A stretch of 64,000 bases of DNA from Vitrella brassicaformis CCMP3155 (lineage: Eukaryota; Protista; Chromerida), in contig CDMY01000581.1 in the NCBI GenBank assembly GCA_001179505.1, forward strand, positions 248,001 to 312,000. Direction: 5' to 3'. Position numbers and translations under genes: made by a program. Positions 1 to 64,000 of this stretch are shown one piece after another. Below the pieces are notes generated by a model. That model did no database searches. It saw only the letters and a program-made list of their open reading frames with translations, and had not been told where the DNA came from. Positions within the stretch are counted from its first letter, which is position 1; every line of letters starts with the position of its first letter.

Positions 1-1552
1 AACACAGATGGCGGGCCGTGTGTATGGCGTGTGCTGGGTTCAGACGCCTGAGCAGAAGCAGGCCAAGCTGCGTGAGAAGTTGATCCAGGAGAACGCCCGC
101 CTTCGCGAAGAGAACGAGCGGCTCAAGGACGGCATCGCACGACTACGAGAGGCACAGGCCATCGAGGAAGAGGCACGCAGACAAAAGTAAGACACCACAC
201 ACCAACAACCCGAGGCAGACAAAACAAAGCACATGCCGTATTCTCTTCCTCCTCTTGTGTGTGGTAGGGGCTACCACGCCCGTCGTGCCCGTCTTCAGGA
301 GGAGCGCAAGCGCCGCATCGAGCAGCGCGAGAAGGAGCAGAAGGAGCGCGAGCAGCAGGAGGCCGAGCGCCTCAGAAAGGAGATACAGGAGCGGGAGGCG
401 CTGGTCAAGGCCCTCACGGCACGCAAGGCAGGCAGCCCCTCGCCCCCCCAGCCCCAGAAGAAGGTCTCATCGGCCTCTTTGCCGCACCTGGTGCAGGAGG
501 ACGGCCGCGTGGGTGGCAGCGGCAGTGACGGTGGTGTGTCGACCGAGTGTGTGAGCGACGATGAGAAGAGCAAGAGCAGCGGCCACGAGGTGGAGCCGTC
601 CGAGCCGTCCGTCGACGACCTCCTCAAGTTCATCGAATCGGGCGAGAGGTGAGTGAGCCGTGGACAGTGGGGATGGGTGGGTGGGGATCAAGGAGGGATG
701 GGGGAGGATGGGCTGGCTGATGTGCGTGTCTATGTATGTGTGTGTGTCAGCTCTTCAAAGAAGAGCGGCAAGAAAAAGGCCCGCAACAAGAAGGGCGCCA
801 CGGCCACAGACGCAGCCGACGTCCGCGAGACGCCCAGCACCAGCACCACTAGCTCCCCCTCGTCCACACGCATCCCACCTGACACAGCGACGGCCACAGT
901 CGCAGCCAACGACACCGACAAGACATCCAACAGCAGCAGCCACACGCACTCGCACTCGCCGCTCACAGCCATCGAGAGAACCATCGAGGACGCCATGACG
1001 ATCCCTAAAACGGTCGCAGCGGCCGAGCGCCAGCGCAATGCGCTTCGCTCGAGCTTCCAGAGCCTGCTGCTGACCATCGACCGCCTCTCCAAGGCGGAAG
1101 CCGCTACCGAACGAGGAGCGATCAAGCGCATGGCGATGGGGGCAAAGCACCAGAAGAACAAGGAGGACCGTGACAATGAACCGGGGGCTGACGGTGAGGA
1201 CGAGTGGGAGGAGATTGACGAGAGCGAGGTGGCTGATGGGGGTGAGGGGGGCGGTGTGGTTGAAGGGGGCGGGGGAGAAGAGGACGGTGAGGGTGAGGAT
1301 GAGATTGATGCGGAGGATGACGGCGGTGAGAGTGACGAGGAGAGCGACGAGGAGCTGGCGGCGTTCCGGCAGCGTCTCGATTTGCACTACCAAGAGCACC
1401 AGAGACCCGCTACTGCATCGGTACGCACAACACAATCCAACACAGAAGGCTGCAGATACGTTGGGCATGCACCTGAATCCTGTGTGTTTGGTGTCCGTGT
1501 CCTGCCCCAGCGCACCTCTTCGGCCACGTCGCTCGCCCACAGCTCCACCTGA
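1..1552 (+). CDS. 3' part of a spliced hypothetical protein (coiled-coil, Ser/Thr-rich then highly acidic C-terminus); 5' end outside the window
   Basis: Exons 44-186, 268-648, 751-1420 and 1511-1552 have GT-AG borders. Phase was checked at 648/751 and 1420/1511. E/Q/R/K coiled-coil (EQKQAKLREKLIQENARLREENERL) and D/E-rich tract; stop TGA 1550-1552. Confidence 0.6.
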
Positions 1553-2511
1553 AGGGCCGACGGAGACCGAGACTGAGAAGTGTTTCAACACATGCATCTA
1601 TACTCTCACTCACCCACTGGTGCTCCTTGCATGCGATGCATGTGCTGCGTGTTGTATCGGCGACACGCATGGCAGAGCATGACATGGCAACCCAAGGAAG
1701 GGGCAAGCCAATTCACTAACTACTGACCTAACTGACCAAATGGATGATCAGGGGGGAGGGGAGGGAGGGGGTAGTGAGCATACGTATGCCGATGTGTGCG
1801 TGCATGTGTGCTTGTATCAAGGCATAAGCGCTCTCTTTGAAGGATTGTATGGATTCGGACTGACTTAAGGGCCTTGGTGGTGCGGGCGAGTGGGTGGGTG
1901 GGTGGGTGGATAGATCGTGACAACCCCTCCCACCCCTCCCCTCACAGCCGCCAAAAGGGAGAGAGGGCTTAAGGTCTGGCGTCTCCCAATGCCTTCCTTT
2001 GTCCGCACAGTACAGTAACAACACACTAGAGCTACGTGCGACCACGCCACCGTTTCTCGTTCGGTGGGTGTGTGGACTGAGAGCATTTTTTCCCTCACTC
2101 ACTGGGTGGGTGGATGGATGGATGGATGAGTCATGGACGGACGAGCAACTACATAACGTAATTGGTACTCCTTTATACAGACATACATTGTGTGCACCGG
2201 ATGTTTGGCCGACGCGATGCCCGAGAGAGAGAGAGAGAGAGAGAGATGCTGGGGGCAAGGGGGATGGTGTTGGTTCTGTTTTGTTTCGCTAATGCTGATC
2301 GATGTGACTGACTGATCGCTGCCTAACCAATCGAGAGACGTGCAATTTCTTTCTGTTTCATCAAGACCAACATGACGCCGAAAAGTGCGACAGACAGACA
2401 GACAGACAGGTGTTTCTGATTCTGGGAAGGGCAGCGGCTGCATTGATGAGAACCAGCAGATGGCCATTTCTCTGTGCATACCTCTTGAGAATGAAGGAAG
2501 GAATGTGAGAT

Positions 2512-2542
<31 letters not shown>

Positions 2543-3085
2543 TGGCGAATGCTCTTGCCGATACGCATCTGTCTATCTGTTGCGTCTGAATTCCCTTGCT
2601 GTGCGATTGCCACATCGAAGTACCCATCGGTGCTTCGCTCGTCCAACCATGCGACGAGCAGTGAGCGCATCGATGCGCGTGGCGAGGAGGCAGTCACACG
2701 GATGGGAAGATCAGGCTTTGTGTCGTGAATGCCACGCCATGGTTGTGAATGATGACAGAGAGAGGGGATGTGTCATCCGTGAGTGGAGAGCTTGCGTTGG
2801 ATGGGCTCTTCCATTCTTTGCTGCATGCAATCGCGGTGCAGAGCTCTTACCCGATGCTGCCAGCTGTCGGGCGAGTGGATGTGTCCATGCATCTTAGCGC
2901 TACACGAAGCACGAGTATCTGACGAGAGAGAGGGGGAGAGAGAGAGACTTGCATCGTCGGTAAGGCTATTTCTCGTGGAACACACTCCTTCATTCATCAT
3001 ATCATTGCAGGAGACTCTCTGCGTGCGAGTGAATCAATTGAACAGCAGCTGCCGTATCTCATGTGCCGATGCGTCCCTCCTTCCC

Positions 3086-4009
3086 TCACAAACCAAATGA
3101 TTTCATGAGCTTCGGTCCCTTGGGAGAAGTCACAGACGCAGTCATCTGCGGCTCACGCAGCCCCCCTGGCCCTCCATCCCCCTTGATGGGCACACCGAAC
3201 TGCACACCCTCCGCTTGCAGTTTCTCGGCCAGAATCTTCAGCCCTCCCAGGTGTTCCTCATCGAGCACTCTGCCGGCGCCCGCGGCCATCGACCCACGGC
3301 GCGACGCCGACTGGCTGATGAGCTGGTCGACGGACGGCAGGATGCCGTGCCAAAGCGACAGGTTGTCTGCCTCGATATCGGGGAGCTCATAAGAGGGAAG
3401 AGGCTCCATTTCTCGCGGCGCATCGGAGTCGTGGTCTGCAAGGAGCATGCTCATGGCGGTACCGGCGAGGGACCCGGAGCGGCTGGAGCGAAGCGCAGGG
3501 ATGCCCAACAGCTCCTTTCCCTTCCGTGAGTCGTCGCCAGACACCACAGACGACCGGCGGGGCATCTCGTTTTCAACCATCTCGATCGACGCCACACTGC
3601 AATCGCGTGCAAGGACACACTACACACACGTGGGTGTCCGAAGTGGCTTCCAGCTCACCTGTGTCGCTCCTTGTGCCCCTTGATGCCCGACGACTGCCGC
3701 CATGGGGCCTGCCAGTAGCCGAAGCTGCCCTGATGGACCACAAGGGATGGCTCTGTTGGGTGGTGCGTGTTGGAGTGGGTCGAGTGCAGCTCTTCGGGAC
3801 ACAGAGGGGTGATATCTGAGCACACAACAACGTCGAGAGATATCGGACGATCTCAATTTGAGTTTCGAACGCCAACCTGATCGGACGGACACGATAGAGT
3901 TTCTGCCTCTGCGGGAGGAGCTGCGTGACCGTTCTCTTTGCTGAGGCTGGAAACGGGGACAGAAAAGGCATCCTGCCATCGCTGCGTTTGCCCCCAATTC
4001 AGAGATCAC
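3086..4009 (-). CDS. Spliced hypothetical low-complexity protein; 5' end uncertain
   Basis: Long terminal exon ORF 3086-3595 with coding-like composition (…HGILPSVDQLISQS…KILAEKLQAEGVQFG…). A minus-strand donor (ctcac near 3654) and upstream open frames to ~4009. No recognisable domain. Confidence 0.4.
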
Positions 4010-4302
4010 TTATTGTGGGGCCGACCGGGATCCACCGCTTAGCGTTCTCTGTTCTCCTCAGGTGGTTTTTTAGAGCTAAGAAACCGCCTTACTACGTGTC
4101 CACACACATACCACCTGAACACTCTCTCACAAACCCTTGGTCGGTTGCTCGAATGACACCACCCTTCGCATGACGAGTCTCTACCATGATCCCTCAACTG
4201 AATCATCTCTGATAAAGATGCACTGCACACCACGGCTCCCGCCAGGCAGAATCGGATGCAGGGTGTTCTGGGAGACATGCACATCATTTCCGCCCAGACA
4301 CA

Positions 4303-4336
<34 letters not shown>

Positions 4337-5027
4337 TCGCCTGAACAACACGAGCAGACAGGGCGCAGGTGGCCAGCAGGGAGATGCATCAAAGAATCAT
4401 GCCACAGGGCTCTTACTGCTTGCGTCACTCAGCAGAGCTCACTGAGGTCAGCCAGGCGCAGCCACAGCAGCCCGTATTGACCACGATGGAGCAGGCACGT
4501 GGAGGCGAGGATGCTCGCCGTGTGGCTGAAAGAGAAGACAAGAAGACTCGGAAGGCCATCCTTCCCTGCCCTGCCGCCCCTCCCTTCTCCCCCCTATCCC
4601 TTGCCCTGACGCTATCTGCCGCTCCCGTGTCCCCTCCCGTCGTATGATGGCTATATTGTTCCAGCTCAGTTATCTGAGTTTGTCGTGCCTCGGAGGACTC
4701 TCGCGAGAACCTCCCTCCACGAATCTCGTGTCATCGTCACTGGAATAGCCATATACGAGATGTTGCAGTCTTCTGAAAGCGCACACACAGGCGCAACACA
4801 CACACAGCACGGGTGAGAGATCTGCGACTTCGCGGGCGTGCGTGGAGTTGTCTTTCAAGATTTTGTGCGCAACTGGTCTCTCTGACACTCCCTGACTCGG
4901 GAGGACTGCCTGCTTCGCTGTTTTTGCTTACTTTGGGTGAAAAAAGACATGCGAGCTTGTCAGTGGATCGTCGATCCATTTGGTGCGAGCTAGAACAGGA
5001 GCCAGGAGAAAACGGCATCGCAGCACC

Positions 5028-5634
5028 ATGGTGAGAACGGCACACACACAAGGCATGCCCCTCCACCATCCTACACGTCTCTTTTGCTGTGATCTCCCCT
5101 CCCTCAGGCACCGAAGAAGAAGGCGGCCAGTCAGGAGCCGGTGGGTCTGAGCAAGCCCACTGTCCGCGAGGACGAGAACGTCTTTGGCGTGGCGCACATC
5201 TACGCCTCCTTCAACGACACTTTCATCCACGTCACCGACCTCTCGGGACGCGAAACACTCGTCCGCATCACCGGAGGCATGAAGGTCTGTCAACCACACG
5301 CCACACACCATACACACAGACGAGGGGAGATCACTGTGGTGCTGTCTGTGTCTTGTGGGGGTGTCTGTCATCAGGTGAAGGCCGACCGTGACGAGTCGTC
5401 CCCTTACGCGGCGATGATCGCGGCCCAGGACGTGGCAGCGCGCTGCAAGGAGCTGGGCATCACTGCGGTGCACATCAAGCTGAGGGCCACTGGCGGCACC
5501 AAGACCAAGACTCCCGGACCCGGCGCACAGAGCGCTCTCAGGGCACTCGCACGATCCGGACTCAAAATCGGCCGCATCGGTCAGAGAGGCTGGCACGGAA
5601 CAGACAATCATGTGGGCTCAGTCAATACGTGCTC

Positions 5635-5670
<36 letters not shown>

Positions 5671-5746
5671 GTGATCAGAGGATGTGACGCCCATCCCCAC
5701 CGACAGCACTCGCCGAAAGGGAGGCAGACGCGGCCGCAGGCTCTAG
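5028..5746 (+). CDS. RPS14: 40S ribosomal protein S14 (uS11)
   Basis: Exons 5028-5030 (ATG only), 5108-5284, 5375-5579 and 5679-5746 give MAPKKK…[25 protein letters not shown]…[18 protein letters not shown]…[26 protein letters not shown], the hallmark uS11 sequence. Confidence 0.98.
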
Positions 5747-6603
5747 ACAGACCTGCCGGCCTGCCTGCCTCTGGTGGTGGGTGGGATGCTTCGTGTTGGT
5801 TGTTGAGCGTGTTGGTTGTTGAGGATGCGACTGACGGATTGACGGATGAGCAAGCCATGGTTGTGAGTGGGAGGTGAGTGAGGTGGACAGACTGATTTCA
5901 AGTCAATCAGAAACAACTGCATGCCATGTCTGCCTGTCATCGCTCGTGGGTGGCTGTGGTGTGTGTCACGGACGCCACACGCGCAGACACGCAAGACTTT
6001 GAATGAATTAGCATCCATCCACCGCAAACCATACCACTGTCACACGAACGCGTCCATCCCACGCACACCACACATGCAGAAGGTCTCCGTTTGATGGCTG
6101 GGTGAGATGTATGTACGTGGCGGCAGGTTCGCACACCAGAGAGCTTGGCTCCATGGCGAGCTTGCCTGTGACGGCTTGTGGCGGCCGACGGTTCCGCCCC
6201 CACCCCCCCTCCTATCAAATGTGCGCACGAAGCATTGTGCAAAGGTCATCCCTCTCGGCATCTCTCTCTGAATCTCTCTAGTAGCAGACACGTAGCCATG
6301 ACAGCCGGCGAATTCGGTATATCTCTCTCTCTCTACGTCATAGATGTGATCGACATACAGCCATTCTACGGCTATACAAGTCAGACACACACAGATAGGG
6401 AAACACCCAAGTATGTTGGGACGGGCAGCGAAGAGCGAGAGACCACACACGTACGGACACAGCACGCGGCGCCCGCTGAGCGAAGCGCCCGCCAGTGTGC
6501 CCGGAGGTGTGGCCATAGGACGCCGCCGGCCACACACACACACCCCACACGGACAGATGTAGCGAAGAGGGAGACAGGTGAGTAGGAGGGGGGGGGGGGG
6601 GGG

Positions 6604-6903
6604 NNNNNNNNNNNNNNNNNNNNNNNNNNNNNNNNNNNNNNNNNNNNNNNNNNNNNNNNNNNNNNNNNNNNNNNNNNNNNNNNNNNNNNNNNNNNNNNNN
6701 NNNNNNNNNNNNNNNNNNNNNNNNNNNNNNNNNNNNNNNNNNNNNNNNNNNNNNNNNNNNNNNNNNNNNNNNNNNNNNNNNNNNNNNNNNNNNNNNNNNN
6801 NNNNNNNNNNNNNNNNNNNNNNNNNNNNNNNNNNNNNNNNNNNNNNNNNNNNNNNNNNNNNNNNNNNNNNNNNNNNNNNNNNNNNNNNNNNNNNNNNNNN
6901 NNN
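6604..6903. other. Assembly gap (300 N) flanked by poly-G runs
   Basis: N run; G homopolymers at ~6588-6603 and 6905-6916. Confidence 0.99.
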
Positions 6904-7337
6904 CGGGGGGGGGGGGTTGCTCTGTACACAAGACGGAGGAGATATAAAAGTAGGCAAGGCAGGGCAGGGCAAGGCAAGGCAGCCACCATGACGACACGTC
7001 AGTCAGCCAGCCAGCCAGCCGCTCGGAAAATCCTTCATGACTACAAATGCACCATCCATCGATCCATCCATCGCGCCCAAGATCACCGCATCGGGTGCTC
7101 GGGCACGCACTATTCCACAGCAGCAATCAGCCAACCATGCAGCCAGCCATCGAAAACTCGCTCCGCTCTGCCCTCGTGTGCCGTGTCATATGTGAAAAAT
7201 CAACGAGCTGTGTGGACGGTCGCTCGGCAAACAGACAGACAGACAGACCGACAAACGTACGGACGGCACGGCACGGCACGGCACGGCACGGATGCACCAC
7301 ACATTGTACGCGTGTGTGTATTGGGCAGGTCGATGCA

Positions 7338-9177
7338 TCAGAAGTCGGCGTCGAGGCTGAATCTCTGGTCCTCCCGTGAGGCCATGACGCCGGCCTTCTG
7401 GTACTCGCCAACACGCTTCTCGAAGAAGTTGGTCTTGCCCTGCTCACACACATACACACACGTGTGTGTCCTGTTAGTCGACTGACACACTGTCAGCCCG
7501 TTGTGTGTAGGTACCGACCGACCTGCAGCGATATGAGTTCCATCCAGTCGAACGGGTTCCGCGCGTTGAAGAGCTTGGGGCACTCGAGGCAGCCCAGCAA
7601 ACGATCCGCTACGAAGCGGATGTACTCCTTCATCAACGCTGGACATCACATGCATCACGCATCACGCCACGGACGGCAGGCAGACATGCAAACAACACAT
7701 GCAGGCAGGCAGGCCTGATGGGGGGGTGGATGCTGTGTGTGTGTGTGTGTGTTGGTCTTCGTCGTGCACTCACTGACCGGCATTCATCCCGATGAGTGCG
7801 CATGGCAGCGCGTCGCAGATGAACATCTCCTCAACGTCGACAGCGCCCCTGCACCCACACACCACACCGAAACGCTCATTTTTCCTCCACTCCCTCCACT
7901 CCCAGGTCAATGCATTGAATGGCTCACTGACTCACTGTATGATTTCCTGGACGCGTGTGTGCGGCAGTTTGTGTTTGAGGTTCGAGTAGAGGAGGCACGC
8001 GAAGTCGGCGTGGAGGCCCTCGTCGCGGCTGATGAGCTCGTTGCTGAACGTCAGGCCGGGCATGAGCCCGCGCTTCTTCAACCAATAGATCGCACAGAAA
8101 CTACCGCTAAACAAAATACCTGCAGGCCACAGACAGACGTCCAGATGGGATGGATGGTTCCTGTCCTGTCAAGTGTGTGGGTGTCCCTCCCTCCCTCCCT
8201 GCCTCCGTACCTTCAACCGCGGCGAATGCGACGAGCCGCTCAGCGAAACAGTTGTCACTGTTGATCCACTTGGCGGCCCACTCGGCCTAATTGAACACGC
8301 ACAACGGATCCGATCCAACACCACACCACACCCTCCCTCGGTCTGTGAATGGAATGGGTGTGGTGTGAGGTGACCTTGAGTGCGACGGGTTCGTAGTGGT
8401 TGATGGCCTCGAGTAGTTTGGTCTTCTCGGTCTCGTTCCTGATGTACTGGTCGATCAGCAGGCTGTAGGTCTCGCTGTGGATGTTCTCCATCGCGATCTG
8501 GAAACCGTAGAAAGCGCGCGCCTCGGGCACCTGCACCTCCGCCAGGAACTTGGCAGCCAAATTCTCCAACACTATGCCATCGCTGGATTGACACACAAAC
8601 ATCCATCCACGCACGCACTCGTGCAAATGACCGACACACACGCAGGGAGGGGTGTGTGTGTGGACGAACTAGCTAGCTGACCTGGCGGCGAAGAATGCGA
8701 GTATCATTTTGATGAAGTATCGTTCGTTGTCGGTGAGGCTGTCCCAGTCCTTCATGTCCTGTCCCAGGTCGATCTCCTCAGCCGTCCAAAACGACGCCTC
8801 CTGCTTCTTGTACATCTCCTGCACACACCACACCACACCACACCACAAACAAAGATCCGGACAGTGTCAGGCTGGTGCCACAGCAACAAGATGGCCTGTC
8901 TGTCTGCAGTCCACGCGCCACACACGTACGCCACCCTCCATGCTCGATGCTCACCCATATCTCGGGGTACCGAATGGGGAGGATCACCTGCGCGCGCACA
9001 CACGAACACACAGACCGGTCGGGGATGAGTTCACGGTTAGTTTCCCTCCCCGCATCCACCCATCCGTCCACTCACCCATCTATTTGGGTTGTCCTGCAGC
9101 ATAGGCTCGTCTTTCTCGAGCTGCTTGTACTGCTCCGACACGCTCTCCTTCATCGACGCGTCGGGGTAAGGGGACAT
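7338..9177 (-). CDS. RNR2: Ribonucleotide reductase small (R2/beta) subunit
   Basis: Spliced [12 protein letters not shown]…[18 protein letters not shown]…[15 protein letters not shown]…[19 protein letters not shown]…[47 protein letters not shown]…[18 protein letters not shown]…FSLDADF*, with the di-iron ligands and tyrosyl-radical motif. Confidence 0.98.
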
Positions 9178-9360
9178 GCCAACCAACCGCACTCACGACT
9201 CCGCTACCTCACCTCTCAATAGCGATGCCACCTTACGCCTCACTGACGTCGTCAGATCAATGAAAACACGCCTTTTCGAGGAAGACAGAGGTCGGCGATC
9301 CTTCTACAAGCTCGCAATTGCCCATGCTCCACTTTTGACGCCATTATATAAGCAGGCATA
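9178..9360. promoter_or_regulatory. Putative bidirectional promoter between RNR2 and CFAP70
   Basis: 183 nt between divergent ATGs; contains the inverted repeat CTGACG-t-CGTCAG at 9243-9255. Confidence 0.55.
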
Positions 9361-12300
9361 ATGGCTCCGAAGAAAGAGGCCCCCGCACCGACAGAGCCTC
9401 CTGCCGAGGAGGAACCACCGAAGGAAACCATCAAGATAGACATACAGGTGCGCAATGCATAAGACTGCAGCCAGCGAGACGGCTTCGGCGTGTCCTTGTA
9501 TACCACACCTTACATTGCATAAGTGCTGTGCAGGTTGGTCAGGTGTCGAATCTGCCGGCGGAGCTGGCGACATGTGTGATTGCCGAAGGTGACTGTCTGA
9601 CACTGTCGACTTGGGGGAGGAGCGGAGAGGGCCACGAGGTTCTTTGTTTGTGCAAACACAACAGGCTTCCCCGAGGCCCCTGTCGTATCGGAGAAAGAGG
9701 AAGCCTCCAGACAGCCGGTGGGAACAAGCAAATGACTCCCTTGTTAAAACAAGAGGGTGCGGTGCGTGTTGTGTTGCTCGTTGTGTTGGTTCTTTCCTTT
9801 CAGGGGCCATTTGTGTTCCCCCAGCCTACCCTGCACTTTCCCAAGGCAGCGGACAGTAGGCACAACACACCATCGATGCGATATATGTACAGTACGTCTG
9901 TCTGGTCTGGATGGATGGATGGATGGGTGCAGATGCCAGTGGGTATCGGGCCATGCTCGACCGTGTGTGCTCCAAGATGCTCACAATCAGGCTTGTGGAC
10001 ACCACAGAAGGCACCGCGGCCGAGGTGAGTGAGAAGCCAACCACACACATGTATCTGATGGCGTGTAATGAATGCATTGCAGCAATGCCCCGAGGTAGGC
10101 CGCCTGAGCGTCGACCTGATCCCCCTGCTGCACACGTCAAAGGATGTCACCGGCAGATTCCAGTAAGCAAGCGAAACATGCCGCGGAATGTTGTCTGGAG
10201 ACCCTGTCTGTCCATAAGTGTAGGCTCGAGCTCACCGAGAAGTACGATGCCTTGTTCGACAAGCCAGCAGCTGTGGAGGGCGAGAATGCCGACCAGAATG
10301 CAGAGGAGGGCGACAAGGGAGAAGAGGAGGCAGAGGCGGCACCTGCCGAAGGTTGGGAAGTATAGCTGGCTACGAAGGGCTGTGCATGTCTACTGATGTT
10401 GCGTATGCAGAGGTTGATCGGTCGGTGTGGGTTGACGTGACTCTGGTGGCTTCGGAGCTCCTGGCGCCGCCCGAAGACAAGGGAGATTGGAACGCCATGA
10501 CTGTCAGGGTAGCCGCACTTTCAGCGTACGCAGAGCTCCTCACACAACCTCCTCCTCATTTCAGATTGAGGGCGTCTATGCGCTCCCCCCGGCCCTGAGC
10601 GCCTTCGGCACATCGGTCACCAACAACGTATTGGACGCCACCAACCACCCCTTCGACTACACGGTCCATCTACTGGGTATGCATATTTCCGAGGGGGCGT
10701 TGGTACAGCCACCACCGCCGCCCGAGGAGCCGCCCGCACCAGGAGCTGCAGAGGGGGCGGGGGATGAGGGCGAGGAGGCGGCTGCTGCAGAGCCTGTCCA
10801 GGAGACGCCTGAAATGTTCTACGAAAAGACAGGTGAGACATCCATACATGCATGTGCCTGTCTCTAAGCTGGGTGCCTCACTCGTTGTGCTTCGTTTGTT
10901 GGTGCGGTGCGACACCAAAGAGAAGGCTGAGGTACGTGTGTTTTGGGAGGACCCTGCCGCGCCGTCTGGTGGTGACGAGGCGAAACATCCTGTGGAAAGG
11001 ACTGCTTACAATGGACGAAAGGTGAGAACCACCCGGATGGATGAAGGAACTGATTGTCGAGCCGTTTTTTGAATGATCACTTGTGGGTGCAGTACCTTCG
11101 ATCCTTCAAGACCATGCTTGACAAGCAGGGAGGTGTGTGGGCTTACTTCGTCCCATCGGGGAAGCCTTCCATAATGGAGGCAGTGAGCTGGGCACCAACA
11201 GAAGCAATGCACAAGAGGACGTCTCACACTCACATACCCGCGTTGCTGTCGATGCTGTGTGTTGGCTGGCAGGATGTGAAGGCCAAGAAGGGCGCCCCGG
11301 TGGTCGACAAGGAGGCCATACTGGAGGCATGCAACAGGTACTGCGGCAAGGCGTGGATTGACCTCCGCAGGTTCCAAAGGCGAGCCACCAAAGGTAGGTA
11401 TGCTGGCAGCCAGGCAAGAGGCCGGATTCGTCTGAGGCTGCCTCCTCCCGTTGGTGCACTGCAGAGGTGTCTGGGCGGTATGCACTGACGTCATTCAAGC
11501 TCACTCCCCCCCCTGAGGAACCACCCGCTGAGCAACCAAGTGACGGAGAGGGAGCCGAACAGCCGACAGAACCGAAAGGTAATGAATGAACACAACACGC
11601 GTAAAGCTTGTGTGGGGTGGAGTCTGTCTGGTCCTTGATTCAGAGGCTCCCGAGAGTCTGGAGAAGCATCGCACGTACCTGAAAGTGACCGTCAGCTTCC
11701 TCACCGGTAAGCGAGCAACAGGCACACAGCCACAAATGCCGCTGCTTTCGTGGATGAAGGTGTGCTACCCTTGGAGCCGCGGTCCCCGCCTCCCCTCCCC
11801 CAGGACTTTCTGCCGGCCCGGCCTCTCCCACCACCACTCAAGACATCAGAGGAAGCGGCAGAGTTCTTCAAGGCGTGAGCAGCCGCACACACACATATTC
11901 TACTGATGGCAGGCCGAATGCTGTCTGTTTGTGTGGCGTATGTATGCAGCGTGATAGAGAATGGCATCGACATGGTGGGCCGTGAGTTCGAGAAGCTGGA
12001 CATACTCCAGCAGAAGACCGCGCCGCACAGCGTGGAGGTACGGACGATATGCACCCACGCACTCAATTGCACTGCACTTCTCTATATATATACGTCCCGT
12101 CTCCTTCCTGTTCAGCTTCGTCAGGGCTTCTTGGAGCACTTGAGGTCCGTCGGTGTCTACCAGCAGATGCAAAACAACCTGAGGGAGGCCATGGTCGGCA
12201 CATGCATAAAGGCGTAGTGCTGAGACGGAGTGTATGCAGCCAGCCATGTATGTATCTATCGCACACACAGGTGAAGATTGTTCGCGAGAAGGTCCAGAAG

Positions 12301-15300
12301 CAGCCTGACGCTGGTAGGCACGACACACGTATATGTCATTCACTGCTGTATGTATGTGTGTTCAGTTCCTCAACTGAGCGGCGGCATTTCGCTTGACGCG
12401 AGGGACAAGTTCTATTCAGAGCTGTTTGTCTACATGACCGACTCACTTCATCGCACCGTCAACCGCAGAATCAGGTATGCGCCGCAGTACAGCGCAGCAC
12501 AGCACAGCACAGCACACTTGCCCCTCCTTCACTTAGGGAGGAGCAACGTGGCAAGGAGGAGCTGCAGTGGAAGCACCCAATCACAAGAGAAGACAGACGA
12601 AGTACCACACAGTCACACACCCAGCCTCTTTTCCACCATCATGTTGACTCAAGTGCGTGCGGTGTCAATCAGGTGATCCGTCGAAGGAGATGCCGACCGA
12701 GAGGCTGCGCCGCCTGATATTCGAGTGCGAGACCAAACGGGACTACGAGAGGGCGGCCAAGCTGTACCAGAACCTCTGCGTGGCCGAGGCGGACGATCCT
12801 GTCCAGAGTGCGTCGACCTGGTACCACTACGCCCGATTCTGCTTCCGCACCGGCCGCACCGACGCCGGCGAGGAGGCGCTCAAGGAGGCCATCTGCGTGG
12901 CGGGCGGAGAGAGCAGCGCGCCCAAGGACGTGCTGCGGATGCTGGGTGCAGCGCTCATGGCCACAGGCCGGTATGAGGGTGCGGTGCACTTCCTCTCCAC
13001 TGTGCTGCAACGCGAGCGGGGTGGCCATGGTGACGTCACCAGTCGGCCGACGTACTTTTTGCTGGCTTTGGCGTACTTCATGGATGGCCAGTACGAGCTA
13101 GGCGAAAAGTATCTCACCTTGTCGACCAAGGATGCCGCGTACTTTGAAGACGAGGAGGAATTCGATCAAGGTGAATGAAGAAAGGAAGCAGAGGCACATC
13201 ATGTCGATCAGTAAATGAACCAACCTATGAGGGTGCATATATTCGGGCAGGTCCGAGGCTGTTTGTGACTCCTCCCGAGGCACCCGCCACAGACACTGAC
13301 GTGAGGGCAGACGGGTGCAGCACTTTAGGCACTCTCTTATCAATGTCTCCTTTTCTCTGCTTCTACCTGTGCTGCTGCAGGTGTCTCCCACGTCAGTCGC
13401 TACTTCCAGAGAGGAGGTGAATGTCGCACACACACATTCACGCACAGACCTGCATCGCATCGCATCGTGCTGCTGTATCGTATCGCTCGTGTAGTATCCA
13501 GCATTTGAAGACCCAGCCACCGGCCACCCGGTAGGCGATGCGATAGGCTGGGTGTCAGAAGGCAAGCCGAAACACTCACGTCTCATCACGTGTCGTGTTT
13601 CTGTTTGCAGGCGGAGGCCGAGCAGGAGATGTGCATCCTGGAAGGTCTTGACCTGCTCCTCGCATACGAAATCCCACAACCCGCCATCGAGGCACGCACT
13701 GCACTGACCAGCCTGGCTGACACACACGGATGGCCCCATCCATGACTGACTGACCTCGATGGATGCATGCAGGTCATTGACCGCGATGACCTCGGTCTGC
13801 TGTCTCTCACGAGTCGCGCCAGCGAACGGGTCAAGAAGATCAAAATCAAGGCACTCATGCTGCTCAACGGTCACATCGCGACTACCCAGAAAAGACGCCT
13901 GAGAGGGAGGGAGGGAAAGACACCGTGACTGTGCTGTATCTTCAGAATATGCTGTAGCGGCCGATCACTTGCGAGAGGAGCTCGACCGCAACGACAGGCA
14001 ACAGGAAGGTGAGGTCAACGCCTGGTCCCCGCCTGTAGCTGGCTGTTCCCCCTGCATCCACTTGCGTGTTGGTCAGTGTGGATGCTCTACGGCGAGTGCC
14101 TGCTTCGCACAAACAATAGAGCACGGTGAGACCACGCCTGCCAGGCAGGCAGGCAGACATAATCACCCGATTGTGTCTGCAGTGCCCTGGAAGCCTTCCA
14201 GCATTGTCTCGAGTTTTGCGAGGAGCTCACCGACCCGCTCGTTTACCTCAGGGCGGGACAGCTCCTACTTGGATACGGGTGGGCGACCTGAGATAAAGAG
14301 ATAGACGGCAGCCAGCCACCCTCTAAATGGCACGGAGTGCCTCACGCACGCAGGCACTTCAAGACGGCCAAGAGCCGCTTCCTGCAGTCGCTGGAAATCC
14401 AGTCAGTAGACACGCAAGCCGAAGAAAGGACACGGGTGTGGTGTGTGTTGATAAATTGGGCTGCTCTTCCTTAATCGATATATGCAGGGCTACGGCAGAG
14501 GCGTGGTACGGTGCCGGGAAGTCGTGCTACCTGCTTGAGGACTACGAGGGCGCCCGGGAGTGCCTGTGTGAGGCCAACTACCTCGACAACGAGCACCCGC
14601 AGGTGTGGGGATTCCTCTGCCTCGTTGCCATCAAGACCGACAGACCGCACGAGGCCGACCAGTGTTTCAAGTACGCCATGCAGTGGCAGCTCGGCGAAGC
14701 TGATGTGCTCATCGCCATTGGAAGGGAATACATACAAAAAGGTGAGGCCATACACCTGCCTGCCTGCTTGTATGTGGATGGATGGGTGGATGGACGCCTT
14801 CGTGCATTCAGGTGTGAGTGGTCACCTGGCGGAGTCGGCCTTGCGAAAAGCCGTGCAGCTGCAGGGTCAGCGAGCCGGGAGACATAGGATTCTCCATTCA
14901 TACTGTGTGTTCATCCACGCGTCTCCGTGTTCCTCCATGCACGGCAGATTCGGGCTATGCGCGTCTGTTCTTGGCCCAGGCCCTCGCACTGCAGGACCTC
15001 TACGAGAAGGCAGTCCTCGAAGCACAGGTAAGAACCCCTTCCCCCACACAATCAAGAGCCTGCCATGCACAGACACAGCCAGCGGTGTTTCAGGTGGCTA
15101 TTGGGCAGGCGTATGATCAGCCAGGTACACAACCATATATGAGGGCAGATTTACATAGCCGTGTGTGACTGCCCCCACTTGCAGAGCTGCTGGAGGTAGC
15201 GGCGACCAAGGCGCTCGAGTACGCGGACTATCTGCAGGACCACCAGTTGCGCGAGGCAATAGAGATGGCCTACCAGATGAGCGTCAAGCGGCGTGAGGAG

Positions 15301-15405
15301 GAGGAGGCCGCGAAACTGGAAGGCGGACCTGGATCGGAGTATGGGGGGCGTGACAGCTTCTTCAGCGACAGGGTGTCCATCCCGGGTTTCAGCGACAGCA
15401 TGTGA
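9361..15405 (+). CDS. CFAP70: Cilia- and flagella-associated protein 70 (TTC18)-like TPR protein
   Basis: Many-exon gene from MAPKKEAPAP… Segment NNLREAMVKIVREKVQK…FYSELFVYMTDSLHRTVN…TERLRRLIFECETKRDYERAAKLY…WYHYARFC resembles recalled CFAP70 (…VKIVRDKYLK…SELYVFLVDQMHVALN…). C-terminal TPRs (AWYGAGKSCYLLEDYEGARECLCEANYLDNEHPQVWGFL); stop TGA 15403-15405. Confidence 0.8.
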
Positions 15406-15673
15406 TGCCACTAAGGGCGTCATGAGACTTGCGAATCGAGTGTCCGTGTCTGTGTGTTGGACGTCACACATACGTAACACACACATGTCTTACATGCAAG
15501 CTTCTATATCGACCAAGGCCTTAGACGGCCATCCGTCACAGCACTCGGAGCTTGTCGCAAAATCGTCATCAGCTAATCTTCGCTAGCTGCTCGCTAAGAG
15601 CACGTGTGCGCTTAAGTCATCTTCTCCTCTCTTCTGGCCTGACAGACACACAAACACACACACACACACACAC

Positions 15674-15705
15674 GTCTCCTGATTAGGAGGTAGACGTGAT
15701 CTCCA
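15674..15705 (-). pseudogene. 32-nt fragment of tRNA-Arg(CCT) (D-loop through anticodon arm to variable loop)
   Basis: gtctcctgattaggaggtagacgtgatctcca matches 18501-18532 (gtctcctgcttaggaggcagacgtgatctcca) at 30/32, same orientation. Confidence 0.85.
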
Positions 15706-15796
15706 AGTCGCTCTGTACTGACCCTACAGAGCACAGCACAGCTTGTCTCGCCCACATCCATCCATCCTCTCGCCCGTTCTCACTCAGTCAGTCACT

Positions 15797-18420
15797 CATG
15801 TGTGTATGTGTGGCACTCGGCCCTCTCTCCTGGTCCGCTGCTTGACCGCCAGCCGCTGCCGCTCATCTGCGGTGCGATCCCAACTGCGCCGCACCGACCT
15901 ATCACTCACGCAATAAATACCCAACACCAAAGGTCAAAACAGACAGCGCCTTCTGGTGCGTCCGTCCGTCCGTCGCGCGCACTCACCGTGGATTGACCCA
16001 TCCCGGTGATGTGGATGAGCTCTCGTCCGCCTCGGCCGCTGGTGCAGTGTCTGGTGGTGCATGCCGTCTGGCTGCTGCATCGGTGAGCCGCTGCAGGCCT
16101 TGGCACAACAAGTAGTCCGCTGCTGCATCCTACAGACACAGATTGATTAACAGATAAGCCCCACAAGTGAATGAGTGAGTGCAATCTGACGCATCCATCG
16201 TTGATCCTCCCTCGCTCACCCACCCCACCTGGTGCCTGCCCATCCGATAGAAAGCGATGGCCCGCAGTGTCAGCAGCGGGGCCCTGCTGACAGAGTCAGG
16301 AGAATCCTCATCATCGTCTGGGAGGCGCCCAGCGGCCCTCACGTCGAGCATGAGGGCTCTCGTGCTGTCAGACAACGCCTGCGGCCACTGCTCGAGCAGC
16401 GCATGCACCCTTGCTCGAAGGCCAAGGGCCGTCGCCAGCAGAGACGCATCACGCAGACGGACGGCGCTGACCACACAAGATGAAAGCCGCTGATCGACAC
16501 GCACACAGGCAGACAGGACAGGCGGCAGACAGACATACACACAGTTTTCCACCATTGATTGACGTACGTGTGTGGTCGATGAGCGAGTGAGTCACCTGGA
16601 TGAGGTCGGCACCTATCATCTCGAGAGGCACACCACCCCCCTGCAGGTCTTTCCTGCTCCAGCCGGGCACCGTGAGCACCGCAGCAGGTGACTGCTGGTG
16701 CTTCTCCTCGAGCAGGATCCACTCGCTGGTGCGGGGATGGATCTTGTCGGTTGGGTGCAGCAACACCTCCAGAGCTGATGACGACAGGCGAGGGGCCGAC
16801 CTGCACAGATATATCAGATGACACAAGCAATGCCTTCAATGCAACGCATACCGTTAGTGCTGTGTTAGTGCCTGAGTGCGTGTGTGGGTCGGTTTGTTCC
16901 GTCACTCACCTTCTGAAATCCTTTGCTCCAGCAACCTCGACCATGGGCGAGCCCGAGCGATCTGCACGCTCTGTCGCCTCGACATAGTCCCTCCGGTTGC
17001 GGGATGGGCCGTCTGATGGCGATAAATGGGGGGTCGACTCTTCTGGCAGGTCTCTTGGGGTGGTCATTGGTTGCTGTGACGCGATGAGGCTCTCGAGAGC
17101 CGCGCGCATCTCTTCCGCCTCCTGACATCAGACAGACAGACAGAAGCAAAATGACTGACATGCACCAAGCACTTTGCAGATTAGATTGCACCTGCGGAGC
17201 CTGTATCGGGTGGGTGTGCTCCAAGGCGCGGCACGCTGCGGCGATGCCGCAGATGGCCACCTCCAGCAGGAAACGTCGCTCGCCATCACGTTGCTGCTGT
17301 CTAGCCATATTTTCTCCGTCCATCGCGAGAGTCTGCAGGATGGCACTCGAGTCCTCAACAGCCCCCCACATGTCACCTGAAACACAGCAGCGCCGAAGCA
17401 CACCATACGCCGTGCTGCCTATTCGCCCCCTCCGCCCCCGCCCCCCTCTCTGTCACGCACCTGTTTTGTATCTGCATGTCATGCGCATGGCCAGGGCCTC
17501 GTGACGGAGCCGCCCCGCAGCACTCAATGACGGCAATGCAATCAGGCGGTCCAGGAGGACAATCGCCTGCTGATGTTGACTCAGACGGCTGTGGGCTGTC
17601 GCTGCACAGAAGAGAACATCGGGGCTGTCGTGCTGGAGGTCGAGAGCACGACGAGCATGCTCAAGGGCCTCCTGTGAGGACAGACAGAGGGAGGGAGGGA
17701 GGGAAAGAGGGAAGGAAATCGCTGTTTGCCCTGCACTACGAGTGAGGCCTACGTGCAGAGTGCTGTTGCCATCAGTGTCGCCATCACCAGGACCAGCACT
17801 CCTTCCTCGTGTTTGTGAAGGTTTCCTGCCTCTCCTCGCCTCGAACTCCTCGCAGAGAGCGAGGCTGCACAGCCTGTAGACCGCCGAAGCGAGAGACCAA
17901 TTGATGCTTCCTTCCTGCCTGTCTGCCTGTCTGCCTCTCGGCGCATGCAGCGTACCTTTGATAGGCTCGTGTCTTCTGGGTTGCATCACATGTGTCGAGC
18001 GCCTTCTTGAAGGCATCCTGTCCCAGAGAGAGGCACACACAACTACAATGAATGATCATTGGCCGGCGATGATGGCGGTGGCCGACTCACCCGCGCTCCA
18101 CGGTAGTCATCAGCGGCCAAGAGGCAGTCTCCCTGACCCACAAAGTCATCGCAGCTATCAAACACTGCCCACAGACAGACAGACAGACAGACAAGAGCTG
18201 ACAGTGCCTCAGACAAGAGTGGATCTCCGCTTTTCTCACCGGCGAAGGCTCCATTCAGGTCCCCTTTCCGCATCATGGCCACCGCAGCCCCCCTTCCCCC
18301 CTGGGCATCATCGTTGCTCGCTGCACTGCTGCTGGTGCTGGTGCGATGAATGGCTCGAGGTCTGAATGGCGGAGGCAGGGGGCGCGGGAGTGGCACGAGA
18401 GCTGGCAGGAGCCGCCGCAT
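15797..18420 (-). CDS. Spliced TPR-repeat protein, possible mitochondrial presequence; 3' end approximate
   Basis: Exons with TPR-like helices (EALEHARRALDLQHDSPDVLFCAATAHSRLSQHQQAIVLLDRLI; LLATALGLRARVHALLEQWPQALSDSTRALML; LTLRAIAFYRMGRHQ). N-terminus MRRLLPALVPLPRPLPPPFRPRAIHR is Arg-rich and free of acidic residues. Confidence 0.65.
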
Positions 18421-18474
18421 TTTGCCAGAAACAAGCAGAGATCCGTCAGGAAGAAGCAGATGCAAAAGTATAGA

Positions 18475-18547
18475 TATCCCCGCTGGGACTCGAACCCAGA
18501 GTCTCCTGCTTAGGAGGCAGACGTGATCTCCATTACACTACGAGGAC
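18475..18547 (-). tRNA. trnR-CCT: tRNA-Arg, anticodon CCT, intronless, 73 nt
   Basis: Reverse complement GTCCTCG TA GTGTAATGGAGATCAC G TCTGC CTCCTAA GCAGG AGACT CTGGG TTCGAGT CCCAG CGGGGAT A folds as a cloverleaf with GGA (Arg identity A20) in the D-loop and a TTCGA T-loop. A T4 run follows 8 nt downstream (18464-18467). Confidence 0.96.
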
Positions 18548-18932
18548 AGACTGTCGACTCGCTACCCGCGATTTCACCGACCCAGAAAAGAAGACCTGCC
18601 AATTGGGGCGTGCGCGACACCAATATAAAAAAAGGCAGGTACTGTGACAGGGCGTGGCAAGTAGGAAACATCACGCGCAAGCGCAAACGAGGAACAGAAT
18701 GAACGAATAACATTGACTGGTTGGTTGGTTAGTGTGTTTAACGAGACTCGTGTCTGTAACCCCGGAGGGGATCCTGTCATGTCACGGACTAAACTAGCAA
18801 TATGCACATGCATGGAAGCATGCCCACGTCAGCGGGGAGTCCACCGCGAAGATCTGCGTTTTTGAGCCCGCAGAAAGGGAGGAGAAAATCGATCTCGGCT
18901 CGCGCAAGCGGAGGACGATTTTGAGAGCGACG

Positions 18933-20006
18933 ATGCAGTCGCCAAAGATGCCGACACTGCAGCCACCAACCAGCCACCTGCAACGCCCTCTCGCCCTCTA
19001 TGTGGTCTGCGCCGCCGCATTCACCACTCTCTGCAGCGGCTTTCAGCTTCCAAGCAGCCCTCGCCGCCTCATCAACATTGATGACAATAGACCTCATCTG
19101 TCGGCAGGGCTCCTCGCCAGGCATCGACAGCCACTGACAATGAGTTCGTCGACGGATCCTCCGCAGAAACAGACCAAGAAGGTGCCTCTGAAGGACCCGT
19201 ATGAAGGTGCCACACACACACACACACACACACACGGCACACACACACACGGTGCCGTCTGTGTGTGAAGGCAAGGTGGGAAACCTGAAAGGAGGAATGG
19301 AACGCTCTCCTCTCAACCCAAAGCTGAGTGAAGCGGAGACCAACCTCGGTACATACGAGAACGGAGGGCGGGAGGGAGATGGCCAGCTGGGGAATCCCAC
19401 ACACGCTGGATGCATTGCATGGGCGGTGTCTGTCTGGTGGTGCCTGTGGTCGGCTGCAGTGATGGAGAAGACGAGCTGGGATCCTCGCAGTGAATGGCGT
19501 CAGAGGTCGATGGACTGGGCCGCGTACGAGAACGTTACGTCTTTTGTGTGCTCGCAATGTGGCTACGTCTACGTCAACGCTGAAAACGAGGTGAGCGAGG
19601 GCATGGCCGACCGAGCGACAACCACACACAGGACAGGCAGTGCAGTTCAGTGTATCTTCCTTCCTTTCTTGTGGTCTTGTGGTGTGTCTTGTCTGCACTG
19701 CAGATCAGGTTCCAAGATCTGCCCGACAACTGGCGCTGCCCTGCATGTAAGACAAGACACACAAAGGCTACGGTGCATCGGTGACGTACGTCCACACATT
19801 GCCTTTCGCCATCCCATCCATGCCTTTCTGCCCTGCCCGCAGGTAACGCTCCCAAGTCGGCCTTTGGTGTCGGCGGCAACCCCAACGCCTTCCAAGCCCA
19901 ATTCGGCATCAAACCGCGGGAGCTGATCCTCTACATCATTCTGCCAATTGTGGGCGTCATCCTGTTTTCCCAATGGAAAGAGTTCATCGAGCCAAGAGTA
20001 TTCTAA
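18933..20006 (+). CDS. Plastid-targeted membrane-anchored rubredoxin (RubA/RBD1-like)
   Basis: Spliced FVCSQCGYVYVNAENE|IRFQDLPDNWRCPAC|NAPKSAF gives two CxxC rubredoxin knuckles. C-terminal TM helix (LILYIILPIVGVILFSQW). N-terminal signal peptide ending TLCSG-FQLPSS, then a Ser/Arg-rich transit-like region. Confidence 0.85.
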
Positions 20007-20825
20007 TGAGCCAGCTTGTGGACGGACACAGGGGAGGGCGGTGAGAGGAGAGGGCGCATCGCATCGGATGGCATTTTTTCCGAGAGCCTGTGGATGAGAG
20101 GGGAGGAATAGCTATGACATGAGGGGGAGACGTGACGGGGGGGTGGGTTGTCTGTCGGGCTGAGTCAATGGGTCGTGCACGAGAGGGGGGAGGGGATTGG
20201 GCGCAGATTGACAGGACTCGTCAACTCTGCGTGCAATGAATGTCGATTTTTGGGCTCTCTGGGGTAGGTTGTATTTTTCGTGGTGTGTCATCTACCAACC
20301 ACTGAGTGAATGTGGCTGAATGCGTGTTTGTATGTGTACGGCGTGCGAGGATGTTTGTTTGTTTTGAGTGCTGCAAGTTGCGTTGTGTGTGAGATTTGTT
20401 TTGTTGTCCATGCCATGAGCACTCCCTCACTCCCTCATCCTTAGTGCTAGGTGTAGAGTAAGTATCCATGAGACAGACAACCCAATTAAGCCGTCGATCG
20501 TTGAATTGAAATGGCTGGCACATCACACATATTCACATAACCCCGTGCAGATCGATGTCGACAGAATACGCCAACACAGCACCAATCCAATCGACCGACA
20601 GTCAGGCCGCCTTCTCTCTCTCTCTCGCAGAAATGGCTCATTCCTTCCGCCATTACCGACCAGCCCGCCGATTCATTCATTCATTCACTCGGTCAAAACG
20701 ACCGATGCTCAATCGGCCACCGAATGCTCTCGACATGGTAGCCATACGCCTCCACCACACGTGCCAACTCCGCATACGTTGGCGGTCGAGCCGCAGTAAA
20801 GCTCCAGCTGTCGCCCAAGAGGTTC

Positions 20826-22150
20826 TCACCGCTGTCTATTCCTCCCTCCAGGTGTGAGTCGGGCCGGAGTTGCCAGTGGGAGGGGAAGGCGCGATGAAGG
20901 GAGCAAATGTGCCTCTGGCCCGTGTGGACGCACCGCAGGGTGGCGTATGAAGGCAGGGACACAAACGCTGGCGTGAAGTCGCTCATCGCGTACGGCTTGC
21001 GAACCCCGCCTCCCTTGCTGCCGACACAACCGTCTGCAAACATACCACCAAGACACAGCGGGTGGGGGCATGCAAGCCGAAGGCTCACCTATGTGTGGAT
21101 GAGCTCAGCTCACTGACCGTCGTTAGCCGGGTGTGTGGGCACGAGGAAGCGCTCGTTGATGACGATGAGAGGCGTGCTGCTCCTCGAACATTCGAAGGCG
21201 AGCATCCCTGCAAACAAAGCAAGCCAAGTCAGCACACCAATCATCACACAAAAGGAGGAGCCAACTCACACAACACACATCCCGCCATCCTATCCCCTTT
21301 TCCCAATTCACCGAAGTGCTGCTGCGCCTCGCAAAAGGCGCCAATCGACATCCGTGGCTCTGTGAGAATGCCCTTGTCCTCGTTCTTCAGATTGACGGCG
21401 ATCACCAGATCATCATCGGAGGAGAGATAGCGTCGCGGTTGGACCAGCGTCCTCTCGATGGCAGAATCAACAGTCTGCCGCACCCTTCCAGCCCACTTGG
21501 AGCGTGATTTGGCCACAGAGGAGAGGATGGAAGCACCAGCACCCTGCCGCCTGGCTCTCTTTGCCGCTGCGATGGTGTCGGTAACAGTTGAATGGAATAG
21601 GTCGAACCTGACCTTTGGAAGCTCCGGTTGCTGTGTCTTGCTCCGGACTCGCGAAGACCCGTTTGCAGCAGGGGCGTCCTGCAGCTTCATGTGGGAGGTG
21701 ACGAAGAGCGTGGTGAGAAACAGCTGGGTGAGGTCTTGGCTGAAGATGCGGATGCGGCGCCTCCCCTCCGATGCGAACGCGTGTATGATGGCGCACACAA
21801 TCAGCAGGATCAGTCGCTGCTCATGGCTCACGTACTCGTCAAGAAAGACCTGCGCCCGGTTTCTGGTTGTCATCAGATTAGGCAGCATCGGCGCCTCGGC
21901 CACCTCAGCATGGACCTAACAGCCAGCACACACAGGACAGGAAGAGAATCAATCAATGGCGCGAACCACGTCGCCAATGGCTCCTTCCTTCATCGATGAC
22001 CGACCTGGATGCGGCTGGCCCCGTGGACGAATGCATTCCTGCAGGCTTCGGAAGCGCGCGTGTGTGGGCCGACAGCCTCCCATATCTCACTCTTCTTGCT
22101 CGATGTGCCCATGCAGATCTGCCGCATTCTTCCAAGAGGTGGGGATCCCA
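20826..22150 (-). CDS. Spliced hypothetical protein; ends approximate
   Basis: 219-aa open exon 21244-21903 (…AQVFLDEYVSHEQRLILLIVCAIIHAFASE…FLTTLFVTSHMKLQ…) with flanking minus-strand splice signals; no domain recognised. Confidence 0.45.
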
Positions 22151-22294
22151 GCGGTGGAGATCTGCCTTTCACATGTGCACTGCCGCTGGTGTGCCAGCCT
22201 TCCACACTGCCGCAAAGCAAAGGCGCCAGGAAAAAAAAAGAGCCATCTCGTGAAAGCTCGCAGTTGGTCCATCGGCTCAACGGCTGGAGCCAGA

Positions 22295-23196
22295 ATGACG
22301 ACAGAGAAGGACATGCGTGACATGCGTGCCCTCTTTGAGTGGGACAAGACAAGGGGAACCGACACCATGTCCGTATCCAGTGCCAAGTATGTGCGTATGT
22401 GTATGGAAGGCAGCACAGCAGAAACCATCCACCCACTCATCGTTGTTGTCTGTCTGTCTGTCTGTCTGTCTGTGTGGATGTCTCCAGCATGTGTGCACGG
22501 CTGTTGGGCTTCGATGTCACCTTTGACCATGAGGCCGGGTTCGAAACCTTTGTGGCCAAACTACGCAGACACGCACGACGAAGAGACCGCCTTTCCCTCT
22601 CCAAGCGGTTGTTCAACCTGCTCAAAGGGCCGTCCGCTGACAAGGATGGCTTCACTGCAGGTGACCAGCCAGACACACACACAGATGCTGCGACATGTAT
22701 GTGTACGGTGTGTCGTCCGTGTCTCCGGATGCTCAGAGGATCTGTATGAGGTGCTGCGAAACGAGCTCAATCAGCCGATAGAGCGATGGGAGGCGGACGA
22801 CCTCTTTGACTACCTGCACTCACTCTCGCCTGACTTGGAAAGGGCCCCGTCAGCCTCTTCCAGCTCGTCGCAGCAACCTCCTATTGATGTCACGGTCAAG
22901 TTCACCGAGTTTTTCGCGTTTCTGCAGCAGGAGCCCCTGACTGTGGAAAAGGCTACTGGACAGGTTTCTAGCGTGCCCCACGTGTGATTGTGCGTTGTGT
23001 GGATGAGCCAAAAGCTCGCTTCCAGCGGTCGGCTGTCTCTCCAGGCTCAGTCCATCCATCCCCACATGGACGTACGCCTCATATCGTGTCTGTCTCTGTC
23101 TTTCCGTCCCTTCTCGCTTATGTATGTAGAAGGCAGACAGACAGCATCCTGCATGTCTGGTCGGTCGGGGGGTGGGAAAACGCAAAAACGTCATGA
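22295..23196 (+). CDS. Divergent EF-hand/centrin-like small protein; 3' end uncertain
   Basis: Spliced MTTEKDMRDMRALFEWDKTRGTDTMSVSSA|NMCARLLGF…KRLFNLLKGPSADKDGFTA|EDLYEVLRNELNQPIERWEADDLFDYL…DVTVKFTEFFAFL; helix-loop-helix spacing of calmodulin/centrin folds with degenerate loops. Confidence 0.5.
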
Positions 23197-24009
23197 TCGG
23201 GTGGAATCGCATCAGTGAAGCCCGCCCCGGGCTGTGGAAAGATCGGGAACAAAGGGATTCGTGCCACAAAAATTCTCACACGAACGAACACGGACGCACA
23301 GGCAGCCTCACCAAGCACACACAGCCCAGCACGCACCATCACCAGATGCACTGAAAAATCGCAGCCAGCCAGCCAACCAGTTAGCTTACACGCGGAACAC
23401 AGAGACGCGCCCACGGCGAGCATTGGAATCCGTGTGTGTATGAATGTATGTGGCCCGCCTTGCCTTGCCGCAAAGGAATGAGGCAGTCAGTCTGCGTGGA
23501 TAACAGGCAGGAAGAAACTCGTGCAGCCAGCATGATCCGATCCATGCACATACATGCAGAGCTATCTGCTCACGCAGTCGGCTGATTGTGTACACGCCCC
23601 GAATCAGCCTGCCTCGCTCATCACACAAGCCCATTGAGGATGAAAGACACAGCCCAGCACAGCACAGCACAGCGTGCAATGCAATCAATGAGGGGGAAAA
23701 ATCGGTGCAAACCCGGGCGGCAGCAAAGCACTCATCACCACACACACAGCACGTGATCGCTCGCTTCGGTGGGCTGACTTGGTGCTCATCGGTGCGCGGG
23801 ATTGTCACCATGCTCTACCATGATGACAGCACGGCGTACCGACGAGCACTGCATCAGTCCACCCATTCGACGAGCGACACAGCAATCAACGTACACACAC
23901 CACTGGCTGTCTCGTCCCCCCGGGCACCCTCCGTGCTTCTCCGCACTTCCTCTCCCTCCTCGCGGTCAGGTTGGCGAAGAGGGACAGGTTATGGGCAGAA
24001 GCTTGAAGG

Positions 24010-24057
24010 CAGACGGACAGACGGACAGACGGACAGACGGACAGACGGACAGACGGA
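24010..24057 (+). repeat. Octamer tandem repeat (CAGACGGA)x6
   Basis: Six consecutive perfect units read directly, just 3' of the D-LDH stop. Confidence 0.9.
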
Positions 24058-24114
24058 TCGCTCAAGGCATGCATACGTACATACATTGAACACATCACAC
24101 TCTGTCTGTTTGTC

Positions 24115-25290
24115 TCAATGATGATGTCCGTGGTGGTGGTCCCCTCCACTGAGGTCGATGGAGACGACTTTGTCCGGGTTGAGGATGTTGTTGGGGTCGA
24201 GGGTCTGCTTGAGCGTCTTCATCAGCTCCACTGAGGGGCGCCCCAGCTCCTTCTCGAGGTACTTTTTCTTGCCCAGACCAATGCCGTGCTCGCCCGTGCA
24301 GGTGCCCTCCATCTCAATCGCGCGAGCCACCTGCACATACGTACACATGATCGATGGATGCCTCTCTCCTTCTCTATGACCGTCCTCCGTGTGGTACCTA
24401 CCATTCTGTGGTTGAGTCTGTGTGCCTCCTCATCTTCCTTGGGGTTGTCGGGGTCAAACATGATCACCACGTGGAAGTTGCTGTCGCCCACATGACCTAT
24501 GACACACAGACCACAAGAAGGCAACAAGGAAGGTCGATTCCGCCACATTCATTCATTCGCACACTTGGTTGGCATCTCTGTCTGTCCCTCCCTCCCTCCC
24601 TCCCTCCCTCTGACTGACCAACGATGGGTGCGAACAGGAATGACTCGTCAAGGTCCTTCTTGGTGGCCTCGACCATCTCAGCAAGCCGCGAGATGGGCAC
24701 CGCCACGTCGGTCGCCATCAGCTGACGCTCTGGCTCCATCGACTGGGCCGCCCAAAACCTGCACGCACGCACAACAAACAGCACGTCGACGAAAGGCAGG
24801 TGGAGGTGTCCGTCCGTGCCCCTTGTTCGTTCCCTCCCTCCTTTGGCTGGCTTACGCGTGCTTGCGTGCGAACCACATCTTGTCCCTGGCCTCGGCCTCT
24901 TTGCACCAGACGTACTCCTCCTTGGTGTACTGGCTGCAGATGTTCTGCACCTCCTTGACGTCGTTCTCCACGGAGGCTTTCGACCCGGTGAACTTGAGGA
25001 GCAGCATGGGCTTCTCGGGCAGCGTCATGCCGGCGTAGTTGTTGACCGCCTTGACCATCTCGTTGTCAAACAGCTCTATCGCACCCATCTGTCTCAACAC
25101 ACACACACGCGCGCACCTCCCTCCGTATCTACCCGCACCATACATAGCCACACGCACGGACGACAGATAGACGCACCTGTATGCCCTTTTGGAGCATTTT
25201 GATGACTGCGTTGGTGGCGTCTTTGACCGAGTCGAAGCTCACGTAGGCGATCTCCATCTGATATGGGATGTTGCGCATCTTCAGGGTGGC

Positions 25291-25324
<34 letters not shown>

Positions 25325-26884
25325 AGAGAGCAACCACACCACCCCCGTCAGTACTGTGCGCGTCAGCTGTCCGTCGTGTGCGTCTCCGGGCGGCCTATCT
25401 ACCTCGGTGACGACTCCGAGTGTGCCTTCCGAGCCGACGAACAGGCGGGCGAGGTCGTAGCCAGCACTGCTCTTCCGCGCTCGCTGACCCGTCTTAAGAA
25501 CCTGCATGCCATGCATCAAGCAAGAACGAAACATAAATGACACCGGGTTTCATTGTGAGCTCAATGTGCTTTCGTTGTGTGTGTACACACTTACGGTTCC
25601 ATCGGCGAGCACGACAGTGAGGTTGACGACCTGGTCCTTCATGGTGCCGTAGCGGACGGCGTTGGTCCCGGAACAGCACGTCCCGCACATGCCACCGATG
25701 CTCGCACCTAAACACACACTCACACACAACACAAAATCAAATGCACACGGACGGCCATTTCGCATGTGGTGTGGTGTGGTGTGCTCACCCACCAGTGGGT
25801 GCCCCACTCAGTCACCCCCTGACTCACCCGGTCCAGGGTCGACTCCGAGGAACATGCCGTAGGGCTCCATGTACTCGTTGAGTTCCATCCAGCCGACGCC
25901 GGGCTGCACGACGACGTCCATGTCGTCCTGGTTGACCTTGAGGACCTGGTCCATCTTGCGCATGTCCATCGTGATGCCGCCGCGAGTGGGGATGATGTGG
26001 CCCTCCAGGGACGTGCCGCTGCCGTAGGGGACGATTGGAATCTTGTACCTGTTGCAGATGGTGAGGATCTTGGAGACCTCCTGGGTGCTCTCGGGCCACA
26101 CGACGGCCTGGGGGTTGGAGCGGGCGGCGTAGCCGCTCACCTCCTTGCCGTACTCCTCGCACTCATCCTCCTTGCAGCTGATGCGGTCGTCACCCAGCAT
26201 ACCATGCAGCTCCTCATAGGCCTGACACACACACAGACAGACAGACAGACAGGCAGGCAGGCAGACGGGTGGATGAATGAACGCATCGATGGATGGAGGG
26301 ATGCGTGAGTGGATGCGTCATTTCGGCCCGGCCCAGTGCTCTCCGACCGCAGGGAACGCTTCAGTGAATGGCATCCTTTTGAGCGCCAGCTCGCTGCAGG
26401 TGGCGGACCGCCGCTGAGATTGCGAGTAGTAGTACAGCCCCGTCGCAAGGGCTCCACCTCCCAATGCAGCACCAATCTGACACAACACGTGCGTCGACAG
26501 ACAGACAGACCGACCGACAGACCGACAAACAGACCGACATGCGTACCAACCAGCCTCAGGGGCAGCGTGCGTCCCTGCCCGCCCACCTGCATGTGTCTTG
26601 ACCTGTTGCCCTGCTGTGTCCTGCCGCCATAGCTGCTGTCACCACCGCCACCCCCAGAGTGCTGGGAGGATGCCGACTGCGTCGAAATCGAGCGGGAGGG
26701 GGCGAGGCGCAGGGGACAAGAGACTGCCACGTGGTGCCGGCACCTACACACCAAAACACGAGAAGGGCAGCAGAGGGGAAAGGTCCGCTGACTCAGCTGA
26801 TGGCCTGACGCTTTGCCTGATGAATCCTTACACAGCAGAGGGAAGGATGCCAGAGGCGCGCACAGTGAGGTTGCGAGTCATCAT
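24115..26884 (-). CDS. DLD1: Mitochondrial D-lactate dehydrogenase (cytochrome), FAD-linked oxidase family
   Basis: Spliced motifs [17 protein letters not shown]…[15 protein letters not shown]…[13 protein letters not shown]…VDPGPG|[26 protein letters not shown]…[27 protein letters not shown]…[10 protein letters not shown]…GHVGDSNFH…[17 protein letters not shown]…[11 protein letters not shown]. Arg/Ser-rich presequence plus a TM-like [17 protein letters not shown] segment. Confidence 0.93.
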
Positions 26885-27056
26885 GACTAGCAGAGTCCAC
26901 TCCCCAGGTTCAGCCTCCTCACTCCAGTGGTTTCACGCATTTTCATTAAACCCTACGCCCTAAAGCATCACTGGCTGCCCCCTAAACCCTGCAACCCGAG
27001 GGGCTGAGGATGTTTAAATCGATGAAGAATATCTCCACTCTTATCCTCTGAGATAC
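26885..27056. promoter_or_regulatory. Putative bidirectional promoter of D-LDH and SfsA with telomere-type motifs
   Basis: ~170 nt between divergent starts; AAACCCTA at 26948-26955, CCCTAAA at 26958-26964, CCCTAAACCCT at 26980-26990. Confidence 0.5.
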
Positions 27057-29125
27057 ATGAGCCTTCTCGCTTCTTGCAGCTGGTTAAGCATGGGCATGAT
27101 GGCGGCTCCTGCAGTAGTCTACCGACAACCTCTTATCGCCGGCAGAATCGTTCGGCGCTACAAGCGCTTCATGGGTAGGGTATATGATTAGTGAGTGCAC
27201 AAAGCAGACACATGGATCCGATGAATGAATGCGTGCATGCCTACTTGGTGATTACAGCGGATGTTCGGCTAGATGAGGACGGCCGCGAGGTGTGCTGCCA
27301 CCTGGCGAATCCCGGCAGCATGATGGGCATGATTCACAAAGGCGCACCCGTCAGGTATGCGAGTCGTTCTGGATGGATGGATGGATGGAATTGACGGCAG
27401 GCAGCTGTCCACTCATGTGCTGTGTTTTTGTGTTGTGCAGGCTTCGCGACCACTGGGCGGAGGATGTGAGCAGCAGCTGGGCGGCGGCAGATGGCGAGGG
27501 GCCGAAGCGAAAGGCATCGAAGCGGAAGCTGCAGTATTCGCTGGAGGCCATCCGAATAGGTGGCACGTGGATCGGGTGCAACACTCTGCTGCCCAACGAG
27601 GTAAACAGCTGCATCATAGCAGGACCACTCTGGTTCTTTACCTCTGCAGCTGGTCAAGTCGATGCTGCAGCGGCGGCAGCTGCCAGAGGTCATGGGCATA
27701 TTGCCGTACGACAATGTCAAAGCAGAGGTAGGGAGGTCGGCAGGTGCAGAGAGGGGTGAACAGAGATGGCATTTATTGCTGCCGTCCGTCCGTCTGCATC
27801 CATGTGTGTGCAGGTGCGATTGCCGGAGTCGAGCAACTCTCGGTTTGACTTCCTGCTGACGCGTCAGGGGGCTGATAGCAGCAGTAGTGGTGGAGCTGGT
27901 GCAGGGCCCCGTAAGCTGGTCATTGAGGTCAAGATGGTCACCATGGGCTCTAACTGGTACGGTACACAAGCGGTCGACAGGCAGGCATGGTGGTTTGCGT
28001 CACTTCTTCACTGCTCGTCTCATTGAATCCTCCCTTCAGGTGGAGTGTGGAGATGCAGACCGAAGGCTGCACGGACCCCCCGCGGCCATGGGCATCACTC
28101 AAGCCAACCACAACCACCACCACTGACAATGACAATGCCGCTGACGGTGGTGGTGCCGGTGCTGCCACACAGCAGCAAGGCGAGCCCAGCTGTGACGCAC
28201 CCCCCAAGCCCAACAAGACCACCAAGCGCAGCAAGAAGGAGCATGCCATGCTGGAGTTCGTCAAGACACCGCCAGACGAGTGCCGTGCATACACCGAGCG
28301 GGAGGGGAGTGGTCAGGAGGGCCACCAACCGCTGGTGGCGTTGTTCCCCGACAGCAAGACGGAGAGGGGCCAGAAGCACGTGGCGGAGTTGATGAAGCTG
28401 AGCAGGCGGGGCGGCCAGGGGGCGGGGGCGGGGGAGGATACTAGTGCTGAGGGGGCGTTGTCGGCATCGAACAAGGCGGCGGGGAAGGAGGGGGGAGCGG
28501 CGGGGAAGGNNNNNNNNNNNNNNNNNNNNNNNNNNNNNNNNNNNNNNNNNNNNNNNNNNNNNNNNNNNNNNNNNNNNNNNNNNNNNNNNNNNNNNNNNNN
28601 NNNNNNNNNNNNNNNNNNNNNNNNNNNNNNNNNNNNNNNNNNNNNNNNNNNNNNNNNNNNNNNNNNNNNNNNNNNNNNNNNNNNNNNNNNNNNNNNNNNN
28701 NNNNNNNNNNNNNNNNNNNNNNNNNNNNNNNNNNNNNNNNNNNNNNNNNNNNNNNNNNNNNNNNNNNNNNNNNNNNNNNNNNNNNNNNNNNNNNNNNNNN
28801 NNNNNNNNNGCGGCGGGGAAGGAGGGTGGCTATCACGTGGCGTTGCTGTTCTTCGTCGCTAGGTCAGTCAGTCAGTCGACAAAACGCAATCAAGACATGT
28901 CATGTGCGCACATCTGCATCGTGTGTGTGTGTGTGTATCAGGGGCGACTGTGGGTCGTTTGACGCGTCCCTTCACTGCGACCCGGCCTACCACGCCCTGC
29001 TGCACGAGGCGGCCACGCTGCCCAACCTGCACATCCTGCCGTATTCTTTCGAGTACGTCTTTGACGACCCTGATGATGCCCATATTGTCTACAGGGGGCC
29101 GGTGCCATTCAGAGGCGGCGTATGA
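27057..29125 (+). CDS. sfsA: SfsA-family (sugar fermentation stimulation) PD-(D/E)xK nuclease-fold protein, spliced, interrupted by an assembly gap
   Basis: Ordered SfsA motifs: GRIVRRYKRFM|ADV…CHLANPGSMMG…RKLQYSLEA…IGCNTLLPN…SRFDFLL…IEVKMVT…ALFPDSKTERGQKHVAEL…HVALLFFVA|RGDCGSF…CDPAYHALLHEA. Start is 27057 or 27090; stop at 29125. Confidence 0.85.
28484..28827 (+). repeat. Coding minisatellite (gcggcggggaaggag…; AAGKEGG units) containing a 300-N gap (28510-28809)
   Basis: The same unit appears on both sides of the gap inside the SfsA exon. Confidence 0.7.
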
Positions 29126-29860
29126 TGGGATATATAGTTTCGGGCGTAGCGTGCCTTGCCCATGAGTGTTGGTTGCTAGCTGAGGCGGGCGGACCGGAGA
29201 AAGGCGACATTCATGTAATCCAATGGATTGGATGCATCAATGTGCTGTTTGCTACGCAACGAATTGGGCCCCCACACAGATGTTGACAAGTCCAACCAAC
29301 AGAAGCCAGCCAAAGAGGGCGACGCACGCACACTACATCTCTCCTCGCCCATGCCATCCACCCTGTATGTTTGTATGTGTGACCACTGATGAGTGAGTGC
29401 CTTTGTACACACAGAAGTAGTCAGTGAATGAGACAGGCAAGGAAGGAAAGAAGGAGGCTCCACTCACTCAGGATGGGACAAGTGCGTTCGTCGATGCATC
29501 TGATCGGCATATGCTCTCTGCCTTCTTCTCACTGCCCACGCTCAGGAAAGGAGACGCTGGCGTGAGAGGCCAACATCGCCACGCCTGCGCGGAGGCTTGC
29601 ATGAGACGACAGAGAGACACCACACGTCCGCGTGGACACTCAACGGACATTCACACGGCACGACCCATGACACGACACACGGCAAGGCAAGGCAAGGCAA
29701 GGCAAGCAGATACATTACACCACCTCAAAAAGACCACTCACTCACTCAACTCAGCAACGACCGATAAAAAGACGTCTGCCCCCCGTTCATCTGCCTCACT
29801 CACTCGACCCCACACACCATGAATGAATGGACCCCTTTAACAGGTGTCTGTCTTGAACCT

Positions 29861-31972
29861 TCATTTGACGAGTGAAGCGAGAATGCGTCGTGGCGGTACG
29901 AACGACCTCCTGGCGTGCATCACCGCATAGTTGTCCACCAGCAACACATCACCTAAAAACAGAGACACAAACAAATGTGTGTGCGGTGCGCGACGTGCTT
30001 GGCCGCTGGTGAGTGCCTTGGGTTGGTGGCGCAGTATGTTTGTTACCCTTGTGCCACTTGAAGGCCACAGCCTCCTCGTCGGCCACCTGTGCGATGAAAT
30101 TCATGACCTCGCTGGGGAGGGGCTCGCCGTCGCCAAACAACACTGCCTGCGCACCGCAACACATACACGGGTCGGGTAGAGAGAAACAGATGGGCATGTG
30201 CGGTGCACTGTTTGTCTGGCCGCGTCTGTGACATGACAGCGTGCGGTGCGCTGCAATATATGACCTTTTGAGGGTCGTTTCTCTTGTCTTTCCATCCGGT
30301 GAATGCGGCGATCATTTGGTTGAAGAACTCCGTCTCATCGCCCTTCTCGGGATGAGCCTTGACCGCAGACAGCATCGGAGTGATCTAAACGCACACACAG
30401 CCAGAGCAGTGAATGACCTACCTGCCGCTGTATCGAGTGACTCGTGTCCTGTTTGCCCTCACCGTTTTCAGATCTCCTCCTGCCAGCCACTCCCTGACAC
30501 ACAGACACATAGACAGACAGAGAGAGATCACTCCTCCCTCCGGCCACCCCTTTTTTCCTTCCCCCATCATATTGATCAGCCCCACCAAGTGTAACCGTCC
30601 TCCTTCATCTTTGCCTCGGCCTCTTCTCTGGTGGCCACCCTGAAGGTGCTCTTCCACGAGCGGCCCAGGGCAGACAGCTCGTCGTCCTCCTCGGGGGCCA
30701 CACGCACATACTTGACGCCCTTCTCCTCCAACTTGGACAGAAACTGACAAACGGACACACACACACACAGACAGACAGACAGACAGACACATACATACAT
30801 AAATACATACATACATACAGGCGCTCGAAATGAGTGGCCAGCCAACATCAATACATCCATCGGATTCCATCCATCCATCCACCCATGACGTGTCGACGTG
30901 TGACGTACGTCTGGGTATTTGTCTTTGATCCGCCGGTAGACCGCATGCGACAAGACAATGGGAGCTGACACAGACAGACAGACAGACAATGGGACATCCG
31001 CTGTGTCATTCATGGGATGTGATGTCGTGTGTTGTGCTGTCATGTGGGCCTGCTCACTCTCGCCGCCCTCTGCCGATGGCAGGTCGCAGTAGAAGAGCAG
31101 CTTGCTGGGGTACGCGGGCAGCTGAGCCATCTGCACCAACCAATGAACGACCACAGCACAGCCATGGGCAGAACATGAAAGAATGCCGGGTGCCGATGCA
31201 TTCACTTGGCACTCAAGTGTCTGTCTGGCTGGCTGGCTGGCCGGCCGGATCCCTCATTCTTGCAGAATTCAATTTGTCTGTCAGGGTCGGCCGATGACCG
31301 ACCAAGTCAGACCTTGATAGCGTATTGGTTTCTTAATCATCAGGTTGCCTCAGCTGGCTGGCCGGCTGGCTGGCTGGCTGGCTGGCTGGCATCCATCCAT
31401 CCATTCATTCGGTCCGTCGACCCACCCACCTCATGGTGCCAGGGGATCTTCTCTGATGGCGGGGATTCATTGGCCGTGAACACTATGTCACCCACGATGT
31501 TGCGACGCACCGCCTGCACACACCAACCATAACACACACACGAATGATCTGATCTACTGCCCACCAAACACGGCACTGCTGTACTGCGGTAATGAATAGC
31601 TTCTGCTCACATTGCCGCCGATGTAGGGGAAGTTTTCCCGCCCCAGCGCCAGGACAAACTCGGCAAAGTCTTCGGGCGACGAGATCGGGAAACTGCGGAA
31701 TAGCAACGCCTGACAAACACCGCCCACACAGAACCCGGCAGGCACGTGAGTCGAAACGAGAGGAGGAATGTCGACAGATGGTGAGCTGTGGTTTCACTCA
31801 CCCCGTGTGTGGTGAGCCTTTGGAAGATGCCCTGCCTGTTGGTGGTCAGCCAGGCCTTGACGTCCGCGATGGTCTTGAGCTCACCCTCCCTCGGCTTGAG
31901 AGTCAGTGGGAAGCTGTGCTCCTCACTCAACCCCTTCCTCTGCTCGGGGATGCTGATCGTCTCGACCTCCAT
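29861..31972 (-). CDS. Clavaminate-synthase-like TauD/TfdA Fe(II)/2-oxoglutarate dioxygenase
   Basis: Spliced MEVETISIPEQR…FPLTLKP…HG|ALLFRSFPISSPEDFAEFV…VFTANESPPSEKIPWHHE|MAQLPAYPSKLLFYC…GETPIVLSHAVY…FFNQMIAA…AVLFGDGEPLP…FKWHKG|DVLLVDNYAVMHARRSFVPPRRILASLVK*, with HxE, distal His and Arg. Confidence 0.9.
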
Positions 31973-32199
31973 GATACGTGTAGGCCACCTCCCTGAGCCT
32001 CTCCTTTCCTCCTTCAATGTTTGCAAGCTCAAGCGGGCCTGCAAGTCTAGCTCGCAATCGCTGACAACTTCGAGAATCTCCGCTTTGCGCTTGCTGCCGG
32101 CTGCCGTGGGTGGCTGCCCCGTCCCATGGAGCGAAATCGGCGTGAAAGATCCGATCCCGCAGGCTTGTGTTGCGCGCGTTGAGTTGGGTAGGTATCAGG

Positions 32200-34144
32200 C
32201 TGGCTCACTTGTCTGTGGAGGACCCACCTGCCGGTGGGTGGGTGGGCCTCTTCTGCGAGAGGCTCGGACGGGTCCTGCGGCTGTCGGCGCTGTCCAGGGA
32301 AAACAGAAACAGGGCAGTCTCGTGGCTCTACATCTCCCCTGAGGACACGCCGGGGGGCATGACCACCAAAGTCACCTTTATGGTCAGTAAACCATGGGCA
32401 AGGCAGGGTCACGGCACGCGACTCAATCGGCAGCTCAAAAGACGCGGTCTTGGCCCTCGGTGATAGTGTATGTGTGTGTTGCTTGTTTAGGTGCATTGCG
32501 ACACCTGCTTTGGCGAAAGTGTCAAGCTGGTCGGCAACCATTCATCCATCGGAGACTGGGATGTAAGCTAAGCGCTCCGCTCCGCTCACAGACAGACAGA
32601 CAGACACATACATGTCAGTCAGGCTGGCGATGCGATGCGCGTGCATCTGGCTGTCTGTCTGTCTGTCTGTCTGTCCCTCTGTCTGTGTTGTGTGTGTGCA
32701 GCCTGCGAGCGGCATCCCTCTGGCCACCGATGACGTCCTCTATCCCATTTGGGTGTCAGCTCCAGTAGAGGTACGCCAGGCCAGCCAGACCAGACCGGCT
32801 CAATATATCACGCAAATGAACGCACTACTTTGGCTTTGTTGTTTCTTCTTTTGCCTGGCCCATTCATTGCTCACGACCCGCAGCTGCCAAGAGATGGATA
32901 CATCGTAAGCAACACAACGCAGACATGAAGGAGACGGCCAGACACGAACCCATTCTCGACCGCCCCTCTGTGTGTGTGTGTGTGTCACTATCATTAATGC
33001 AGGAGTACAAGTACGTCAAGTACGGTGAGCACCACACGAGGTGGGAGGAGGGCTTCGAGGGCAACCGCAGCCTGCAGGTCCCCACCGACACCTCCTCCCT
33101 CGAGGCTCATCTCGCCTCATTCGTGGTGGTCAACGACGACAAGTTCGACGCCATCCCCATTCGGGCGCGGCACCCGGAGATGATCACCTACGACGCCAAA
33201 CGGAAGCTGGGGGCCTTTGTGGGGCGGTGGGGCATCATGAAGGAGAGGTCAGACGCTATCGGACCCCTACTCGAAATCATGGGACTCGACTGGTAAGTGA
33301 GTGGCCACATGACATCCACATCAGATAGATAGATAGCCTAGCGGTCGGTGTCTTGAGGCCAAGAGCCACACACACACACACACACGGATCCTCCCTTCCC
33401 CCTGTGTGTGTGCAGGTTTGTGCGGAATGCGATAGACAATGCGGAGAGCCTGACGGACACGGTGCGTGTGGTGGGCAGCACATTGGTCAGCAAGCTGTCG
33501 ACGGCGGTGGGCACACATCGGGAGGAGATCTACACCAACGGCGACCCTCAAGAGATCGAGGAGATGGGAAAGGCTACCGTCTATCAGGTAAAACCTCGAT
33601 CGGACGGACGGCACCGATGGATGACATTCAGCCAAGAGCTCTGTCTGTCTGTCATGCCTTGCAGGCCAAGAGCCGTGTGGAGGACATTCTGCCGCCCAAG
33701 GCGCTGCTGCCCGTTGCGAGCCACCACCGGCCAGAGGTGGTCGTGACGACCACCCACCCCCACACGATGTCTCGTGACGCAGACGAGGTGGGGTCGAGGG
33801 CGTCTACGTGTGTGGGTGGGGGGCTGCTGGAGTTCCCCTACAACTTTCGGGTGGTCACCACCAAGCAGTGCTCCATGAAGGGCACCGTGGTGGAGACCCG
33901 ACAGCTCTGCGAAGAGGAAAAGGGTCCCGTCATGCACATCAATGTAAGTCAGTGGAGTGACCAAACACACACACACACACACACACATCCACCAGGCAGG
34001 CAGGCACACCTCTCTCGCTGAGTGCATGGTTGTGGTTGTGGTTGTGGTTGTGTGTGCCATCAGTTGAAGTTCACTCGTTTGGGTGACAAGGAGCCCGAAT
34101 TGGAGCTCGACAGGTACTGGGAGAGATTGCATGACAATGATTGA
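32200..34144 (+). CDS. Spliced hypothetical protein with C-terminal FABP/lipocalin-like (calycin) domain; start uncertain
   Basis: Exons include FVGRWGIMKERSDAIGPLLEIMGLDW|FVRNAIDNAESL…, resembling the GxW…D.ll.alGv…R N-terminal motif of FABP-type barrels. Last exon LKFTRLGDKEPELELDRYWERLHDND*, stop 34142-34144. Confidence 0.5.
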
Positions 34145-34149
34145 CTAAC

Positions 34150-35220
34150 CTACGGGTTTTGCGAGCGATCGAGCGATTCGATGGAGTGAGTGAGTGACCA
34201 CGTGATGGGTGGAAGGGCGAGGGAGGGAGGGAGTCCTGTTGGGAGTGATTTTTTCCTGCACCTCTTCCTTCCTTCATTCATTCTGGGGCGTCGTGAGCTG
34301 AGCTCGTGTTTGGCACTTTTTGCAGCTTTGGGGCATGGCATAGTACGTGACGTGACGTCCATTGATCGATCGATACACGCAATGCAGAACAGAGAGAAAC
34401 ATGGTTTTGTTTCCACATCCTGTCTGTCGGTATCGCATCCTCCACTCATCCATCCACTCATCCATCCGTCCATCCTGTCAGTCAGTCCAGGTTTTGCTGC
34501 CTTGTCGCCTCCCCTGCTACCTGCCTGCCTGCCTGCCTGCCTGTGCTGGCTGGCGATACATCACACGAACGCATGTCATTCATGCGTGAGTCACCCACCC
34601 ACCCACCCACCTGCCACCTACCTACCTACCTACCTGCATGAGGCGTGCGTGGTGTGTGTGTGATGGCCAAACCTTTATTTATGCGTCCGTGTCGTGTCGT
34701 GTATATTCTTGACGCATCGCATGGACAGTCCCGACCAGGCAGTCAGTCAGTGAGTCAGTCGTCATGACCTACCTGCCTACCTACCTTATATCAACCAACC
34801 AACCAACCAACCACCGTTTTTCGTGCTAGCTACAGGCCTTGCTATGCTACTACTCTGTCTACCTGCATTCCAACTTTCTGTCCGTGGGCGTATGTGATGT
34901 GATGTGATGTGAGCTGTTTGTTCCATAGGATGTGATGTGATGTATGCTGCTGTGGATGTTGATGTCAGGCTATGCTGTATACTGTCTGTCTGTCTGCGCG
35001 AGTGCCTGCCGCCCGCCTGCCTGCCTATATGCTTTGCACTCCCTTTATATATCCCCATTGATTGATTGATGCCTTTGTCGTGTTGTGGACGTCCGTGTGT
35101 TGTGTGACGGTTGTGTGTGTGTTTGTTTTGTGTCTGTCTTGTTTGTTTCCACGTAGGAGCTGACTCAGTCTTATTATTTTCGTGTGCACGCAAAGCGACT
35201 GTCACAATGATTACATACAA
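34150..35220. repeat. Intergenic compound microsatellite field (CATC, CCTG, ACCT, AGTC, AACC, ATGTG, GTCT units)
   Basis: Successive short tetra- and pentanucleotide arrays read directly; no coding pattern. Confidence 0.75.
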
Positions 35221-35780
35221 CAACACGGGCCTTCCGCGCGGGTGGCAAGGGACTGACCTTCATAAAGGCAATGCATATTAACCGATGAAGCTCGCATCTG
35301 CGACTTACGGTTCGCTATAGGGGGGGGAAACTGTCATTAAGCGTAACACTCGTCTGTGTGTCCGTGATACTCATACAAATACAGTCCCATCAGCACGCAG
35401 AGTCAAACAGGCTCAAGGGGAGGAGGGATCAATCCCCGCCCCATCAGCACACCCCAGTCCCGCAAACCCTCCCCTCCCTCCCCCACGCAGACAGAAGCTA
35501 GTCGCACGCGCGAGGGCGATAGACAAGCGAGAGCGAATCCATCCAGACACATGACTGAACCCCCGACCCTTCCACCCCTCCTTCTCCAACAGCGCATGAG
35601 CCATGTGGGCGATGAACACGTTGGCATCGTGTCCCCACACACACGGTTCGCTATTCATGCGTCGTGATGTTGACGATAGCCAGAGGACTCTCCTCTTCCG
35701 TAGCTGAGAGATCACCTGAAGAAATCAAAACAACTGGCGTCGTGGCTGCGTTCGTTCATGCCACCCGGAGGGAGGAGGGC

Positions 35781-38700
35781 ATGAGCTCCCCCGCCAAGAG
35801 GATCAGCGTGACACTGCGAGGGCAGGCGGGGCCGCAGAAACAGGTCAGGAAACAGATAGATGACGGCCGCCATCTGTGCCGGACGTCTCTCTCCCATCCC
35901 CTGTCTGTTGAGCTGATGCTTGGCCTGCCTGCCTTGTGTGTGTATACAGGTGGTGACGGCCTCTATCGATGAGCTGAGGGCGAAGCTGTTGGCGAAATTC
36001 GGTCTCTCTCACCGGTCCATCCAAGAGGCGCGGCTGTACGTCGATGAGGTACAGTAAGCGAATACATATGATGAATGAATGTGTCACTCAGTCAGTCAGG
36101 GGTGGGTGGATGGATGTGTGTGCGGGTGTGTTGACACCGTCCCTGTATGTATGTGTATGTGTGTGTGTCTGTAGGATCTGATTGAGGATTGTGATGACTT
36201 GGTGGATGGAGATAAGGTGGTCCTGGACCTCTCGCCACGGAGCTCGGGGGCAGACAGGACCGCTGCCCCGGCACCACCACCAGCACTCCCACCAGCACCC
36301 ACTCCATCCGCCGCCCCTGGACAGCAAGCGCGGCCACGAGTGCTTCCGCAGCTCACACAGCAGCCCTTCCAGCAGCAGCCCCAGCAGCCAGCTGGGCCCC
36401 AGCAGCAGGAGCGAGGTCGGCAGGCATCGCAGCAGCGTGTGAGCAACGGCTCTTCTGTCGACCACCAGCACGAGCAGGAGTGCCGCTCTGACGAGCGGTC
36501 GGAGGAAGACCGCACATCGCACACGAGCGAGGACAGTGAGTTGGGGCGGGCGCTGGCGGAGGTGCAGAGGCTGAGGGATCGGGGCAACGCCGCATTCAAC
36601 CGAGGCGATGCGGGGCTTGCTGAGGCTATCGAGGCCTACTCGCTCGCCATCGATAAGGCAAGTGGATGGGTGGTTCGTTCGTGACGAGGGAGGTGATGTA
36701 TAGGATTGACTGGGCTGCTGTGGTATGTGTGTGTGTGTCTGTGTGTGTCTGTGTGTGTATGGGATGGGTGTTCAGCTTAGTATTCGCAGCCCGGTAGGCT
36801 ATCGGTTGAGATCGCGGTCGGACTCCTCGTCTGGCGCGCAGCAAATCGCCGCCACAATGGCTCCGCTGTACGGCAACAGGTACGCACAGTGGCACCCACA
36901 CCAAACCGACAACACACACGCAGCCTGGAGCCTGGGAGAGTGATGTGTGTGCACAGGGCCTTGATGCACTTCAAGGCAGGTGAGTACGAGAAGACGATCG
37001 AGGACGCCAACACGGCTCTGCAGTTCAAACGTGACTACGCCCCGGTCGGTCGGCGAATAGGCACATGGCCCGCCGCAGATACACACCGCTGTCACTGACT
37101 GGCGTGCACTCTCCCCCTCTCTCTCTCTTTCTCTCTCTCTCTGTCCCCCAGGCGTATTTGCGTCTGTGGGGTGCGTTCGAGAAGCTGGGCCGATTTGGTG
37201 AGGCGGCGGAGAGCCTGAGAAAGGTGCTCGAACTCGAGCCCAGACACAGGACAAACCAGTAGGCGACACACATGGACGGACGGACGCACGGATGCAAATG
37301 TGTCCATCATTCGGTGGTCATTCACGTTACAGACACCGAGAAACCTTGAATCGCCTGCTGGCGGCGGCTGCCCGCCAGAGTGCCGCAGCACCAGCTGCTG
37401 CCGCACCCGCAGCTGCTGCTGCAGCAGCAGCAGCAGCAGCAGCGCCCAAGGCTCCCCCCGTGGCCACCACGCCTCTCCGCCCCCCTCCCCCTGCAATCAT
37501 CGCTCGCCACTTTGCCCGGACCAACGATGCTCAAAGTGCTTCTCCCACTCCCCCACCAGATCACCGGGCGGCAGGTAATGTCAACGAGGAGGACGGCTGG
37601 GTAGTCGTCCCTCACGCAGAGAGCGAGAGCGGGGCTGGGGGTGCGCCAGGGGCGGGGCCCCCGGGGCAGGCCGGAGGAGTGGCAGCGCGCAAGAACATCA
37701 TGAAGAAGCTCAAGAAAATTGACGAGTACAAGAAAGCCATAGCGCGAGGTATCTCATGTAGCCAGACAGCCAACCAAGGAAGCCGAAGCTCGCGTTCCGT
37801 CCGTCGAGGGTGGTGAAAGTGCCCCTGTCCGTGTGTCTGTCTGAGCCTGTGTGCAGGTGATGTGTTGCAGGCGGCCCAGCGGCAGTTGGTAGAGCGCGAG
37901 CCTCAGTTGCGCGAGCAGCTCGAGAGACTCAGGGAGGCGGGCGGTGGCGGCAGTGCTGGTGGGAGTGCTGCTGCTGCTGCTGCTGCTGCTAGTGGTGGTG
38001 GTGGTCACGAGACCGCTACGACCACAGCAGCAGCAGCAGCAGCAGCCGCAGCAGCCGCAGCGGGTGTGTCTGGCGGGCCCTCTCGCGCGTCCTTCTCTGC
38101 GTGGACGGAGGCCCTCAATGACACTGCCCAGCCAACCGTCGTGCTCAACTGTGCCAACTTAGGTACCTACCCACACACTCAGTGGGAGGCCACTGACTCA
38201 ACAAACAGTCACCACGCGCGTGTCGTGTCGTCGTGTGTTGTGTGTCTCCAGGTCACACCTACGCCCAGGTTGTGTGTTCAGCGGGTCGTGACGAGCTGCG
38301 GCGTTTCGAGATGATGCGGCGGATGGGTCGCGGTAGTGGGGGCGTTGGTCTGTATGGCGAGCAGGAGGGCATGGGGCTGCGTGCCCGGCCCATGCGCACC
38401 CATTTCTCGTGGGACGGCATCCGAGCGGCTGTCAAGTATTACGAGGCGAGGGGCGTCAAGGTGGTGGGCATCGTCACCCAATCTGTTGTCTCACGTCATC
38501 CGGTACGTGAGGGGTGAGAATGGATGTATGGACGGAGGATGGGATGGATGCGTTGAATGAATGCGCCCTTGGTGCTGGTGTGTGTGTGCTGGTGTGTGTG
38601 TCTCAAGATACCAAGCGACTTGGCTGACATCATCACGCAGTCGCCAAGTCGTGACGAGGCGAGGGACATCGACGATCTGTTCACCATCAAGACCGGTAGG

Positions 38701-41700
38701 TAGGGAGAATGATCTGATCACACAGCGCACCGCACACCCGTTCGTATCCCTCCTGCATTTGCTGTGCTGTTTGTGTGGTGTTGACTGATTCGTTTGACAT
38801 GGCATGAACACCCCCCCAGCGATGCAGCTGAATGCCCAGTACGTCGACAACGACAACTACCGCGACTGGCTGTCAAGGGCTGAGGCCGACGTCAAGGACT
38901 TCCTGCGCCGGACCAAGCTCACACACCACGTCTGCTACATCTTCACTAACCCAGATGGCAACTACGTGCCGGACAAAGAACCACTCACGGTGCGTCTGCC
39001 ACCGAGCATAATTCTAAGACACGTGGCTGTCAACCATTCAATCGCCCGTATGTGTATGTGTGTGTATTGGCTCACAGATAGCGTCCACCCCTCCCCCGCC
39101 CATCGTGAGCATCCTGGCTGCGTCCGAGTACGCCATCAACACCAACTCGCCCCCCCGCCCCTCGCCAGCACCATCACCCACCACCACACCATCCACACCG
39201 TCACAGCAGCAGCCGCCGAGCACCCCCGCTGCCACACCAGCGGCCCGGCGACGGGTGCAGCTCAGATTGCAGCCACTCTGGTCAGTCTGCAAAGGGAAGG
39301 CAAGGCGCGTCAGGAGTGTGACACATACATGTGTGTGTGTGATGTCTCGCGCGTGTAGGTCGCCCAACCAGTTGCCTCGTTCGTTTGAGAGCCCTTTGGA
39401 GGGGTGGCAGATCGAGCACTTGCATCCGATGACGGTTGAGGTCGAGTTGGGCAAGAGCGTCGCAGAGGCCACCAAGGACATGACTCAACAGCTCCTTGCC
39501 AGATGCAGCCTGGTCAGCCCCCTACCACTGCAGATGTCACCGTGCCTGTCTGTCTGTCTGTCTGTGTCTCCATCCATCCATCCTGACTTCTGGCAGGTTT
39601 GTGAGCATTTGCGCCCCGACTTCGCGTCCAAGTTGTCGCTGCATCTGTTTTCGGGCGAGGGTTACGCCATCTCGGCGCGACTCAACTCTCTGTCCCTCGA
39701 AGCGCTGCGGGCCCGCAACAACGAGGTCATGTTCGCGCTGCTCACTCTCGCCTCCGCCGCACCGTTCGTCGACCTTGCCCTCCAGGGCGGCACGGAGGGA
39801 CCGGTCAACGGCAGAGACGGCTTCTGTGCACAGGGGTTCGCACATACGCACTCACTCATGGGACGGAACGCCCGCTGATATGATGCGTATGTGTGAGTGT
39901 GTGTGTTCAGGTATGAGGGCGGCCTGTTCCCCCCCTGGATGGCTCGTCGGTCGGGGTCAGGTTGGCGGAGCAGCCACGTGAGTGAGCGGAGCCTCGCCAT
40001 CTTCTGTTCGACGCTCAAGGTGGTTGCCCGGACCATCAAGGGGTCGTTCAAGCGGCCCCTCCTGGCCACCGTCCGCCGACTCACCCAGTGGAGCCCACTG
40101 GTGCACGCACTCAACCAGCTCTTCTCGCAGGAGACCAACCTCACCGTGGGGCAGAAGGTGCGCCAGATAACTAACAGAGAGAAGAGAGGCAGCCACACAC
40201 ACGTATGCATACGTCCATGTGGCCGGTTGTGCGTGGCTGATTGTTCAGGCGATCATACTGCAGGGGATGGTCTTCATTTTCGCGCAACTGTGGGCGGCGG
40301 TATCGCAGACAATGAGCAAGGGGCCCGCCGCATCTTCCTCGTCTGCATCGTCCTCCTCCAGCCCTTCTCCCGCCGACGCGTCAAGCTGTTCACTCGACGC
40401 CCTGCTCGAGATGTCGCCCTACTTCTGGTACGTACGTGATCCTTGACGGGCCCGTCAATCCATCCATCCATCCATCCATGTGCGTGTGTATGTGAACAGG
40501 GCGTACCTGCTGCTGGAGGCCGTGTTGGAGGACAGCGAGGCCAAGTGCGCAGGCTGCGACGCCAAGCTGGGCACCGACTTCTTCTTCCGCATCGTCCAGG
40601 CCGCCCCCCACAAGCCCGCCAGACCCGATGGCGACGACACTGCTGACGGCAACGACAAGAGGGCGGGGACAGGCGGCAAGGGCGGCGGCAAGAAGGGCGG
40701 CGGCAAGAAGGGCAAGAAGGGCGCAGGCAAGAAGCCCAACAGGAAGCGCCGTGTGGCCGACGATGACACCGACGTCTTCGACGCGCCGGACGACTGCGAG
40801 CCCGACGACGGGGATGCGGAGGAGGGGCAGGGTGGTGATGGGGCCGCTGACGAGACGGCCATTCCGCACTCTCTGTCGCTTGATCTGCGGTGCGGTCAGT
40901 GCAAGAGCGCCTGGGATGAGCTAGAGTGTCACGAGGCGCAGGAGAGGGAGAACAACACCTCGAAGCGCAAAAAACGCAAAAACCACCAGCAGGACGTGGC
41001 CAGGGACAGCCTAGGAGAGGTTGTCAAGGATGAGTTGGGACCGTTCCAGCAGGTAAGTAACTAAGCATGCCGATCCATCCATCGTTCGTATGGATACTGA
41101 TCGGCATCCATGACATGTGCGTGTGTGTATGCGTGTGCAGATTCGCCGTTTCCCGTGGGGCACGCCCGAGCAGGTTGAGTCGTTCGCCAGCATCGACTTC
41201 AGCAAGTACATGGAGCAGAAGGTAAGGTACACACGACAGACATGCCATCCGTCCCTAAGCGAGCCACTGCGCTGACCGCTCTGTGCGCCTAATTCCCATT
41301 CCTGCAGGTGGTGCCGTCAGCAGACTTTCTGGCCAATTACGCTGATCGCGATTGCCCCATCTGTGAGGAGAAGTGCAACCCCCCCGTGGAGCTCAACTGC
41401 AACTGTCGGGATGGGAGGGGCATCCGTGGCGTCATCTGCCTCAGCTGCGTATGTAACATCGGCATCAGGATGTGCCCCTTCTGCGCCACTGACCTTGGCC
41501 CGCTTGACTACAAGGAGGTACGTACACCACGTAGTGTAATCCTGTACACCGCAGACCGAACAACACACACACAACACTTGCGTTATGGATCTCACTTCAT
41601 GACCTTGTTGGCCCCCTCGAGCAGGTCGTGTCCACCCTGCACACGCGCGCCAACGCGTACCACGAGGTCCTCAAGGCCAGGCACCCTGGAGAGGTACGTA

Positions 41701-44700
41701 CGCATCTGTCTGCACACACATGCACATGACACACTCATACATGACATGACATGCACGTGTGTGGTGTGTGGTTGCAACATGCATGGCTCATCAGGACGAG
41801 TGTTTGGTGTGGAAGCCGTCCATCAGGATGTCGCCCAAGCAGGCCGACCTGCTGCGGATCGCCCAGCCGCCGCGCGTCATGCTGACGGCGGCGCAGTTGC
41901 TGGGCCCGGCCGACAGCAAGCGCTACGCCGGCAGCCTCATCGATGGCGTCCACGTCGACATGGCCCTCGGACAGCCATTCGGCTACCGAACTGATGGTGG
42001 GTGGCCTCACAGAGAGCAGGCCTCGATGGTGATTGTTGGGGGATTGGGGGTGGGGTGCATTGATTGTCTTGCGTGCGCTTCAGGGGAGAAGAGGGCGCGG
42101 CTGTGTTGGTTCCCCCCTCTCGATTTGAAGGACCCATCGCTGGACGGCACCGTGCTCACCTTCAATGCCAGCGGACAGACGTACGGCGTGAGAGCACAAC
42201 ACACATGCGCACATACGCAGAAAGGGATGGATGGATGGGTTGTGCAGGGTGACGTTTGAGTCCAAGGGCAAGGACCCCGGCATCGGCACTGGCGCAGTCG
42301 TGCTCTTTGACCCCATCCAGGGCGGGACGGACGTCTGTGACGGTAACCAACACACACACACACACACACATGGCAGCCAACCGCTCAACACACGCGTCTG
42401 TCTCCTTGTTGTTTGTATGCAGCTGACAAGATCGCCCAGCAGCTCAACGCCTCGTTCCCCAACGGCGACCCCCAGCCGCTGCCCCCCTGCGCCCGCCACG
42501 CACAGACCCTCAAGCCCGTCCCCCCTCCCAAACCCACACAGACGGGCGCACCGCTCGATGGCGCACCCAGCACCACCACCCGCCCCACAGCCGCAGCTAA
42601 GAGCAAACAGAAGAAACCCAAGGCCAAGGGGGCTGCTGCAGCCGCAGCATCAGCTGCCGACGCTGGTGCTAGTGCGGCGGCCGGAGCAGCAGCGGCAGCT
42701 TCGGTGGGCGGTGCTGGTGACATGGTGGACGAGGAGGAGCTGGACCTGGACGTGCAGGACGCCCTCGAGGAGTCACTACACCTGGCCAGGCAGCACCGGG
42801 GCGGCGACGGCGAAGGCGATGGAGCGTCGTCCGAGAGCGGAGATGAGGAGTCGGAGAGTGAGTCACCGGAGGGTGCGAGTGCAAGTGCGGATGAGGAGGC
42901 CTTAGCTGAGCGCATGGACCGCTATCTCGAGGAGAGGAACCGTGTCCTCAACAGGGGCACGCGCGCAAGGGGTGAGGGGGCTGGCGGGGCGGCTGGGGGC
43001 GAGTGGCTGCGCACACGCAAGGTCGAGGAGGCTGTCGTCGTGCTGCTCGACGTCTCAGGTAACCACAAACCCCACACTCCCTGGCTCACCACCCATGCAT
43101 CCATCAGTGTATGTATCTCCGTCCATCCCTTCAGAGTCGATGACTGACCGAGCCTTCCCGTCTCACTATGGCGCCCCTCCGGCGGACAGGACCCCCGAGT
43201 GGGACCCATCCGCCCCACAGGGCTTCCTCTCCTTCTTCCCGGAGACCTGGAGCGAGAATGACATCTTCCGTCTGTTCCAGGCGCAGATGGGCTCCAACAT
43301 CATCCGCCCTCGCGGCATCCGCATCCTCAGACACAGAGAGACAGGCATCTCCAAGCGACAGGTACGGTGTCTGTCGGTGTGAGGGGTGGTGGGTGGCCCA
43401 TTTGTGTATGCCTGTGGGGCCGACTGGCCGGCCAATTAACAGGCATTTGTTGATTTTGTGGATGTGGCTTCGGCCAATGCGGCCTTGACGAAGCTGGATG
43501 GCTTCCTGGTTACGAGCGAGACGCCCTCAGTGCGCATCAAGCTTCGGAAGGCCGAGGCGGGGCCAAGGGGGCGGGACAGGTGAGGCAAGAGAGAATATTG
43601 CGCCGACACATGATGGATGGATGGATGGATGCATCGACACATGAGCGGATGGCGTGTGCCTGTCTGTCCGTTAAATCAGGTCGTTCCTGTCTCGGCTGGA
43701 TACGGTCAAGCAGCTGTTCAACTGTTTTGCGAATCGTGTGGAGGCATGTGAGCAGCCGAACACAGCACAGCCATCGAACCAACCAAGACGCCACTGGCTT
43801 GTTGGTCCTGATGAAGCACTCACTTACCCTGCTGGCTGATGCAGACGACTGCCGGCTGAGCATTGGTTTGGTGGCCTTTGGCGACAACGTGGTCATCTCA
43901 CAGCCACTCACATCCGCCGTAGAAGGTAACTCAATGAGCCACTGAATTAGTGAGCACAAGGACCCCCCCACACTCATCGCTGTCTCGGCCTCAGACTTCA
44001 AGGTGTCCTTAGACGAGGCGACGGCCGAGGGTCAGACGCGGCTCTACGACGCCATCGACGTGGCTACCAACATGCTGGTCGAGTACTGCAACCGTGTCGA
44101 GGGTGTGACGGATGACACTGACGATGAGGAGACCGAGGAGCCTTCAACCAGCGAGCCCGGCACGGACGGCACGCAGCGGTCCCTGTCGTCCATCGGGTCG
44201 CCGGAAGCCCAGCCAATGCCATTCTCGGCCGCTCACTCCGGAAGGGGTGGTGGACGGGGCGCCGGCAGGTACACACACATCCATCCACACATGCACAGAC
44301 AGACAGACAGACAGACACAAACGTGGTGCTGTGCTGTGCTGTCGTGACATGTATGTATGTCAGAGGGCTGTATCACTTGATGTCAAGGACGCTCGGCCCC
44401 CCATCCCCCCTCCTTCCCTCGTCTTGCCCACTAGCTCCACCACCACACGCGGCAAACCCAAGCCATCGTCAGCCAAACAGCAGCAGCCACAGCCCACGGT
44501 CAGTGCAGGAATGCCCGAGGGTCGCATTCGCCGTCGCATCCTGGCATTGGCCGATGGGGAGGACACCGTCAGCCAGAGGACGGCAGTCGACGTGCTGAAG
44601 AGGCTGCATAGCAACCCGTGTCGTGCTGGACGCCGTACTCGTCGGCGCCTTCCCGCCTGCCCAAGTTGCCCCCAAAACACGGTGAGGGAGAGAGAGAGAG

Positions 44701-46872
44701 AGAGAGAGGCACGCAGGCGATCGACAGTTTAGAATTGATGCTTTGTGTCATTCATGATGTGTGTGTAGAATATTGGGTGCGATGGCGCGTGCGAGCGGTG
44801 GGTGCTGGCTGGAACCGAAGGACCTGAACCAGGCGCTGCAGCTCTTCGAGCGGGAGAACATGCTCGAGACCAAGACACGCACAACCAGATACATCAAAAC
44901 GGTCAATAACCCCCCCACCTCCCCTCACACGCATCCGTGCCTCCAGCCATCTATCCATCGTTGCGTCTCCCTCCCTTCTTGTTCTCTCTGCAGGGTGCGT
45001 TCGGTTCGGTGGATGAGCTGACCAAGATGGTCAAGACCAACCCCAAGCCCGACGAGACGGAGTCCTTGGCAGTGCCTCTCGGCCTGCAGAACCCCAACCA
45101 GACCGAGTTCGTGGTGCTGCCGTCCACCATCCTCTCGCAGGCAAACACCATACTCGCCGCCAACGTGACCGGCATGGGACCCATGGGACCCACTGCTGCC
45201 AGTCCTGGTAGTCCTGGTCCTGCGGGTGGTCATGGTGGTGCTGGTGGTGCGGTTGGCAGTGTGGCCAACCCCGCCAGACGGATGAAGCGGATCATCAATG
45301 AGCTGCAGAACGTAGAGGTGAGTGAGTGAGGGAGAGAAAGTGGGTGGGCACACGTGTGATTGTGTGACTGTTTGTGGGGATGTGTTGTGTGTATACGTGC
45401 AGGAGAACCCTCATCGCAAGATCCACGTGTTCCCGTGTCGCGACGATCTCAACTACTGGAGAGTGGTCATCCAGGGGCCCACAGACACACCTTACTCAGG
45501 AGGTGAGGTGCATCAGCCAATGAGGCCGACCTGCCGACTAGCCGACCAGCATCCACTGTGACACGCTGCTGTGTGTGTAATGCAGGGTTGTTTCTGCTGT
45601 GGGTGGCCTTCCCGCCCGATTACCCCGCCGCCCCGCCATTGGTGCGTTTCGCTCAGGATCTGACGCGCATCATCCACGTCAACATCAACCCTGACGGAAA
45701 GTAAGACAGACCAAATGCAGGGGTGGGTGGGTGGGCCGGGCACATAACGTGGAGGCCGCGTGTGTCGATGTGTGTGTGTATGTATGTGTTCTGGGCGCGG
45801 CGCAGGGTTTGCCATCCCATCCTTGACCGCAGCTACTCCATGCAGACTCGCCTGCAGGAGGTACGGTGCGGTACGCGCCCACCGCACACGACACGAACAG
45901 ACGTTGTGATGGTTGGCCTGCCCTCCCTCTGGTCAGATTCTGACCATGGTGTATGCGCTGCTCTTCAACCCTGAACCGAAGGACCCCCTCGACTCATTCC
46001 TCGCAAGTGAGTGAGTGGATGAGCCCACCACCCACCCAATCCTCACCACAACACAACAGCCCACACACACACATACATACGCACACACACGCATGGACGC
46101 ATCTCTGTCCCGTGTGTCGTCTTGGTCAATCCTGCAGACATGTACTGGACGAACCAGCAGGAGTTTTACGAGTATGCCCGCAGGGTGACCCGCGACAAGT
46201 GCAGCTTATCCTTCGAAGAAATGCTGCCGCGCATCATGGACCCGGCCGCCTACGACCAGTGGCAGCGGGAGACCCCTTATCGATGCCCACTGGTCAGATA
46301 TATCAATTGAGATATATAAGGCACTTTCCCCCTCCCCCGATGACTGACAACACACCGTCTTGTGTGACTGCAGACGCATCATTTCTTCAAGGATCCCGTG
46401 CGGACGCCTGACGGTATGACGTACGAGCGTGAGGCCATCAAGGAACACATCGAATCCAACGGGCCATTCGACCCGTTCATTGACAAGTGAGTGAGGACAC
46501 GACCCCACACGCGTCAGGTGCCCAGTGAAGGATGTGTGTGTCTTTGTGTGTGACGTGTGAATATATGCAGCCCGTTGTATGAGGAGAATCTGGAGGCGGA
46601 TGTGCGGAAGAAGTGAGTGACCCAGGGCCAACACACACACACACACACACATACACACGGAACACCGATGCGTGCATGCATGCATGCATGCATGCATCCA
46701 TCCACCGACGCCCCGCCCCCCTTTGCCCCTCTGTCTGTGAACGCGTGTGTTTTGTTTTGTTTTGTTGGTGTGGTGTGTGCCATGCAGGCAGCAGGTGGTC
46801 GAGTACATCACCTCCAACTGCCCCTTCCTCGACCTCAACAGCCGATATGCACACACACACGCACACACATGA
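35781..46872 (+). CDS. Giant multidomain protein: Ubl/KHA-like, TPR, Zc3h12a/Regnase-type NYN, Zn ribbon, RING, VWA (with RRM insert), UBC E2, U-box
   Basis: Hand splicing of about 40 introns; most junctions phase-checked and no stop found until 46870-46872 (roughly 2,400 aa, estimate). Motifs: TPR (RLRDRGNAAF…LYGNR|ALMHFKAGEYEKTIEDANTAL…AYLRLWGAF); NYN (VVLNCANLG|HTY…FSWDGIRAAVKYYEARG…DIDDLF…YVDNDNYRDW); RING (CPIC…CNC…CLSC…CPFC); VWA (VVLLDVSES…TRLYDAI…RILALADGED); RRM (GISKRQ|AFVDF); UBC (RIINEL…WRVVIQGPTDTPYSG|GLF…FPPDYP…HVNINPDG|RVCHPIL); U-box (RCPL|THFFKDPVRTPDGMTYEREAIKEHI). Confidence 0.8.
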
Positions 46873-48253
46873 CTGACTGACAGATAGATAGGTGGAGAAA
46901 GAATGAAGGACACACATGATCCGATCCCTTCGTTACATGACATGTGTCCGTCCATGGGATACTGAGGAAAGTGATTGGATTGGAAGGTATGTATCTATCT
47001 ATCTTATTTATCTGACTTGCCTGTTGCTGTTGCTGGGTGGGGTGGGGTGGGGTGAGAGAGGGGTGAGAGAGGTGCCAGCCATTGATTGGTGTATGTAGAG
47101 TAGCAGCTGTACATACATACAGACTGACTGACAGCCAGAGAGGCAGACAGACAGACAGACAGAATTATGATGGATGAGCATTTGACCTGTCTCGTTGCTT
47201 TCTTGTTGCTCTTCCGGGAATCAATCGTCTTGCTGCCGCAAGTGACTTAGTGAGGGAGGGAATGGGCGGGGTCAGGTCAGGTCAGCTGGGGGGTGGGCGA
47301 GCCAGACATAATTTTTGGTCGGCCGGCAGCAAAACTGAGACTCAGACAATAATGATTGATACTGACTGGTCGATAATTGGCAACGCAGCACAGTGAACGA
47401 ACACTCACTCACACACGGCCGCACATGGACACACGAGAAGGTGGACACGAAGCAGACGGAAAGGCTGGGGCGCCAGCACCCAACCACGCATTATAGCATT
47501 TCGCAAAGAGAAAAGAGTGCAACCATTTCCTCATTCATTTATTCACTCATTCACCACACCAACACAGTAAGTAAGTATTCTCTCTTCCCTCACCTCATGT
47601 GTGCTGTGCCTGCCTGCCTGGCCAGCCAGAGTCGGTCGCCTCACGGAAAGCTTCACTCAAACGTGAGATCGATCGACAGCAGATCGAGCACAAAAAAGAA
47701 AGAAACAAACTAACGACGAAATTAAAATTGCTAGCGGCACTTACTGGCTGCATGGCTCATATCTCCGCCATCTTCAAGGCGGCGGTGTGCCAGTCCAGGT
47801 ATATATGGATAGATAATGTGTAATCGAAATGCACTCATAAAATAGCGGGCTGAAACTGACCACTTTCCGTCTGTCTGTCTGTCTCCGCTTTTCTATCTGC
47901 CGGCGGTGGACCGTGTCCACGCGCACAGGAGCTTCATCTCATCTATAGCTAAGCACAACGAGACGAGACGAGACATGGGAGCACAAGACAATTGGCAGCT
48001 TGGCAGCACCTGGTACGCACAGCTGCGGCTGGCGTGTAATACGTATGTATGTGTACGTATGTATGTATGTATGTATCCGTGCACTCAAAGACCAGTTAAA
48101 TGATTGATTCTACAAATGAATGCCTACAGACTCACACATGCAGTGCAGTCCGTGTCTACACAGCCCGCCACCCTGGACAGGACAGCAGCCCAGCCCAGCC
48201 CCCTCCTACAAAAACTGGTGGACTGGACACACAAAATGGCTGGGCTGGGCTGG

Positions 48254-50766
48254 CTACATGCCCTCTTTCTGGTGCGTAGACCCGCACCGCTCCGTAGTAT
48301 GGATATTCGCCGCCCCCGACCACGTGCACTCATCCCCCTCGGTCAAGCCCTCCATTGCCGCCCCCTTCAGCGACTTCCGTCTGGCCATCAGGTTCTCCAG
48401 GCTGGTGGACGGCCGTGTCGACAGTGTCGACATCCTGCTGGCCTTGGCTCGGCCGCTGGCGACCTTGCTGTATGTGGTAGTAGTGGCGTCCTCTGTGTCT
48501 GGGGGGAAGGCGGAGAAGTCCTCACCTTGGATGCAGAGGGGATGTGGCTGTGGGTGTGGGGCGTCCTGCAGCCCCCCGCTGCCCTGGCTGTGAAGGCGGT
48601 CGACTTTGCTGGCCTTGCTGAATTTGCTGGTGCTGCGGGGGAGTCGCTTCAGCTCCATTTGGAAGTCTTCCATGCTGATGACTGCTCACAGGTAGCCAGC
48701 ACACAAAGAGAGGCAGACATGGGCGAGGTGTGAGTAGGTCATGGTCCCTCTCTTTCTTACCTACCTACCTGAGTTGGAGGTACCCGGCGTCGGGTCTCCC
48801 ACATCTGACAGGTCATTGTCTCCCTCTTCTTCTCCTTCTCCCTCGCTGAGGGGGCTTCTTTGGCTCAGGGGACTCTTGATCTCTCCCACATCTGGGGTGC
48901 CACGAGATGAACGATTTCGCTGACGAGCCTGAAATACATACATAGAGACACAACTCGTACAGCGGCAGGTGGGAACAATCGAGGACAGCTGGAAATGTGC
49001 TGCCCAGATGCTCACCTTTCTCTGTCCCAAGGGACGGGCCGCCACCTCACGCAAGAGAAGCTTCCGGAACTGTACGTAGACGACCACAACCAGTTGACCA
49101 CAATACATACATAATTGTCTTCCCTCACTCCTTTTTGGCCACCCGTTTCCGTACGTGGTAGACGGGATCGTTCCAATTCGGCAGCGAGATGGACCGCCGC
49201 AGCGCTGAGGAGCCGCCGCTATTGTCTGTCGACTGGTCAAACGGTGGCAGCCGCGATGAGCTGGAGTTGTCCATGTCTCGCACGACCGACAGCGATATCT
49301 CTGTGCCATTAAACGAGGCTCCCGCGTTCTTGCGCGACTGCGAGATGTTGAGCAACTTCTGCGCCACCTTGCTCATCGGCTGGGTCTTGTGTCCTTCACC
49401 GGCCTCCTCTTCATCTTCTAGCTCAATCTCGGTGTCCGATTCAGATATAGTTCGCGCAATTTTCCATCTCTCGGTATACCTCCGCAGCAGGCTGCTGATG
49501 ATCGCCGTCTGCGCCTTCGAGAATGCGTGCGTTCGGCGGTCTTCATAGCCCTTAAACAGAGACGCGGTCGAGACGGAAACGTAGAAGTTGTCTTCGTTCA
49601 TCATGACAGTCCTCTGGATGGGATCGCGCCTGTCGCTCATAGGGGTGCTTTGCGCCGACCCGACGCTCCCGCGGCCGGCCCTTGCTCTGGCATTCCCGTC
49701 ATGAGCGTCGCTGTCATCGCGCTCGGGTGTTTGGGAGCTGAGGGGGAGAGGGGGGAGGGGAACAGGATGTGGGGGATTGTGGAGGACGAGACCGATGATC
49801 TGACGGAGATGGAAGAAATGGCCATCTGACATTTGGACAGCGAGACATGAATCCGATACATGTGGTGCTGTCTGTGTCGATTGCTTTGTACACGCATTGT
49901 AATATTACATGGCATTTTGGCTTTGCCCGAGGCGAGTCTGTCCACTTCGTGGAAGCAGTCGCCGGGCCGCGTCAGGGCGAAGATGAGCAGCTTGCTCTGA
50001 TAAACGCACACGTTGTCTCTTGTGGATGGCACGAGTTCTCTTTGTGACGTACAAGAAAGATTAGGAAAGGCTTCCTGCCCATGAAGGTGAAGATCGGGGC
50101 GTCGCTGTCGGTGGACTGGAAGAACTTGAGGAAGGACGGGTATTCCTCACGAACTCGCCGCTCGATCTCGTGCAGGGCCGCTGTGTACGCCTCCCGGTCG
50201 TACGACAGCCTGCATCATACACATGACAACAATCGTGCTCACATTCGCACCGACTGCACGAATGACGTGAACCTTAGTCACCTTAAAAACTTGGCGACGA
50301 CGTCCTCCACCTGTCTGCCACCATTGTCTCCGATTGTCAGCCCCAAGAGGGTGTTCCGCAGTCGCCGTCTCTCTTCCTCTTTGTTCTCCCAGCCCACGAT
50401 CGCCCCCTCGACCTCGGGGTCGAGCAGTACCTCCCCAGTCCGCCTGCCCAGCCGGCTTGTAGAGGTTTCGAGGCCGCCCAAAGGCATGCTCTCCGTCTGG
50501 GGTATGTATGGATTCAGCACGAGTTCGCACGTAGGGTCGTCGAGCAGCGCGACATCAGCGTCGCGGGCCCACTCGAATGACGGCAGCTGCTGGCTGGTGG
50601 AATTATCCTCTTCAGCGGCTGCCACTTCTGCTTGTGGGGACTCCATGATGATGTCCATGACGTGTCGCGGCCGTGAGAGGTGAGGCGGGAGCCTCCTGCT
50701 GCCTCCTGGGCTGGCCTTCCTCAGTGACCTGAGGCTGGTCTTGGGGCTTGAAAACCTTTGAGCCAT
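48254..50766 (-). CDS. Spliced hypothetical protein, Ser-rich, possibly with a degenerate cyclic-nucleotide-binding-like segment
   Basis: Long open exons 50278-50820, 49125-49832 and 48254-48673 joined by GT-AG introns. LIFALTRPGDCFHE only weakly recalls a CNB GDxFGE motif. Confidence 0.5.
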
Positions 50767-50952
50767 CGCCTCCTGTTGCGGCTGGGACGCTAGGAGCGCC
50801 GAATTGAAAGAGCTCCACAACTTTTGCCCAGGGAGAAGGAACTGCTGGGCTCAAGGAAGCCAATTTTCCTTAGAGCTCGCAATTTTTGGGGACACACAGG
50901 GGCCACAAAGTCTTCCCTTTTGCCCCCTTCGAATTAACTCGCTGCCAAAAGG

Positions 50953-52970
50953 ATGCCTGCCAGCCGTGGGCGTTTGCGGCGCCTCCAGGAGGTGAATCAG
51001 AGCGTGATCACGATCTTATTGATGGCGACCTTGAGCGCGGGAGAAAGGCGGGGCTCCCATGAGGTCGTAGAGGAGAGGAGGCTACAAAATGACTCCACAC
51101 CCAAACCGCCTCCGCCTCCGCCTTTTTCCCCCCCTCCATTCACACCGCGTCCGCCGTCCCTCCCTCCATTCGGTAAAGACAGCGATGTCTGGGGCCATTT
51201 GGAAGCGCGAAGGCCCTGTTTTGCGTTTCTGTGTGTTGCTATGCAGTGCATGAAAAGCTTCCAGACTACGTCAACGGTAAACAAACGGTCAGAATCCCGT
51301 TGTTCGCATACGGAAGATTATCGTCTTTGCTGCTTTCCTGATGCTGTGTTTGTGCAGCGACTCAGTTGCCTGGCGATAGTTTAGGGGTGGAGTTCGTTAC
51401 CATCCCGTTCCACACAGACGAGAGCCTGTGGACAGCATGGCAGGCAAGCCACCAGGAAGACAGACAAACACACATACACGGAGGCCAGGATGAGTTGCAT
51501 GTGTACATGTGTATGCATGCCTTTGTGTCCATCATTCGTTCGTTCAGGGCGACATAGGCACGTGGCAGCGCTTCATGCTCAAGGTGTCTTCCATCCCCGA
51601 GCTGACGTCCAAATGGGTTTTAGTGGAAATGTACTACGTCATCGACCCCTCATCCGATGTCTCCCTCTTTCCCCCCGCCTCACTCCAGCCCCCGGTCGTC
51701 GCCAGCTCTGCCCTTGCCACGAGCACCTTCCACGACCCTTTGCTGGTGCTCAAGAGTGGGGGGCCGCCTGCTTTTCTCGAGCCTGGGCAGAGCTCGTTGA
51801 GCTCAGAGAAAACTACTGTCAACAAGCGGGAGATCAACGCGAGGTCGGACAATGTTGACCTGCACGCTTATGTGCTGTGGAAGCCGTACCATTATGTGAC
51901 ACTGACGCCCAACGACCTGGCGTCTGCAGATTCGCTGCACACCTGGTACCAAAGGAAGGAATGTACCACATGAGTAGGTCCGCCCATGCCGTTCCTGTCT
52001 CTGTGCGCGCCAACATGCCTTTACAGGCATGTTGCTATCTTTGATTTTGCCCGTTTGGATCGCTCGAACAAGCTCAACTACTTCTTGAGAGTTCGCTACT
52101 TTGGTACGGAGGACAGCAGCTGCCAGCCGCTTCTTTCCGTCGATCCATGTCGGTCTGTCTGTCTGTATGTCTGCACATTGTCAACAGACGAGGCGCCCTG
52201 TCCGCGTCAGTGTCTGGGGAGGGGAAACTGTCGCGGCGGAAGATGTCAGTGCGCCAGGGGGTACGGAGATGAAGACTGCAGCTCAGGTAAGTCAGGACAT
52301 ACAAGCACACGCGAGACGCACGTGTGCATGCATATGCAATTTGCGCCGTTGTGCAACGTTATATGGCTCTGTTTGTATGTATGTGACGCCAGAGGTGGGA
52401 GTGCTGCAGAATGGCAAGGATGTGTCCGGTCAGATCGACCCGGGGGTTGTGCACTACTACTACATCGACGCCAAACCAGGTCATGGTCATCTGTTTGTCT
52501 GCGGCATGTGGTTACATCATGCCCGTGTATATGTGTGCAGGCGAGAATCGTATGCTGATCATTGACTTCCAGAATCAGGGCGGCGACCCCTACCTGGTCA
52601 TCAAGGGCAGCCAAACCAAGTCAGGCATGACACGTTTACACATAAGAAGTGAATGTGATGCACTGCTGTCTGTGTGTGGCTCTCCGTCACTCATTGTTTG
52701 ACAGCAACTATAAGCTGCCGACACGACTGGTACCCGCAGACAAAGACACACTGAGAGACACACACACACGCAGGGAGAGAGAGGAAGAGATGTGTGTGTC
52801 TGTTTTGTGTGCACACAGGATCACAACTTCGACACGTACAATCTGAACAAGGAGAGGCAGCGGCACCAAAAGCTGCAGTTCCTCATCTCGGGATACACAT
52901 TCGACAGATGGTTCATCGGTACCGCCGGCCCTTCCGCACACGTCTTTTTAGCTCTGCATCCGTGTAAGTG

Positions 52971-53004
<34 letters not shown>

Positions 53005-55045
53005 AGCAGCTGTGAACAACCGGTGGCCGGTTGAGTATGATCCTGAGACGCGTTACGTGCTGACAGTGTCGGTGCAGGACAACCCCGCCGACCAAACACA
53101 GCTCATATACATATACATCGCCCTCACTATGGGAGTGGTAAGACCATGGCAAGCAAAACACGCACGCTCACATCAATCACCCAGATTTGTTGTGTCTCCC
53201 TGCATGTGTGTGTGCGTGTCTCCCTGTGTGTGTATCAGGTGTTTTTGTTGATGTGGCTGCTCTTCTGCGTGTACAAGGTGGTGAGGATGGGGCGGACCAG
53301 CCCCACATCTGCACTCACATCTGCACTCCAAGCAGTAAGGGTAACCAACCATCCCCCCCCGCCTCCACCCCCGGGCACACACGAGGTTTCTTTCTCCCTC
53401 CCTCCCTCCCTCGCTATCAGTTTGCGGTTGGTGCCGGTGGTGTGGGTGACGGGTCGCCACGGAACGTCAGGAGGGTCCTCGACATCGACACACGATTCCC
53501 CGCTCAAACCTTCGGAAATGCAAAGGTTCACATGTCTTGAGACAGACCCTCACACGCCCCTCCGTCCCTCTCCTTTCTCCGCAGAAGCACGTCAAGGGTC
53601 TGGAGATGCAGCGCACCTCATCCTCCATCCTATCCACCAGCGGCGTGGTCTTCCCCATTGCCGATGAGCGAGCCGTGACCCTGCCAGCCATCGCCACCCC
53701 CATGATGGTCGGCAAGGGACAGAAATTCCCAAACAGCCCCTACATGCCGCCAACCCACTCCGTGACCACCCCCGCGCCCACGCCGCTCGCACTAGCACGG
53801 GACACAGAGATGGAGACCGTCAGCGGGGGCCCGGTGCCAGTCGCCACGGGAGTCGCTCTCGGCCTCATCAGGTGAATTGGGCCATGGGTGGGAGCGCGGA
53901 ATCGCATACCCATGTGTGTACGTGTGTGGATGGATGGATGCAGGGGCGACTCAGATGAGATTGCGTCTCACCGTAAGCAGAGTGAGGCTGACAGCCGGCC
54001 GCCAGGGGCTGAGATGGACGGCCATGGCGTGCGTGATAACGTCAGCCCGCCCGGCACCCTGCAGGAGGAACCCGTGGAAGCCAAAGAGGGAGAGGGAGAG
54101 GGAGAGGGAGAGGGAGGGGCTACCAGTAGAGCAAAGACGGAGCCGCCTGTGGATGATTTCTGGTACATAATGCCTAGAGGGAGCACTCTATGCTCATCGC
54201 ACGCTCTTTATGTCATGCAGCTGTTCTGTGTGTCTTGTGGAGTTTGAAGAGGATGATGAGGTGACTTAATGAAGGGGTGAATGAATGCAGACCAGACATG
54301 TTTGTATGGATGCAGGCTTGTGGGATGGATGTGTGCTGTCCACTCGTGCAGGTCCGTGTGCTGGACTGCAAACACGTCTTTCACAAGGTGGGTCACACGG
54401 CCACGTGTGAGTTGTAAGGTACTAGGATGGTTCACTGCACTGTGTCTCCGTTTGTCCCGTCCACCCACACAGCTGTGCATCGATGAATGGTTCAAAGCAC
54501 ATACAGTAAGCTCACTTCACACCCAGAACACCACTCCCGACGACAGCATACCCATTCTCCGCTTCGTCTCCTCCCAGGTGTGCCCTTTGTGCCGAGCTGA
54601 GTACGGCGAGCTGGTGCCGATGGAGCTGCCCGGCGACCAGCCGCCCCCGCCACCCGTCCCATTCCTTCGCACTCCCAGTGGCTCCCCGCAGAACCAAGAC
54701 GATCATGGGCCCCAGCAGCCCGAACAAGAGGGAGACACGGCCAATGCAGGAGCGACGCCTGAGGCCACGGCCATGAACGGCGGACCACCGGCAGTGGAAA
54801 CCCCTGCGCCGCCGTCCCCTGACCTGCTGACGAGCACTATCCTGCCCGTGGATATGATCAACGGGGATGTGGATGGGTCGCCGTCATCTGGGGTTGATGT
54901 GGAGGCCAGGATAGTGCCTATAACAGTCGAGGAGGAGGAGCAGACCGCCGTTGTGGTGGTCAGTCCGGACGATGGGGTGGGCCGTGGGGAGGGGGAGGGG
55001 GAGGGGGATAGGGGAGGGCACGCTCAGAGAGGGGAACGTGAGTGA
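50953..55045 (+). CDS. Type I membrane RING-H2 E3 ubiquitin ligase with luminal EGF-like domain
   Basis: Signal-peptide-like N-terminus; EGF-like CPRQCLGRGNCRGGRCQCARGYGDEDCS (52197-52285); TM LIYIYIALTMGV|VFLLMWLLFCVYKVV; spliced RING-H2 CSVCLVEFEEDDE|VRVLDCKHVFHK|LCIDEWFKAHT|VCPLCR; stop 55043-55045. Confidence 0.85.
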
Positions 55046-55424
55046 CCGACATCCATCCATCCATGCATCCATCGGTGTGTGTGCACGGGTGCACGCATGC
55101 CTTGGGTTTTTTCGCCATTTGTTGCTCTGCTTCGACGAGCCAGCGCCATGTTGGATGCCTGGCTGATGGATGCACGTCTCTTTCTGTGGTCGTTGCTCTC
55201 TTTGTTGTCTCGCTAATGCAGCCAGCCAGCCGGTCGTCGCCGTCTCTGGCGGCCTTGTTGCGTTTTGTCTGCACATGATTAAAACGACGTGTCTGCATCG
55301 CATTCATTCATTCATCGTCAGTGAAATGAAGTCGGTCGGTCGGTCTGTCTGTCTGTCTGCTTGTACAACAGCCGTCCGTCCGTCCACCCGTCCATCCGTG
55401 CAGTGCATCCATGAGATGTATGTG

Positions 55425-56975
55425 CTACTCATCAATCCTCACGAAGGCAAGGTCGTGGTTGTGGCACGGATACATCTCATAGGAAGCGTGTGACACATGC
55501 AATGCTGTCACGCACTCGCCATCCCTCTCCCCAGCCCCATCCCTCTGCTGCCCTTCATCTCCTTTCACAGCGGGAATGTTGCAGAAGGACGACACCTGCA
55601 CAGCACGCACCACCGACACGCCGACATAGGTGAATCTGCGTGTGTATCTCTTCTGTCCATATGTATCTCGTCTTACCATGACAAGGCCTTCAGGGCAAGA
55701 ATCCTCATCACCGCTGGCGGCAGGGCAGTCTCGCCTCTGCTGGCTCTCTATGCTGTCGATAGCGTACTCAGGTACCCGCACCCTGACAGGCTGCAGACTC
55801 CTGTCTTCTTCGCGCGCCGCTCCACACTCTGCCTCTCCCCCACTCACTGCACTATCGTCGCCGGCGGCCATCCTGTCCACCTGCAGAGGCTGGTCCTCCC
55901 ACCAGTTGACCAGAAACGTCACACGCGGATGGCCGTCAGGTAGCTGCCCCTCCAACACGCCATGCACACCCGTCCCAATAAAGGTTAGGTAGCGATTCAG
56001 TGCTGGCCACACGATGAGCGACTCCGCTGGCGAGGGGGGAGAGGGGGTGAGGGTCAGAGCGTCGATGCACTGTGCCGTGACGACGGTGGGCCCTGCGGGG
56101 TGTGCGGCATCGAAAGGGGTCAAGTAGAGGATGGAGGATACAAGGGGCGTCTTGAGCTCGTGCGATTCTTTCAGAAGCGTTTCGTCCTTGTCAACATGGA
56201 AAGCCATCCCTTCGTTGCCCCGCACTTGACACCTGCGAACATACACGCCGACACCACACACCCACACAGAAAGAAAAGTGTGAGTGTCAAGTGAAGTGTG
56301 AGTTAGTGTGTGCGCACCAGTACTCTGCGCCCTTGATGTAGAGCGGCAGAAGTGGTGAGAAGGAGCTCTTGATGACTGTATCAAACAGGTGCTTGATCAC
56401 AACCTCGAAGATGCATCGAGGCTCTTCTTTGGATGTCAGCACCGAATGGGGCACCTGCACAAAGCGCAGAACATCCACCTAAGTGTGTGAGGAGTGTCCG
56501 TCAATGCCGCGCACCCAGTAGTTTGGCTGATCGGCCAGTGCAGGTGCGTGCTTCCGCAGTGACTCGAGCAGCGATGGGGGAAGAGTCTGGTCGTAGAGCC
56601 GCGTGAACCGCTTGGGATCTGCAGACAGAAACGACAAGCAGAGATTTGTGTTTCGACAATGCAGCAAGGGTAACCATCCGACGACATCGGCGGATCTGTT
56701 TCTCGTGGTTCCTCATCGCTTCTGTTGCTCTCCTCATGCTGCATCTGTCCCGGCTCTATAGCTATCTCTGGAGCAGATCTCCAAGGACTTGAGACTGGGG
56801 GTCGCCCAGTGGGCAGGCTCGCATGCAGAACCTTTCTCCGTTGCTTCTCTTTTGATCCCTTTCTCTTCCTGTCCTTCTGGTCGTCCTCCTCTTTGCCCCC
56901 TCGCACAAGGTCGTGAATGCGTGATGAGTCTGGAACTTTCTGAGGCGTTCTCGAAGAAGCTGAGAGAGAAGACAT
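55425..56975 (-). CDS. 2OG-Fe(II) oxygenase superfamily protein (prolyl-4-hydroxylase-like fold); start uncertain (56975 or 56687)
   Basis: GAEYW|CQVR…AFHVDKDE…PLVSSILYL…GPT…PALNRYLTFIGTGVHGVL…RVTFLVNWW contains HxD, distal His and the 2OG-binding Arg. Confidence 0.7.
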
Positions 56976-57061
56976 CGTGGCGGCTGGATGACGTTGCTGA
57001 CACGGTTGGGTGCGTGGAGAGGTGCTTTTACACAATCACACAGATTGACAAGCGATGGCGC

Positions 57062-59960
57062 ATGGCAAGGTACACAATGAGAGCCGGCACGTGTGTTTGC
57101 CTGATTGATCGACTGCTTGTTGCTCGACCAGGCAGAAGCACTACGAGACATACATCAGCAAGAAGCTCACTGCAGAAGCGAGTGATCCTGCCAGCACCGC
57201 ACGGAGGCGGATATTCAAGAAGCGCGGCGTCGCCATGGAGGGCGTCCCGGAGATGCCGACCGGTCGCCCAATCAGCCGCCTCACCAGGTGGAAACAAGTC
57301 GGCAGAGGACACAGGTATGCATGCGGCTGCAAGTAAATGGAAGCACCTCTTCGATGGATGGATGCCCCTTGTGTTGTCTGCCTTGGCTGCATGTGTTTGA
57401 TTTACTTCATTCGAACAGGCGGCAGCAAGACGCTCTTGACGACTTCGCGAGTGCAGCGGGCAGCCAGACTAGCTCAGTCATCGCCCCTCGTCGCCCAGAG
57501 ACACGCACGATAGAAGAGATCCTGAGCGCTCAGCAGCAGGAGGAGGGAGACACGGAAGAGGAGGAGAAAAACCATGAGGCTGAGCCGACGATTCCGGGGA
57601 CTCCACGATCTGCATCGACCGGCGCAGAGGTGTGGTGAAAGCAAATGAGTGAAATCGCCCGCTGTGTATGCCTGTGCGTGTATTGCGTGTTTATGGATGC
57701 AGTTGGTTTCTCGACGACGGAGGGGCGTGCCGTCATCCGCTGCGTCCACGGCAAGCGAGGGGAGACCAGCCGCTGCGGCACCTGGTGACGCACCTGGTGA
57801 GGACACGACCCATGCTCCTGCAGGTGGGCGGGGATGTGAGCAGGAATCATACCTGCATTCCCTTACTGGTTGTTGTCAGACACGATCAAGATTCAGCTCG
57901 CTGAGCCCAGCGGTGCCCCTCGCCCCATGACCCCTCCCCGTGCTGGTGAAGAACACATAGCCCCCCAGAGAAGGCAGTCCAAAGAACGAACGTCGTTAGA
58001 GGTGATGCGCGTCTGGATGGTGAGGATACACATGTGGCGACTGATGTCCTCTGACTGACTGTACTGTCGTGTCTCACTTGTGTCGTCTCAGCCTCCTGCA
58101 GACGTGAAGGTGACCGATGGCTCCCAGGGCTTCGTGCAGGCCGTCAGCGATCATTGGCTGAGATACCCAGAGGCTGAAATTCCCCCTCAGGCGGCTTCAA
58201 GAGTCCCACGTCTGTCTCTGCCCCCCTACGCTCACGAGCAGGAGTCCGAGGCTCTAGGCGGTCTTCCTCTCTCGGCTCGGCTGCAGTGGCAGACGGCGAG
58301 GGCACTGCAAAAACTGCATGATACATGCGTGCCCCGAACGAGGCGAGGGGGGACGAGCGAAGACAGGGAATGAGGGACACATGCAGTACTTTGTGTCATG
58401 AATTCATTCTCTTGCTTGCTGCAGGGAGCGGGGTGAGATGTCTGGGGTGAGTACGGGTCCCTCGACCCATCGCAGGCCGCCGTCACAGCCGCGCACGGAG
58501 AGAGAGATCCGCGAGACCGCTAGAAGGGTTGGTCAGCAACGAAACCTGACCCATCAGATCACATATGGAGTCGTCGTCGACCAACTGGCGCCGGGAGCCC
58601 CCAAAGATAGCATCTTCACACCGCGGATGATCAGCTCGGAGCAGAAGCGCCTGCTCATCGAGAAGGCCACGCGCCAAGAGTTCCATTCCAAGGTCAGGCT
58701 AGGGCACTCGATGACTTACATCACAAGGTGAACAAATTGCGTTCTTATGTGACAGATCTGCATCGACTCTGACCCAGCCCCCACCATGCAGGACAAAAGC
58801 GTCAAGTCCCTGCTCGATAGAATCAAAAAGTCAGAGGAAATCAATGTTGCCATTCAAATGCTTCATGTCTCGTACATGCAGGCATTATAAGGGCGTGCAC
58901 GCGAAAGACCCGATTCGCGCGTGGCGAGACAAACCTCTGAAGCTGGCAGGTCGGCTACAGAAACAAAGCCTCCTGGATATGCAAGACGTTGGGTCAGTAG
59001 AACTCTCTCCTGTTTCCAGAGTGGGCTGTGTTCTCGCGTGCGATCCCGGTGCTGCCACAGCCCCCGAGCTCACCCAGAGCCAAGAAGAAGAAAAGGAAAC
59101 GGGTGAGTCTTCGGCTGACATTCATCCAGAACACACGTGTGCTGTCTGTCAATCCATCTGCAGAGAAAGAGGCGGGATCAGCTCAAGGTTGAGGCGTTCG
59201 ACAGCGACAGCCGGCGAAAAGCAGCTGCCAGACGGCGAGAGCAGCAGCCTGCTCCTCGGGCCTGTTCATTTCTCCCACCGATCATTGCTTCCCCGACGGT
59301 CATGGGCAGCAGTGACAGCAGCCCCATGAACACCACGCACGTGTCGCTGGAAGCACCTGAGCCCACGTCGCCAGCCAGGCTGAGGGGGAGCCCCGGCCGT
59401 CATGGCGACCAGAGGGCCTTCTCCCTGCCGAATCCACATGCATCCCCCTATGCGGGGCTGATGACCAGCGCCTCAAGCCCGAAAGCGAGATCTGGGCATC
59501 GCCCGGTGACAGAGGAAACGAAGGCTTGCTACACGTGGCTTGTATTGCCATATGTGCTGTCTCGTCTGTATGTGCGTGTTGGGGGCTTGTAGTCACAAGC
59601 GTCGAGCAGGGGCAGCAGAGACAGCCCGCCGGAGCTCCGACGCACCTTCGCTCGCTCCAAGACAACAATGCCAGAGAGCACGCAGCCGAGATCTCTGGAT
59701 CGGCATGAGCGGCCCTCCACTTCAGTGTCCGGAAGCAGCCGCAGAAGTTCGCCACGACGGTCACCGCTGATCGACCCCTCACCCACAGAGGTAGCCTGTC
59801 ATGCAGAGAGGGACCACTCGTGTTTTCAAGACACTCCGCTTCCTGTTCTGTCAGCTTGATCATGCATGTGAGACTGATCATTCGCGGGAGGACCACCGCC
59901 GGTCCTTCAGCAGACGAGGGAAGCTCGACGACTTCATCAGACGATGCAGTCAACAGCATG
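57062..59960 (+). CDS. Spliced hypothetical, largely disordered protein; 3' end uncertain
   Basis: Phase-consistent start MAR|QKHYETYISKK…LTR|RQQDALDDF…, then successive GT-AG-bounded exons; no domain recognised. Confidence 0.4.
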
Positions 59961-60077
59961 AGCCCTCATGACAAGACAGCACCCATCTATTTGTCATTCC
60001 TCAGTCCTTAGTCCCAGACAAACACGAGACACATCAATGGCCTATTTGTCGAAACACCTGTCGGTCTGTACATACAG

Positions 60078-61817
60078 TCAGTACCGCCATGGATAGTTCA
60101 CCTTGGCCGCCATCCTGCGCAGCTTGGGCAGCAGATCACCACTGCGTAACAAGGCCTCCGAATCATGGAGAGCAAATAGTTGATACGGAGGAGCAAAAGC
60201 CCGGTTGCCTATGCTTGTGTCATCCCTCATGATGCTAGAGGACATGTCCATCTGCAGGAGTTGGCCGCAGGCAGGGCAGATGTCACCACGATAGCGATGA
60301 AGCTGGTCCGTTTGGAAGGGGAAAACCTCTCGCGGGTGTCGCCTTGCGATCGACATTCCGATGTCAATTGTACGGCGCATCTCATCCACAAAAGTCTGTT
60401 GAAGTGCCTGCATGAGACATGTTTGCCAGATGAATCGGCGTGTCTGTTTGGCTTTGGGGGGATGGCGTACCTTCACGCGAACATAGGCCGGGTTGAGACT
60501 GTGGAGATCGGCACCTTGCTGATATCTTTCTCTTCCCTACGCCCAGCCAGGAGACATGAAATAAGATACTCTTCCAGCATGCCTCGGCCCCAAGGTGTTG
60601 TTTGATACCCGCAGCAAGAAGTATTTGAGAGCGTCGGGAGGAGCGGGAGGGGCGTCAGACCCTCCCGCCCCTGCCGACGCCTCCAACTCTCTCCGAAATG
60701 GATGGTCTAGGCCTTCGTGCAGCAGCGAATGCCAGAAGGCTGGTGCACTCATCTTCCGCGGCACAAGCTCATCGTAGCGTCGCTTGATCGTAGGCCACTC
60801 TGCCAGGACTGTCGTCATCTCAGAAGCAGCAGGAGCCTCTTTCTGACGGGGAGGCACTGAACTTGATCGCTGGGCTTCGCGCATTTCTTCCCGTATTTGC
60901 CAGCTACTTGTCTCCTCCCACTGACGTGTCTCCTCTTCATCAGCCTCCTCTTCCGTGTTGGCTTCATTGTCAAAGTCCCCAGGCTGTGCATAGTCCTCCT
61001 CATCACTCAGGTACAGGGATAGCCGCGTCACCCCATCATGGCCTGTCTCTTGCACAAGACTCCCCCTCTTGCCGAGCTCAGATGTCGGGAAGCAGACGGG
61101 CTCGGCGTCCATGCCATCATCTTCGTCAATTGGGGCCCACAGCGATGTCCGATGCTCAGCACTCGTGAACAAAACACCCTCTCTCCCGAAGCTGCAGACG
61201 ACAGGTCAACATGAATTCCCCACCTCTCCCGTGAGCAGTGCCCTCCATGAATTCCCTCTCACCGGCTGCAGACGACAGCGTCGTCGAAGCTGCTCACATC
61301 GGTGGAAGCCACTGAGACGCGGTGCACGGCCGATGCGTCGATGACAGAGAGCCGGCTCTGTCTGCCGGCAGGTCTGATTGACAGCCTGTACTGGTCCATC
61401 AAGGCGGCAGCGTTTGTCCAATCCCTTTCCGATGCGAAGAGAAAGGCAACGCACTCCAAGCCAGCTGCGGAAGATGGGGGCTTGAGGGATACGATCAGGA
61501 ACAGCTGGGAATGCTTGATCCTCATCTTGGTAGCGGACTCCACCTGAGGATCAAGCAAGATGAGACAGAACGGTAGCGGCTGTAGTCGTACCACCTGTGC
61601 TGTTCAGCTGAGGTTGTACCTCTGTATGGCGAAAGGAAATGACGGTCTTCTTGTCTGCGGACAGCGTCCATTCAACTTGGTCATCGGTAATGGCCAGAAT
61701 GCCGTCTGCACCCTGGTGTCGACAGGGGAAAGACCTTTCCGCAAGACGTCGCTTTGCGTCGGCATCCCCGTTCGCTCTGCTTTGTGCTCTCCGGGTGTCC
61801 TTCTTCTGGGGCTTCAT
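60078..61817 (-). CDS. TFIIH p62 (Tfb1/GTF2H1)-like PH + BSD domain protein; 3' end approximate
   Basis: N-terminal RHQGADGILAITDDQVEWT resembles the recalled p62 PH strand (KKQDGALYLMAERIAW). VLAEWPTIKRRYDELVPRKMSAPAFW resembles the BSD motif (L..lYkdLV…isaeEFW). Confidence 0.55.
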
Positions 61818-62041
61818 ACAGCTGCAGCCTATCACCGCGATAGAAGCAGTCCCCACGCTTGAGTCGACCTGTGTTGATCTAGACCATACCCACCGTATGG
61901 TCTAAGCAGAGCACAAGACAACCAACTACAGCCTGTTCAGAAGCAGTCAGAGAGTCTGAGACGGGCCCACAGCCCCCCAAAAAAGCTCGCCGCCAGTCTC
62001 TGAGTTCGACAACGTACCTGGTAGACGGCTCACCAAAGCCC

Positions 62042-64000
62042 ATGCAAGGCGCCACGATTCATCGACTTCCTGTTTCGAGAACATTTCGTGCGGGACGGCC
62101 CGATGGCGCCCCAAAGGTGAACAACGTAATGCGAATGCAGCTGCATACCACATGCATTCACTCTTGTTGTATGTATGTGTCTGTCCATGATGCAGGCGAC
62201 GGTGCCTCTTCTCATCGGCTCCCCGACCACTTCCTCCCCTGCAGTGGCCAATCCAGCGTCCTCACGAGTCCCTACAACAGGCACAGACCAATCCACGCCC
62301 CTCATACCGAGCAAGACAAGCGCGGCGGCCATTATAGATGGGAATGATAGCCAGGAGCTGCAGCACAAGGTGCAGGCGAGCTATGCCGAGCCTCTTAAGG
62401 AGCCAGTTCAGCCGACGGAAGATGAGGAAGCCGCTCATCAGCAGCCAAGGGGGCGTGCGCTGTCCCATCCGTCATTCGTGCAAGATCCGTGTGCGTTCTG
62501 CTCCGACGATGGTGCGCCACCGGTCCCCCCTCCCCCTCCCGCCCCCCTCTCCCCTCCTCAGTCGTCATCTGTGGTCAACCAGCCGCGGGCTCCCGTGTTG
62601 ATCAGTGACGTGGAGCCTCTGCCGGTCGAGAAGGACATTGCAAATGTCTGCTCTTCCCTGCAGCGCCTGCTGGCACACATGAGCAGAGCGACCACACCAC
62701 CGAGGAGCCCTCCCGATGGGGCTCCGATGGCTCATCGCACGACGGCGAGTCCACCGCCCGACAGGAAGGGCAGTCCTGAGTCGTATAAGGGCAGAGAAAT
62801 GGTAACCAATTCACGTGAATGTTGCATTATGAGTCAAACGGTGTCCTGTTGGGTGCTGTTGGTTTGTTTCAGGAGAGGTGGGCTCGTCGGCAGGAGGATG
62901 AACAGAGGGAGCAGCGGGCACGGGAGAGGGCGAGCGGGGGGGCCACATACAGCGGATTCGCCGTCCTCTCACGCTCGGCTTCGCCGACGCCGTCACACAA
63001 GTACCGCAGCCCTCCACAGGGGGCCTGTGTTGGTGCTCGCGATGAGCACCAGCATCGGCAGCACGTGGTGCGGCGGAGCCGGCCCACGGTGCCGCGGCCC
63101 TTTCACTTGGCCACAGCCGATCGGTCGGTGGAGCGCAAGCAGGGGGGGGAGGCTGAGGGGGTGCGGAGCGTGCCTGTGGTGCTGTTGGATAAGGTTGAGT
63201 TTGTGGAGCCGGTGGCTCGCCCATCGCAGGGCGACTCGATAGACACGACCATGGTGAAGGCGCAGGTCGCGTCGTTGAAGAGGAGCCTTAAGCAGAAGAG
63301 TGTTGAGCTCAACAGGTACGCAGCTAAGAGGAAAGGGACGGGCGGTGGAGAGGGTTGGACATCTTGCTATCTGTGTATCTCGTCGCAGGCTCCAGGATCG
63401 GCTTGCAGCTGAGCGTGTTGCGTGGGAAGATGCACGCACAGAGCTCGCACAGGAACGCGACGACGCGCTCAAGTAAGGCAACGTCGGTCAGCTCTTGCCG
63501 CAATGTCATTGCGACTCGACTCGTTTCTCTCTGCAGGAGGGCCAACAAGTCGCGTGCCGCCCACAACACACAAGCGTCCAGGTACGTGGTATGGGACGCG
63601 ACACAGCAAGCAATCAAAGATGCGTTGTTTTTGCTTTGGTTCGAAGAATGCATGAGAAGGATGACAAACTCGCTAGAACGCTCAAAGAACTATGGTATTC
63701 AGTCAATGACAAGCGTGCCGTGGATTGTGTGGTCCATCCAATCGTTGTGGTGTATCTGTCAGGGAGAGCGAGCAGGCCAACACGGAGCTCAAACAGAAAC
63801 TAGCCGACATGACACGGCAGCTGCAAAGTAAACCAAACCAACAAACACAAGATTCTGCATCTACCTTTCTGTATGTGTCATCTCACCTGAATCCATACAG
63901 CTATCCAACATCAGCTGCAGTCGGCCAATGGTGCCGCTGCGCCGCCGCCCTCCGCTCACCCACCCGAACCACCCGCACCAGGTGACGACCTCGACGCCGA
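62042..64000 (+). CDS. 5' part of a spliced hypothetical protein with C-terminal coiled coil; runs off the window
   Basis: Pro/Ser-rich exons followed by heptad-rich exons (KAQVASLKRSLKQKSVELN; RMHEKDDKLARTLKEL; ESEQANTELKQKLADMTRQLQ) with GT-AG borders. Confidence 0.5.

Follow-up and report, generated by a model that had tools for sequence, protein, structure and literature searches.

CHIP (STUB1) is a co-chaperone E3 ligase composed of TPRs and a U-box, and its usual partners are E2s of the UBE2D type. Regnase-1 (ZC3H12A), N4BP1 and KHNYN are RNases with NYN domains of the PF11977 family and are linked to ubiquitin binding. UBE2O and BIRC6 are E2/E3 hybrids in which substrate-binding modules and a UBC core, catalytic Cys included, reside on one very large chain, a layout that is also predicted for the gene described here, from the alga Vitrella brassicaformis CCMP3155. 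The gene also resembles CHIP in its predicted N-terminal block of three TPRs and in a U-box exon that is closest to CHIP U-boxes, and its E2 core appears nearest to UBE2D2/3. The window, that is, the whole stretch of DNA that was analysed, comprises 64,000 nucleotides (contig CDMY01000581.1, positions 248,001 to 312,000 of the forward strand), and all positions below refer to it.

Gene structure and transcription

The coding span (35781-46872) lies on the + strand, with the ATG at 35781 and the TGA at 46870-46872, and was modeled as 40 exons separated by 39 introns. Just one model is open throughout; it has 7,305 nt, or 2,434 codons. Of its introns, 38 are GT-AG and one is a predicted GC-AG, with a median length of 88 nt; the coding exons are separated only by these introns, 67-184 nt each. 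The host alga is intron-rich, and this gene has 39 introns over 35781-46872. RNA-type contigs from two runs confirmed 15 introns directly, their GT..AG joints being present in contigs of both run X5 and run X6, and 6 further introns were confirmed via contig arithmetic or loose ends. A spliced X6 contig of 9,385 nt connects exon 8, the one with the first NYN strand, to exon 30 of the VWA. Exons 12-30 are colinear with this contig, which extends ~645 nt upstream into exon 8 and whose record arithmetic agrees exactly with the model. Altogether, the RNA contigs supply the joints from 38989/39078 through 44901/44994, every intron between them being removed, and a contig loose end at 44902 corresponds to the start of exon 32. 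The 5' exons had an exon-like share in the same RNA runs (0.51-0.55), with joint-level RNA evidence absent for exons 1-8. No coding signal was found in the flanks 34000-35780 and 46873-48300. The contigs retain the major variant only and do not prove one molecule carrying all joints. We found that 35781-46872 is a real, transcribed single transcription unit and not several genes. The initial annotation had also treated it as one gene and had named transcript starts or ends separating NYN from RING, or RING from VWA, as evidence that would speak against this; the RNA contigs show no gene boundary at either place.

Domains of the encoded protein

Pfam and PDB profile searches were run exon by exon. 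A UBC (E2) core with a catalytic Cys (aa ~2177-2324, exons 32-37, 45276-46199) is strongly supported by sequence comparison. UQ_con (PF00179) passed its gathering score on exon 34 (29.6 bits versus a cut-off of 27, E 6e-7) and scored 24.1 bits on exon 33 (E 3e-5), and exons 33 and 34 cover consecutive profile positions, 9-46 and 43-80, respectively. The best PDB matches were UBE2D2 and UBE2D3 (E 1.2e-4). In the spliced translation aligned with UBE2D2, the predicted catalytic residue is Cys2264 in GKVCHPIL, located 8 residues past HVN, the counterpart of the HPN motif in which His and Asn are kept and Pro is replaced by Val. Similarly strong is the C-terminal U-box (aa ~2351-2420, exons 37-40, 46278-46872), for which exon 38 alone matched PF04564 (E 4e-10, 40.1 bits versus a cut-off of 21.4; profile positions 12-44 of 73) and CHIP/STUB1 was the best PDB match (E 1.3e-5), followed by LubX and UBE4B. 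The U-box is CHIP-like, and the E2 is UbcH5-like.

The VWA domain (aa ~1682-2082, exons 24-31, 43028-44901) is supported by its MIDAS-type residues and by alignment with E. coli YegL, which carries PF00092/PF13519 and was used as the VWA reference. DVSES (43046-43142, across intron 24), the T in GQTRLYDAI (44030-44056) and the D in LADGED (44547-44564) align with DVSGS, GDTPM and TDG of YegL and reproduce the DxSxS...T...D pattern. The domain is split by an RRM and by a low-complexity insert (~44101-44528), and its single exons gave no Pfam match. For the spliced core, the Smith-Waterman score against YegL was 81 versus 28.6 +/- 4.3 for shuffles (z 12.2, reached by 0 of 2,000), and YegL ranked first among 5,001 sequences in a phmmer search (16.6 bits); removing exon 30 gave a score of 76 and a z of 12.2. 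The inserted RRM (aa ~1720-1803, 43218-43550) lies behind the first MIDAS loop and is supported by sub-threshold matches of RRM_1 (PF00076) on exon 26 (E 0.0027, 18.0 bits versus a cut-off of 20.7; profile positions 42-66) and of RNA_bind (PF08675) on exon 25 (E 0.05, below the cut-off), as well as by an RNP2-like FLSFF and an RNP1-like KRQAFVDF seen by eye.

At the N-terminus, a possible ubiquitin-like (beta-grasp) module (UBL, aa ~6-75, 35796-36237) was recognized by eye from the translation, and exon 2 had no match in Pfam. This module was missing from the domain list of the initial annotation. It is followed by three TPR motifs (aa ~176-292, exons 3-6, 36538-37256), in a block that contains a 38-nt mini-exon (36842-36879) and the predicted GC-AG intron after 36657. 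The TPR assignment is supported by sub-threshold matches of TPR_1, TPR_2 and TPR_8 (PF00515, PF07719 and PF13181) on exons 5 and 6 (E 4e-4 to 2e-3; 18.4-20.7 bits versus cut-offs of 25.7-27.8); the first repeat had no Pfam match. By eye, the third-repeat Lys of what we take to be the EEVD "carboxylate clamp" pattern is not retained.

A probable NYN-like domain of the Regnase/ZC3H12 type (aa 522-703, exons 8-11, 38126-38989) bears an insertion of ~48 aa. When exon 11 was used as a query in the ESM Atlas, PF11977 accounted for 63 of 100 named matches (top score 0.85, 174 shared features), and five collinear motif blocks presumably correspond to those of this family. HMMER searches of single exons, including 9, 10 and 11, gave no NYN match in Pfam or PDB. 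The first acidic position is Asn (N529 in VVLNCANL), and DIDD (637-640) and DNDNYRD (656-662) are retained; we assume that D141, D225, D226 and D244 of Regnase-1 correspond to N529, D639, D640 and D658, respectively. Because Asn appears to take the place of the first catalytic Asp, the domain more likely binds RNA than cuts it. RNA cleavage, which the initial annotation gave as the activity of domains of this type, is therefore doubtful here.

Between the NYN-like domain and the VWA, the picture is less clear. A region without an assigned family (aa 771-1255, 39359-41221), whose introns were all confirmed by RNA contigs, contains helical-looking segments, a basic patch and CxxC pairs at 40543-40566 and 40888-40914 with a Gly/Lys/Asp-rich insert between them; Pfam offered nothing beyond zf-CHY at E 0.17-0.6. 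Exon 19 (41350-41496) encodes a Cys-rich module that is a weak candidate for a RING. Its spacing, C-x2-C-x11-C-x-C-x10-C-x2-C-x8-C-x2-C, separates ligands 4 and 5 by 10 residues instead of 2-3 and departs from that of a cross-brace, and no RING family of Pfam matched at E <= 10. RINGs of TRIM5, TRIM34 and TRIM31 made up 4 of the 5 best PDB matches, all at sub-threshold E values (0.38-4.9), and the AlphaFold model was poor (pLDDT 49.5) and unusable. A further domain without a family, probably beta-rich (aa 1349-1479, exons 21-23, 41795-42342), had no match in Pfam, and a phmmer search of 1.84 billion representatives returned only spurious repeat and FN3 proteins. No homologue was found for the regions without an assigned family. 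Among the domains listed in the initial annotation, UBC and U-box held up above the profile cut-offs, VWA through YegL, and TPR and RRM through matches below the cut-offs; the RING gained no profile match, and the NYN was traced by motifs and language-model neighbors without a HMMER match.

Frame break in exon 30

In the RNA contigs, exon 30 is 318 nt long (44364-44681) and contains an in-frame TGA at 44596-44598, such that translation stops at aa 2032. The contig pieces covering 43993-44265 and 44361-44675 had neither gaps nor other letters in X5, X6 and X1, with loose ends at 44768. Codon log-odds favored frame 0 over 44364-44598 and frame 1 over 44604-44681, indicating an apparent +1 shift at ~44600-44615. 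The switch is located within the VWA, with the UBC and U-box downstream, and the VWA frame in the expressed mRNA is not continuous. The continuous 2,434-codon ORF needs an alternative exon 30 of 252 nt (44366-44617), which was absent from every RNA contig, with no alternative joint listed. Its donor after 44617 (-3.3 bits) and its acceptor before 44366 (-4.2 bits) score lower than all 38 other sites, and this form loses the beta-strand-like segment VVLDAVLVG. Combining acceptor 44366 with donor 44682 leads to a stop at aa 2111. The predominant assembled mRNA is therefore out of frame upstream of the E2 and U-box, and a single full-length polypeptide is not demonstrated for this strain. The initial annotation had assumed one apparent reading frame and had looked to RNA for confirmation of a ~7.3 kb ORF; the spliced single unit was confirmed, and the open frame was not. 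On the 3' side of the break, exons 31-40 are open and have canonical splice sites, and exon 31 has a coding score of +18.9. That these exons are open, canonical and strongly coding suggests that the region 3' of the break has been kept under selection, either to the present day or until not long ago. The break may be strain-specific, the genome and RNA possibly deriving from one culture, and a productive minor isoform may exist.

Proposed product and alternative explanations

The explanation that we favor as a whole, with confidence a little above even, is that one gene yields one long mRNA whose predominant form is frame-broken, and that its architecture is that of a gene for a giant protein of the ubiquitin system, ~2,430-2,460 codons long. 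Its modules would be, in order, a possible UBL, three TPRs, the NYN-like domain, a helical/zinc region, the RING-like module, the beta domain, the VWA with its RRM, a UbcH5-like E2 and a CHIP-like U-box. In an intact form, the built-in E2 would be charged by E1, the neighboring U-box would activate E2~Ub, either in cis or between the partners of a dimer, protein clients would be held by the TPR and VWA, and the RRM and NYN-like domain would anchor the enzyme on RNA or RNPs. In the sequenced strain, the main translated product would be the N-terminal ~2,031 aa, which lacks the VWA C-terminus, E2 and U-box, and the full-length chain would be a minor product at best, arising from weak alternative splice sites, from skipping of exon 30 or from recoding, unless it was lost recently.

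Alternatively, in line with the initial annotation, the ~2,434-aa polypeptide could itself be the main functional product, a self-contained RNA-sensing E2 plus E3 with a conjectural role in RNA surveillance or antiviral defense, whose frame is routinely restored by exon 44366-44617, by skipping of exon 30 or by +1 recoding. A fully open 40-exon ORF is available, the ten downstream exons with intact E2 and U-box stay open, rare variants are dropped from contigs, and both exon 30 forms (252 and 318 nt) are multiples of 3, so that skipping would be frame-neutral. However, donor 44682 was found in contigs of X5, X6 and X1 and acceptor 44364 in those of X5 and X6, the rescuing sites are the lowest-scoring ones of the gene, the rescued chain would lack one VWA core strand, and recoding would have to take place at a shift site with neither a stop codon nor a known slippery motif. 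We regard this reading as possible at most, and on balance unlikely. Rather doubtful, too, is its more specific version, in which a minor splice form or recoding yields a single full-length chain with the UbcH5-like E2 and CHIP-like U-box, an RNA-gated and self-sufficient enzyme that would be guided to RNA-bound clients by a Regnase-type NYN without catalytic activity and by the RRM in the MIDAS face of the VWA; such an enzyme would be unlike any described ligase.

It is also conceivable that the gene was recently disabled, as a unitary pseudogene or by a culture-acquired lesion, and is still transcribed, although no product, be it truncated or full-length, has a function today. This would account for a premature stop in the major mRNA and for a frame shift that falls within a conserved domain; besides, the exact ORFs of the region were absent from the protein collection, and homologues were not found. 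Nevertheless, the 7.3 kb of coding sequence contain a single lesion, usable sites are kept at all the other 38 introns, the codon signal is strong both before and after the lesion, and the transcript is abundant enough for multi-kb contigs in two runs, all of which make a dead gene quite improbable. The remaining explanation, a merger of at least two adjacent same-strand genes (for example, TPR-NYN, RING-VWA and UBC-U-box), could draw on exons 1-8, where joints were not seen in RNA, on the fact that one contig is no proof of one molecule, and on Met codons that exons 31 and 32 contain downstream of the break. Yet all gaps are introns of the sizes given above, those within 38989-44994 are all spliced out in RNA contigs, which leaves no space for a promoter or terminator, and the nearest non-coding stretches lie outside 35781-46872. 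The RNA contigs largely refute a merger for 38027-44994, and we consider it extremely improbable overall.

Comparison with known systems

A full-length chain, if produced, would unite a canonical E2 and a canonical U-box E3 with RNA- and client-binding modules on one scaffold. Natural fusions of this kind are rare, and the chain would be a compact model of hard-wired E2-E3 pairing with substrate and RNA recognition, and a source for engineered ligases. A gene model that preserves the ORF masks a frame break that is unrepaired in RNA, and automated or by-eye annotation would therefore overstate the translated product of this gene.

With regard to Regnase-1, N4BP1 and KHNYN, the likeness lies in the PF11977-cluster neighbors and in the association of an NYN domain with ubiquitin-system modules. 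In contrast to these proteins, the predicted chain has no CCCH finger or KH domain and carries the ~48 aa insertion; it differs from Regnase-1 in having Asn at the position of catalytic D141, with no significant HMMER match on its exons. The Cys-rich RING-like module upstream of the VWA presumably recalls the E3 ligases of the WAV3/WAVH type, in which plants and protists combine a RING with a VWA; here, however, the RING matched no profile and has atypical ligand spacing, and the VWA contains the RRM and precedes a UBC and a U-box. CHIP joins its TPR and U-box by a coiled coil, whereas the two are ~2,000 residues apart here with six other modules intervening, the E2 is covalently built in, and the chain has NYN, RING-like, VWA and RRM modules in addition. 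UBE2O and BIRC6 have no U-box or RING beside their UBC, whereas here a canonical U-box follows ~30-45 residues after the UBC; outside the UBC no sequence relation to either protein emerged, as far as a PDB search with the UBC shows. By analogy with these two proteins, a stand-alone ubiquitylating enzyme is plausible, and the architecture represents an unusual variant of the E2-E3 hybrid.

A single transcription unit

The window had a GC content of 0.52–0.62 with dense introns and looked like eukaryotic nuclear DNA. Recognisable protein motifs were found between 35.7 and 46.9 kb on the plus strand, on stop-free pieces in changing frames. A gene model was built by dynamic programming on codon usage and splice sites, then corrected with RNA evidence and finally refined under a frame constraint. 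The sole fully open model had 40 exons running from an ATG at 35781 to a TGA at 46870–46872 (7,305 nt, 2,434 codons), and its introns, 38 GT-AG and one predicted GC-AG, had a median length of 88 nt; the position and the approximately 40 introns proposed in the initial annotation agreed with this model. No coding signal was found in the flanks at 34000–35780 and 46873–48300. A separate plus-strand multi-exon gene with strong coding signal at 32916–33943 ended near 33950, about 1.8 kb before the gene, and a convergent minus-strand gene was located downstream at about 48329–50661. The open stretch with the ATG at 35781 contains a further ATG upstream and in frame (about 35670), which would add 37 residues if used as the start. 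Low-complexity sequence accounted for about one third of the chain. Many introns contained microsatellites of the (AC)n/(TG)n and CAGA/CATG types (for example, 36720–36760, 46630–46665 and 46850–46870), and such repeats reached the final codons of the ORF (...YAHTHAHT*).

Expression was examined in sequencing runs with spliced contigs (X5, X6 and X1). Within 39300–45299, 0.62 of sampled words were present in X5 and X6, approximately the exon share, and the spliced contigs of these two runs on 38945–44944 had 15 GT..AG joints in common. A 9,385-nt contig (X6 record 9) was colinear with exons 12–30, the distances between its listed pieces (180, 753 and 515 nt) being equal to the summed exon lengths of the model; upstream of 39078 it continued for about 645 nt across exons 9–11 to reach exon 8, beginning right after (GCN)n repeats. 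In X5 and X1, a loose end at 44902 matched the beginning of exon 32 over 30 nt. All gaps between coding exons in 38162–44994 were introns removed in the RNA contigs, and therefore no gene boundary separates the NYN-like from the RING-like region or the latter from the VWA region; such a boundary would have refuted the single gene proposed initially. For the 5' stretch (35500–38944), support came from words and not from joints, with shares of 0.55 (X6) and 0.51 (X5) versus an exon fraction of 0.60. The 9,385-nt contig also continued past the stop codon for about 3.5 kb (46873–50350), which probably reflects a merger with the transcript of the convergent gene; if so, the 3' ends of the two genes overlap. 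Most likely, the locus is transcribed as one unit and encodes a giant, lineage-specific protein of the ubiquitin system.

A frame break in exon 30

The frame-constrained refinement passed exon 30 only as 44366–44617. In the RNA contigs, intron 29 was 95 nt long, placing the start of this exon at 44364 (X5 and X6), and its donor was at 44682 (X5, X6 and X1), with 0 gaps and 0 mismatches to the genome over 44361–44675. Read in genomic frame 1, the RNA-supported exon reached a TGA at 44596–44598 (codon 2032), so that the main mRNA lacks the continuous reading frame for one polypeptide that had been suggested initially. Combining the acceptor at 44366 with the donor at 44682 ended the ORF at codon 2111, near 45013. 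Exon 30 is opened by a tandem NAGNAG-type acceptor (CAG/AG/G, 44362–44365), of which the upstream AG (44364) was used in the RNA contigs and the downstream one (44366) was required by the ORF-preserving model.

The reading frame was further assessed by codon log-odds trained on the other exons, which ranked the true frame top in 133 of 147 windows of 66 nt. The head of exon 29 (43997–44100) was assigned to frame 2 (−18.6, −17.1 and +23.9 for frames 0, 1 and 2, respectively), and its tail (44130–44268) showed no clear frame. Frame 0 was assigned to 44364–44480 (+5.0, −5.5, −15.8) and 44481–44598 (+8.2, −14.8, −10.0), and frame 1 to the 60-nt windows 44604–44663 (−7.1, +5.5, −5.0) and 44619–44678 (−8.7, +5.2, +1.3) as well as to exon 31 (−8.3, +18.9, −19.5). 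The confirmed intron 30 (87 nt) carries only frame 1 of the exon 30 tail into the open exons 31–40. This requirement, together with the codon-frame switch, therefore points to an apparent +1 shift near 44600–44615 in both genome and mRNA. This position separates the VWA strand with "LADGED" from VVLDAVLVG, a segment that resembles a strand.

Since the ten exons downstream of the break remain open with canonical sites, either the lesion arose recently and may be specific to the culture, or a part of the transcripts bypasses it. A bypass could use the splice sites of the open model, whose product (exon 30 as 44366–44617) would be devoid of the VVLDAVLVG segment; the rescuing donor and acceptor scored −3.3 and −4.2 bits, respectively, and all 38 other sites of the gene scored higher. 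Skipping of exon 30 would also be frame-neutral. Neither isoform was found in the RNA contigs, which omit minor variants. With regard to natural populations, 7–32% of exact 31-mers from 35500–38944 were present in marine sediment metagenome runs (X13–X18, 2023–2025), so the organism or a near-identical strain exists in nature; exact patterns of exon 30 had no match in two scans of JGI metagenome contigs.

Domain composition

The proposed U-box and E2 were the most readily recognised modules. In single-exon Pfam searches the U-box matched PF04564 above cut-off (E 4e-10), its closest solved structures being CHIP U-boxes (E 1.3e-5), followed by LubX and UBE4B. The UBC domain matched consecutive segments of UQ_con (E 6e-7, above cut-off, and 3e-5) and was closest to UBE2D2/3 among solved structures; in the spliced translation its catalytic Cys is residue 2264 and the HPN motif reads HVN. 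Two exons matched TPR below cut-off (E 4e-4 to 2e-3). A predicted GC-AG intron (36658–36841, AAG/GCAAGT) is followed by a 38-nt mini-exon (36842–36879) that would complete the second TPR (...APLYGN-R-ALMHF...). The RNP1 half of the RRM matched RRM_1 (E 0.003) and the RNP2 half PF08675 (E 0.05), both below cut-off.

The RRM is located immediately behind the first MIDAS loop of the VWA domain, for which single exons had no Pfam match. We compared the spliced VWA core, with the RRM and low-complexity insert taken out, with the E. coli VWA protein YegL (IPR002035; PF00092 and PF13519). The Smith-Waterman score was 81, which none of 2,000 shuffles reached (28.6 +/- 4.3), and phmmer (16.6 bits) ranked the pair first against 5,000 composition-matched decoys (best decoy 9.7 bits). 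The alignment matched up the MIDAS DxSxS, Thr and Asp positions, supporting the VWA assignment, and exons 24/25 plus 27–29 scored 76 without exon 30 (z 12.2). The exon 30 piece "ILALADGED" taken singly had no significant similarity to YegL, and its frame rests on codon statistics and collinearity. A word-seeded homologue search started from YegL recovered nothing beyond copies of this protein (identity of 90% or more), and one from exon 29 gave no candidate with three common 5-residue words. ESM Atlas neighbours of two VWA fragments (phage connector, HEAT) were unrelated, with few shared features.

Exons 9–11, assigned to a Regnase-type NYN domain, had no HMMER match in Pfam or PDB; phmmer matches to PDB and tblastn matches to plasmids were at chance level, and a word-seeded search with exon 11 gave no candidate with three common 5-residue words. 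In the ESM Atlas, PF11977 clusters made up 63 of the 100 named matches of exon 11 (top score 0.85, 174 shared features); this number of features is typical for true family members, and the tool treats such scores as a lead only. Five blocks (VVLNCANL, FSWDGIRAAV, DIDDLF, DNDNYRD and Y.F.N...P...PL) are, we assume, collinear with Regnase-1, whose D141 position is presumably Asn (N529) here. The neighbours and motif blocks thus favour the NYN assignment and the profile searches do not; we consider this identity probable, and nuclease activity, if it holds, would be doubtful.

The RING claim fared less well. Exon 19 contains eight spaced Cys with ligands 4 and 5 separated by 10 residues. It had no Pfam match at E <= 10, its best PDB matches were TRIM RINGs at E 0.38–4.9, and its single-sequence AlphaFold model had a pLDDT of 49.5. 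It has about an even chance of being a RING and is best called RING-like and unproven. Two CxxC pairs (40543–40566 and 40888–40914), about 110 residues apart with a Gly/Lys/Asp-rich insert between them, may form a split zinc ribbon (zf-CHY, E 0.17–0.6 only). No relatives were detected for residues 771–1255 and 1349–1479. For exons 21–22, a phmmer search of 1.84 billion representatives, a library in which the protein itself is absent, returned nothing genuine, the matches to a tandem-repeat protein and an FN3 protein being spurious. Three ORFs of the window had no exact match in the protein collection. Overall, two of the eight domain assignments remain soft.

Possible mechanism and relation to known systems

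By analogy with the roles of these families elsewhere, an intact or ancestral form would combine modules for client binding (TPR, VWA) and RNA binding (RRM, NYN-like) with an integral UbcH5-like E2 and a U-box resembling that of CHIP. Cys2264 would be charged by E1, and the U-box, about 30–45 residues past the UBC core, might activate the E2~Ub either in cis or within a dimer, leading to ubiquitylation of clients bound to RNA or chaperone.

The mosaic is striking, yet the main mRNA does not code for the full chain. A literature search on the domain combination or on E2-U-box fusions found no description. Mosaic proteins are frequent among protists, and E2/E3 hybrids (UBE2O, BIRC6), TPR-U-box proteins (CHIP), RING-VWA ligases and links between NYN domains and ubiquitin are already known. 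What is unusual is the combination of a canonical U-box straight after a canonical UBC domain with an RRM placed within a VWA domain.
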